Shown here piece after piece: positions 1-32,000 of a stretch of DNA of 32,000 nt (the stretch's first letter is position 1; each line of letters begins with the position of its first letter). The notes below the pieces were generated by a model that had not been told where the DNA came from, made no database searches, and was given only the letters and a program-made list of their open reading frames with translations. A program made the position numbers and the translations under genes. The DNA is taken from positions 840,001 through 872,000 of the forward strand of contig NC_014033.1 in the NCBI RefSeq assembly GCF_000025925.1. Reading direction: 5' to 3'. Source of the stretch: Xylanibacter ruminicola 23. Lineage in GTDB: Bacteria > Bacteroidota > Bacteroidia > Bacteroidales > Bacteroidaceae.

Positions 1-776
1 TTAGGGTTCTTCCACATGTAACGCAAGCGTACACCCGATTCAACCTTGTTCACGTTCTGACCACCGGCACCACTCGAACGGAAGGTATCCCACTTGATCT
101 CACCCTCGTTCACGTGTACCTCAAACTTGTCGGCCTCGGGCAGCACGGCTACTGTGGCAGCACTGGTCTGCATACGTCCGTTGCTCTCGGTCACTGGCAC
201 ACGCTGCACGCGGTGTACACCACTCTCGTACTTCAGTGTACCGTAAACGTCGGCACCTGTTACCGAGAAGTCAACCTCCTTAAATCCGCCCACGGCACCT
301 TCAGATACGTAGGTAATCGATACCTGCCAGCCCTTCGACTCGCAGTAGTTCTTGTACATCTTAAACAGGTCGCCAGCAAACAGGGCAGCCTCGTCGCCAC
401 CTGTTCCTGCACGTATCTCCATTTCTACGTTCTTGGCATCTTCTGGGTCTTTCGGTATCAGTGCAATCTTAATTTCCTCCTCCAGCTGTGGCTGTAACTC
501 CTCGTTTATAGCCAGCTCCTCGCGTGCCATCTCCTTCATCTCAGGGTCGGTCTCGTTAGCCAGAATGTCCTTAGCCTCCTTAATACCGTTCAAGCACGCA
601 ATATAACGTTTGCGGGCGTCCATAATATCGCCCAGGTCCTTGTATTCCTTAGTCAGTTTAACGAATCTCTGCTGGTCGGCAATCACGGCGGGGTCGGTAA
701 TCAGGGTCGAAACCTCCTCGAATCGTGCCTCCAGTCCATCTAATTTTTGAAGAATGCTGTTACTTGTTTCTGCCAT
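1..776 (-). CDS. prfA: peptide chain release factor 1, N-terminal ~258 codons (C-terminus continues beyond window start)
   Basis: The minus-strand frame is open from ATG (776-774) to the window edge. It is absent from the ORF track because no stop lies in the window. Hand translation: MAETSNSILQKLDGLEARFEEV..., RVQRVPVTESNGRMQTSAATVAVLPE (RF1-type P-x-T tripeptide), FRSSGAGGQNVNKVESGVRL (GGQ motif). Confidence 0.88.
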   Translation of the reverse strand, partial: MAETSNSILQKLDGLEARFEEVSTLITDPAVIADQQRFVKLTKEYKDLGDIMDARKRYIACLNGIKEAKDILANETDPEMKEMAREELAINEELQPQLEEEIKIALIPKDPEDAKNVEMEIRAGTGGDEAALFAGDLFKMYKNYCESKGWQVSITYVSEGAVGGFKEVDFSVTGADVYGTLKYESGVHRVQRVPVTESNGRMQTSAATVAVLPEADKFEVHVNEGEIKWDTFRSSGAGGQNVNKVESGVRLRYMWKNP

Positions 777-804
777 CTTATTTATATATATTATATTTGG
801 GCGG

Positions 805-812
805 CAAAGTTA
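805..812 (-). promoter_or_regulatory. Bacteroidetes-type -7 promoter box (TAACTTTG) for prfA
   Basis: Plus-strand caaagtta equals TAACTTTG on the minus strand, ~30 nt upstream of the prfA ATG. It matches the TAnnTTTG consensus of Bacteroides primary-sigma promoters. Confidence 0.55.
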
Positions 813-876
813 CAAAAAAATGCGAAGATTTCAAAATATTTTTGGGTTTTAATGTTGTTTTTCTGTTTTTTATCGC

Positions 877-884
877 TATCTTTG
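877..884 (+). promoter_or_regulatory. Bacteroidetes-type -7 promoter box (TATCTTTG) for the histidine kinase gene
   Basis: TATCTTTG lies 10 nt upstream of ATG 894. Its position argues against the upstream start at 747 given in the ORF track. Confidence 0.55.
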
Positions 885-893
885 TGCCCAAAA

Positions 894-2954
894 ATGTACC
901 AACATATGTCATTACTTAAAAAAACTTTTCAGTTTTCATGGATAGGCCTAGTAGCAACCGTGATGCTTCTCTCATCGTGTGACAATGCTCAGCAGAGTCA
1001 TGATTTGGAATTCGATCGTGTGCATAACATCATGCGATATTCTGATTCCATCCCTCGTACCGTCGATAGTTTGATGGCGCTGGGTGAAATCAATCAGATG
1101 TGTGCCGACTTTTATAATATGTCGTATTACATGAGCCCGAATGTAAATCGTTCCAGTGCGATTGCTGATAGCGCCTTGATGCGTCCTGTCGTCACAGAAC
1201 AGGATCGCTTCTATCACTTCCTGATAGCAGCCAATAACTCAGAGCTGGAATACACGAGTCGCCACTACGAGTCGGGCTTGCGAAAGGCTCAGCAGTTGGT
1301 CAACAGTGTTGATACCAGTTTTATCAATCGCCACTATCTGCTGCAAACGGGCTATCTGTTGGCCTATAGCAATCTGGCACTTAGCTATATCCATCTGGAA
1401 CGTTCAGCCGAGGGTGAAAAGTACATGCAGCAGGTGATGAAGCTGATTGATCAGTTTGAAAAAACGTCTGTAAACGACTCTGTTGCACAGCATAATTGGG
1501 CGGCTAAACGTACGCAATTCGCCGTTGCCGCTATGATTTCTTATTGTAATATGCGCCAATGGGATGGGGCAGAGGCCTGGATGAATCGTGCCGAAAAATA
1601 TCTTCAGAATATGGCGGATAATCCTCGTGTCGATAAGTCGCATTACCCCATATTCTGCTATCAGGTTAGTTGTGTCAAATCCTTTATCCTCGAAAAGGCA
1701 GGCCATCATCAGGAGGCTGCTCAGGCCTATGACGATTTTATGAAGAATCCCTTGTCAAAATCAGTGGTTGCTCGTATCAATTCGGTTTCATATCTCAATA
1801 GTAGTCATCGCTATGAGGAGGCCGAGCGTAATATCAATGATGTTGAAACTGTGATGGGACAGTTGGGCATGAAGATGGATCTTGAGACACTTAACGGTAT
1901 TGTTAAGTTAAAGTTCGATGCCCATTTGGGTGCAGGTCATCGCGACTCTGCCCTTGCTGTAGCTACACGCATTCTTGACAGACTCGATTCGGCTGAGGTA
2001 TGGCAGAGACGTGACAAGACAGCCGAGTTGGCTACCATCTATGATATGAGTAAGAAGGATGCCGAGATTGCCGAAAAAGAGGCTAAGATCAACCAGATGC
2101 GCATAGTTGTACTGTTGATAGTGATTGTGCTGCTTTTGGTGTTCTTCTTTATTTATGCCTTCACTCGTCGTCGTGCGGCTGCCAGCCTGAACCAGAAGAA
2201 CGAGCAGCTGTTGATAGCCAATGCCCGTGCCGAGGAAGCATCGCGCATGAAGACCAGGTTTATCCAGCAGATTTCGCACGAGTTCCGTACCCCTCTGAAT
2301 GTGCTTTCGGGTTTTGCTCAGGTGCTCACGGATTCGGATGCCTATCTCGACGAGAGTTTGCGTCAGGATGCCAATCGCCAGATTCTCGAAAATACCAACC
2401 GCATTACCAACCTGGTTAATAAGATGCTGGAGCTGTCGGATGTGAGCAGTCGTACGGTCATCGATCTTACCGATCAGGTTTCAGTTGAACAGATAGCCAC
2501 CGATGCCATCGACGCTTCGGGTATAGACGATGCCGATCATTTAGTGTTCGAGATGCAGGCTGGCGACGAGGCTTCGTCGGTGCGCATCACCACCAATAAG
2601 CGTGCAGCTGTTCGTGCGCTCGCGCTGTTGCTCGATAATGCACGCAAGTTCACGGCACCAGCCGAGGCCTATGGTCATCATGATGCTGCTGATAAGAAAC
2701 AGCGTGCCGTCTTGAAGGTAAGCATTACCGATACGCTTGTGCAGTTCATCGTCGAAGATACAGGTATGGGTGTTCCTGCCAATCAGGCTGAGCGCATCTT
2801 TGATGAGTTTGTGCAGCTCGATGAGTATTATGATGGTACGGGTATCGGACTCACGGTAGCCCGCAGTTTTGCCCGTCGTTTGGGTGGTGATGTGAAGCTC
2901 GACACCACTTATATCGCTGGTGCCCGCTTTGTGATGACGCTTCCAAGAAAATAA
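894..2954 (+). CDS. membrane sensor histidine kinase with large N-terminal TPR-like extracytoplasmic domain; no receiver domain and no adjacent response regulator
   Basis: ORF track 747..2954. I prefer ATG 894 (or 906) because 747-893 overlaps the prfA start and both promoter boxes. Signal/lipobox-like MYQHMSLLKK...VMLLSSCDN; TM segment VVLLIVIVLLLVFFFIYAF; H-box FIQQISHEFRTPLN; N-box LLDNARKF; G1 VEDTGMGV; G2 GTGIGLTVAR. Confidence 0.85.
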   Translation: MYQHMSLLKKTFQFSWIGLVATVMLLSSCDNAQQSHDLEFDRVHNIMRYSDSIPRTVDSLMALGEINQMCADFYNMSYYMSPNVNRSSAIADSALMRPVVTEQDRFYHFLIAANNSELEYTSRHYESGLRKAQQLVNSVDTSFINRHYLLQTGYLLAYSNLALSYIHLERSAEGEKYMQQVMKLIDQFEKTSVNDSVAQHNWAAKRTQFAVAAMISYCNMRQWDGAEAWMNRAEKYLQNMADNPRVDKSHYPIFCYQVSCVKSFILEKAGHHQEAAQAYDDFMKNPLSKSVVARINSVSYLNSSHRYEEAERNINDVETVMGQLGMKMDLETLNGIVKLKFDAHLGAGHRDSALAVATRILDRLDSAEVWQRRDKTAELATIYDMSKKDAEIAEKEAKINQMRIVVLLIVIVLLLVFFFIYAFTRRRAAASLNQKNEQLLIANARAEEASRMKTRFIQQISHEFRTPLNVLSGFAQVLTDSDAYLDESLRQDANRQILENTNRITNLVNKMLELSDVSSRTVIDLTDQVSVEQIATDAIDASGIDDADHLVFEMQAGDEASSVRITTNKRAAVRALALLLDNARKFTAPAEAYGHHDAADKKQRAVLKVSITDTLVQFIVEDTGMGVPANQAERIFDEFVQLDEYYDGTGIGLTVARSFARRLGGDVKLDTTYIAGARFVMTLPRK

Positions 2955-2963
2955 CCAAAAATA

Positions 2964-3003
2964 AAGTGGCAGTGAGAATTACCTCGCTGCCACTTTGTTT
3001 TTC
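2964..3003. terminator. bidirectional intrinsic terminator between the convergent kinase and GG-peptide genes
   Basis: 13-bp stem aagtggcagtgag (2964-2976) / ctcgctgccactt (2983-2995) with one G-U pair and a 6-nt loop. T-runs follow on both strands (tgttttt on plus, tattttt on minus). Confidence 0.7.
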
Positions 3004-3025
3004 TTGCAGTTTTTTACATTCTACT

Positions 3026-3232
3026 TTACTTCTTGTTATTCATCTTATTCTTGATTGCATTAATCAGAGAATTAAGCAGAGATGTAGAAGTATTTGTATC
3101 CTGATTACCATTTGTACCTGTTGTAGTGATCAGTGTAGTGGTAGGTATCAAATTCATAACACCACCAGGTAACAGTATCCATCCGTCACCACCTTTAACA
3201 GCCTTGAGCTGCGCTCTTTCTAATTGTTTCAT
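3026..3232 (-). CDS. double-glycine (GG) leader peptide precursor, 68 aa; predicted 15-aa leader plus 53-aa Cys-free core
   Basis: MKQLERAQLKAVKGG|DGWILLPGGVMNL... Hydrophobic residues at -4 (V), -7 (L), -12 (L) and -15 (M) from the GG fit the bacteriocin-type leader. The gene has its own -7 box and terminator and is divergent from a C39-peptidase ABC exporter. Confidence 0.75.
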   Translation of the reverse strand: MKQLERAQLKAVKGGDGWILLPGGVMNLIPTTTLITTTGTNGNQDTNTSTSLLNSLINAIKNKMNNKK

Positions 3233-3301
3233 AATTGTTGATTTAATTAAATTTGTAATTGTACTTTTGAATTATTTGATAATAGTTTTTTAATTTCTTG
3301 G

Positions 3302-3309
3302 CAAATGTA
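3302..3309 (-). promoter_or_regulatory. -7 promoter box (TACATTTG) for the GG-peptide gene
   Basis: Plus-strand caaatgta equals TACATTTG on the minus strand, ~70 nt upstream of the peptide ATG (3232), in a very AT-rich divergent intergenic region. Confidence 0.5.
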
Positions 3310-3423
3310 AGCAAAATAATTTGGATGACGATAATAATAGCTGTTTTAATTAACATAGTTTAAATAAATATTAACTGAATGTTAACAAACTTGAAGTTAT
3401 TGTTTTATTTGCCATTTTCTTGC

Positions 3424-3431
3424 TAACTTTG
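3424..3431 (+). promoter_or_regulatory. -7 promoter box (TAACTTTG) for the PCAT-HlyD operon
   Basis: TAACTTTG lies 28 nt upstream of ATG 3459. Confidence 0.55.
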
Positions 3432-3458
3432 TGGCCAGATTGCTAAAAAACAAGGTAA

Positions 3459-5675
3459 ATGAATAAACCATTCCCAATATTCACTCAACACGATGTGATG
3501 GAATGTGGCCCAACCTGCTTACGCATGGTGATGGCCTATTATGGGCGCAACTATCCGCTGGAACGGTTGCGCGATATGTGTCATATACAGCGCGATGGCG
3601 TGTCGCTGCTCGGTGTTGCTGAGGCTGCCGAGCAGTTAGGCATGCATACCACAGGCGTGAAAGCTACGCTGCAACAGTTGGTCGACGAGGTTCCACTTCC
3701 GTGTATCCTGCATTGGAATCAGGGGCATTTTGTAGTGCTCTACGAGGTGAAGCGTACCAAAGAGGGGCTACAGTTCAAGGTGGCCGATCCCGTAGGTCAG
3801 CGCATCACCTATACCGAGCGCGAGTTTCTGCGCTACTGGGCTTCGGATACCGAAGAAGGACAGCCCGCTGGTATCGCCCTGATGCTGGAACCAACACCCG
3901 ATTTCAATCGCGACGAGTATGTCGAGGATGATAGCGACCGCAAGGCCCGTAAGCGCAGCCTCATGCTGTTGCTGTCGTATATGCGACCTTATAAGAAGCT
4001 CATCGCGCAGCTGTTCTTAGGGCTCACGGTGGTCTCGCTGCTGCAACTGGTACTGCCGTTCCTCACGCAGGCTATCGTCGATTTCGGTATCTCGCGCCAG
4101 GACCTCGGTTTCATCGTCCTGGTACTTATTGCGCAGCTGATGCTCATGATAGGTAGCACCTCGGTACAGTTCATCCAGAGTTGGATACTGCTTCATGTTT
4201 CTACGCGCGTAAACCTGTCGCTCTTGTCCGACTATCTGGCCAAGCTGATGCGCTTGCCTTTCAGCTATTTCGATACGCGCCTTACAGGTGATATCCTGCA
4301 GCGTATCGACGATCACGACCGTATCCAGACGTTCCTCACGGGTAGCAGCCTATCGCTGATACTCTCGCTGTTCAATATCGTGGTGTTCGGTGCCGTTATC
4401 CTCATTTACGACTGGCGCATCTTCTTTATCTTCATGCTGGGCAGTGCGCTCTATGTGCTCTGGGTACTGCTGTTCATGCGCCGTCGTGCCAAGCTCGATA
4501 CCAAGTTGTTCGCCCAGAACGCGGCCAATCAGAGTAAGATTGTGCAACTTATCGACGGTATTCAGGAGATTAAACTCAACACCTGCGAGCAGCAGAAACG
4601 CTGGGAGTGGGAGCGTGTGCAGGCGCGCATTTTCCGCCTCAATATCAAGAGCCTGGCGCTCAATCAGTATCAGGAATCGGGTGCCACGTTCATCAACGAG
4701 GTGAAGAATCTGGTTATCACGGCGCTGGTGGCCATGCTGGTACTTCGTGGCGATATGACACTCGGTATGATGCTGTCGGTGCAGTATATCATCGGTAGTC
4801 TGAATGGTCCAGTCAATCAACTGGTCGATTTCATCCATCGCTATCAGGATGCCCGCCTCAGTCTGGAGCGTCTGCAGGAGGTGTACGAGAAGGACGACGA
4901 GGTGCAGCCCGATCGCCAGCTTATCAGCCAGGTGAGCGGCGATGGTGATATCCTGATCAAGAATCTTACCTACCGTTACGATAAACTGAACGACAAACCT
5001 ACACTCGACCATATTGATGTGGTGATACCTCACGGCAAGACTACGGCGATTGTCGGACTGAGTGGTAGTGGTAAGACCACGCTGCTCAAGATGATTCTCG
5101 GCTTCTATAAGCCCGATGCCGGCGAGGTGGTGATAGGCTCGTCGGATCTGGAAAACTACGACAAGCGTGCATGGCGCAGGCATTGTGGTGTGGTAATGCA
5201 GGATGGTTTTATCTATTCCGACACCATCGCCCGCAATATCGCTGCCGGTTTCGAGGTGATTGATACCGAGCGACTGGTGCAGGCAGCCCGCGTGGCCGAG
5301 ATCGACGATTATATCCGCCAGTTGCCGCTGGGTTATAACACCAAGATTGGTGCCGAGGGCAGTGGCTTGAGTCAGGGTCAGAAGCAGCGCATCCTGATAG
5401 CCCGTGCCGTGTATAAGAATCCCGACTACGTGTTCTTCGACGAGGCTACCAACTCGCTCGATGCGCAGAACGAGCATGCCATCATCCAGAATCTGGCCGA
5501 CTTCCTGCATAATCGTACATCGCTCATCATTGCCCACCGACTCAGTACGGTGGTTGATGCCGACAATATCCTGGTGATGAGCGAGGGGCGCATTGTCGAG
5601 TCGGGTAATCACGCCCAGCTGTTAGAGCGTCGCGGCATCTATTACGAACTGGTAAAGAACCAACTGAATGTTTAG
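3459..5675 (+). CDS. peptidase-C39-domain ABC transporter (PCAT; GG-leader peptide cleavage/export ATPase-permease)
   Basis: 738 aa. N-terminal C39 motifs: Q10, MECGPTCL (catalytic Cys16 context), WNQGHFVVL (His), VADP (Asp). Six-TM ABC membrane domain. Walker A GLSGSGKTT, signature LSQGQKQR, Walker B VFFDEATNSLD, H-loop IIAHRLS. Confidence 0.92.
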   Translation: MNKPFPIFTQHDVMECGPTCLRMVMAYYGRNYPLERLRDMCHIQRDGVSLLGVAEAAEQLGMHTTGVKATLQQLVDEVPLPCILHWNQGHFVVLYEVKRTKEGLQFKVADPVGQRITYTEREFLRYWASDTEEGQPAGIALMLEPTPDFNRDEYVEDDSDRKARKRSLMLLLSYMRPYKKLIAQLFLGLTVVSLLQLVLPFLTQAIVDFGISRQDLGFIVLVLIAQLMLMIGSTSVQFIQSWILLHVSTRVNLSLLSDYLAKLMRLPFSYFDTRLTGDILQRIDDHDRIQTFLTGSSLSLILSLFNIVVFGAVILIYDWRIFFIFMLGSALYVLWVLLFMRRRAKLDTKLFAQNAANQSKIVQLIDGIQEIKLNTCEQQKRWEWERVQARIFRLNIKSLALNQYQESGATFINEVKNLVITALVAMLVLRGDMTLGMMLSVQYIIGSLNGPVNQLVDFIHRYQDARLSLERLQEVYEKDDEVQPDRQLISQVSGDGDILIKNLTYRYDKLNDKPTLDHIDVVIPHGKTTAIVGLSGSGKTTLLKMILGFYKPDAGEVVIGSSDLENYDKRAWRRHCGVVMQDGFIYSDTIARNIAAGFEVIDTERLVQAARVAEIDDYIRQLPLGYNTKIGAEGSGLSQGQKQRILIARAVYKNPDYVFFDEATNSLDAQNEHAIIQNLADFLHNRTSLIIAHRLSTVVDADNILVMSEGRIVESGNHAQLLERRGIYYELVKNQLNV

Positions 5676-5681
5676 CAGAAA

Positions 5682-6968
5682 ATGATGGAAGAAGATAGAA
5701 TCGAACTACATAGCGACGAGGTACAGGACATCATCTCGCGTCCGCCATCGTCGTTGATAAAATATGGTATTACAGTCATTGCCGCTGTGGTGGCGCTGGT
5801 TGTCATTGGCAGTTTTATTTTCCGTTATCCCGATGTGGTGCAGGGTAGGGTGGTAGTCACGGGCGATACCCCTCCCAATCGTATTGTGGCCCGTGCCGAT
5901 GGTCGTTTGCAGGAGCTTCGCCTGGCCGATGGTCAGCAGGTGTCAAAAGGCGCCATCATCGCTGTGGTCGAGAATACCGCCAATACCGATGATGTGGTAA
6001 GTGTGAAACAGGCCGTCGGTAAGCTGTCGGTTAGTGGCGAGCCCATCCCCTTCGCTGCCGATCAGTCGTTGCGCCTGGGTGTGGTGCAGGATGCCTATAA
6101 TCAGTTCTGCGATGCCGTCGTCAGTTACAATCAGGCCGTTCGCCTCAATATCTATCGCCAGCAGATACTGTCGGCACAGAAGGAGCATGCCTCGTTGTTG
6201 CGCCACGAAAGTAATCTCAAACGTCAGCTCGAAATGAGCCAGCAGCAAGCCGATCTGGTCAAGCACGATCGCGATCGCGAAAAAAGCCTGCACGAACGCA
6301 AGCTCACTTCCGATGCTGAAATGGAGCAGAGTCAGCGCTCGTTGATCTCGGCCCAGCTCTCCGTCGAGCAGGTACGTACCGACATCTCGCAAACCCAACT
6401 CAGCATTGCCCAGATAGATAATCGTCTGGCCGAGCTTCAGGTGCAGTACCAGCAGGATATGCAGCATGTTACGGCCACGCTGCAGTCGGCGCTCAACACC
6501 CTCAAGGTGGCCATCGGTCAGTGGGAGCATCTCTATGCCCTTGTGGCCCCAGCATCCGGCAAACTGTCGTACACCAATGTGTGGGCGGTCAATCAGAATA
6601 TCACTACAGGTCAGCATATCTTCTCCGTTGTCGAGTCGCGCAAATCATGCTTTGTGGGTAAGGTTCTTCTGCCAGCCACAGGCTTCGGTAAGGTCAAGGA
6701 GGGCCAGCGTGTAAACATCATGCTCGATGGCTATCCCTATCTCGAGTTCGGCTATCTGCGTGGCACGGTAAGCGGTCTTTCAGCAGTCGCCAATCAGGAT
6801 GTGTATGTGGCCACCATCACACTGCCACAGGGCCTGCATACCACCGTTGGACGTGAACTACGGTTCACTGGCGAGTTGAGTGGCCAGGCCGAGGTCATCA
6901 CCGAGGATATCAGCCTTGCCGTCCGCATCATCCAACCCCTGCGGTACATCTTCCATCACAACGTATAA
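5682..6968 (+). CDS. HlyD-family periplasmic adaptor / secretion protein partnered with the PCAT
   Basis: 428 aa, starting 6 nt after the PCAT stop. Single N-terminal TM (YGITVIAAVVALVVIGSFIF), a lipoyl-like hairpin segment, a long coiled-coil region (QQILSAQKEH...LAELQVQYQQ) and a C-terminal beta-barrel-like part. This is the typical order for bacteriocin ABC accessory proteins. Confidence 0.85.
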   Translation: MMEEDRIELHSDEVQDIISRPPSSLIKYGITVIAAVVALVVIGSFIFRYPDVVQGRVVVTGDTPPNRIVARADGRLQELRLADGQQVSKGAIIAVVENTANTDDVVSVKQAVGKLSVSGEPIPFAADQSLRLGVVQDAYNQFCDAVVSYNQAVRLNIYRQQILSAQKEHASLLRHESNLKRQLEMSQQQADLVKHDRDREKSLHERKLTSDAEMEQSQRSLISAQLSVEQVRTDISQTQLSIAQIDNRLAELQVQYQQDMQHVTATLQSALNTLKVAIGQWEHLYALVAPASGKLSYTNVWAVNQNITTGQHIFSVVESRKSCFVGKVLLPATGFGKVKEGQRVNIMLDGYPYLEFGYLRGTVSGLSAVANQDVYVATITLPQGLHTTVGRELRFTGELSGQAEVITEDISLAVRIIQPLRYIFHHNV

Positions 6969-6975
6969 AACGAAA

Positions 6976-7016
6976 AACAGAGGGTGCCCAGTTGGACATC
7001 CTCTGTTTCTTTTGTT
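6976..7016 (+). terminator. intrinsic terminator of the PCAT-HlyD operon
   Basis: Stem aacagagggtg (6976-6986) / catcctctgtt (6997-7007) with a 10-nt loop, followed by tcttttgtt. Confidence 0.7.
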
Positions 7017-7116
7017 AATACCCCATACACGAGGTGGCTCCCAATGCCGTCACTATCGCCGTCGCGATCGATGCTATCATCTGCACGATAAACTTAAATG
7101 TTTCTTTCTTTGTCAT
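7015..7116 (-). CDS. 33-aa small membrane/lipoprotein-like peptide downstream of the HU-like gene (resembles the Bacteroidales 'smalltalk protein' class)
   Basis: Hand-translated and below the ORF-track size cutoff: MTKKETFKFIVQMIASIATAIVTALGATSCMGY. The ATG lies 17 nt after the HU-like stop. The basic N-terminus, hydrophobic helix and C-terminal ..SC.. are, as I recall, typical of small ORFs paired with HU-like genes in Bacteroides. Not verified. Confidence 0.5.
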   Translation of the reverse strand: MTKKETFKFIVQMIASIATAIVTALGATSCMGY

Positions 7117-7136
7117 AATTTAATGTTTAATGTTTA
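7117..7136 (-). repeat. short tandem heptamer repeat (TAAACAT on the gene-sense strand) at the HU-like stop / small-ORF start junction
   Basis: Sense (minus) strand reads GAT TAA ACA TTA AAC ATT AAA TT ATG. This is the same heptamer family as at 14500-14527 and 17311-17373. Confidence 0.7.
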
Positions 7137-7688
7137 ATCTCCGATTGGCTCATTGCTGTGACCGCCGCCTCCGGTATTACCACCAGTGTTTCCACCGGTA
7201 TTACCGCCCTGGCTGCTACCACCACCGCCACTGTTACTTGGTTTATCCTCCTCCTCGGTCAGCTGTCCAGCAAATGTCTCTGCATTCACAAACTCCGCCT
7301 TCTTGATAAACTCTCTGCTCGAGATGTTGGTCTCAGCCTCCTGGTCGGGTAGGAACCTAATGTGCAGGGCCTTCAGGTTCTTGGCTGGCGAGAAATCCTC
7401 CTTCTTCAGGGCTCCACCTTTCTCGTTCTCGATGGTGGTGAAGAAGATGCCCAGACCGTCGATCTTTACTCGTTTCGAGTTCAGGAGCATTTCCAGCAGA
7501 CAGCTTCTGAATTTCTCCAGCACTCCGAATACCACGTCTGGGGTGTAGATGCTTCCGTGTTCCGAGATGTGGTTGGCCATCTTGCGGGTGTTCAGTGTTT
7601 CGATGGTTTTTCCGTGGGCAAACCACTTACCGTAAATCTTCGAGTTCTTGATGTTGTTCTGCTTCAACAGATAAAAAATCTTTGCCAT
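7134..7688 (-). CDS. Bacteroidetes HU-like (HU_HIG-type) DNA-binding protein with Gly/Asn/Thr-rich repetitive C-terminal tail
   Basis: 184 aa. MAKIFYLLKQNNIKNSKIYGKWFAH...MANHISEHGSIYTPDVVFGVLEKF...KIDGLGIF is typical of the Bacteroides 'putative DNA-binding protein, histone-like' family. The tail SGGGGSSQGGNTGGNTGGNTGGGGH is encoded by 12-nt repeats at ~7160-7215. Confidence 0.8.
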   Translation of the reverse strand: MAKIFYLLKQNNIKNSKIYGKWFAHGKTIETLNTRKMANHISEHGSIYTPDVVFGVLEKFRSCLLEMLLNSKRVKIDGLGIFFTTIENEKGGALKKEDFSPAKNLKALHIRFLPDQEAETNISSREFIKKAEFVNAETFAGQLTEEEDKPSNSGGGGSSQGGNTGGNTGGNTGGGGHSNEPIGD

Positions 7689-7780
7689 AATGTTGTGTGT
7701 TTTAATTTTAAAATGGTTAATAACTAAGTGTTGTTTGTGTCTCTCAAAAGTTTTGCGCGCTTTGTTTTTGATTAACGATG

Positions 7781-7788
7781 CAAAGGTA
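7781..7788 (-). promoter_or_regulatory. -7 promoter box (TACCTTTG) for the HU-like gene
   Basis: Plus-strand caaaggta equals TACCTTTG on the minus strand, ~90 nt upstream of ATG 7688. Confidence 0.5.
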
Positions 7789-7876
7789 CAAAAAATATTT
7801 CAAACTACCAAATATTTTAGCCACTTTTTTATCAAAAAGCAAAAATATTTTGGTTATCCATTTCGTACGCCAAGAA

Positions 7877-7905
7877 CCGTAATTTTTTCGCCTCAAAAAT
7901 TACGG
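7877..7905. repeat. perfect 11-bp stem hairpin (ccgtaattttt / aaaaattacgg) with 7-nt loop
   Basis: Read directly: 7877-7887 is the reverse complement of 7895-7905. It lies in non-coding DNA at the left edge of the AT-rich island. Confidence 0.8.
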
Positions 7906-7948
7906 ATTTCGCTCAAATAAGTATAACCTCGTCTGCTATGCTCACCTC

Positions 7949-8145
7949 CACACCGCACGCCGCACGCCGCAACTTTTCCGTACTTCACACTCGCAGCATT
8001 TTGTCTTTAGAATATTATATATTATTATATATATTATAATATATATAATAATATATAATATTTATAATACTAATTAATCCACATCCACCATCGCACCCCT
8101 CCACACCGCAAAACCAAAAAGTTGCGGCGTGCGGCGTGCGGTGTG
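7949..8145. repeat. 197-bp element: perfect 29-bp GC-rich terminal inverted repeats enclosing a perfect 52-bp pure-A/T palindrome
   Basis: 7949-7977 cacaccgcacgccgcacgccgcaactttt is the exact reverse complement of 8117-8145. 8011-8062 is a perfect palindrome of A/T only, checked base by base, with its centre at 8036/8037. An extra 13-bp direct copy cctccacaccgca occurs at 7945-7957 and 8098-8110. Confidence 0.9.
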
Positions 8146-8162
8146 ATGCTATCACCACTACA

Positions 8163-8213
8163 TGCATTTTAGCGGAGTTTAGAGGCTCGTTTTTTGCATT
8201 TTAGCGGAGTTTA
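8163..8213. repeat. 19-bp direct repeat x2 (tgcattttagcggagttta), 32-bp period
   Basis: Copies at 8163-8181 and 8195-8213 are identical, and the region is non-coding. Confidence 0.85.
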
Positions 8214-8404
8214 CAAGCCTAAGCCAAAAACAAATGTTAGGTTTATTCGTATTAAAAAACAATTGATTAATACCATAGACGAAAAGTTCTCCAAAGGCTT
8301 AGATAGTAGCTGGTGATTGGCTACCCAAAAGCAACCAGAAAGAATGTGGCTCTGGCCTTAGGCGGTATCAGTAGGATCGGTTCTCTTTATCAGAAATAGG
8401 CGAG

Positions 8405-8477
8405 TATTCCCTCATAAAATTGGCAAGAAGTGGTAGTTATTCCCTCATAAAATTGTCGCGACAGTGGCGCGACAATT
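8405..8477. repeat. 18-bp direct repeat x2 (tattccctcataaaattg, 33-bp period) running into a 10-bp-stem hairpin
   Basis: Copies at 8405-8422 and 8438-8455. The hairpin is aattgtcgcg (8451-8460) / cgcgacaatt (8468-8477) with a 7-nt loop. Confidence 0.85.
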
Positions 8478-8617
8478 ACAAGAAGAATTCGGCCGGAAAG
8501 GATTTGATGAGAAAAGTATCCTTTGAGGACAAGGAATTAAACGAGACAGTGGTTGTTCGGAAATTCCGAACTACCACTCAACATGGAGCTATAGAGGGGA
8601 AAACTGTACTACCCTAG
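8420..8617 (+). pseudogene. remnant of a RhuM/Fic-associated N-terminal-domain type gene (only ~35 recognisable codons)
   Basis: The ORF tail ...VSFEDKELNETVVVRKFRTTTQHGAIEGKTVLP* resembles the conserved ..IFEEGEL.E.SVVRKFRTTAADGK.Y.. block of RhuM-family proteins (from memory). The rest of that ~330-aa family is missing, and the 5' part of the ORF is made of the direct repeats. Confidence 0.4.
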
Positions 8618-8741
8618 AAAAAGTTGAATGGATTTTACCTTACCCCTGCCAAAAGCTGAATCATTCTCTCTAAACCCTTGTTTTTTGTTGAAAGACGATT
8701 ATTTTTATTCTTAGTTTTTTCTTTATTTCACTTATTTGGTG

Positions 8742-8749
8742 TATCTTTG
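8742..8749 (+). promoter_or_regulatory. -7 promoter box (TATCTTTG) upstream of the metallophosphoesterase gene
   Basis: TATCTTTG lies inside the 5' end of track ORF 8678..9559, 25 nt upstream of the in-frame GTG at 8774. Confidence 0.45.
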
Positions 8750-8773
8750 CATGCAATAATACAAATAAAAATA

Positions 8774-9559
8774 GTGAACAGAAACTGCAATATAGTAGAA
8801 TACCCTCGCGCCAAGAAAATCGTAGTTAGTGGCGATATTCATGGTGATTTTACTCAGCTCGTATTTAAGTGCTGCGTACAGTATGAAATGACCGATACAC
8901 TTATCATTGTAGCTGGTGATTGTGGATTCGGTTTTGAAAGGCCCGGCTATTATGAGGCTGTTTACAATCGTTGTCGCGACCGGCTTTCAAAATCCAATAA
9001 CTGGATAGTTTTTATAAGAGGAAATCATGATAATCCAGCTTATTTTAATAGACTACCAATCAAACACCAACGCTGGCGTACGTTATGTGATTATTCGGTA
9101 ATTAAGGCTTGTGGTCATACGATTCTTTGTGTAGGTGGTGCAACATCCATCGACAGAACTCTTCGTATGGCTTCTAATAAATTTCATTTGCCCAATCCAA
9201 ATGATCCTCTTTTGCCAAATGTTTATTGGTCAAATGAACTCCCTGAATTTAACAAGGAGAAGCTTAATAAAATTGATCAGCAATGCGCTGTCGATACCAT
9301 AATTACCCATACTTCACCATCGTTCTGTGAATTATCATCACACCATTTCTTGGAAAGCTGGGCTGAGCATGATGTAGATTTGTTGGACGACGTAAGGTAT
9401 GAGCGCCAGGTGATGGACGATATCTATAGTTATCTTTATAGCAAGAATCATCCTTTAAGATATTGGTATTACGGACATTTCCATGAGAGCTGGCATGCCG
9501 AAATAGATCAGGTAAGATACCACATGCTCGATATAATGGAGTTAAGAGAGATTCTTTAA
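8774..9559 (+). CDS. calcineurin-like metallophosphoesterase (stand-alone, ~262 aa from GTG 8774; the open frame extends to TTG 8678)
   Basis: Complete MPE motif set in order: VVSGDIHGDF, VAGDCGFG, IRGNHDNP, VGGATSIDR, ITHTSP, YYGHFH. The start is uncertain. There is no in-frame ATG before the first motif, and the F/L-rich 8678-8773 stretch may be T-rich promoter DNA or a signal peptide. Confidence 0.8.
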   Translation: MNRNCNIVEYPRAKKIVVSGDIHGDFTQLVFKCCVQYEMTDTLIIVAGDCGFGFERPGYYEAVYNRCRDRLSKSNNWIVFIRGNHDNPAYFNRLPIKHQRWRTLCDYSVIKACGHTILCVGGATSIDRTLRMASNKFHLPNPNDPLLPNVYWSNELPEFNKEKLNKIDQQCAVDTIITHTSPSFCELSSHHFLESWAEHDVDLLDDVRYERQVMDDIYSYLYSKNHPLRYWYYGHFHESWHAEIDQVRYHMLDIMELREIL

Positions 9560-9609
9560 GAAATATGAGTTTTTTCTAGCTAATTATTTGTTACATCGCT
9601 TTTTATTTG

Positions 9610-9617
9610 TATCTTTG
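9610..9617 (+). promoter_or_regulatory. -7 promoter box (TATCTTTG) for the 204-aa PD-(D/E)xK-signature gene
   Basis: TTTGTATCTTTGCA context, 21 nt upstream of ATG 9638. It is nearly identical to the box before the preceding gene. Confidence 0.5.
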
Positions 9618-9637
9618 CAATTGTAAATGAATCAACT

Positions 9638-10252
9638 ATGTCTGAAGAGAATTTAACGGAAGGTTATTCTATATTAGAGGAGACTTGCATGTTGGTATGC
9701 GAGCCTCCATATCAAAATCTTGATACGTTATTGGAAGATTTGCCCAATTTTAGTGGAGCTGGTTTTTATACTCAACTACGACGCATTGCTGAACATCCAG
9801 CATTCGAACCAGTTGAGAATGAAGAGAAGATCTTTAGCGCTGCGGGTGATACATGTGATGACTATCAGAATTTGATTAATGCAGCAAGGAAAGCTGTTGA
9901 GCATGGTTATCGTGTTTTTATATTGCCAAATCCAAAGAGGTTTAGAACGCCTGACTTTATTTTTGAACGCAAGGGTGTATATAAACTGTTTGATTTAAAA
10001 ACCATTTCGGGATCGAACTCGGTTGATAATCGTTTAAAAGAATCTGTTGGTCAAACTAACCGTGTGTTGCTTCATATGGTTTCTAATTATGAACCTCGTC
10101 CATTGGCTAAGAGTATAAAGCATTACTTCGAACTGAATCCTGAAGCAATAGAGGTTCTTGTAATAAAAGGAAAGAAATTTATCTCTATTGTTCGCAAAGA
10201 CACATTAGGCGAATCATATATCAAATACTTTATGGTGAAATATACAAAATAA
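9638..10252 (+). CDS. hypothetical 204-aa protein: acidic N-terminal half plus C-terminal PD-(D/E)xK (restriction-endonuclease-fold) signature
   Basis: HGYRVFILPNPKRFRTP(105)D(106)FIFERKGVYKLFD(119)LK(121)TISGS...GQTNRVLLHM gives PD-x12-DxK spacing. It has its own promoter box and a strong terminator immediately after the stop. Any family assignment (small REase-fold toxin / CdiA-CT-tRNase-like) is from memory only. Confidence 0.75.
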   Translation: MSEENLTEGYSILEETCMLVCEPPYQNLDTLLEDLPNFSGAGFYTQLRRIAEHPAFEPVENEEKIFSAAGDTCDDYQNLINAARKAVEHGYRVFILPNPKRFRTPDFIFERKGVYKLFDLKTISGSNSVDNRLKESVGQTNRVLLHMVSNYEPRPLAKSIKHYFELNPEAIEVLVIKGKKFISIVRKDTLGESYIKYFMVKYTK

Positions 10253-10277
10253 AAAACCACCCCGGAAGGTGGTTTTT
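10252..10277. terminator. bidirectional intrinsic terminator (aaaaaccacc-ccggaa-ggtggttttt)
   Basis: Perfect 10-bp stem 10252-10261 / 10268-10277 with a 6-nt loop, and an A-run and T-run on either side so it can terminate both strands. It overlaps the stop codon of the 204-aa gene. Confidence 0.8.
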
Positions 10278-10347
10278 AAATGGGCAGTATCGATAAAGCC
10301 TTGCCCCTCGCGGGATTCTACCCGGATAGCCAAAACAGATGTTCTGA
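10253..10347 (-). ncRNA. candidate ~95-nt small RNA (orphan promoter-to-terminator unit with no ORF)
   Basis: A minus-strand TATCTTTG box (10353-10360) is followed ~75 nt later by the terminator hairpin and T-run. The interval has local stems (cccGCGAggg with a GNRA loop; gggca...tgccc) and a tRNA-3'-end-like string gggtagaatcccgcgaggggca, but no cloverleaf and no plausible CDS. Confidence 0.25.
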
Positions 10348-10352
10348 CGGTG

Positions 10353-10360
10353 CAAAGATA
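10353..10360 (-). promoter_or_regulatory. -7 promoter box (TATCTTTG) on the minus strand with no downstream gene
   Basis: Plus-strand caaagata equals TATCTTTG on the minus strand, facing the terminator at 10252-10277. Confidence 0.45.
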
Positions 10361-10435
10361 AAAACATTTTCAATAAGTTCCAAATATTTTGGGATTTTTT
10401 TTTTAGTAGAAGTGATTTTATATAAGAAATCTTTG

Positions 10436-10443
10436 TATATTTG
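10436..10443 (+). promoter_or_regulatory. -7 promoter box (TATATTTG) before decayed coding remnants
   Basis: TATATTTG lies 21 nt upstream of ATG 10464, which opens only a 17-codon ORF (MKIEQIYEVIAKEGFPL*). Confidence 0.4.
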
Positions 10444-10463
10444 CACCCAAAAGAACTATCAAA

Positions 10464-11057
10464 ATGAAAATAGAGCAGATATACGAGGTTATTGCCAAGG
10501 AGGGCTTTCCGCTCTAACATTGCAAACTATTGATAACTGTATAAAGGAGATACAAGATGGGACAGAAGATTTTCCTAGATTTAATCTATCAGAGCATGCA
10601 GGACTCTGCACAGCAGGTGCGCCGCTCATTGGGGCGTCCATCATCGCGAGCTACGCGACAGCAAGCATTACGTCAAGTAGCCATGCTGAAGGCTGCGAAG
10701 GAAGCCCAGCAAACTGGCAAATAGATGAGTGCTAAGAAAAACTGATTGAACAATGGGCCAGGGCTGCCAATCTGTGGGAGGATGACTCTGAACAGATTCT
10801 TGTCGCCATGGGTAAAGTATACTGCTGATGCCGAAGTGATTGCTGAGTCAAAAAGAAGAGATTTCACAGGTATGTATGCACTCTATGATGGTTGTATCAT
10901 AATAAACGAAGATTGGTGGGAATATATCCAGGAACACTTTGATGAATTATGCGTTTTTGCCACGCAGTCGTTCTTTGACTACGTCAAACAATACAATGAC
11001 GCTATGAAACTCCTGAGATTTAGAACAACAGGGTTTAGTTTTATTGGAAAACTATAG
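10464..11057 (+). pseudogene. multi-frame coding remnants of an unidentified gene (frameshifted / stop-interrupted)
   Basis: Protein-like stretches occur in three frames. MKIEQIYEVIAKEGFPL* (10464-). MGQKIFLDLIYQSMQDSAQQVRRSLGRPSSRATRQQALRQVAMLKAAKEAQQTGK* (10557-10724). ..EKLIEQWARAANLWEDDSEQILVAMGKVYC*. Then ..YTADAEVIAESKRRDFTGMYALYDGCIIINEDWWEYIQEHFDELCVFATQSFFDYVKQYNDAMKLLRF.. up to 11057. I recognise no family. Confidence 0.3.
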
Positions 11058-11065
11058 AATAATAA

Positions 11066-11566
11066 GGCCATTCATCAAAGCCGCGTAATCGCAATATTGC
11101 TAATGCATTCTTCAAGGCTGGTTTTATCGATACTTGGGGACGTGGTTTCCAAAAAATTCAAGACGGATTTGAACCAGCAGGAATTCCTATGCCTAAGGTT
11201 GAGAATTTCTGCGGAGGAGTGAGGGTAACAATACAGCGAACCAAGTTCATGCAGATGATGAATGTCACTAGTGATGTCACTAGTAATGTCGTAAGTGATG
11301 TCACTAGTAATGTCGTAAGTGATGTCAGTAGTTCTGTCGGTAGTTTGTCGGTAGTGCAACTTACTGATAGACAGAAGAAAATACGCGAATTGATACTGAA
11401 GGATTCTTTTATTTCAGCACAGCAAATGTCAGTAGTTCTGTCAGTAGTTACACGAACTATATGGCGTGATCTTGCAGACTTGCAAAAGAAGGGGGTTTTG
11501 ATTCGTGAGGGCAACACAAGTGCTGGTCATTGGCTTTGGGTTGGTCCTATAGTAGATAATAAATAA
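11066..11566 (+). pseudogene. 5'-truncated C-terminal fragment of an AlbA_2/HATPase_c_4-type ('RecG-like') putative transcriptional regulator
   Basis: The frame is open from the stop at 11063-11065 and has no start. ..KPRNRNIANAFFKAGFIDTWGRGFQKIQDGFEPAGIPMPKVENFCGGVRVTIQR.. matches the conserved ..RN..IA.AF...G.IE.WG.GI..I......G.P.P.F....G.F.V.. block. It is followed by a low-complexity repeat and a wHTH-like tail (LTDRQKKIRELILKD..ISAQQMS....VTRTIWRDLADLQKKGVLIREG). The N-terminal ~300 aa of such proteins are missing. Confidence 0.6.
11273..11338 (+). repeat. 24-bp tandem coding repeat (gatgtcactagtaatgtcgtaagt x2 plus partial copies) inside the regulator fragment
   Basis: 11273-11296 and 11297-11320 are identical and encode DVTSNVVS, with degenerate copies on both sides. 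The same repeat explains the repetitive antisense ORFs 11075..11359 and 11158..11517. Confidence 0.85.
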
Positions 11567-11591
11567 GTAAAAGGCAATTAAAGAATAGCTT

Positions 11592-11779
11592 ATGTCAAAA
11601 TTTAACGAACACAGCTTGGAAATGACCATCATAGAGCTGTTCTGCTGGATTACGCGGTTGAGAGCGGTCAGGACTTTGACGAGCTACTGATTGAGAAGAA
11701 TCGCTATGGTGCCATGTGGCTGCACTTTGCGGTAAGGCCGAAAGATAATCGGCACAAAATACTATTTATTAATGCATAA
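11592..11779 (+). pseudogene. possible remnant of a type I restriction enzyme R-subunit (HsdR) gene: N-terminal ~17 codons fused out of frame to a short unrelated/C-terminal piece
   Basis: ATG 11592 gives MSKFNEHSLEMTIIELF.., which resembles the ..FNE.SLE.AIIELF.. N-terminus of many HsdR proteins (from memory). The frame then collapses with a stop at 11688-11690. A second frame reads LLDYAVESGQDFDELLIEKNRYGAMWLHFAVRPKDNRHKILFINA* up to 11779. Confidence 0.35.
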
Positions 11780-11784
11780 AAAAA

Positions 11785-11818
11785 CAGCGGAGGGCATTGT
11801 GCTCTCCGCTGCGTTTTT
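11785..11818. terminator. bidirectional intrinsic terminator at the island / purM boundary
   Basis: Stem cagcggagggc (11785-11795) / gctctccgctg (11801-11811) with one G-U pair and a 5-nt loop. It is flanked by an A7 run upstream and cgttttta downstream, and it lies 17 nt past the purM stop on the minus strand. Confidence 0.75.
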
Positions 11819-11834
11819 ATAGATGTAAATAAAA

Positions 11835-13001
11835 TTACTCGTAATCGAATGTACCGAACTCGCTCTTGATGTTGAGGCTCTTCTTGCCTTCCTCGATATG
11901 TCCTACTACCTGAGCATCGATGTTGAAGCTCTTTGAGAGGGCGATGACCTGATCGGCAACCTCGGGACGTACGTAGATTTCCATGCGGTGACCCATGTTG
12001 AATACCTGGTACATCTCCTTCCAATCGGTACCTGAGCACTCGTGGATGGCACGGAACAATGGGGGTACAGGGAACATGTTGTCCTTGACGACGCGGCAGT
12101 TGTCGTTCACGAAGTGGAGCACCTTGGTCTGGGCGCCGCCTGTGCAGTGTACCATACCGTGGATTTCGGGACGGAGCTCGTCGAGCAGTTTCTTGATAAC
12201 TGGTGCGTAGGTGCGGGTGGGTGAGAGCACGAGCTGACCGGCATTAACGGGCGAACCTTCGACGGCATCGGTAAGCTTGTACTTACCGCTATACACGAGC
12301 TCGTCAGGGACAGCGTGATCGAAGCTCTCGGGATAGTTCTCGGCGAGATACTTGGCAAACACATCGTGACGGGCTGAGGTAAGACCGTTTGAACCCATAC
12401 CACCGTTGTAGCGCTTCTCGTAAGTGGCCTGACCGGTTGACGACAAACCAACGATGACATCGCCTGGGCGGATGTTGGCATTATCGATCACGTCGGCACG
12501 CTTCATGCGGCAGGTAACAGTGCTATCTACGATGATGGTGCGAACCAGGTCGCCTACATCGGCAGTCTCGCCACCAGTGGGGTAGATGCCGATACCCATT
12601 TCGCGGAGTTCGGCCAGCAGCTCGTCGGTACCATTGATAACGGCTGAGATAACCTCGCCAGGAATCAACATCTTGTTACGACCGATGGTGCTTGATACCA
12701 GGATGTTATCTACGGCGCCCACGCAAAGCAGGTCGTCGGTATTCATCACGATGGCATCCTGAGCGATACCTTTCCATACTGAGAGGTCGCCAGTTTCTTT
12801 CCAATACATGTAGGCGAGGGCCGACTTGGTGCCAGCGCCATCGGCATGCATGATGTTACAATACTCTGGGTCGCCCCCTAAGATGTCGGGGATAATCTTA
12901 CAGAAGGCCTGTGGGAAGATTCCCTTGTCAATGTTTTTGATAGCGTTGTGCACATCCTCCTTGGCAGCACTCACGCCTCGCATCATATATCTATTATCCA
13001 T
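11835..13001 (-). CDS. purM: phosphoribosylformylglycinamidine cyclo-ligase (AIR synthase family, long Bacteroidetes form)
   Basis: 388 aa. MHADGAGTKS.. (DG.GTK motif), a PurM-like N-terminal domain and a C-terminal AIR-synthase domain. It is the last gene of a tightly spaced minus-strand operon. Confidence 0.8.
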   Translation of the reverse strand: MDNRYMMRGVSAAKEDVHNAIKNIDKGIFPQAFCKIIPDILGGDPEYCNIMHADGAGTKSALAYMYWKETGDLSVWKGIAQDAIVMNTDDLLCVGAVDNILVSSTIGRNKMLIPGEVISAVINGTDELLAELREMGIGIYPTGGETADVGDLVRTIIVDSTVTCRMKRADVIDNANIRPGDVIVGLSSTGQATYEKRYNGGMGSNGLTSARHDVFAKYLAENYPESFDHAVPDELVYSGKYKLTDAVEGSPVNAGQLVLSPTRTYAPVIKKLLDELRPEIHGMVHCTGGAQTKVLHFVNDNCRVVKDNMFPVPPLFRAIHECSGTDWKEMYQVFNMGHRMEIYVRPEVADQVIALSKSFNIDAQVVGHIEEGKKSLNIKSEFGTFDYE

Positions 13002-13009
13002 AATCTAAA

Positions 13010-13756
13010 CTATTTTTCGTGCCAAAATTCCCAGCTGGCGAAGGCTTGGAGCAGGAGCATCTCGAGGCCGTTCTTAACCTCGGCACCGTACTTGGCGCCC
13101 TTGCGCATGAACAGGGTTTGGTCGGGGTTATAAATGAGGTCGTAAAGGATGGTGTGCGAGTTCATTGCCTCGTAAGGCAGATCGGGGCACTCGTCGGTTT
13201 TGGGGTACATGCCTAATGGCGTGCAGTTAACAATGACGTTGTACTCCTTGATAACCTCGGGGGTAATCTGATTGTACTGGATGGTGTCGGGGCGCTCGTA
13301 ACGGCTGACGAACACGGGCTCGATGCCTAACGACTTGAGACCGAAGTTGATGGCCTTTGAGGCGCCGCCGGTGCCCAGGATAAGGGCTTTTTTGTGCCAC
13401 TTGGGGTCGAGCATGCTCTCGATGCTCTGGGTAAACCCGATGACATCGCTGTTATAGCCCTTGAGCAGCGTTTTATTCTTCTCATGGACCACACGGATCA
13501 CATTGACAGCGCCGATGGCACGTGCCTCGGGCGAAATGCTGTCGAGGAAAGGAATCACCTTCTCTTTGTAAGGGATGGTGACGTTGAGACCTTTAAGGTT
13601 GGGATTGCGGTCGATGATCTCGGGGAGTTCATCAATCGTGGGAATCTCAAAGTTCTCGTACTTGGCATTGATGCCTTCGTCGGCAAACTTCTGGTTGAAG
13701 TAGCTGATGGAGAACGAATGTCCCAAGGGGTAACCGATAAGTCCGTACTTGTCCAT
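13010..13756 (-). CDS. aroE: shikimate 5-dehydrogenase
   Basis: 248 aa. MDKYGLIGYPLGHSFS...YFN..F (shikimate-binding N-terminus), LILGTGGASKA (Rossmann GxGGxxxA), NCTPLGM. Confidence 0.88.
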   Translation of the reverse strand: MDKYGLIGYPLGHSFSISYFNQKFADEGINAKYENFEIPTIDELPEIIDRNPNLKGLNVTIPYKEKVIPFLDSISPEARAIGAVNVIRVVHEKNKTLLKGYNSDVIGFTQSIESMLDPKWHKKALILGTGGASKAINFGLKSLGIEPVFVSRYERPDTIQYNQITPEVIKEYNVIVNCTPLGMYPKTDECPDLPYEAMNSHTILYDLIYNPDQTLFMRKGAKYGAEVKNGLEMLLLQAFASWEFWHEK

Positions 13757-13767
13757 AAATTTAGTAT

Positions 13768-14499
13768 TTATTTAGTTGCAAAATACATGGTGCAGATGCC
13801 GAAGGTGAGCCTGCGGAACGAGGCCTCGGCAAATCCTGCCTTCATCAGAATATCTACCATGCGCTCGCCCTGGGGGAAAGCCTCGATGGTTTTTGTGAGA
13901 TAGGAGTAGGCGCTGGTGTCGCGCGAGATCAGTCGGCCATAAACGGGGAGCACGGTGTGCGAGTAGATGTGGAACAGCTGCTTCATGGGGAACTTAACAG
14001 GTGTGGTAAGTTCGACGATGCTGAGATGGCCACCGGGCTTAAGCACGCGATACATTTCGCGAAGACCGGCATCGAGGTCGGCAAAGTTGCGGATGCCGAA
14101 TGCGGCGGTAACGGCGTCGAAGGTATCGCTATTATAGGATAGGTGTAGGCAATCCTCTTTCTCGAACGTTACGATGCTGTCGAGTCCGAGTGCCTTTACC
14201 TTCTGTCGGCCTATCTCCATCATGCCCTCGCTGATGTCGGCACCTACCACGCGGGTGGGCTGCAGCATCTGGGTGGCTAGGATGGCGAAGTCGCCTGTGC
14301 CTGTGGCTATATCGAGCAGCGACTGGGGCTTGAAAGGCGCCAAAGCCTTGATGGCCTTGCGGCGCCAACCCTTATCGATGTCCCACGACAAACGGTGGTT
14401 AAGCTTGTCGTAGGTAGGGGCGATGTTATCAAACATCTGCTCTACCTGCGACGCTTTTTCACCTTCGCCGTATGGCTTTATCTTCTCCTGATCGTACAT
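13768..14499 (-). CDS. ubiE: demethylmenaquinone / ubiquinone-family C-methyltransferase
   Basis: 243 aa. [29 protein letters not shown] (UbiE/MenG signature), SAM motif [10 protein letters not shown], then [12 protein letters not shown]. Confidence 0.88.
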
Positions 14500-14527
14500 T
14501 AATGATTAAACATTAAACATTAAACAT
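14500..14527. repeat. tandem heptamer repeat (plus strand TAATGAT TAAACAT x3; sense strand ATGTTTA) filling the purC-stop / ubiE-start junction
   Basis: Sense (minus) strand reads TAA TGT TTA ATG TTT AAT GTT TAA TCA TTA ATG. That is the purC stop, an in-frame 4-codon mini-ORF (MFNV*), then the ubiE ATG. Confidence 0.85.
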
Positions 14528-15483
14528 TAGCGTGACTTAAAAGCTGCGAGCCATTCGCTGACGTTCTTCTCGATGCGCTGGGCGATATCCTCGTCGCTGT
14601 TCTCGCGCTCAAACTTCTCGCCTACGATGTGCTCGTACAGCTCGATGTAACGCTCTGATACGCTCTCGGCATACTCGTCGGTAATCTCGGGCATGGTCTG
14701 TCCGGGCTCGTTCATGAAGTCGTGCTCGATGAGCCACTGACGAACGAACTCCTTAGAGAGCTGGCGCTGGGGCTCGCCCTTGGCAAGCTTCTCCTCGTAA
14801 CCATCAGCATAGAAATAACGGCTTGAGTCGGGGGTGTGGATCTCGTCGATGAGGTAAACCTTACCATCGCGCTTACCAAACTCGTACTTGGTATCAACGA
14901 GGATCAGTCCGCGCTTGGCGGCAATCTCCTGTCCGCGAGCGAAGATCTTACGGGTGTAGTCCTCCATGATGGCATAGTCCTCGGCAGATACGATGCCCTG
15001 AGCGATAATCTCTTCCTTCGAGATGTTCATGTCGTGACCCTCATCGGCCTTGGTTGTTGGGGTGATGATGGGCTCGGGGAAACGCTCGTTCTCCTTCATG
15101 CCGTCGGGCAGCTTCACACCACACAGTTCGCGGCAGCCATTCTTGTACTCGCGCCAAGCCGAACCGGTAAGGATGCTACGGATAATCATCTCAACACGGA
15201 AACCCTCGCACTTCAGACCAACGGTTACCATGGGATCGGGGGTAGCCAGCTTCCAGTTGGGGCAGATGTCGGTAGTGGCATCGAGGAACTTGGCTGCAAT
15301 CTGATTGAGCACCTGACCCTTGAAGGGGATTCCCTTGGGCAGTACTACGTCGAATGCTGAGATACGATCGGTGGCTACCATCACCATCAGATCGTCGTTA
15401 ATGTTGTAAACGTCACGAACCTTGCCGTGATAAACGCTCTTCTGACCTGCGAACTTAAAGTCCGTCTTAGTTAATGCTTTCAT
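14527..15483 (-). CDS. purC: phosphoribosylaminoimidazole-succinocarboxamide (SAICAR) synthase
   Basis: 318 aa. YHGKVRDVY...[25 protein letters not shown] and [11 protein letters not shown] are the long-form PurC signatures. Confidence 0.9.
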
Positions 15484-15517
15484 CTTATTATATCTGTTTT
15501 GACAATTTCTCTCTGTT

Positions 15518-16480
15518 TCACTTGTTTGGTATTTCGCCCTTCATCTCTTTATCAAACTCCTCGTAGGCGTTGACGATGCGGGTTACGAGTTTGTGGCGAA
15601 CGATATCATCGCGCTGCAGATTAACGATACCAATGCCCTCTACATTATTTAATATATGCAGGGCCTCGATGAGTCCGCTCTTTTGCGAGTGGGGCAGGTC
15701 GATCTGCGTCATGTCGCCTGTAATAATCATCTTGGTGTTCCAGCCCATACGGGTGAGGAACATGCGTATCTGGGCGGGCGTGGTGTTCTGCGCCTCGTCG
15801 AGAATCACGATAGCATCGTTCAGCGTGCGACCGCGCATAAATGCCAAGGGGGCAATCTGAATGATGTTCTTCTCCATCATATCCTGCAGCTTTACCTGAG
15901 GCAGCATGTCCTCGAGGGCATCGTAAAGGGGCTGCAGATAGGGGTCGATTTTATCCTTCATGTCGCCAGGTAGGAATCCGAGTTTCTCGCCAGCTTCTAC
16001 AGCTGGTCGCGAGAGGATAATCTTTTTGGCGGTTTTGTCTTTCAGGGCTTTAACGGCAAGGGCTATGGAGAGGTATGTTTTTCCGGTACCAGCTGGGCCA
16101 ACGGCAAACACCATGTCGTTATGGTTGTAAGCCTCGATGAGTCGCTGCTGGTTGGGCGTTCGCGCCTTGATGGGGCGGCCCGACATGGAATAAACCACAA
16201 CGCCATCGGGCACATCATCGCGCGTGCGCTTACCTTTTATGATATCGAGGATGTCCTCGTCGCCAAGCGAATTAAAACGGAGTACATGGGCGCGCAGCTT
16301 TTCAACACTTTCCTCGAAAGCTGCCATTTGTTCCTCGTCGCCCAAAACGCGAATCACATTGTCGCGGGCCATGATGCGCAGTTTGGGGTATAACGAGCGA
16401 ATCATCTGTAAGTGCCCGTTGCCAACCCCATAGAATATCACGGGGTCAATGTCTTCTAATACGATATGTTTCTCTATCAA
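15518..16480 (-). CDS. phoH: PhoH-family ATPase (PhoH-like, phosphate-starvation-inducible)
   Basis: Track ORF 15518..16543. I prefer the in-frame TTG at 16480 ([19 protein letters not shown]..) because the minus-strand TAACTTTG box (16507-16514) lies inside the longer ORF. Walker [12 protein letters not shown], Walker [11 protein letters not shown], and the PhoH C-terminal region. Confidence 0.88.
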
Positions 16481-16506
16481 AAGCTGAAGTTTTTTATTTT
16501 TGGGCA

Positions 16507-16514
16507 CAAAGTTA
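16507..16514 (-). promoter_or_regulatory. -7 promoter box (TAACTTTG) for the phoH-purC-ubiE-aroE-purM operon
   Basis: Plus-strand caaagtta, ~27 nt upstream of TTG 16480, back-to-back with the plus-strand box at 16528. Confidence 0.55.
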
Positions 16515-16527
16515 CAAATAATTTTTG

Positions 16528-16535
16528 TATCTTTG
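16528..16535 (+). promoter_or_regulatory. -7 promoter box (TATCTTTG) for the M15-like peptidase / ypfJ unit
   Basis: TATCTTTG lies 23 nt upstream of ATG 16558. Confidence 0.55.
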
Positions 16536-16557
16536 CAACGCAAAACAGAATTTTTAA

Positions 16558-17313
16558 ATGAAACTTACAAAAAAAAGATATTTAATAGGATTTATGGGCA
16601 TTGTAGCGGTGCTTGCGGTGGTACGTGCCGAGTTTCCGCAGCTGGCTGAACCAAGAATTGCTGAGAGCCATGTAGAGGTGAATGCCGACAGTGTGGCAGC
16701 TGCGATGCCTCATACCGATTTCAGTGCTACAGCTACTGCTAAGAAGCATAAGATATACTCGGTGCCCAGCTTTAAGGCCTGCTTTCCTGATACCCAGTCG
16801 GTGCAGTTGGCTGCAGCGATGAAGTGGGGCGTGAAGCGTGTAAAGAACCGCGAGGATGCCGAGAAGCGTAAGAGCGAGCTGGTGTATGTGGGTGCCAACC
16901 CTTACGTGCATATCGACAAGCTGTACTCGAGTATTCCTTACCTGGTGCCCCGTGCGGCGGTGCTGCTGCAGGATGTCGGTCAGGCATTCTTCGACAGCTT
17001 GTATGTAAAGGGCATTGCCCTGCATCGCCCCATTGTTACCAGCGTGCTGCGTACCGAGGCCGATGTGACCAAGCTGCGCCGACATAACGGCAATGCTACC
17101 GAGAACTCGTGCCATCTGTATGGTACCACCTTCGACATCTGTTACAACCGCTACGAAACGGTTCAGGATCCTGATGGACCTGCGCGCAGGGCTGTGCGTA
17201 ACGACAGCTTGAAATACGTGCTGTGCGAGGTGCTGCGCGATATGCGCGAACAGGGTCGCTGCTACATCAAATACGAGGTGAAGCAGGGGTGCTTTCATAT
17301 GACGGTACGTTAA
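16558..17313 (+). CDS. exported VanY/M15-like (LAS-fold) peptidase-signature protein, otherwise uncharacterised (DUF-type)
   Basis: 251 aa. N-terminal signal/anchor MKLTKKRYLIGFMGIVAVLAVV. SCHLYGTTFD matches S-x-H-x-x-G-x-x-x-D of D-Ala-D-Ala carboxypeptidase-type LAS enzymes, and a distal His occurs in GCFHMTV. Confidence 0.7.
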   Translation: MKLTKKRYLIGFMGIVAVLAVVRAEFPQLAEPRIAESHVEVNADSVAAAMPHTDFSATATAKKHKIYSVPSFKACFPDTQSVQLAAAMKWGVKRVKNREDAEKRKSELVYVGANPYVHIDKLYSSIPYLVPRAAVLLQDVGQAFFDSLYVKGIALHRPIVTSVLRTEADVTKLRRHNGNATENSCHLYGTTFDICYNRYETVQDPDGPARRAVRNDSLKYVLCEVLRDMREQGRCYIKYEVKQGCFHMTVR

Positions 17314-17373
17314 ACATTAAACGTAAAACATTAAACATTAAAGATTAAACATTAAAGATTAAACATTAAATAA
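17311..17373 (+). repeat. nine tandem heptamers (TAAACAT TAAACGT AAAACAT TAAACAT TAAAGAT TAAACAT TAAAGAT TAAACAT TAAATAA)
   Basis: Counted base by base. The array begins with the stop codon of the upstream gene and ends 12 nt before the ypfJ ATG. Confidence 0.9.
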
Positions 17374-17385
17374 AAACTTAGGACT

Positions 17386-18267
17386 ATGAGATTAGACGGA
17401 CGAAGAGAAAGCTCGAATGTTGAGGATCGCCGCGGTATGAGCGGTGGTGCTAAGGCTGGTATCGGAGGTATTGGCGGTATTATTCTGATTGCTCTGTTTA
17501 CCTTTCTGCAAGGTGGAAACGTGGGCGATGTCGTACAGAATGTGGTGCAGCAAGGCTTACAGATGCAGGCGCCTACCGAGACCGTTGGTGAGGAGAATTT
17601 TACTGAGGAGGAACAGGAACTGGCCTCGGACTGTAAGAAGATTCTGGCTAGTACCGAGGAGGTATGGGCCAAGGTGTTCGAGGAGAATGGCTGGGGCGAA
17701 TATCAGTACCCCACGCTGGTGCTGTTCAGTAATCAGGTAAACTCGGCTTGCGGCTCGGCTACAGCTGCGGTGGGTCCGTTCTACTGCTCGGGCGACCAGA
17801 AACTGTATGTCGATCTCTCGTTCTTTACCCAGATGAAACGTCAGTTGGGTGTTGAGGGTAACACCTTTGCCTACGCGTATGTGATAGCCCACGAGATTGG
17901 TCACCATATTGAGTACCTGACGGGTACACTGAACAAGGCGCATTCGGCTATGAACCAGACAGATAAGGTGAGTGCCAACCAGATAAGCGTGCGCTTGGAG
18001 CTGTTGGCCGATTACTATGCCGGCGTGTGGGCGCATTACGAGGATGCGATGAACCACTCGATGGAGTACGGCGATTTAGAAAAGGGCTTGGAACTGGCTA
18101 AGGCTATCGGCGACGACTGGTTGCAGAAGAAGGCTCAGGGCCGTGCAACACCCGAATCGTTTACCCACGGCACCAGCGATCAGCGTAAGCGCTGGCTGAA
18201 GCGTGGCTTCGAGACTGGCGACATGCGCACCACAACCTTCGCTGTACAGAATTACAACGATCTATAA
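17386..18267 (+). CDS. ypfJ: YpfJ-family neutral zinc metallopeptidase
   Basis: 293 aa. N-terminus MRLDGRRESSNVEDRRG (as in YpfJ MRWQGRRES.NVEDRR), a Gly-rich TM segment, and a zincin motif VIAHEIGHH. Confidence 0.88.
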   Translation: MRLDGRRESSNVEDRRGMSGGAKAGIGGIGGIILIALFTFLQGGNVGDVVQNVVQQGLQMQAPTETVGEENFTEEEQELASDCKKILASTEEVWAKVFEENGWGEYQYPTLVLFSNQVNSACGSATAAVGPFYCSGDQKLYVDLSFFTQMKRQLGVEGNTFAYAYVIAHEIGHHIEYLTGTLNKAHSAMNQTDKVSANQISVRLELLADYYAGVWAHYEDAMNHSMEYGDLEKGLELAKAIGDDWLQKKAQGRATPESFTHGTSDQRKRWLKRGFETGDMRTTTFAVQNYNDL

Positions 18268-18738
18268 TTACTCGTGATGATAGGGCTCGCCTTTGATGAT
18301 GGTGCAGGCACGATAGATCTGCTCGGTAAATACCAAACGAATCATCTGATGCGAGAACGTCATCTTTGAGAGCGAGAGTTGCTCGTTAGCACGGGCATAT
18401 ACCTCGGGAGAAAATCCATACGGTCCGCCTACGACGAATACCAGTCGGCGGGCCGTATTGCGTTTCTGCTCCAGCCACTTGGCAAACTCGATACTACGAA
18501 ACTCCTTACCATGCTCGTCGAGCAGCACCACGGTGTCGCTGGGCTGAATCTGTTTCAGAATCAGTTCGCCCTCGGTGGTTTTCTGCTGTGCCTCCGACAG
18601 GCTCTTGGTGTTTTTGAGTTCGGGGATGGTTATGAGCTCGAAAGGCATGTAATGTCCGATGCGATCTACATAATCGTTGATGCCCGCCTGGAAATGCTTG
18701 TCGGTGGTCTTGCCAACCAGTATTAAGATAGTCTTCAT
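18268..18738 (-). CDS. rlmH: 23S rRNA (pseudouridine1915-N3)-methyltransferase (SPOUT)
   Basis: 156 aa. Typical RlmH length and C-terminus ..FSHQMIRLVFTEQIYRACTIIKGEPYHHE, plus FVVGGPYG. Its stop codon abuts the convergent ypfJ stop with 0 nt between them. Confidence 0.88.
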   Translation of the reverse strand: MKTILILVGKTTDKHFQAGINDYVDRIGHYMPFELITIPELKNTKSLSEAQQKTTEGELILKQIQPSDTVVLLDEHGKEFRSIEFAKWLEQKRNTARRLVFVVGGPYGFSPEVYARANEQLSLSKMTFSHQMIRLVFTEQIYRACTIIKGEPYHHE

Positions 18739-18766
18739 GATTGAAAATTGAATATTGAAGATTGAA
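18739..18766. repeat. four tandem heptamers (plus strand NATTGAA; sense strand TTCAATN) directly abutting the rlmH ATG
   Basis: gattgaa aattgaa tattgaa gattgaa at 18739-18766, which fills the gap between the GH25 stop (18769-18771) and the rlmH start (18738). Confidence 0.85.
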
Positions 18767-18768
18767 AG

Positions 18769-20085
18769 TTATTTTATGCTTTTGTTGGCTACGAACTCGT
18801 CGAACTGACTCTTATAGCCGTTAAACACATTGATATCTACATCGCCACGAATACCGTTTACACGGCCATCGGGGCACAGTTGCCAGAAGGCCAGGCGCAC
18901 ATCGGGCTTGTACTCGCCGTAGCGGGCAATCCACACGTCGTAGTCGCGCTTAATGTCGGGCACCATACCAAAATATTTATTGATAAACATCTGGTTTATA
19001 TATAAGATAGGTGTTACGCCGCAACGGGCCTTAACCATCCTGCACCAGATACGTATCTGCTGGAACATCTTCTCGGCACCGCCTGCAGCACGTATCTGTG
19101 CGTCGCTGGGCTCTACATCGAGCACTGGGGGCAGGTCGCCCTTCTGGAACTTGGTGTGCTTGATGAAATGCTTGGCCTGGGCGGCACCCGATGTTTTGAG
19201 CGAGAAGAAGTGGTAGGCGCCGATGGGGATACCATGTTTGCGTGCCTTGGCGTAATCGTCGGCATAGAACTTATTGGTTACGGTAACGCCCTCGGTACTC
19301 TTGATAAAGATAAACGAGATGGGGTAGTTGGCCTTGCCGTGCACATTCTTGTGGTTTTTCTTGCCTAAGAAGCTGATGCTGAGCTTATCCCAAAGGATGG
19401 GTGATTTGTGGCGCCCCTTGCCGTGCTGGTAGCGGGCGATATCAATGCCGTAGATGCGCTCGGAGGTGTACTTCATGCGTTCGCCCCAGAATCGGTTCTT
19501 CTTCCATTCGCCCACCTGCAGGCGTGGCTCGCCATCGGTAGGGGTGAGCAGTTGAATGCCGAATCCGTCGCGCTTATCATCGGTCCAGTGACCCTCGAAA
19601 TAGCTGCCATCGGCTATGTAAGCACCATGACCGTTGGCTTTGGTACCTCTGAAGTCGCCTTGGTAAGTTCCTAAGCTGTCGATACGCAAACCCGTTTTGA
19701 TGGTGTCGGCCTGATAAGTGGCCACGATGGTAAAACCAGCCGAGTCTAAAGCCAGCGTGGTGCCCTCGTGGGTACGGTTGCGCCAGTTGCCCACGTTCCA
19801 AACGGTTAGTCGCTGGGCAGGTTCAATCTGCAGGCGCTTACCGTTGGCAAAGGCTGCCACCATCTCATAGCCCTCGTCCATCACGTTGTGACGGTCGAAG
19901 TAATACTCAAATTCGTCGCCAAAATCGGGCATAGAGTCGTTGGGCAGGGTGTCGGCCTCGGCGGCAAGTGTGTTCTGCATATCGGCACTTAGTTGCATGC
20001 CGGGATGCGTGGGTTGCCTCAGAAAGTAGGTTGATGCCAACAGCAGAACAAAGGGTGTTATAATAGATATTAATACCTTTTTCAT
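18769..20085 (-). CDS. secreted GH25-family lysozyme (muramidase) with N-terminal MORN-repeat region
   Basis: 438 aa. Signal peptide MKKVLISIITPFVLLLAS. MORN-like YQGDFRGTKANGHGAY..YFEGHWTDDKRDGFG. GH25 core YGIDIARYQHG...FIFIKSTEG..V.N..Y..D...A...GIPIGAYHFF...LPPVLDVE. Confidence 0.82.
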   Translation of the reverse strand: MKKVLISIITPFVLLLASTYFLRQPTHPGMQLSADMQNTLAAEADTLPNDSMPDFGDEFEYYFDRHNVMDEGYEMVAAFANGKRLQIEPAQRLTVWNVGNWRNRTHEGTTLALDSAGFTIVATYQADTIKTGLRIDSLGTYQGDFRGTKANGHGAYIADGSYFEGHWTDDKRDGFGIQLLTPTDGEPRLQVGEWKKNRFWGERMKYTSERIYGIDIARYQHGKGRHKSPILWDKLSISFLGKKNHKNVHGKANYPISFIFIKSTEGVTVTNKFYADDYAKARKHGIPIGAYHFFSLKTSGAAQAKHFIKHTKFQKGDLPPVLDVEPSDAQIRAAGGAEKMFQQIRIWCRMVKARCGVTPILYINQMFINKYFGMVPDIKRDYDVWIARYGEYKPDVRLAFWQLCPDGRVNGIRGDVDINVFNGYKSQFDEFVANKSIK

Positions 20086-20106
20086 TTATTTACATGATTT
20101 CGGGTG

Positions 20107-20114
20107 CAAAGTTA
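20107..20114 (-). promoter_or_regulatory. -7 promoter box (TAACTTTG) for the GH25-rlmH unit
   Basis: Plus-strand caaagtta, 22 nt upstream of ATG 20085. Confidence 0.55.
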
Positions 20115-20127
20115 CAAATTAATTTGC

Positions 20128-20135
20128 TATCTTTG
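20128..20135 (+). promoter_or_regulatory. upstream -7 promoter box (TATCTTTG) facing the leu leader region
   Basis: TATCTTTG lies ~180 nt upstream of the leader-peptide ATG. A second box is at 20277-20284. Confidence 0.4.
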
Positions 20136-20276
20136 CCATCAAAATAATGATAATTTTTATGCTTATGATAAAGAATTGATGTGCGAACAGGCCCCCAAAA
20201 AGGGCTAAAACTAATAAATTGATAGATTTTTCGATAAAAAAGTTACGAATTGTTTGTTTATTCCAACGAAAATGAT

Positions 20277-20284
20277 TAATTTTG
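20277..20284 (+). promoter_or_regulatory. -7 promoter box (TAATTTTG) for the leu leader / leu operon
   Basis: TAATTTTG lies 28 nt upstream of leader ATG 20312, with TTTG-containing sequence (ttgtttgttt) ~20 nt further upstream as a possible -33 element. Confidence 0.5.
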
Positions 20285-20311
20285 CAGCCGAAAATAAAAA
20301 ATTAAGCAAAA

Positions 20312-20380
20312 ATGAAGAGTCTGAATCTACTTAACAGCCTGTTTATTATTATTCGACTGCATGGGGCAGGTCGGAAGTGA
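20312..20380 (+). CDS. 22-codon leader peptide of the leu operon (MKSLNLLNSLFIIIRLHGAGRK), Leu- and Ile-rich
   Basis: Hand-translated. It has 5 Leu codons (4, 6, 7, 10, 16) and 3 consecutive Ile codons (12-14). Its last 10 nt (tcggaagtga, including the stop) are perfectly complementary to 20441-20450 inside the downstream terminator hairpin. Confidence 0.6.
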   Translation: MKSLNLLNSLFIIIRLHGAGRK

Positions 20381-20430
20381 CAGGGTATGTAGATAATTGA
20401 CAATGTTTCATTGAAACTAAAAATTAAGAT

Positions 20431-20471
20431 AGAGCCTTTCTCACTTCCGAGTGTGAAAGGCTCTTTCGTTT
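20431..20471 (+). terminator. attenuator terminator upstream of leuA
   Basis: Stem agagcctttc(t)cac (20431-20444) / gtg(t)gaaaggctct (20451-20464), 13 bp with one mismatch and a 6-nt loop, followed by ttcgttt. It lies 44 nt upstream of the leuA ATG. Confidence 0.65.
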
Positions 20472-20514
20472 GGAATAAATTAATAGTTTAATCGTAAAAT
20501 AGTAAAATTGTAAA

Positions 20515-22017
20515 ATGGAAAGGTTGTTTATTTTCGACACAACGCTCCGCGACGGCGAACAGGTGCCCGGATGCCAGTTGAACACCGTAGAGAAGATTCA
20601 GGTGGCTAAGGCGCTTGAGCAGTTGGGCGTGGACGTGATCGAAGCAGGATTCCCTATCTCAAGTCCAGGTGACTTTAACAGTGTGATTGAAATCTCGAAA
20701 GCGGTTACATGGCCAGTGATTTGTGCGCTGACACGTGCCGTTGAACGCGATATCGACGTGGCTTTCGAAGCCCTGCAGTATGCCAAGCACAAGCGTATTC
20801 ACACGGGTATCGGTACCAGCGACGAGCACATTCGGTATAAGTTCAACTCAACCCGTGAGGAGATTCTGGAGCGTGCCGTTGCCGCCACCAAGTATGCCAA
20901 GCGATTTGTAGATGATGTGGAGTTCTACTGCGAGGATGCCGGAAGAACAGACAACGCATATCTGGCCCAGGTGGTAGAGGCGGTAATCAAGGCTGGTGCT
21001 ACCGTAGTAAACATCCCCGATACCACAGGCTACTGTCTGCCTGAGGAGTATCACGATAAAATCAAATACCTGATGGAGCACGTGGATAATATCGATCGCG
21101 CCATCATCTCAACCCATTGTCATAACGACTTGGGTATGGCTACTGCCAACTCGTTCAGCGGTGTGATGGCAGGTGCCCGCCAGGTGGAGGTAACCATCAA
21201 CGGTATTGGCGAGCGTGCCGGTAACACATCGCTCGAAGAGATTGCCATGATACTGAAGTGCCACAAGCAGTTAGGTATCGAGACCAACATCAATACCACC
21301 AAGATTTATCCTACCAGCCGTATGGTGTCGAGCTTGATGAATATGCCCGTTCAGCCTAACAAGGCTATCGTGGGTCGTAATGCCTTTGCGCACTCAAGCG
21401 GTATCCATCAGGACGGTGTGCTGAAGAACGTACAGACCTACGAGATTATGGACCCCAAGGATGTGGGTATCGACGATAACTCAATCGTACTCACCGCCCG
21501 CTCAGGTCGTGCTGCCTTGAAGCATCGTCTGCATGTGAACGGTGTGGATCTGACCGAGGAGAAGTTGGATAAGGTATATGAGAAGTTCCTGGTATTGGCC
21601 GACCAGAAGAAGGAGGTGAGCGATGCCGATGCTCTGATGCTGGCTGGTGCCGATACAGCTGATACACATGCTGTTAGATTAGACTTCCTGCAGGTTACTA
21701 CAGGTAAGGGCGTGAAGAGTGTGGCCAGTATCGGACTGGACATCAGCGGACAGAAGTTCGAGGCAGCTGCTTCGGGTAACGGTCCGGTTGATGCAGCCAT
21801 CAAGGCACTCAAGAAGATAATCATGAAGCAGATGACGCTGAAGGAGTTTACCATCCAGGCTATCTCGAAGGGTAGCGACGATGTGGGTAAGGTACACATG
21901 CAGGTGGAGTACGACGGTGCCCTTTACTATGGTTTTGGTGCCAACACCGATATCGTTACCGCCAGCGTCGAGGCGTATATCGATTGTATAAACAAGTTTA
22001 AAAAGGAGGAAGATTAA
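20515..22017 (+). CDS. leuA: 2-isopropylmalate synthase
   Basis: 500 aa. [25 protein letters not shown], and a C-terminal LeuA allosteric (dimerisation) domain. It is the first gene of the leuA-C-D-cimA-B cluster. Confidence 0.92.
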
Positions 22018-22019
22018 AA

Positions 22020-23414
22020 ATGAATACACTCTTTGATAAGATATGGGATAAGCACGTGGTGCAGCAGGTGGAGGAAGGTCCTACGCAGCTGTATATCGAC
22101 CGCTTGTACTGTCACGAGGTAACATCGCCTCAGGCATTCGACGGCATGCGTGCACGCGGACTGAAATGTTTCCGCCCCCAGCAGATATTCTGTATGCCCG
22201 ATCACAATACACCTACACACGATCAGGACAAACCTATCGAGGATCCCGTTTCGCGTAAGCAGGTGGACACCCTCGCCAAGAATGCAGCCGAGTTCGGACT
22301 GACCCATTACGGCATGATGTCGAAGGATAACGGTATCATCCACGTGGTAGGTCCTGAGAAGGGATTATCGCTGCCAGGCATGACGATTGTTTGTGGCGAC
22401 TCGCACACCTCTACCCATGGCGCAATGGGTGCTGTGGCTTTTGGTATCGGTACCAGCGAGGTAGAGATGGTGATGGCCTCGCAGTGTATCCTGCAGCAGA
22501 AACCTAAGTCGATGCGTATCACCATCAACGGCGTGCTGGGTAAGGGTGTAACACCTAAGGATGTGGCCCTTTACCTGATGGCACAGATTACCACCAGTGG
22601 TGCTACGGGCTACTTTATCGAGTATGCCGGATCTACGGTTAAGGCTATGAGTATGGAGGGCCGACTGACGCTGTGTAACCTCTCGATAGAGATGGGTGCG
22701 CGTGGTGGTTTTATCGCTCCCGACAGTACCACGTTTAATTACCTGAAGGGTAGGGAGTATACCCCTAAGGGCGAGGCGTGGGACAAGGCTGTGGCCTATT
22801 GGAAAACGCTGAAGAGTGGCGACGATGCTGTGTTCGACAAGGAGCTATCGTTTAATGCTGCTGATATCGAGCCCCGTGTTACCTATGGTACCAACCCAGG
22901 TATGGGTATCGGTATTACTGAGAATATTCCCGCTAATGCCGAGCAGGCTAAAGCACCCGAAGCTGGCTTTGAGAAGGCCCTGAACTATATGCAGTTTGAG
23001 GCTGGACAGAAGTTGCTGGGTACCAAGGTGGATTATGTGTTCCTGGGTGCTTGCACCAACGGACGTATCGAGGATTTCCGTGCGTTTGCCCATCTGGTTA
23101 AGGGCCGTCATAAGTCGCCCGATGTGGTGGCTTGGCTGGTACCTGGTTCGTGGGCTGTTGACAAGCAGATTCGCGAAGAAGGACTGGACAAGGTGCTCGA
23201 GGCTGCTGGTTTCGAAATCCGTCAGCCTGGCTGTTCGGCCTGCTTGGCCATGAACGACGACAAGGTGCCCGCAGGTAAGTTGGCGGTATCAACATCCAAC
23301 CGCAACTTTGAAGGTCGCCAAGGCCCCGGTGCCCGCACCATCTTAGCATCGCCCCTCACCGCTGCCGCTGCAGCGATAACCGGCGTGATTACAGATCCAC
23401 GAGAGTTAATATAG
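22020..23414 (+). CDS. leuC: 3-isopropylmalate dehydratase large subunit
   Basis: 464 aa. [14 protein letters not shown].., [29 protein letters not shown] (aconitase-family Fe-S ligand motifs). Confidence 0.93.
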
Positions 23415-23483
23415 CAACGGACAACAGGACTGAAAGAAAAAATCCTCGCGATAAAATAATCCTAAAGTCCTGTAGTCCGTTGC
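23414..23483 (+). repeat. 18-bp-stem inverted repeat (one mismatch) with 34-nt loop in the leuC-leuD spacer
   Basis: gcaacggacaacaggact (23414-23431) pairs with agtcctgtagtccgttgc (23466-23483). It is followed by an A-rich rather than T-rich tract, so it is not a canonical terminator on either strand. Confidence 0.8.
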
Positions 23484-23499
23484 AAAAAAACAAAAAAAG

Positions 23500-24096
23500 A
23501 TGAAACAGAAATTCAATGTAATAACAAGTACGTGTATTCCGCTTCCGATGGAGAATGTGGATACCGACCAGATAATACCCGCCCGATTCCTGAAGGCCAC
23601 CACACGCGAAGAGAAATTCTTTGGCGACAACCTGTTTCGCGACTGGCGATACAACGCCGATGGCACGCTGAACAACGACTTTGTGCTTAACAATCCCAAG
23701 TACTCGGGCTGCATCCTGGTGGCAGGCAAGAACTTTGGTTCGGGTAGTAGTCGCGAACACGCTGCGTGGGCCATCGCAGGCTACGGCTTCCGTGTGGTTA
23801 TCAGCAGTTTCTTTGCCGATATCCATAAGAACAACGAGCTGAACAACTTTGTGCTGCCCGTGGTGGTGAGCGAGGCGTTTCTGGCTGAACTCTTTGCCAG
23901 CATCGATGCTGATGCCAAGACCGAAGTAGAGGTGGATCTGCCCAACCAGACGGTAACCAACAAGGCTACCGGGCGCAGCGAGCACTTCGACATTAACGCT
24001 TACAAGAAGCATTGTCTGATGAACGGATTAGACGATATCGACTTCTTGGTGGAGAACAAACAGAAAACAGAACAATGGGAACAAGCGAACAAGTAA
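23500..24096 (+). CDS. leuD: 3-isopropylmalate dehydratase small subunit
   Basis: 198 aa. ..DTDQIIPARFLK.., GKNFGSGSSREHAAWA (aconitase swivel-domain motifs). Confidence 0.92.
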   Translation: MKQKFNVITSTCIPLPMENVDTDQIIPARFLKATTREEKFFGDNLFRDWRYNADGTLNNDFVLNNPKYSGCILVAGKNFGSGSSREHAAWAIAGYGFRVVISSFFADIHKNNELNNFVLPVVVSEAFLAELFASIDADAKTEVEVDLPNQTVTNKATGRSEHFDINAYKKHCLMNGLDDIDFLVENKQKTEQWEQANK

Positions 24097-25649
24097 ACAA
24101 ATTCAAGCGTGTAAAGCCCTTTGTGGAGATTATGGACTCTACGCTGCGCGATGGTGAGCAAACCAGCGGCGTATCGTTTCTGCCCCACGAAAAGCTGATG
24201 ATGGCCCGCATGCTGCTGAACGATCTGAATGTGGATCGTATCGAAGTGGCATCGGCCCGTGTGAGCGAGGGCGAACGCGAGGCGGTAAGCATGATTTGTC
24301 GCTATGCCTCACGTATCGATGCTCTCGAAAGGGTAGAGGTGCTGGGCTTTATCGATGGCGGCAAAAGCATCGACTGGGCTGCTGAGTGCGGTTGTAAAAC
24401 CGTGAATCTGTTGGCCAAAGGCTCGCTGAAGCATTGTACCCAGCAGTTGCAGAAAACACCCGACGAGCACATAGAGGATATCCATCGCGAGGTGCGTTAT
24501 GCCCACGAAAAAGGCATTACCGTTAACCTGTATCTGGAGGATTGGAGCAACGGTATGAACGAGTCGCCCACCTACGTTTACAAGCTGATGGATGCGCTGT
24601 GCGATGTGGGTATCCGACGCTTTATGCTGCCCGATACCTTGGGTATCATGAACCCGCTGCAGTGTATCGAGTACTTCCGCAAAATGCTGAAGCGTTATCC
24701 CGATACGCACTTCGATTTCCACGCCCATAACGATTACGATCTGGCGGTATCGAACTCGTTGGCTGCTGTGCTGAGTGGTGCCAAAGGTCTGCACGTAACG
24801 GTGAACGGACTGGGTGAGCGTTGTGGTAATGCACCGCTGTCGAGTGTGCAGGTAATTCTGAAGGACCAGTTTAATGCCCGCACTAATATCCGCGAGGACA
24901 AACTGAACGACATCTCGCGTATGGTTGAGAGCTATAGTGGTATTGCCGTAGCACCTAATCAGCCTATCATCGGCGATAACGTGTTTACCCAGGTGGCTGG
25001 TGTGCATGCCGATGGCGACAAGAAGGATAACCTGTATTGCAACGCTTTGGTGCCAGAGCGATTCGGTAGAAAGCGCGAATATGCCCTTGGTAAGAATAGC
25101 GGTAAAGCTAACATCGCCAAGAATCTGGAAGAACTCGGTTTGGAGCTCACACCTGAGCAGACCAAACGTGTAACCCTGCGTATTACCGAACTGGGCGACA
25201 AGAAAGAGATTGTAACGCAGGAGGATCTGCCATTCATCGTGAGCGACGTGCTGAAACACGATGCACCAGAGGATAAAGTTAAGTTGGTAAGTTATGTAGT
25301 ATCAACGGCTTATGGCTTGAAACCTGGAGCAAATATAAAGGTGGAGATTAACGGACAGGCGTACGAGGCTTCGGCTACTGGTGACGGTCAGTACGACGCT
25401 TTCGTAAAGTCGTTGCGCTATATCTATAAGAAGTATCTCGGACGTACGTTCCCCATCCTGCAGAACTACGCTGTTACCATCCCGCCTGGCGGACGAACCG
25501 ATGCGTTGGTACAGACCGTGATTACCTGGAATGATAACGGCAAAATCCTCCGCACCCGCGGACTGGATGCCGACCAGACCGAAGCGGCCATCAAGGCTAC
25601 CTTCAAGATGCTGAACATCATCGAAGATGAACAAGAGAAAGAAATATAG
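24075..25649 (+). CDS. cimA: second LeuA-family synthase, probably (R)-citramalate synthase
   Basis: Track ORF 24012..25649. I prefer ATG 24075 (MGTSEQVNKFKRVKPFVEIMDSTLRDGEQTSGVSF), which overlaps the leuD end by 22 nt. HMGL-like barrel (HAHNDYDLAVSN) plus a LeuA-dimer C-terminal domain. The cimA assignment versus a paralogous IPMS is inferred from operon position. Confidence 0.75.
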   Translation: MGTSEQVNKFKRVKPFVEIMDSTLRDGEQTSGVSFLPHEKLMMARMLLNDLNVDRIEVASARVSEGEREAVSMICRYASRIDALERVEVLGFIDGGKSIDWAAECGCKTVNLLAKGSLKHCTQQLQKTPDEHIEDIHREVRYAHEKGITVNLYLEDWSNGMNESPTYVYKLMDALCDVGIRRFMLPDTLGIMNPLQCIEYFRKMLKRYPDTHFDFHAHNDYDLAVSNSLAAVLSGAKGLHVTVNGLGERCGNAPLSSVQVILKDQFNARTNIREDKLNDISRMVESYSGIAVAPNQPIIGDNVFTQVAGVHADGDKKDNLYCNALVPERFGRKREYALGKNSGKANIAKNLEELGLELTPEQTKRVTLRITELGDKKEIVTQEDLPFIVSDVLKHDAPEDKVKLVSYVVSTAYGLKPGANIKVEINGQAYEASATGDGQYDAFVKSLRYIYKKYLGRTFPILQNYAVTIPPGGRTDALVQTVITWNDNGKILRTRGLDADQTEAAIKATFKMLNIIEDEQEKEI

Positions 25650-25670
25650 TTGAAAAAACGAAATGGAATT

Positions 25671-26732
25671 ATGAAATTAAAGATTGCTGTATTAGAGGGC
25701 GACGGAATAGGCCCAGAGATTATGAAACAAGGTGTGGCTGTGATGGATGCAATTGCCGCTAAGTTCGGTCACGAGTTTGAATATACCCCTGCTATCTGTG
25801 GTGCTCATGCCATCGAAGAGGTGGGCGATCCTTACCCCGACAGCACCCACGAGGTATGTATGCAGGCCGACGCTGTGCTGTTTGCTGCTGTTGGCTCGCT
25901 GAAGTTCGACAACGATCCTACCGCTAAGATACGTCCTGAGACAGGTTTGCTGGCCATGCGTAAGAAGTTGGGTTTGTTTGCCAACGTGCGCCCTGTGGCT
26001 ACTTTCGATTGTCTGCTGCACAAGTCGCCATTGAAAGAAGAGCTCCTGAAGGGTGCCGACTTTGTGGTGATTCGCGAGTTGACTGGCGGTATGTATTTCG
26101 GTGCCAAGTATCAGGATAACGATCAGGCCTACGATACCAATATCTACACCCGTCCTGAGGTGGAGCGCATCCTGAAAGTGGGCTTCGAGATGGCAATGAC
26201 CCGTAAGAAGCATCTGACTGTGGTTGATAAGGCTAACGTGCTTGCATCGAGCCGTTTGTGGCGCCAGATAGCCAAGGAGATGGAGTCGCAGTATCCCGAG
26301 GTTACTACCGATTACATGTTTATCGATAATGCCTCGATGCGTGTGCTCACAGAGCCCCGTTACTTCGATGTGATTGTTACCGAGAATACCTTTGGTGATA
26401 TCCTGACCGACGAGACCAGCTGTATTACTGGTTCGATGGGCTTGCAGCCTTCGTCGTCATTAGGCGAGCACACACCGCTGTTCGAGCCCGTTCATGGTTC
26501 GTGGCCACAGGCTGCCGGTCAGAATCTGGCTAACCCAATCGCTCAGATTCTCTCAGCAGCCATGCTGCTGGAGCACTTCGGACTGAACGAAGAGGGCGCC
26601 CTGATTCGTAAGGCTGTTACCGCCTCGCTCGATGCCAACGTGCGCACCCCTGAGATTCAGGTCGAGGGTGGCGAGAAATACGGCACAACCGAAGTAGGAG
26701 AGTGGATTGTAAATTACATTAAGAATGCGTAA
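25671..26732 (+). CDS. leuB: 3-isopropylmalate dehydrogenase
   Basis: Track ORF from TTG 25650. ATG 25671 gives the canonical [17 protein letters not shown]. Also [25 protein letters not shown]. Confidence 0.92.
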
Positions 26733-27393
26733 AGTTGTAATGATAGCTGCTATGTTTGTGGCGCTGGGCGCAGCTGCCCAGACGCCCAAACAATGGCGCG
26801 ATTCGGTATCGGTGCTGATAGAGCAGATAAATCTGACCCCCAATAATCTGGAACTGCGCTTGAAAAAGGCTGAGGCTAACATTAATCTGCAGCAGTACGA
26901 GTATGCCCGCGATGAATATTCGGCTGTGCTGAAGAAAGACGAGAAAAACCTGGCGGCACTTTACTTCCGTGCGTTCTGTCAGACGCAGCTGCGACAGTAT
27001 AGCTTTGCCCGTGCCGATTACGAGGCTTTCTTAGCTATCCAGCCCGAACACCTGGAGGCGCGCTTGGGTTTGGCCCACGTGCTGCAGTTGTTGGGACGAA
27101 AGACCGATGCTGCCGATGAGCTGAACCGTGCTGTACAGATGTTCCCCGACAGTACGGATGCCTATGCAGCCAGAGCGGCTTTTGAAACACAACAGGAGCA
27201 ATACGATGCAGCCCTGTACGATTGGGACGAAGCTTTACGATTGGCGCCTAAGAACGCAGAGCTGACAGCATCGAAGGTTGATGTGCTGTTGCGCTTAGGA
27301 CGTAAGAAAGAAGCTCGCGAGGCATTAGACCAAGCCGTAAAGCAAGGTACCCCGCGTGCTGCTTTACGTGAGTGGTACGATAAGTGCAAATAA
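26725..27393 (+). CDS. secreted tetratricopeptide-repeat (TPR) protein
   Basis: 222 aa. Signal peptide [19 protein letters not shown], then repeated 34-aa A/Y/L-patterned units (..[26 protein letters not shown].., ..[21 protein letters not shown]..). Its ATG overlaps the leuB stop (ATGCGTAA). Confidence 0.8.
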
Positions 27394-27400
27394 AATAATA

Positions 27401-27430
27401 AAGCCCACCAAATTTGGCGGGCTTCATTAT
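27401..27430. terminator. bidirectional terminator between the TPR gene and the convergent uxuB
   Basis: aagcccacc (27401-27409) / ggcgggctt (27416-27424), 9 bp with one mismatch, with AT/T-rich flanks on both strands. Confidence 0.55.
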
Positions 27431-27448
27431 TATTAGGGCCTTTTTATT

Positions 27449-29035
27449 TTATCTAGCAGAAACGTATTTGTGCAGTGTGGCGCGAACGGCACCATTACCA
27501 GCAAACAGTTCCTTAACCATTCCCTCGATCTGCTCGCCCAAACCAGCCTCGTACAGGTCGAGACCAAACACGTCCTTGCGGCTGTAGAGAGTCTTCAGGC
27601 AGCTCCAATCCTGATCGGCCTTACCAATCTGCAATGGAGCAACGATAGCCTGCAGTTCATCGAGCATGGGGTCGGGTGAACAATCAAAGGCTGTACCATC
27701 ATCCTTGATACCCTTCAGGTAGCGGGCGTAACCAGCCAGTGTGAGAGGGATGAGTACCAGATTGCTCTTATCCAAACCGCGAGCTATGTACTTCTTCAGA
27801 GTCTCACCAAAGCGGATAGGCAGCTTCTGACTGGTATCCATAGCGATACGCTGTGGGGCATCGGGCATGAATGGGTTTGGCAAACGGCGATTGATAACAG
27901 CGCCGATAAACTCGTAGGGGTTCAGCACACCTGGATCAACTACTACTGGCATAGCCTCGATATAACCCAGCTTCTGAACGAATGGGCGCAGGTCCTCGTC
28001 GGCCATCTCGGCAGAAATCAGTGTGTAGCCCAGCATGCAGCCATAGATACTCATGGCGGTGTGCAGTGGGTTCAGACAGGTGGTAACCTTCATGGTCTCT
28101 ACCTTATCAACGGTTTCGCGAGTGGTGTAGAGTGCACCGCCCAGATCCAATGGTGGACGACCGTTGGTGTAGTTATCCTCGATAACGAGATACTGCACCT
28201 CCTCGGCATTTACGAATGGAGCGGTGAAGGTGTGCTTCTCGGTCTCGATGTAGTTGTTGTCGTCGAAACCATCAGCAGCCAGCATCTCCTTTACCTTCTC
28301 GTGTGGACGAGGGGTAATCTTATCAATCATCGACCAAGGGAAGGTAATCTTCTTCTCATCCTTCAGATAGTCGAGGAAGGCAGCGGGTACCAATCCGTCC
28401 TTCACCCAACGCTCGGCATAAGCAAATACACCAGCCTTTACCTTATCGCCGTTGTGCGAGCAGTTGTCCATGCTCTGGACGGTGAGAGGCATCTGTCCGG
28501 CGTTGAAACGCTCGAGCAACAGGGCGCAAACCTTACCCATAGCGAATACAGGCTTCAGTCCGCGAGCCAGGTCGGCCTCGTTGTAGGTGTAACCTTTCTC
28601 GGTGATGGTGAACGAAATCATCTGCAATGATGGGTTCTTGAAGATCTCAACCAGGCGGTTCCAATCCTCAAACTGTGGGTCGGCCTTCAGGGCTTCGGTT
28701 ACGCTGGCAATCACCTTCTTCTCGATAGAACCGTCTGAGCAGAGGTTCACACAGAGCGAAAGGTTGTTATAGGGGGCATAAGCCTTATCGATGACCTCGA
28801 AGTCGAAAGTCTCGGCTACAATCACACCGCGATCGTACTTACCTGTGTTCAGTGCGTCGTTCAGGATGGCAGCAGGGAAAGCACGGAAGATGTTTCCGCC
28901 ACCGAAGTGTACCCATGTGGGCTCCTTGGCTGTCTTTTCGCGTACAGCCTTGATATCAAACTTAGGAAGCTGGTAGCCCTTAGCTTCCCACTCTGCGGCA
29001 TTTAACTGTCCGCTCAGTATATCGTTTAATTTCAT
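27449..29035 (-). CDS. uxuB: mannitol-dehydrogenase-family oxidoreductase, probable D-mannonate (fructuronate) oxidoreductase
   Basis: 528 aa. ..TWVHFGGGNIFRAF.. (N-terminal Rossmann region of the long-chain mannitol DH family), located 9 nt downstream of uxuA. Distinguishing uxuB from uxaB rests on context only. Confidence 0.75.
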   Translation of the reverse strand: MKLNDILSGQLNAAEWEAKGYQLPKFDIKAVREKTAKEPTWVHFGGGNIFRAFPAAILNDALNTGKYDRGVIVAETFDFEVIDKAYAPYNNLSLCVNLCSDGSIEKKVIASVTEALKADPQFEDWNRLVEIFKNPSLQMISFTITEKGYTYNEADLARGLKPVFAMGKVCALLLERFNAGQMPLTVQSMDNCSHNGDKVKAGVFAYAERWVKDGLVPAAFLDYLKDEKKITFPWSMIDKITPRPHEKVKEMLAADGFDDNNYIETEKHTFTAPFVNAEEVQYLVIEDNYTNGRPPLDLGGALYTTRETVDKVETMKVTTCLNPLHTAMSIYGCMLGYTLISAEMADEDLRPFVQKLGYIEAMPVVVDPGVLNPYEFIGAVINRRLPNPFMPDAPQRIAMDTSQKLPIRFGETLKKYIARGLDKSNLVLIPLTLAGYARYLKGIKDDGTAFDCSPDPMLDELQAIVAPLQIGKADQDWSCLKTLYSRKDVFGLDLYEAGLGEQIEGMVKELFAGNGAVRATLHKYVSAR

Positions 29036-29044
29036 AATTATTAT

Positions 29045-30298
29045 TTAATCAAAGAATCCGGGTTGTTTGTATTCGATGCCTAATTCGCGATCAACGGTGG
29101 CGAGGATACCCTGTACCTGACCGAGGGCGAACATACGACCCAGGAGGGTGTAACCGGCATTGTGACCGTGACTGCTCTCGTCCATAATACCACCAGGCTC
29201 ATCGGTAAAGGTCATACCATGATCCACACGCATGGGCAGAGCAGGATTCTCCTTCTCGAAGATACGGCACAGCTCAATCAGATCGGCACGACCGCCCAGG
29301 TGAGAGGCCTCAGTAAAGTCGCCATTGGGGAAGATGTGGCACGAACGCAGGTGAACGAAGTGTGTGCGAGAGGCAAACTTCTTAGCCAACTCAACCACAT
29401 TGTTATAAGCGCCTGCAGAGAGCGAACCAGCACAGAAGGTGAGTCCGTTATGCTTGTTGGGAACAGCATCCAGGAACCACTGGATATCCTCCTCGGTACG
29501 AACGATACGTGGCAAGCCCAGAATCTCGATAGGGGGATCGTCGGGGTGAACACACATGTTCATGTTGCACTCCTCGCAAACAGGCATGATAGCCTCGAGG
29601 AAGTACTTCATGTTGGCACGCAGCTTAGCCTTGTCGATGCCCTTATACAGGTCGAGGAACTCGCGGAACTTCTGTACAGGAGCCTCGTCGTTCTCGCTGA
29701 AGTTACCTGATACAAAGCCCTGAGTCTTAATCACAATATTCTCTACCAGCTTGTGGTCCTTCTCGGGTGTCATGGTCTTAGCCAGCTCGTCGCACTCGGC
29801 GATGACGCTGCGGCCCTGGCCCCATCCCTCGGGGAACTGGAACTTCTCCCATTCCTCGCGAGCGCCTGGACGCTTCAGGATATAGATGTCGAAATAAGCA
29901 AATTCGGCATAGTTGAAATAGAGGTTAGTGGCACCGTTGGGGTTGTCGTGGAACAAGTCGGTGCGGGCCCAGTCGAGTACGGGCATGAAGTTGTAGCAGA
30001 TACAGTGGATACCTTCGGCAGCGAGGTTACGCAGACTCTCTTTGTAAACCTCGATCTGGTGATCGCGATCGGGACCGCCGTATTTGATTGTTTCAACAAC
30101 GGGTAGCGATTCTACTACGCTCCAGCGCATGCCGTAGCTCTCGATGTACTCGCGCAGGTCGCGAATCTTCTCACGAGTCCAAACCTCGCCAAGGGGTACA
30201 TCGTGCAGGGCGGTAACAATGCCCTCAACACCGATTTGTCTGAGTTGTGCAAGAGTAATCTTATCCTTCTTGCCAAACCATCTCCATGTTCTTTCCAT
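29045..30298 (-). CDS. uxuA: mannonate dehydratase
   Basis: 417 aa. MERTWRWFGKKDKITLAQLRQIGVEGIVTALHDVPLGEVW parallels E. coli UxuA [33 protein letters not shown].GEVW. Confidence 0.92.
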   Translation of the reverse strand: MERTWRWFGKKDKITLAQLRQIGVEGIVTALHDVPLGEVWTREKIRDLREYIESYGMRWSVVESLPVVETIKYGGPDRDHQIEVYKESLRNLAAEGIHCICYNFMPVLDWARTDLFHDNPNGATNLYFNYAEFAYFDIYILKRPGAREEWEKFQFPEGWGQGRSVIAECDELAKTMTPEKDHKLVENIVIKTQGFVSGNFSENDEAPVQKFREFLDLYKGIDKAKLRANMKYFLEAIMPVCEECNMNMCVHPDDPPIEILGLPRIVRTEEDIQWFLDAVPNKHNGLTFCAGSLSAGAYNNVVELAKKFASRTHFVHLRSCHIFPNGDFTEASHLGGRADLIELCRIFEKENPALPMRVDHGMTFTDEPGGIMDESSHGHNAGYTLLGRMFALGQVQGILATVDRELGIEYKQPGFFD

Positions 30299-30338
30299 AA
30301 TTAGTTATTATTTTGATTTGCTATATTTTTTGATGCTG

Positions 30339-30346
30339 CAAAATTA
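30339..30346 (-). promoter_or_regulatory. -7 promoter box (TAATTTTG) for uxuA-uxuB
   Basis: Plus-strand caaaatta, ~40 nt upstream of ATG 30298. Confidence 0.5.
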
Positions 30347-30380
30347 CGCATTTATTGGTAAATGAGGTTGTGTTTTTAGC

Positions 30381-31847
30381 TCATTTCTTTGTTGATTTGT
30401 ACTTTTTTAGCTTATTTCCCATGATTAGATCGCGAAAATCGTATGGTTTGCTACCGTTAGGTGCTATAGTAGAGGGGATGCTGGCTGCTTCGCCCTCCAT
30501 ACCGTAGCGGTTCATGGCCGTAACGGCGTAATACAAGGTGCGACCCTTATGGGGTACGGTAATCGATAAATCACGCTGACGGGTAGCAATCAGGTTTTCG
30601 GGATTGTTCACATCCACGGGAAGTGTTTCTGAGGCATAGACATTATATAATAGATAGTCGGCACCCGAATAGTCGGTAGCCTTCTGCCACGATATCATAT
30701 CGTTGATCATACCGCGTTTCATCTGCAAATGGTTAACTGCCGAAGGCGCTTGCTTGCCTGCCCACGTCATAGGTGGAATCAAGGCTGGCACCATATTAAA
30801 GTCGCAGGTAAAATCGTAGATACCTTTGGTATTGTCGGTAAAGAACTTACTGCGGAAGAAGGTGTGCCCCAGTCCCAAGTCGCGTAGCACATTCATCTCG
30901 CGGGTAATCACATCCAGATTCCAGTTCTTTTCGCGGGGATGCATCATGTAAACAGCCAGGCCTGGAGCTACCATACGTCCGTAGCTATGCTCCAACCAAT
31001 CTACCGCAAAGGGGAAGAAGTTATTGCCCTGAAAATACATCATCGGGAACAGGGCATCCATCAGTCCGTCGCGCAGCCAACCTTGGGCATCCTGACAGAC
31101 GGTAGTGTTTGCATTCCAACCCGAGCTTTTGTAACGAGTTAGGTCGTCGTATTTTCCTATAGGCGAGCAAGATAGCTTAATCCATGGTTTTAAACCTTTA
31201 ACTGCACGATTAATCTTGCGAACGATGTCGGTAATGTACTGTCGACCTTGTGGACGCGACACCTTCAGCTTCCAGGTTTCGGGGTAGCGGATGTAATCCA
31301 GATGGATGCCATCTACATCGTAATTGCGGGTAACTTCGGCACAGAACTGGGCCAAATAATCGCCCGTTTGTGGCTTTTCGGGATCCATATATCCCTCGTC
31401 GCCAATCTTACGAATCAGCGATGGGTATTTCTGTCGGAGCTGCTTACAGCCTGTACCGTTCCATTTTCCAACGGGGATGGTAACAATCCAAGCGTGGCAC
31501 TCCATACCGCGACGATGGCACTCGTTAATGCAGAACTGCAGCGGGTCGTAACCAGGCGATTTACCAGGATGACCGGTAATACAACCGTCCCAAGGCTCAG
31601 TGGTGGTTGGGAAAATAGTGGTGGCACGTACGCGGGTTTGTATCAGTACGGTATTGATACCAGCCTGCTGCAGTTGGTCGAGAATCGAAATCAACTCGCG
31701 CTGCTGGGTAGGTGTAGAGTAGGAGTGAGGCCAGTCGATACCGCCAATGGTGGTTAACCAAACGGCTCTGACTTCATGTTTTGGTGTATTCGCTTTGGTA
31801 CTTAGCACAAGTGCTAAAAGCACGAAAATATGTATAATTGTCTTCAA
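30381..31847 (-). CDS. secreted glycoside-hydrolase-like protein, GHL10 / DUF187 (YngK-like) family
   Basis: 488 aa. Signal peptide MKTIIHIFVLLALVLST. EVRAVWLTTIGGIDWP...LDQLQQAGINTVLIQTR...EPWDG.....G.SPGYDPLQF.I.ECHRRGMECHAWI is the typical N-terminal TIM-barrel block of this family. Confidence 0.78.
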   Translation of the reverse strand: MKTIIHIFVLLALVLSTKANTPKHEVRAVWLTTIGGIDWPHSYSTPTQQRELISILDQLQQAGINTVLIQTRVRATTIFPTTTEPWDGCITGHPGKSPGYDPLQFCINECHRRGMECHAWIVTIPVGKWNGTGCKQLRQKYPSLIRKIGDEGYMDPEKPQTGDYLAQFCAEVTRNYDVDGIHLDYIRYPETWKLKVSRPQGRQYITDIVRKINRAVKGLKPWIKLSCSPIGKYDDLTRYKSSGWNANTTVCQDAQGWLRDGLMDALFPMMYFQGNNFFPFAVDWLEHSYGRMVAPGLAVYMMHPREKNWNLDVITREMNVLRDLGLGHTFFRSKFFTDNTKGIYDFTCDFNMVPALIPPMTWAGKQAPSAVNHLQMKRGMINDMISWQKATDYSGADYLLYNVYASETLPVDVNNPENLIATRQRDLSITVPHKGRTLYYAVTAMNRYGMEGEAASIPSTIAPNGSKPYDFRDLIMGNKLKKYKSTKK

Positions 31848-31875
31848 AATGATATTTTTTTTGATAATTTTGGTG

Positions 31876-31883
31876 CAAAGTTA
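31876..31883 (-). promoter_or_regulatory. -7 promoter box (TAACTTTG) for the GHL10 gene
   Basis: Plus-strand caaagtta, 29 nt upstream of ATG 31847. Confidence 0.55.
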
Positions 31884-31915
31884 CTTTATTTTTTCCATTT
31901 CTCAAATAAAAACAC

Positions 31916-31923
31916 TACTTTTG
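31916..31923 (+). promoter_or_regulatory. -7 promoter box (TACTTTTG) for the gene starting at 31957
   Basis: TACTTTTG lies 34 nt upstream of ATG 31957. Confidence 0.45.
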
Positions 31924-31956
31924 CACAAAAATAATTCAAAAAATAGCTAAAGAAAG

Positions 31957-32000
31957 ATGATTTCATTTGTATTGAGTCTCGTTGCTCTTGTGATAGGCTA
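31957..32000 (+). CDS. 5' end of a membrane protein gene (first 14 codons only, MISFVLSLVALVIG..); identity not determinable (CstA-like N-terminus is a guess)
   Basis: The ATG is preceded by a -7 box, and the hydrophobic N-terminus runs off the window end. Confidence 0.35.
   Translation, partial: MISFVLSLVALVIG

Follow-up and report, generated by a model that had tools for sequence, protein, structure and literature searches.

Xylanibacter (Prevotella) ruminicola from the rumen carries a gene for a precursor peptide with a double-glycine (GG) leader together with a divergent gene for a C39 peptidase-ABC exporter (PCAT) and a gene for a HlyD-type adaptor. We give about even odds to the reading that this chromosomal locus serves to export a ribosomal peptide that only the rumen X. 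ruminicola group has. The module is real yet fairly ordinary as a peptide-export gene set; PCAT/HlyD pairs with 55-65% identity are common across Bacteroidota and the type of module is already known, of which this is a new member. The core of the 68-aa precursor is an orphan. Bacteriocin-like antagonism is most likely its role, and peptide signalling is an interesting alternative. Every checkable sequence detail of the original prediction, which covered open reading frames (ORFs), spacing, motifs, promoter boxes, hairpins and missing genes, was confirmed. As had been claimed for the unit, no maturase or immunity gene was linked to it, and annotation of the window, that is, the whole 32-kb stretch analysed, revealed neither an outer-membrane factor nor a response regulator, and no gene for a modification enzyme or an immunity-like membrane protein.

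The prepeptide gene (3026..3232, minus strand) encodes 68 aa, and its product exactly matches the X. ruminicola hypothetical protein WP_041385630.1. Its translation, MKQLERAQLKAVKGG|DGW...NNKK, was divided into a 15-aa leader, MKQLERAQLKAVKGG (3232..3188), and a predicted 53-aa core (3187..3029), with the stop codon at 3028..3026. Relative to the GG, the hydrophobic residues V, L, L and M occupy positions -4, -7, -12 and -15, respectively, so the classical double-glycine spacing proposed for this ORF holds. Of the 300 ORFs in the window that start with ATG and encode 30-120 aa, one fits a strict 15-aa leader pattern, against none in 30 shuffles, and the leader match thus exceeds chance. The sole family match of the leader was a weak one to the GG induction-factor leader (EntF). 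We found about 40 clusters related to the 68-aa ORF, every one of them belonging to the X. ruminicola group of the rumen; the leader was invariant across about 30 of them, and two peptide clusters at 90% identity contained 176 distinct sequences. The small ORF always occupies the same syntenic slot with multiple core alleles, its reading frame is kept through in-frame indels of 10 and 5 codons, and synonymous changes outnumber nonsynonymous ones in the leader, which indicates purifying selection. Considering the in-frame indels, the selection on the leader and the fast-evolving core, the small ORF is a real coding gene. The AlphaFold model of the precursor was of low confidence (pLDDT 55).

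The predicted core is cationic (5,644 Da, pI 9.5), with a hydrophobic head and no Cys. All allele classes share a moderately hydrophobic N-terminus of the form [aromatic]-hydrophobic-(P)GG-[IV][LM]N[LF]..., a low-complexity middle rich in Thr/Asn/Ser/Gln and a Lys-rich tail, with a net charge of +2 to +6, a Thr/Asn/Ser/Gln content of 43-51% and a mature length of 43-53 aa. The core is hypervariable, with dN/dS of 0.35-0.8, and close alleles differ by 8 nonsynonymous versus 1 synonymous change. Allele lineages are deep for the peptide gene and the promoter side next to it, with 17-29% nucleotide divergence, whereas that of the transporter is 1-10%. When the core was searched exhaustively against 1.84 billion proteins, no match was obtained outside the X. 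ruminicola group, nor did it match any curated family, bacteroidetocins included, which bears out the earlier impression that it is unlike the disulfide-containing GG-bacteriocins of Bacteroidetes. The core had also been described as unusual for being Cys-free; it does lack Cys, but calling this unusual goes too far, as related PCATs of other Bacteroidota also have Cys-free cores beside them, e.g. the 17-mers in Paludibacter.

The PCAT (738 aa; 3459..5675, plus strand) consists of a C39 peptidase domain (about aa 6-128), a six-helix transmembrane domain and a nucleotide-binding domain. It matched the Pfam families Peptidase_C39 (E 8.5e-31), ABC_membrane and ABC_tran, and could be aligned over its full length with PCAT1 (4ry2) and ComA (8hf4). 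Gln10, Cys16, His90 and Asp110 line up with catalytic residues in PCAT1 and LahT150, so that the Cys/His/Asp triad is intact and the C39 domain, as had been supposed, appears to be active. The reading of the trio as a GG-leader peptide export module is supported. A gap of 226 bp separates the peptide gene from the divergent PCAT start at 3459, and the gene for the HlyD-type periplasmic adaptor, or membrane fusion protein (428 aa; 5682..6968, plus strand; HlyD_3 and TIGR01843 matches), begins 6 nt past the PCAT stop. Both distances agree with those given before, and the 6-nt spacing suggests that PCAT and HlyD-type genes are probably co-transcribed. In the mechanism we propose, the 68-aa precursor would be transcribed from its own TAnnTTTG promoter, and its amphipathic leader would dock in the C39 domain of the PCAT and be cut after Gly15. 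The PCAT and the HlyD-type adaptor would then pump out the 53-aa core, for which an outer-membrane channel encoded elsewhere is presumably needed.

Each arm has its own Bacteroidetes-type -7 promoter box with the TAnnTTTG motif, as had been noted. The box of the peptide gene, TACATTTG, is at 3302..3309 on the minus strand, about 70 nt before the ATG, and that of the PCAT-HlyD operon, TAACTTTG, is at 3424..3431 on the plus strand, 28 nt before the ATG. Across the window, the motif is over-represented (36 observed vs 17.9 expected), and both boxes are kept in six diverged intergenic regions. Folding on both strands supported the hairpins said to bracket the unit. A bidirectional terminator-like hairpin at 2957..3002, between the convergent histidine kinase and peptide genes, folds at -29.7 kcal/mol on the plus strand (z -8.0) and at -24.9 kcal/mol on the minus strand (z -5.2). 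Another terminator-like hairpin at 6969..7016, 3' of the HlyD-type gene, also closes the convergent smalltalk/HU pair; its values are -23.1 kcal/mol on the plus strand (z -4.7) and -22.2 kcal/mol on the minus strand (z -3.7). A simple terminator scan missed the hairpin at 2957-3002 and reported just the inner 5-bp core (6985-6998) of that at 6969-7016.

Among Bacteroidota, 80 loci have a PCAT 54-65% identical to this one, nearly all with a HlyD-type gene next to it, and GG peptides near it that are very diverse and in several cases Cys-free. In two sister strains (L099 and L101), 5-6 further peptide genes with the same leader are located 3' of HlyD, accompanied by an Ntn-hydrolase-family gene (CBAH/AAT), and in L102, whose PCAT is 84% identical, the divergent slot holds other cores. 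Because at least five unrelated core classes carry the same leader, either in the divergent slot or in the arrays after HlyD, the leader is an address label for its transporter. The module was described originally as self-contained. Given the shared leader on the extra peptides in sister strains, the other cores in L102 and the kinase that is always adjacent within the species group, that description is too strong.

With a cationic core bearing a hydrophobic head, deep allele lineages and multi-peptide arrays in some strains, the module suggests antagonism, and we assign a little less than an even chance to a peptide that, in the manner of a class II microcin or bacteroidetocin, acts against other strains or species selectively. 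A signalling peptide receives a quarter of the odds or slightly more, and other extracellular roles the rest. As in class II microcin and bacteriocin export (e.g. MccV with CvaAB and TolC), the leader has hydrophobic residues at -4/-7/-12/-15 and ends in GG, the exporter has an intact C39 triad and a probably co-transcribed HlyD-family adaptor, and the product is a small ribosomal peptide below 10 kDa with no linked maturase. However, an immunity gene adjoins the class II microcins and most of the class II bacteriocins (PMC12219008), whereas this module has none, its host is a rumen Bacteroidota, and its core has no sequence similarity to any known member. A search for a transcript, a processed peptide or a record of activity found none. 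Bacteroidetocins (class IIf; Coyne et al. 2019), which come from the same phylum and have a 15-aa GG leader and a PCAT (PMC6671954), provide a precedent for antagonism, and they resemble the module further in that the PCAT is nearby and the peptide is small, cationic and hydrophobic. They contain four Cys in disulfides and are encoded in four-gene mobile-element loci (toxin, membrane protein, thiol oxidoreductase and PCAT) with no HlyD shown (PMC6671954); by contrast, the present module lacks Cys, oxidoreductase and membrane-protein genes, includes a HlyD-type gene, has no sequence similarity to them and occupies a core chromosomal position. An immunity-like small membrane protein was linked in none of the examined loci, the module lies in backbone-GC DNA alongside core genes with no evident mobile element, and it appears to be fixed within the species group and not strain-variable, all of which counts against antagonism.

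Beside the peptide gene, an orphan sensor histidine kinase is encoded (906..2954, plus strand; 682 aa if the ATG at 906 is the start, with TTG 747 opening the mechanical ORF). Its lipoprotein-like signal peptide precedes about 400 aa of TPR-like solenoid, after which come a single transmembrane helix and the HisKA and HATPase domains (structure model pLDDT 87). Within the species group, the kinase is always next to the module and may be part of the system. If the exported peptide were an autoinducer, the periplasmic TPR-like domain would sense it, a response regulator encoded elsewhere would be the output, and the allelic peptide/sensor pairs would be pherotypes, as with ComC/ComD or BlpC/BlpH of Gram-positive bacteria; we give this about one chance in four. 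Wherever the kinase is at least 82% identical it adjoins the module, but it is missing from more distant contexts, and gene order shared inside one species group is poor evidence for a functional link. Across six allele types, sensor distance tracked peptide-core distance best (r = 0.91, Mantel p = 0.007), compared with 0.58 for the kinase catalytic half, which sits physically between sensor and peptide, 0.43 for HlyD and 0.78 for PCAT. In the L001/L097 pair, the old parts are the sensor (dS 0.30, 13% aa distance) and the peptide (52% aa distance), whereas the catalytic half, PCAT and HlyD are young. However, the peptide correlates with the PCAT as well, sensors still differ by about 5% between loci whose peptides are identical, and a sensor dN/dS of 0.2-0.34 is consistent with relaxed constraint and shows no positive selection on average. 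The sensor is confidently modelled as a TPR solenoid; its structural matches, among them the peptide-binding LGN, Rap and NprR, are weak and generic (E about 1e-3). Fusions of this sensor module to kinase, SpoIIE or AraC outputs suggest that it is a general-purpose sensor, and neither kinase homologs of 42-50% identity nor a SpoIIE-fused paralog with an 83% identical sensor have a PCAT or peptide nearby. The missing immunity gene and the EntF match of the leader are consistent with signalling, while the absence of a response regulator within 32 kb, the convergent orientation of the kinase with a strong terminator between, and a mature peptide that is long for a pheromone argue against it. In Gram-positive GG pheromone circuits (ComC/ComAB/ComDE, BlpC/BlpAB/BlpHR and PlnA), a GG-leader peptide is likewise exported by a PCAT, a kinase gene adjoins the peptide gene, and highly polymorphic peptide alleles diverge in step with the kinase sensor half. 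Here, the kinase is of the HisKA type with a periplasmic TPR solenoid in place of a multi-pass HPK10 sensor and lies in a separate convergent unit, no LytTR or other response regulator is nearby, and the peptide of 43-53 aa belongs to a Gram-negative host with a HlyD-type adaptor. Also comparable are the Paludibacter-type cassettes (OmpR-type response regulator, kinase, tandem GG 17-mers and PCAT/HlyD), with a PCAT 57-58% identical, a kinase beside the peptide genes and Cys-free cores in which a hydrophobic strand precedes a P-[DGN]-G turn, and they also favour signalling. Their kinase, however, has a small periplasmic loop and a response-regulator partner, and their tandemly duplicated 17-aa peptides have no similarity to the focal core, nor is there any to the TPR kinase. 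The functional link between kinase and module is unproven.

The product is most likely linear and unmodified. The original prediction of an unmodified peptide is not fully supported, as it is inferred from the absence of a linked modification enzyme. We consider it very improbable that the precursor is a RiPP whose Thr/Asn-rich core would be modified, e.g. by glycosylation, dehydration or radical-SAM chemistry, before cleavage and export, with the maturase elsewhere in the genome. The Thr/Asn/Ser/Gln content would suit such a precursor, Bacteroidota have radical-SAM-modified GG-leader families (TIGR04149) whose model some neighbouring Bacteroides peptides match weakly, and the Ntn-hydrolase-family gene accompanies the extra arrays. 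Apart from that hydrolase, specific to L099 and L101, the sister loci, like the unit and the window, have no modification enzyme, and the focal peptide did not match TIGR04149 or RiPP precursor models even at E up to 10. The lack of Cys, together with some alleles lacking acidic residues, argues against lanthipeptide and graspetide chemistry, and a fixed modification motif is improbable with core positions so variable. A role that is neither antagonistic nor signalling, in which the cationic peptide would be surface-associated, interact with matrix, polysaccharide or host, or be released only into the periplasm, also seems improbable, if somewhat less so. A low-complexity middle and a polylysine tail would be suited to binding anionic surfaces electrostatically, and the fixation of the module and the lack of both an immunity gene and a dedicated outer-membrane factor are compatible with such a role, but no precedent among PCAT substrates was found in the literature searched, and the hypervariability and deep allele lineages fit conflict or recognition better than a structural role.

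The 68-aa prepeptide ORF (3232..3026, minus strand) encodes the leader MKQLERAQLKAVKGG followed by the predicted 53-aa core DGWILLPGGVMNLIPTTTLITTTGTNGNQDTNTSTSLLNSLINAIKNKMNNKK, and its product is identical to WP_041385630.1, a hypothetical protein of Xylanibacter ruminicola. The leader is N-terminal, ends in GG (GA and GS also being allowed) and, counted back from the GG, carries V-4, L-7, L-12 and M-15, hydrophobic residues at each of the four expected positions, which is the double-glycine (GG) spacing that the original prediction had read in it. Of the 300 ORFs in the window that begin with ATG and are 30-120 aa long, one carried the strict 15-aa leader pattern; 30 shuffles gave none. The leader was unchanged throughout ~30 clusters at 76-97% identity, and ~40 clusters were obtained when more divergent alleles were added; the sources of all ~40 were rumen-type, and no cluster bears a name. 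Two 90%-identity clusters hold 92 and 84 distinct sequences, that is, at least 176 natural alleles, and a metagenome scan for further alleles gave five loci only. The frame was maintained across in-frame indels of 10 and 5 codons, and synonymous substitutions outnumbered nonsynonymous ones in the leader, a purifying pattern. The core was hypervariable and fast-evolving (dN/dS 0.35-0.8), with 8 nonsynonymous changes and 1 synonymous change between two close alleles. Judged by its retention as a coding sequence, the small ORF is a genuine gene.

On the opposite strand, 226 bp from the prepeptide gene, lies the gene for a 738-aa peptidase-containing ABC transporter (PCAT; 3459-5675, plus strand) with Peptidase_C39, ABC_membrane and ABC_tran domains. 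The N-terminal C39 domain matched Pfam PF03412 (E 8.5e-31), the protein could be aligned end to end with the solved transporters PCAT1 and ComA, and Q10 (oxyanion), C16, H90 and D110 aligned with the catalytic residues of PCAT1 (4ry2/7n87) and LahT150 (6mpz), so that the peptidase triad is intact and the domain looks as active as had been proposed. The gene for the HlyD-family adaptor (428 aa, 5682-6968, plus strand) starts 6 nt past the PCAT gene, as described before. TAnnTTTG boxes had been pointed out on both arms and were indeed found, at 3309..3302 (minus strand) and 3424-3431 (plus strand), and in six aligned intergenic regions, diverged in other respects, both were kept. AT-rich repeats in the divergent promoter, considered as regulator-binding sites, occurred at chance level only. 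Folding also bore out the hairpin terminators said to bracket the unit, which lie at 2957-3002 (-29.7 kcal/mol, z -8.0) and 6969-7016 (-23.1 kcal/mol, z -4.7) and can form on both strands; no known RNA elements or tRNAs were found in the window. In those features that a sequence can test, the module is a GG-leader/PCAT/HlyD export system, and the machinery is textbook. The unit was correctly said to lack genes for immunity and for an outer-membrane factor. No outer-membrane factor gene was found within the 32-kb window, and this component may be encoded elsewhere, like tolC for MccV, which is not encoded with the rest.

In a mechanism drawn from the structures of PCAT1, ComA and LahT (PMC6959990, PMC8794836), the leader helix would dock in the C39 domain and be cut after Gly15, and the ABC dimer would then translocate the 53-mer to the HlyD-type adaptor and on to an unlinked outer-membrane channel. 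We found no published data on leader cleavage or peptide export at this locus, no literature on the locus itself or on peptide signalling in Prevotella, and nothing on P. ruminicola 23 expression in one supplementary file of an RNA-seq paper (PMC5552732).

The predicted 53-mer (5,644 Da, pI 9.5) contains no Cys. All allele classes, with lengths of 68 aa (DGWIL.. and EGWLD.. types), 58 aa, 62/63 aa and 65 aa, share a hydrophobic head, a low-complexity middle and a Lys-rich tail. The head is moderately hydrophobic, comprises ~25 residues and follows [W/F]-hydrophobic-(P)GG-[IV][LM]N[LF]..., the middle consists of 43-51% Thr/Asn/Ser/Gln, and the tail brings the net charge to +2 to +6 across the classes. 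The amphipathic LLNSLINAI segment is absent from the 58- and 62/63-aa classes and is therefore dispensable for the family. An AlphaFold model of the precursor had helices at the leader and at the C-terminus, with three short strands and a disordered middle between them; at pLDDT 55 it was usable only for such a rough secondary-structure sketch and was set aside as structural evidence. N-x-S/T sequons and a D-x-N-x-S motif in the core were expected by chance given its composition and were not conserved across alleles, and their reading as glycosylation motifs was also dropped for want of a linked glycosyltransferase. The prepeptide had no match in Pfam and sub-threshold matches only in NCBIfam, to an EntF induction-factor leader and, as an artefact of composition, to a thr operon leader, and neither was accepted as an identity. 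When 1.84 billion representatives were searched exhaustively with HMMER, no credible match to the core appeared outside the X. ruminicola group, and a word-indexed search covering 5.8 billion proteins, by single sequence and by profile, returned the peptide family of this group alone; two non-group matches from the large searches were spurious and of low complexity. By these searches, the core family is a new orphan, and the export system is of an already known kind.

Among the GTDB species representatives, the same module was present in one, the X. ruminicola MAG L007, whose PCAT is 97% identical. The next-best PCATs were 54-65% identical and came from Bacteroides, Prevotella, Paludibacter, Dysgonomonas, Pedobacter and others; a HlyD-type gene comes after nearly all of them, and their neighbourhoods hold highly diverse GG-leader ORFs, many of them Cys-rich and several short and Cys-free. 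Considering how widespread these PCATs with HlyD and GG ORFs are, both the machinery and the pairing of a GG peptide with PCAT/HlyD are a common theme in Bacteroidota. The core had been called unusual in being Cys-free; it does lack Cys, but its distinctiveness was overstated, as Cys-free GG peptides are common across the phylum, and so are PCAT/HlyD pairs.

In the rumen group, the leader MK[QK]LExxQ[LM]NAVK[GA]G heads at least five unrelated core classes. In the related loci L099 and L101, the HlyD-type gene is followed by a gene of the Ntn-hydrolase family (CBAH/AAT) and then by 5-6 peptide genes with the same leader, and in the locus L102 (93-4345; PCAT 84% and HlyD 78% identical to those of the window) the divergent slot holds two to three different GG peptides. 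These arrays, the L102 cores and the shared leader identify the leader as the transporter's address label and the substrate slot as cassette-like; the 32-kb window itself holds a single ORF bearing this leader. The original prediction had also called the unit self-contained, which was likewise an overstatement: the trio is present, but its leader belongs to a shared family, sister strains carry extra substrates and a kinase gene is its constant neighbour. The description of the locus was otherwise correct, and the cautious inference of a peptide export module largely right. The CBAH/AAT protein of L099 (7148-9245) and L101 (1130-2987) is membrane-anchored and 354 aa long; the array cores there are short, cationic and unrelated (VGKRxxAHGxIYxVKxP; KVKTGAKK...KPTTKK; AGKKTTVT...APIEDGASC), and one of the divergent-slot peptides of L102 reads MKKLEKKQMNAVKGG followed by DWLDDIAKIGPIKIIPDVIK.

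The neighbouring gene, convergent with the peptide gene, encodes a TPR-sensor histidine kinase. Its mechanical ORF (747-2954, plus strand) begins at TTG 747, and since all orthologs are 682 aa, the start is most likely ATG 906 (MSLLKK..., with a lipoprotein-like LLSSC); the 53 codons upstream (747-905) are probably untranslated. The protein consists, in order, of a lipoprotein-like signal peptide, a ~400-aa domain, one transmembrane helix, HisKA and HATPase. The ~400-aa sensor was modelled confidently as an all-helical TPR solenoid (pLDDT 87). A structural likeness to peptide receptors was rejected, as the sensor gave generic TPR matches only, at E ~1e-3 (MalT domain III, LGN, Rap, NprR). The peptide, PCAT and HlyD-type genes adjoin the kinase wherever it is at least 82% identical, that is, in the loci of the species group. 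The module was not near four distant sensor homologs at 42-50% identity, nor near a SpoIIE-fused paralog with an 83%-identical sensor (L100), and this TPR sensor occurred in none of the 79 more distant PCAT loci; these three results ruled out a four-gene cassette including the kinase beyond the species group. The sensor module occurs fused to kinase, SpoIIE or AraC outputs. Together with its transmembrane helix (906-2105) it is a swappable unit, with SpoIIE (PP2C) phosphatase fusions in close relatives (e.g. L100:142-2217), and in the related locus L091 AraC-type HTH fusions of the TPR sensor stand in tandem copies adjoining clostripain-family peptidases.

Ordered by amino-acid divergence, the parts of the locus were the peptide core, kinase sensor, kinase catalytic half, HlyD and PCAT. 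Over six allele types, represented by one locus each, peptide-core distance correlated with that of the kinase sensor (r 0.91, exact Mantel p = 0.007), the PCAT (r 0.78), the kinase catalytic half, which lies between sensor and peptide (r 0.58), and HlyD (r 0.43), and an earlier comparison gave similar values. As the PCAT correlates too, sensors differ by ~5% even between loci that share an identical peptide, and the dN/dS of the sensor is 0.2-0.34, with no averaged value above 1 (0.03-0.11 for the PCAT), co-evolution of peptide and sensor was abandoned as a firm claim. The data are suggestive of a link between kinase and peptide, but a small sample with two fast-evolving regions would fit them equally well. 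The related loci L097 and L098 have identical kinase, peptide, intergenic region and HlyD, but most of the PCAT (window-equivalent 3450-5250) is 3-8% different between them, and in that stretch L098 is 0.7-2.7% away from the window allele. Nucleotide divergence between allele classes peaks at the peptide gene and its promoter side (17-29%). From these alignments, there is recombination within the PCAT gene, and the locus is a mosaic.

With regard to its role, the exported product may well be an antagonistic peptide, a reading that we place only a little short of even. It has precedents in class II microcins and in the bacteroidetocins of the same phylum, and the cationic and hydrophobic core, the deep allele lineages and the multi-peptide arrays of sister strains argue for it; the absence of a linked immunity gene and the chromosomal, apparently fixed position of the module in the species group argue against it. 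Class II microcins have a dedicated immunity gene adjacent, encoding a small inner-membrane protein (PMC12219008), whereas neither the 2954-7016 interval nor the sister loci contain an immunity-type ORF. Bacteroidetocins (class IIf) have a disulfide-bonded 42-aa core with four Cys, linked genes for a thiol oxidoreductase and a membrane protein, and a location on a mobile element (PMC6671954). In contrast, the Cys-free core here matched nothing beyond the focal clade in profile and exhaustive searches, both accompanying kinds of gene are absent at the module, and the PCAT and HlyD-type genes have the GC content of the backbone (~53%). The module is flanked by prfB and the kinase gene to one side, and to the other by a low-GC island (7.6-11.8 kb) and housekeeping genes. 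Modification of the core by a maturase encoded elsewhere is very improbable; unlike the TIGR04149 radical-SAM RiPP precursors, which have an adjacent radical-SAM/SPASM maturase, the focal peptide had no match to that family up to E 10, and the window contains no radical-SAM gene. Some other extracellular role for the peptide is slightly less remote.

Signalling through the neighbouring kinase is unlikely, if clearly more credible than these last two. As in the Com/Blp/Pln pheromone circuits, the kinase is always beside the peptide gene within the species group; however, it is of a different class from the Com/Blp kinases, no response regulator was found in the window, and more distant homologs lack the linkage. 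In its specific form, which we consider a little more doubtful, peptide and TPR-sensor kinase would be a ligand-receptor pair of a Gram-negative Bacteroidota pherotype system whose alleles co-diversify over rumen strains, and the GG peptide exported by PCAT/HlyD would be sensed in the periplasm by the TPR solenoid. Such solenoids are otherwise known in cytoplasmic peptide receptors of Firmicutes, e.g. Rap and NprR.

Prevotella and Xylanibacter rank with the most abundant bacteria of the rumen, and to our knowledge almost nothing is known of competition or communication between their strains. AHL signals were undetected in P. ruminicola 23 cultures (PMC10838665), and a bacteriocin survey of rumen isolates reported few clusters in Bacteroidota (PMC13289728). 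The locus provides a specific secreted-peptide system that is open to experiment, has many natural alleles and defines an address label common to at least five core classes, all orphans. An antagonistic peptide would take Bacteroidota bacteriocins beyond the disulfide-bonded bacteroidetocins and could be used to manipulate the rumen at strain level; were it a signal for the neighbouring TPR kinase, the locus would be one of the few examples of peptide quorum sensing from a Gram-negative phylum.

Related PCATs in other genera have peptide families of their own. In Paludibacter, a complete quorum-sensing-like cassette (L061:2472-7507; also L035, L041, L054, L064, L078 and L079) encodes an OmpR-type response regulator and a two-TM histidine kinase (~446-449 aa), divergent from 1-3 tandem GG-leader genes with 17-aa Cys-free cores such as YYVIITLPDGSKVRVRV, and the next gene is a PCAT 57-58% identical to that of the window; these 17-aa peptides matched no curated family above threshold. 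In nine Bacteroides loci (L015, L018-L021, L024, L027, L031, L060), a distinct GG-peptide family lies ~1.4-3.1 kb upstream of related PCATs, with the leader MKNLSSFEAFKLNKVQM.A[VI].GG and cores of ~41-51 aa, usually with two Cys; it weakly resembles TIGR04149 and appears to be unnamed. Between the module and purM, the window has a low-GC island (7600-11800; 35-42% against a ~53% backbone) with genes for a calcineurin-like phosphoesterase (8678-9559), for a 204-aa product carrying a CdiA_C-like toxin domain (9638-10252, Pfam E 2.4e-6) and for a small DeoR-like HTH protein that has a VTSDVTSN repeat (11189-11566). An HU-HIG family gene with a Gly/Asn-rich tail (7688..7134, minus strand) is followed directly downstream by the gene for a smalltalk protein of 33 aa (7116..7015, minus strand; NF033879, E 2e-14), and this pair borders the variable side of the module in the related loci L001, L007, L098 and L099 as well.

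Follow-up and report, generated by a model that had tools for sequence, protein, structure and literature searches.

ORF2, an open reading frame in the window that we analysed (a stretch of 32,000 nucleotides from Xylanibacter ruminicola 23), belongs to a two-part module, and its partner is an RNA gene instead of ORF1, the metallophosphoesterase (MPE) gene next to it. We hold, with somewhat better than even confidence, that ORF2 and the minus-strand RNA downstream of it form a self-contained cassette in which a tRNase-type PD-(D/E)XK toxin would be kept harmless by the RNA. The role of the RNA, as we infer it, is probably that of an antidote. The toxin family, the MuF phage toxins and the principle of RNA antitoxins are already known; our literature searches found no description of the ORF2-RNA pairing.

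The toxin domain encoded by ORF2

ORF2 (9638..10252, plus strand) encodes a free-standing protein of 204 aa. The first-pass annotation had read into it a restriction-endonuclease fold with the signature P105-D106...D119-L-K121, and most of this signature stands: 42 ORF2 relatives show no variation at D106, D119, L120 and K121, nor at E110. P105 is not conserved, position 105 being mostly A. The fold assignment is borne out by a predicted structure (AF2 model, pLDDT 83.6, pTM 0.78). Its Foldseek ranking in the PDB is headed by 4g6v_A, a CdiA-CT toxin (E 2.4e-4); Hjc, RecU and HincII come next. An acidic N-terminus of aa 1-21 (up to ~25) is disordered, and the folded unit extends from ~aa 25 to 204. 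ORF2 also matched Pfam CdiA_C (PF18451) over aa 104-177, with a score of 28.1 bits that is only just above the cut-off of 26.6, and a precomputed PF18451 match is present on many of its relatives. A sequence search of the PDB with an ORF2 profile returned only spurious L23 matches (E about 0.02). That ORF2 is a PD-(D/E)XK protein of the toxin type with conserved catalytic residues is thus supported by sequence and model, and judged from its sequence it is a full copy of the toxin domain with the catalytic residues intact. Relatives of about 204 aa number 2944.

The characterised members of PF18451, CdiA-CTII Bp1026b and SitA3, are tRNases (PMC9990079). In view of the marginal CdiA_C score, a sequence identity of 17% to 4g6v and low TM-scores (0.36 and 0.52), we regard tRNA, other RNA and DNA as candidate substrates of ORF2. 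The likeness to CdiA-CT(II) Bp1026b/CdiI and SitA3 consists of the CdiA_C match at threshold, the best structural match (PDB 4G6V) and the PD-(D/E)XK core. ORF2 differs from CdiA-CT(II) Bp1026b/CdiI in that it stands free of any delivery domain, is extended N-terminally by a conserved part (aa 25-100) and is followed by an RNA gene where an immunity-protein gene would be expected. The additional N-terminal part could serve as a built-in regulator.

The ORF2 unit also occurs in phage proteins. Six of the 10 long relatives that we scanned are Phage_Mu_F fusions with the unit at their C-terminus, and these fused relatives adjoin Mu-type portal genes. There is precedent for such proteins, as the CdiA-CT 1026b domain is one of the toxin domains listed for the MuF polymorphic toxins of temperate phages (Jamet et al. 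2017, PMC5576092), and a small presumed immunity ORF follows 89% of MuF toxins (PMC5576092). ORF2 is linked to the MuF toxins through these relatives, but in the window it has no MuF domain, lies outside a phage and meets a converging structured RNA in place of the small downstream ORF. With respect to polymorphic toxin systems in general, the delivery or trafficking domain that is absent from ORF2 is present in its Phage_Mu_F-fused relatives, and the usual downstream gene for a small immunity protein is absent at ORF2. The small RNA gene found 3' of ORF2 also lies 3' of phage MuF-toxin genes, likewise converging on them from its own promoter, at L221-L223, at L220 (by eye) and on the IMG/VR contigs L224-L226. 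For the IMG/VR scan we used a narrower alignment of MuF C-termini, the broad one being too diverse; IMG/VR held no matches for the RNA pattern and none for the profile of the close ORF2 protein family. We take ORF2 to be a free-standing copy of a phage-borne toxin domain that is predicted to be of the tRNase type.

The converging small RNA gene

A strong terminator at 10252..10277, reported in the first-pass annotation, was recovered by our terminator scan as an 11-pair hairpin assigned to the minus strand, where its tail is T-rich. It is common to the ORF2 mRNA and a converging small RNA. The most important feature that the annotation had missed is this conserved minus-strand small-RNA gene, which reuses the "bidirectional terminator". 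The gene as a whole occupies about 10246-10384 on the minus strand and consists of a pattern-matched promoter aimed at ORF2 (10353..10384; TTTG, a 20-nt spacer and TATCTTTG), a conserved structured core with helices P1, P2 and P3 (10276..10352) and the terminator. The predicted transcript probably runs from ~10352 to ~10246, roughly 100 nt, and its T-run overlaps the ORF2 stop codon. ORF2 has its own promoter of the Bacteroidetes type (9587..9617, plus strand; TTTG, a 19-nt spacer and TATCTTTG), recognised by pattern match and by reading the sequence; it is among the 6 matches to TTTG-N17-23-TAnnTTTG in the window, where 0.53 would be expected by chance.

Our evidence that the core is a structured RNA is that: (i) the covariance model R1 scored 82.8 bits on the core in the window (E 5.4e-20); (ii) 90-92% of the cells in the helices are paired, versus 31-55% in slid controls; (iii) 9-10 pairs show compensatory changes, which was matched by 0/500 shuffles, and the covariation holds whether the alignment is built from sequence only or fitted to the model; and (iv) the G-U pairs in the core are compatible with the minus strand only. 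The helices were placed by hand from single-sequence folds and then tested for covariation; RNAalifold on the raw MAFFT alignment, in which helix regions are misaligned, recovered the structure in parts only. A loop of the RNA (AAGNC...AUCGAYAC) is conserved as well. Pairwise identity is 0.71 in the RNA core, 0.67 in the coding sequence and 0.56-0.59 in the flanks. Related loci and orphan copies have this promoter at a constant distance, and a hairpin of changing sequence is found at the terminator position in all related loci. The RNA region has no conserved reading frame, its helices and loops differing in length by non-multiples of 3, and we found no conserved ORF beside free-standing ORF2 relatives, the slot of an immunity-protein gene included. 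Given the frame-shifting length changes and the covariation, we read the conserved element 3' of ORF2 as an RNA gene and not as one for an immunity protein.

A search of the whole window against Rfam 15 gave no match at the gathering score. A permissive Rfam scan (E up to 10) for a known family produced only sub-threshold matches driven by the terminator hairpin, RNAI and STnc370 for example, and a mimic of the tRNA acceptor stem in helix P3, considered by eye, found no support. The minus-strand structured RNA is, so far as can be predicted, an undescribed gene with its own promoter. Its pattern has at least 123 matches in rumen metagenome contigs, and R1 gave 87 matches in the 91 sources searched, most of which are genome loci.

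The RNA and the toxin gene are closely linked. Of 81 loci that hold an ORF2 relative, 80 show an R1 match directly 3' of the stop codon, in a convergent geometry that is constant across loci, and the other neighbours vary; since all the genome loci come from rumen Bacteroidales, they are not fully independent samples. Whole toxin-RNA units are duplicated in tandem at L060 and L037. With a pattern for the RNA only, 85 copies among the matches listed could be judged, 55 of them accompanied by the toxin and 30 of them intact orphans, and four orphans (L192, L198, L139 and L180) still carry ~20 codons from the 3' end of a toxin gene that is otherwise deleted. The toxin gene is thus almost never found without the RNA, and about one third of the RNA copies among the matches listed are solitary. 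Such an asymmetry is typical of a toxin and its antidote. That one third of the copies have no toxin also means that the RNA could have a role of its own; no conserved second protein partner of the orphan copies was found.

The metallophosphoesterase gene and its surroundings

The first-pass annotation had described two intact open reading frames on the same strand, and both were confirmed from their translations (8678..9559 and 9638..10252, plus strand). The calcineurin-like motif set that it listed for ORF1 is likewise there, as all six MPE motifs, GDIHGD, GDCGFG, GNHD and GHFH among them, can be read in the translation. ORF1 matched Pfam Metallophos (E 3.7e-7, 31.2 bits, cut-off 21.5) and phrog_1649 (E 8.6e-25), and a sequence search of the PDB gave no match. 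Its start is most likely the GTG at 8774 rather than the TTG at 8678, because its relatives are ~261 aa long; the predicted gene is then 8774..9559 (plus strand, 261 aa).

The annotation further proposed that ORF1 and ORF2 form a selected two-gene module for defence or toxicity, with sensor and effector roles or with a toxin and its modulator, which we now consider highly improbable. ORF1 and ORF2 follow one another on one strand across a 78 bp gap that holds no terminator, and restriction-modification and other defence-type genes adjoin members of both families, as such a module would suggest. Co-occurrence and synteny argue against it. No ORF1 relative lies within +-10 kb of an ORF2 relative in 80 genome loci, none of nine ORF1 loci (L006-L014) has an ORF2 relative, and the partner RNA is missing from all 14 ORF1 loci in which it was sought, so that the pairing is absent from the other loci covered. 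At the syntenic locus L001 the HU gene of the window has its counterpart (92% aa identity), which is followed by ORF2 and the RNA, with the MPE absent. The gene neighbourhoods of the two families both vary widely. PADLOC-DB 2.0 assigned neither protein to a family of any known defence system (E up to 1).

The promoters also separate the two genes. The Bacteroidetes -7 box has the consensus TAnnTTTG, and each gene has a promoter box of its own that contains it (GGTGTATCTTTGCA, 8738-8751, and TTTGTATCTTTGCA, 9606-9619). The promoter contexts had been called near-identical, and this holds for the -7 box but not for the full TTTG-N17-23-TAnnTTTG pattern, which only ORF2 has; upstream of ORF1 the -7 box (8741-8748, plus strand, by reading the sequence) stands alone. 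On comparative grounds ORF1 is an independent neighbour of ORF2 outside the module, and the pairing is a chance adjacency. The MPE-nuclease pairing can be set aside as a false lead.

The fragmentary state of the surroundings was checked only loosely, to the extent that 7689-8773 and 10400-11834 hold no long ORFs. Pfam recognised nothing in the short ORFs tested in 8420-11566 beyond one HTH_11 piece, and no tRNA or tmRNA genes were found in the window. The ORF2-RNA module has no tandem repeats in or beside it; within 7000-12000 the only ones are 12-nt units, at 11261-11345 and at 7168-7208. A C39 bacteriocin exporter and HlyD are encoded nearby; a link of ORF2 to them was considered and dropped, as such exporters do not adjoin ORF2 relatives.

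Candidate modes of RNA action and known systems

A plausible scenario for the toxin-antidote cassette is that the small RNA is synthesised constitutively and neutralises the ORF2 toxin. By analogy with type III toxin-antitoxin systems, the folded RNA would most likely bind directly to the nuclease, serving as a pseudo-substrate. We favor direct binding over antisense pairing because the complementarity of the RNA core to the ORF2 mRNA is no better than that of shuffled RNA (duplex energies of -44.8 vs -45.1 kcal/mol, in a crude duplexfold test that is compatible with a short antisense seed). If the RNA were lost or decayed, for example when infection shuts off host transcription, the RNase would be set free, cleaving tRNA or other RNA and stopping growth. 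Solitary RNA copies would then be orphan immunity genes.

We think it unlikely that the RNA instead exerts a type I-like antisense control, of the kind known from par/Fst of pAD1 and from Bacillus systems with 3' overlaps, acting on the ORF2 mRNA through the shared terminator to cause mRNA decay or a block of translation. The convergence on one common hairpin terminator, the RNA T-run over the ORF2 stop codon and the constancy of this geometry in all loci are in line with such control, the overlap of ~30 nt that the geometry implies at the terminator allows it, and SymE and RalR are protein toxins under antisense control. However, the overlap is the least conserved part, the structured core lies outside it without excess complementarity to the mRNA in the same crude test, and the core is unchanged in orphans beside unrelated converging genes; blocking the gene for a phage head protein would, moreover, presumably hamper assembly. 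A little less probable again is that the RNA is a positive partner of the nuclease, whether as cofactor, guide, substrate or scaffold of a ribonucleoprotein. An RNA-dependent enzyme would give the identical asymmetry, with protein almost never seen without RNA, and the linkage holds in free-standing and phage-fused forms alike. Yet the RNA offers no variable single-stranded guide stretch, its variable parts being helix interiors and loops; the relatives CdiA-CT and SitA3 are listed as tRNase toxins acting alone (PMC9990079); a partner immunity protein blocks such toxins (title of the 4g6v CdiA-CT/CdiI complex; PMC5576092 on polymorphic toxins); and an uninhibited intracellular tRNase would need an antidote, no other candidate for which was seen.

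Two further readings would deny the RNA or the toxin a function in the pair. We doubt strongly that the link is structural only, with the RNA an independent regulatory RNA or a mobile promoter-terminator unit alongside which the toxin travels. The solitary copies (35% among the matches listed) and their varied settings, convergence on a NUDIX gene for example, are in keeping with this idea, but the fixed distance in 80/81 loci despite a protein identity of 46-64% and unrelated flanks, the persistence of the linkage in distant phage MuF fusions and the deleted-toxin remnants at four orphans are not. Slightly more doubtful still is that ORF2 is a silent spare cassette, retained solely so that it can recombine into phage MuF toxin genes in the manner of polymorphic toxin systems. 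Its unit is also a C-terminal module of MuF proteins, and there are multiple copies per genome, with decayed copies in tandem arrays; against this, ORF2 has its own consensus promoter and an ATG, the full length of ~204 aa and the conserved start are common to its relatives, and the catalytic residues are invariant (42 relatives) in a free-standing family of thousands.

The neutralisation by RNA that we prefer has parallels in other systems, none of which it matches in layout. It shares with the type III systems ToxIN, CptIN and TenpIN and with the RNA-regulated AbiF a likely endoribonuclease toxin beside a putatively neutralising non-coding RNA, and a setting in defence islands and phages. 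Known type III antitoxins are tandem repeats that precede the toxin gene on its own strand, with a terminator in between, and are processed by the toxin. The RNA described here is single-copy, downstream and convergent with its own promoter, unlike any known type III antitoxin, and the fold of the ORF2 toxin differs too. With the type I systems that have converging RNAs (par/Fst of pAD1, txpA/RatA, bsrG/SR4) it has in common the bidirectional terminator, and a layout in which a toxin mRNA and a small RNA converge on one terminator is among those discussed in PMC7472228. The toxins of these systems are small (hydrophobic) membrane peptides, whereas ORF2 is predicted to be a 204-aa soluble enzyme fold; their RNAs pair over long overlaps or repeats, whereas the crude test detected no excess complementarity of the ORF2-linked core to the mRNA. 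The toxin-less RNA copies (30/85 among the matches listed) mirror the orphan immunity genes and acquired interbacterial defence clusters of Bacteroidales. To our knowledge all known orphan immunity factors are proteins; here they would be RNAs, with a putative protective role.

More tentatively, as a wider picture that we hold with less than even confidence, Mu-like phages of rumen Bacteroidales may carry a MuF tRNase toxin together with a self-promoted RNA antidote, the free-standing cassettes of bacteria may be addiction or abortive-infection modules, and the orphan RNAs may guard against phage-injected toxin. In the literature, as far as we found, proteins have in every case been credited with immunity to polymorphic toxins. 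The RNA antitoxins that we know of either work as antisense RNAs or form repeat arrays upstream. An RNA that is single, folded and transcribed on its own, and that accompanies a tRNase toxin domain in free-standing genes and phage head proteins, would, if our reading is true, represent a new mode of neutralisation and a new RNA-antitoxin architecture; among polymorphic toxin systems it would be the first case of immunity based on RNA. It would also offer a simple pair for the study of RNA-protein inhibition and add a large new RNA family, absent from Rfam. If true, the same reading would further explain how an otherwise lethal domain can stand alone, with no partner protein, in thousands of Prevotellaceae loci.

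ORF1 and ORF2 as neighbours

The first-pass annotation proposed that ORF1 (8678-9559, intact as first called), a metallophosphoesterase (MPE) gene, and ORF2 (9638-10252, intact, same strand), which encodes a 204-aa nuclease-type protein, form a two-gene defence/toxin module. Our comparisons did not bear this out. No ORF1 relative lay near an ORF2 relative in 80 genome loci (tblastn, E 1e-5; flanks of up to 10 kb at either end), no ORF2 relative was present in nine ORF1 loci, and a search with R1, the covariance model of the small RNA considered below, found no small RNA in 14 ORF1 loci. At the syntenic locus L001, the HU gene (L001 4551-5081) is 92% identical in amino acids to the HU-HIG family gene of the window (7134-7688, minus strand; glycine-rich C-terminus encoded by 12-nt repeats at 7168-7208) and the upstream DNA is also in common; an ORF2 relative follows about 900 bp past HU with no MPE, where the window has 1930 bp, MPE included. 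Since the two families do not co-occur in the other loci compared, the module reading fails on its own terms, and the comparisons point to the small-RNA gene, not ORF1, as the true partner of ORF2. Neighbours of ORF2 relatives otherwise vary greatly. HU-like genes may be a preferred insertion site of the toxin-RNA cassette because they are its commonest neighbours, albeit in only 7 loci.

The complete calcineurin-like motif set described for ORF1 was confirmed by translation, and the protein matches Pfam Metallophos (E 3.7e-7) and the phage family phrog_1649 (E 8.6e-25); searches of PDB by sequence and of PADLOC models gave no match. GTG 8774 is the likely start, because the relatives (~261 aa) align from there. 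One relative lies downstream of a type I restriction-modification operon and another upstream of KilA-N and an MmeI-type enzyme; YhcG and DUF4357 lie downstream of a relative at the same chromosomal site, a transposase adjoins one relative, and distant relatives (27-34% identity) occur on IMG/VR phage contigs. At L215 (1452-10478) an MPE relative sits amid ADP-ribosylglycohydrolase, tyrosine-phosphatase, PP2C, NADAR, NUDIX and PARG genes, an NAD/ADP-ribose conflict-type island, which is a hint that the substrate of the MPE family may be a nucleotide or related to ADP-ribose. ORF1 is a stand-alone gene.

A perfect 29-nt inverted repeat (CACACCGCACGCCGCACGCCGCAACTTTT; 7949-8145) lies in the interval from HU to ORF1, within the part missing from L001. 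Its 139-nt spacer is in turn a long palindrome made up of A and T only (8000-8073), and the whole could fold into a very large hairpin or cruciform, or else represent a small mobile or recombination element. Two pairs of short direct repeats also lie upstream of ORF1, where genes are sparse: TGCATTTTAGCGGAGTTTA (8163-8218, 32-nt spacing) and the exact pair TATTCCCTCATAAAATTG (8405-8455, 33-nt spacing). Genes for a hybrid histidine kinase (747-2954), a C39-peptidase ABC exporter (3459-5675) and an HlyD-family protein (5682-6968) form a bacteriocin-type export set; we saw no obvious substrate gene for it, and no linkage of such a set to ORF2 relatives in the other loci.

The small-RNA gene downstream of ORF2

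The DNA at ~10273-10402 matches the downstream DNA of nearly every ORF2 relative and is conserved beyond expectation for an intergenic spacer. On its minus strand lie, in order, a promoter (TTTG, 20 nt, TATCTTTG), a ~75-nt conserved core, a hairpin and a T-run overlapping with the stop codon of ORF2. The hairpin is the one that ends ORF2: the strong terminator reported at 10252-10277 stands, called on the minus strand in our scan and common to both genes. The promoter (10353-10384, minus), overlooked in the first-pass annotation, fully matches TTTG-N17-23-TAnnTTTG, a pattern with six occurrences in the window where 0.53 are expected (0 of 100 shuffles reached six); the promoters of ORF2 (9587-9617, plus) and of the HU gene (7781-7812, minus) are also full matches. 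TAnnTTTG is the -7 promoter element of Bacteroidetes and is present in the boxes ending in TATCTTTGCA that precede ORF1 (8738-8751) and ORF2 (9606-9619). Of the two ORFs, ORF2 has the full pattern and ORF1 the -7 box alone.

Single-sequence folds of the RNA have three helices in common: P1 (8 bp, 3 bp in a short variant), P2 (~4 bp, with a loop of highly variable length) and P3 (~7 bp, capped by a 12-nt loop in which AAGNC...AUCGAYAC is conserved). When 51 copies were aligned by sequence alone (MAFFT), 90.1% of cells were paired versus 31-51% with slid partners; nine pairs had both members changed, and none of 500 shuffles attained the observed values. The sample is of related rumen bacteria, so that shared descent inflates the counts. 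Alignment of 87 copies by R1, which leans towards the model, gave 92.0% of cells paired and 10 pairs with both members changed (116 cells). Both the slid controls and the variety of pair types speak against a covariation artefact, and the frequent G-U pairs are compatible with the minus strand only. A conserved reading frame is excluded because helix and loop lengths vary by 1, 2, 8 or 20-35 nt; the window's transcript contains no AUG. Pairwise identity is 0.71 in the core, 0.67 in coding sequence and 0.56-0.59 in the flanks, and a scan of Rfam 15 returned no matching family.

The toxin-type nuclease and its linkage to the RNA

By profile, predicted fold and residues, ORF2 belongs to the CdiA_C / PD-(D/E)XK toxin family. 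The P105-D106...D119-L-K121 signature is present with its catalytic residues kept, but P105 is usually A in the family; D106, E110, D119, L120 and K121 are invariant among 42 aligned relatives. The Pfam CdiA_C (PF18451) match is marginal (28.1 bits, cut-off 26.6). In the AlphaFold2 model (pLDDT 83.6, pTM 0.78) disorder is limited to residues 1-21, and the closest structure is the CdiA-CT toxin of Burkholderia pseudomallei 1026b (4g6v_A, E 2.4e-4; TM-scores low); Hjc, RecU and HincII, all PD-(D/E)XK nucleases, come next. The characterised PF18451 members CdiA-CTII Bp1026b and SitA3 are tRNases (PMC9990079). The nuclease fold first claimed for ORF2 is thus retained, but its nearest relatives are RNA-cutting toxins rather than restriction enzymes. 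The family (2944 matches, nearly all ~204 aa and unnamed) is centred on rumen Prevotellaceae and other Bacteroidales, often in multiple copies per genome; ORF2 matched no PADLOC model.

Of 81 loci, 80 have a minus-strand R1 match 22-120 nt beyond the point where the ORF2 match stops; the remaining locus has a truncated match. The window has a single copy; extra copies elsewhere belong to tandem duplications of the whole toxin-RNA unit. For the reverse direction we searched metagenome contigs with a 22-nt RNA-only pattern, covering the RNA subtypes that match it. Among the matches listed, 85 copies had 700 bp or more of sequence on the side that matters; of these, 55 (65%) are convergent with an ORF2 relative and the other 30 are not. 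These 30 orphans, again among the matches listed, are full-length with promoter and terminator; no second conserved partner was found beside them, and four (L192, L198, L139 and L180) still carry the final ~20 codons of an ORF2 gene that has been lost. The protein is almost never without the RNA and the RNA is often without the protein, a pattern seen with toxins and their antidotes.

Tandem arrays occur at L060 (9211-10998; frameshifted, intact and truncated toxin copies, each with an RNA) and L037 (10001-11575; two intact units), suggesting that cassettes have duplicated and decayed in situ. A recurring neighbour is a NUDIX (MutT-like) gene: orphan RNAs converge directly on it at L172 and L186, it lies 3' of the cassette at L016, and in the database protein P0242 NUDIX and ORF2 are fused, which may be an artefact of annotation or of a frameshift. 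Past the RNA promoter, short ORFs at ~10480-10735 are 80% identical (protein, 50 aa) to a stretch of L029 (7482-7771) that directly precedes a second, orphan RNA copy and a large 1139-aa ORF; this may be a recurring fragment travelling with the cassette. A 125-aa ORF (11189-11566, plus) has at its N-terminus five to six tandem 12-nt units (ATGTCACTAGTR; 11261-11345) encoding a (V/S)TSD-type repeat, and its C-terminus matches HTH_11 / DeoR HTH; the gene may encode a regulator that is variable or has decayed.

When 1.84 billion representative proteins were searched with a profile, 533 ORF2 relatives emerged; many of them are long, with the ORF2 unit (~residue 25 to 204) forming the C-terminus. 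Six of ten long relatives scanned carry an N-terminal Phage_Mu_F (MuF) head-protein domain, two of the six with an intein; in P0260 (L221) and P0297 (L223), Hint / Intein_splicing domains are inserted in the MuF region ahead of the toxin domain. The fusion genes sit after Mu-type portal genes in Mu-like phage modules; their products are MuF polymorphic toxins. In P0243 (818 aa) the ORF2 unit follows a 600-aa region with no Pfam match or MuF domain, possibly a third architecture, for delivery or sensing, of the same toxin domain. Convergent R1 matches lie directly 3' of the MuF-toxin gene at L222 (43.8 bits), L223 (27.5) and L221 (21.0), L220 has a divergent RNA copy with promoter and terminator, spotted by eye, and three IMG/VR phage contigs have R1 matches of 33-45 bits; two further, more distant contigs have weak matches in the equivalent position. 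In this small sample of nine phage loci, promoter and terminator were visible at each MuF locus inspected, and the RNA occupies the slot directly after the toxin gene, where immunity genes sit. Since the RNA adjoins both free-standing and MuF-fused toxin genes, toxin domain and RNA move as one cassette, both between two protein architectures and between phage and chromosome.

A proposed RNA antidote

We infer that the RNA is the antidote to the ORF2 toxin. Our reasoning is that: (i) the toxin-type nuclease gene is intact; (ii) the RNA lies in the immunity-gene slot; (iii) linkage is near-obligate from the toxin side and (iv) no conserved protein partner for the ORF2 family was found in the neighbourhoods compared. 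The pair would work like a toxin-antitoxin or toxin-immunity pair. It differs from a polymorphic toxin system, as defined, in having no delivery domain or immunity protein in the window, from a type III system in having no upstream repeat array, and from a type I system in that ORF2 is not a peptide and the complementarity seen is confined to the terminator. We found no description of the cassette in PADLOC models, Rfam or the literature searched.

We favor the possibility that the folded RNA binds the enzyme directly, type III-like, as a pseudo-substrate. An antisense effect through the shared terminator is possible, but conservation falls on the structured core and not on the ~30-nt overlap, and in a crude test the complementarity of the core to the mRNA did not exceed that of shuffled RNA (-44.8 versus -45.1 kcal/mol). 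Orphan copies, moreover, retain the core next to unrelated genes. It is also possible that the RNA is a positive cofactor of the nuclease. Direct binding is further favored because, in a prophage, a separately transcribed RNA opposing the late operon could protect lysogens and leave head-protein synthesis unblocked. With the RNA as antidote, the free-standing cassette of the window would behave as an addiction or abortive-infection module, a role that fits the variable, defence-type neighbours seen in related loci.
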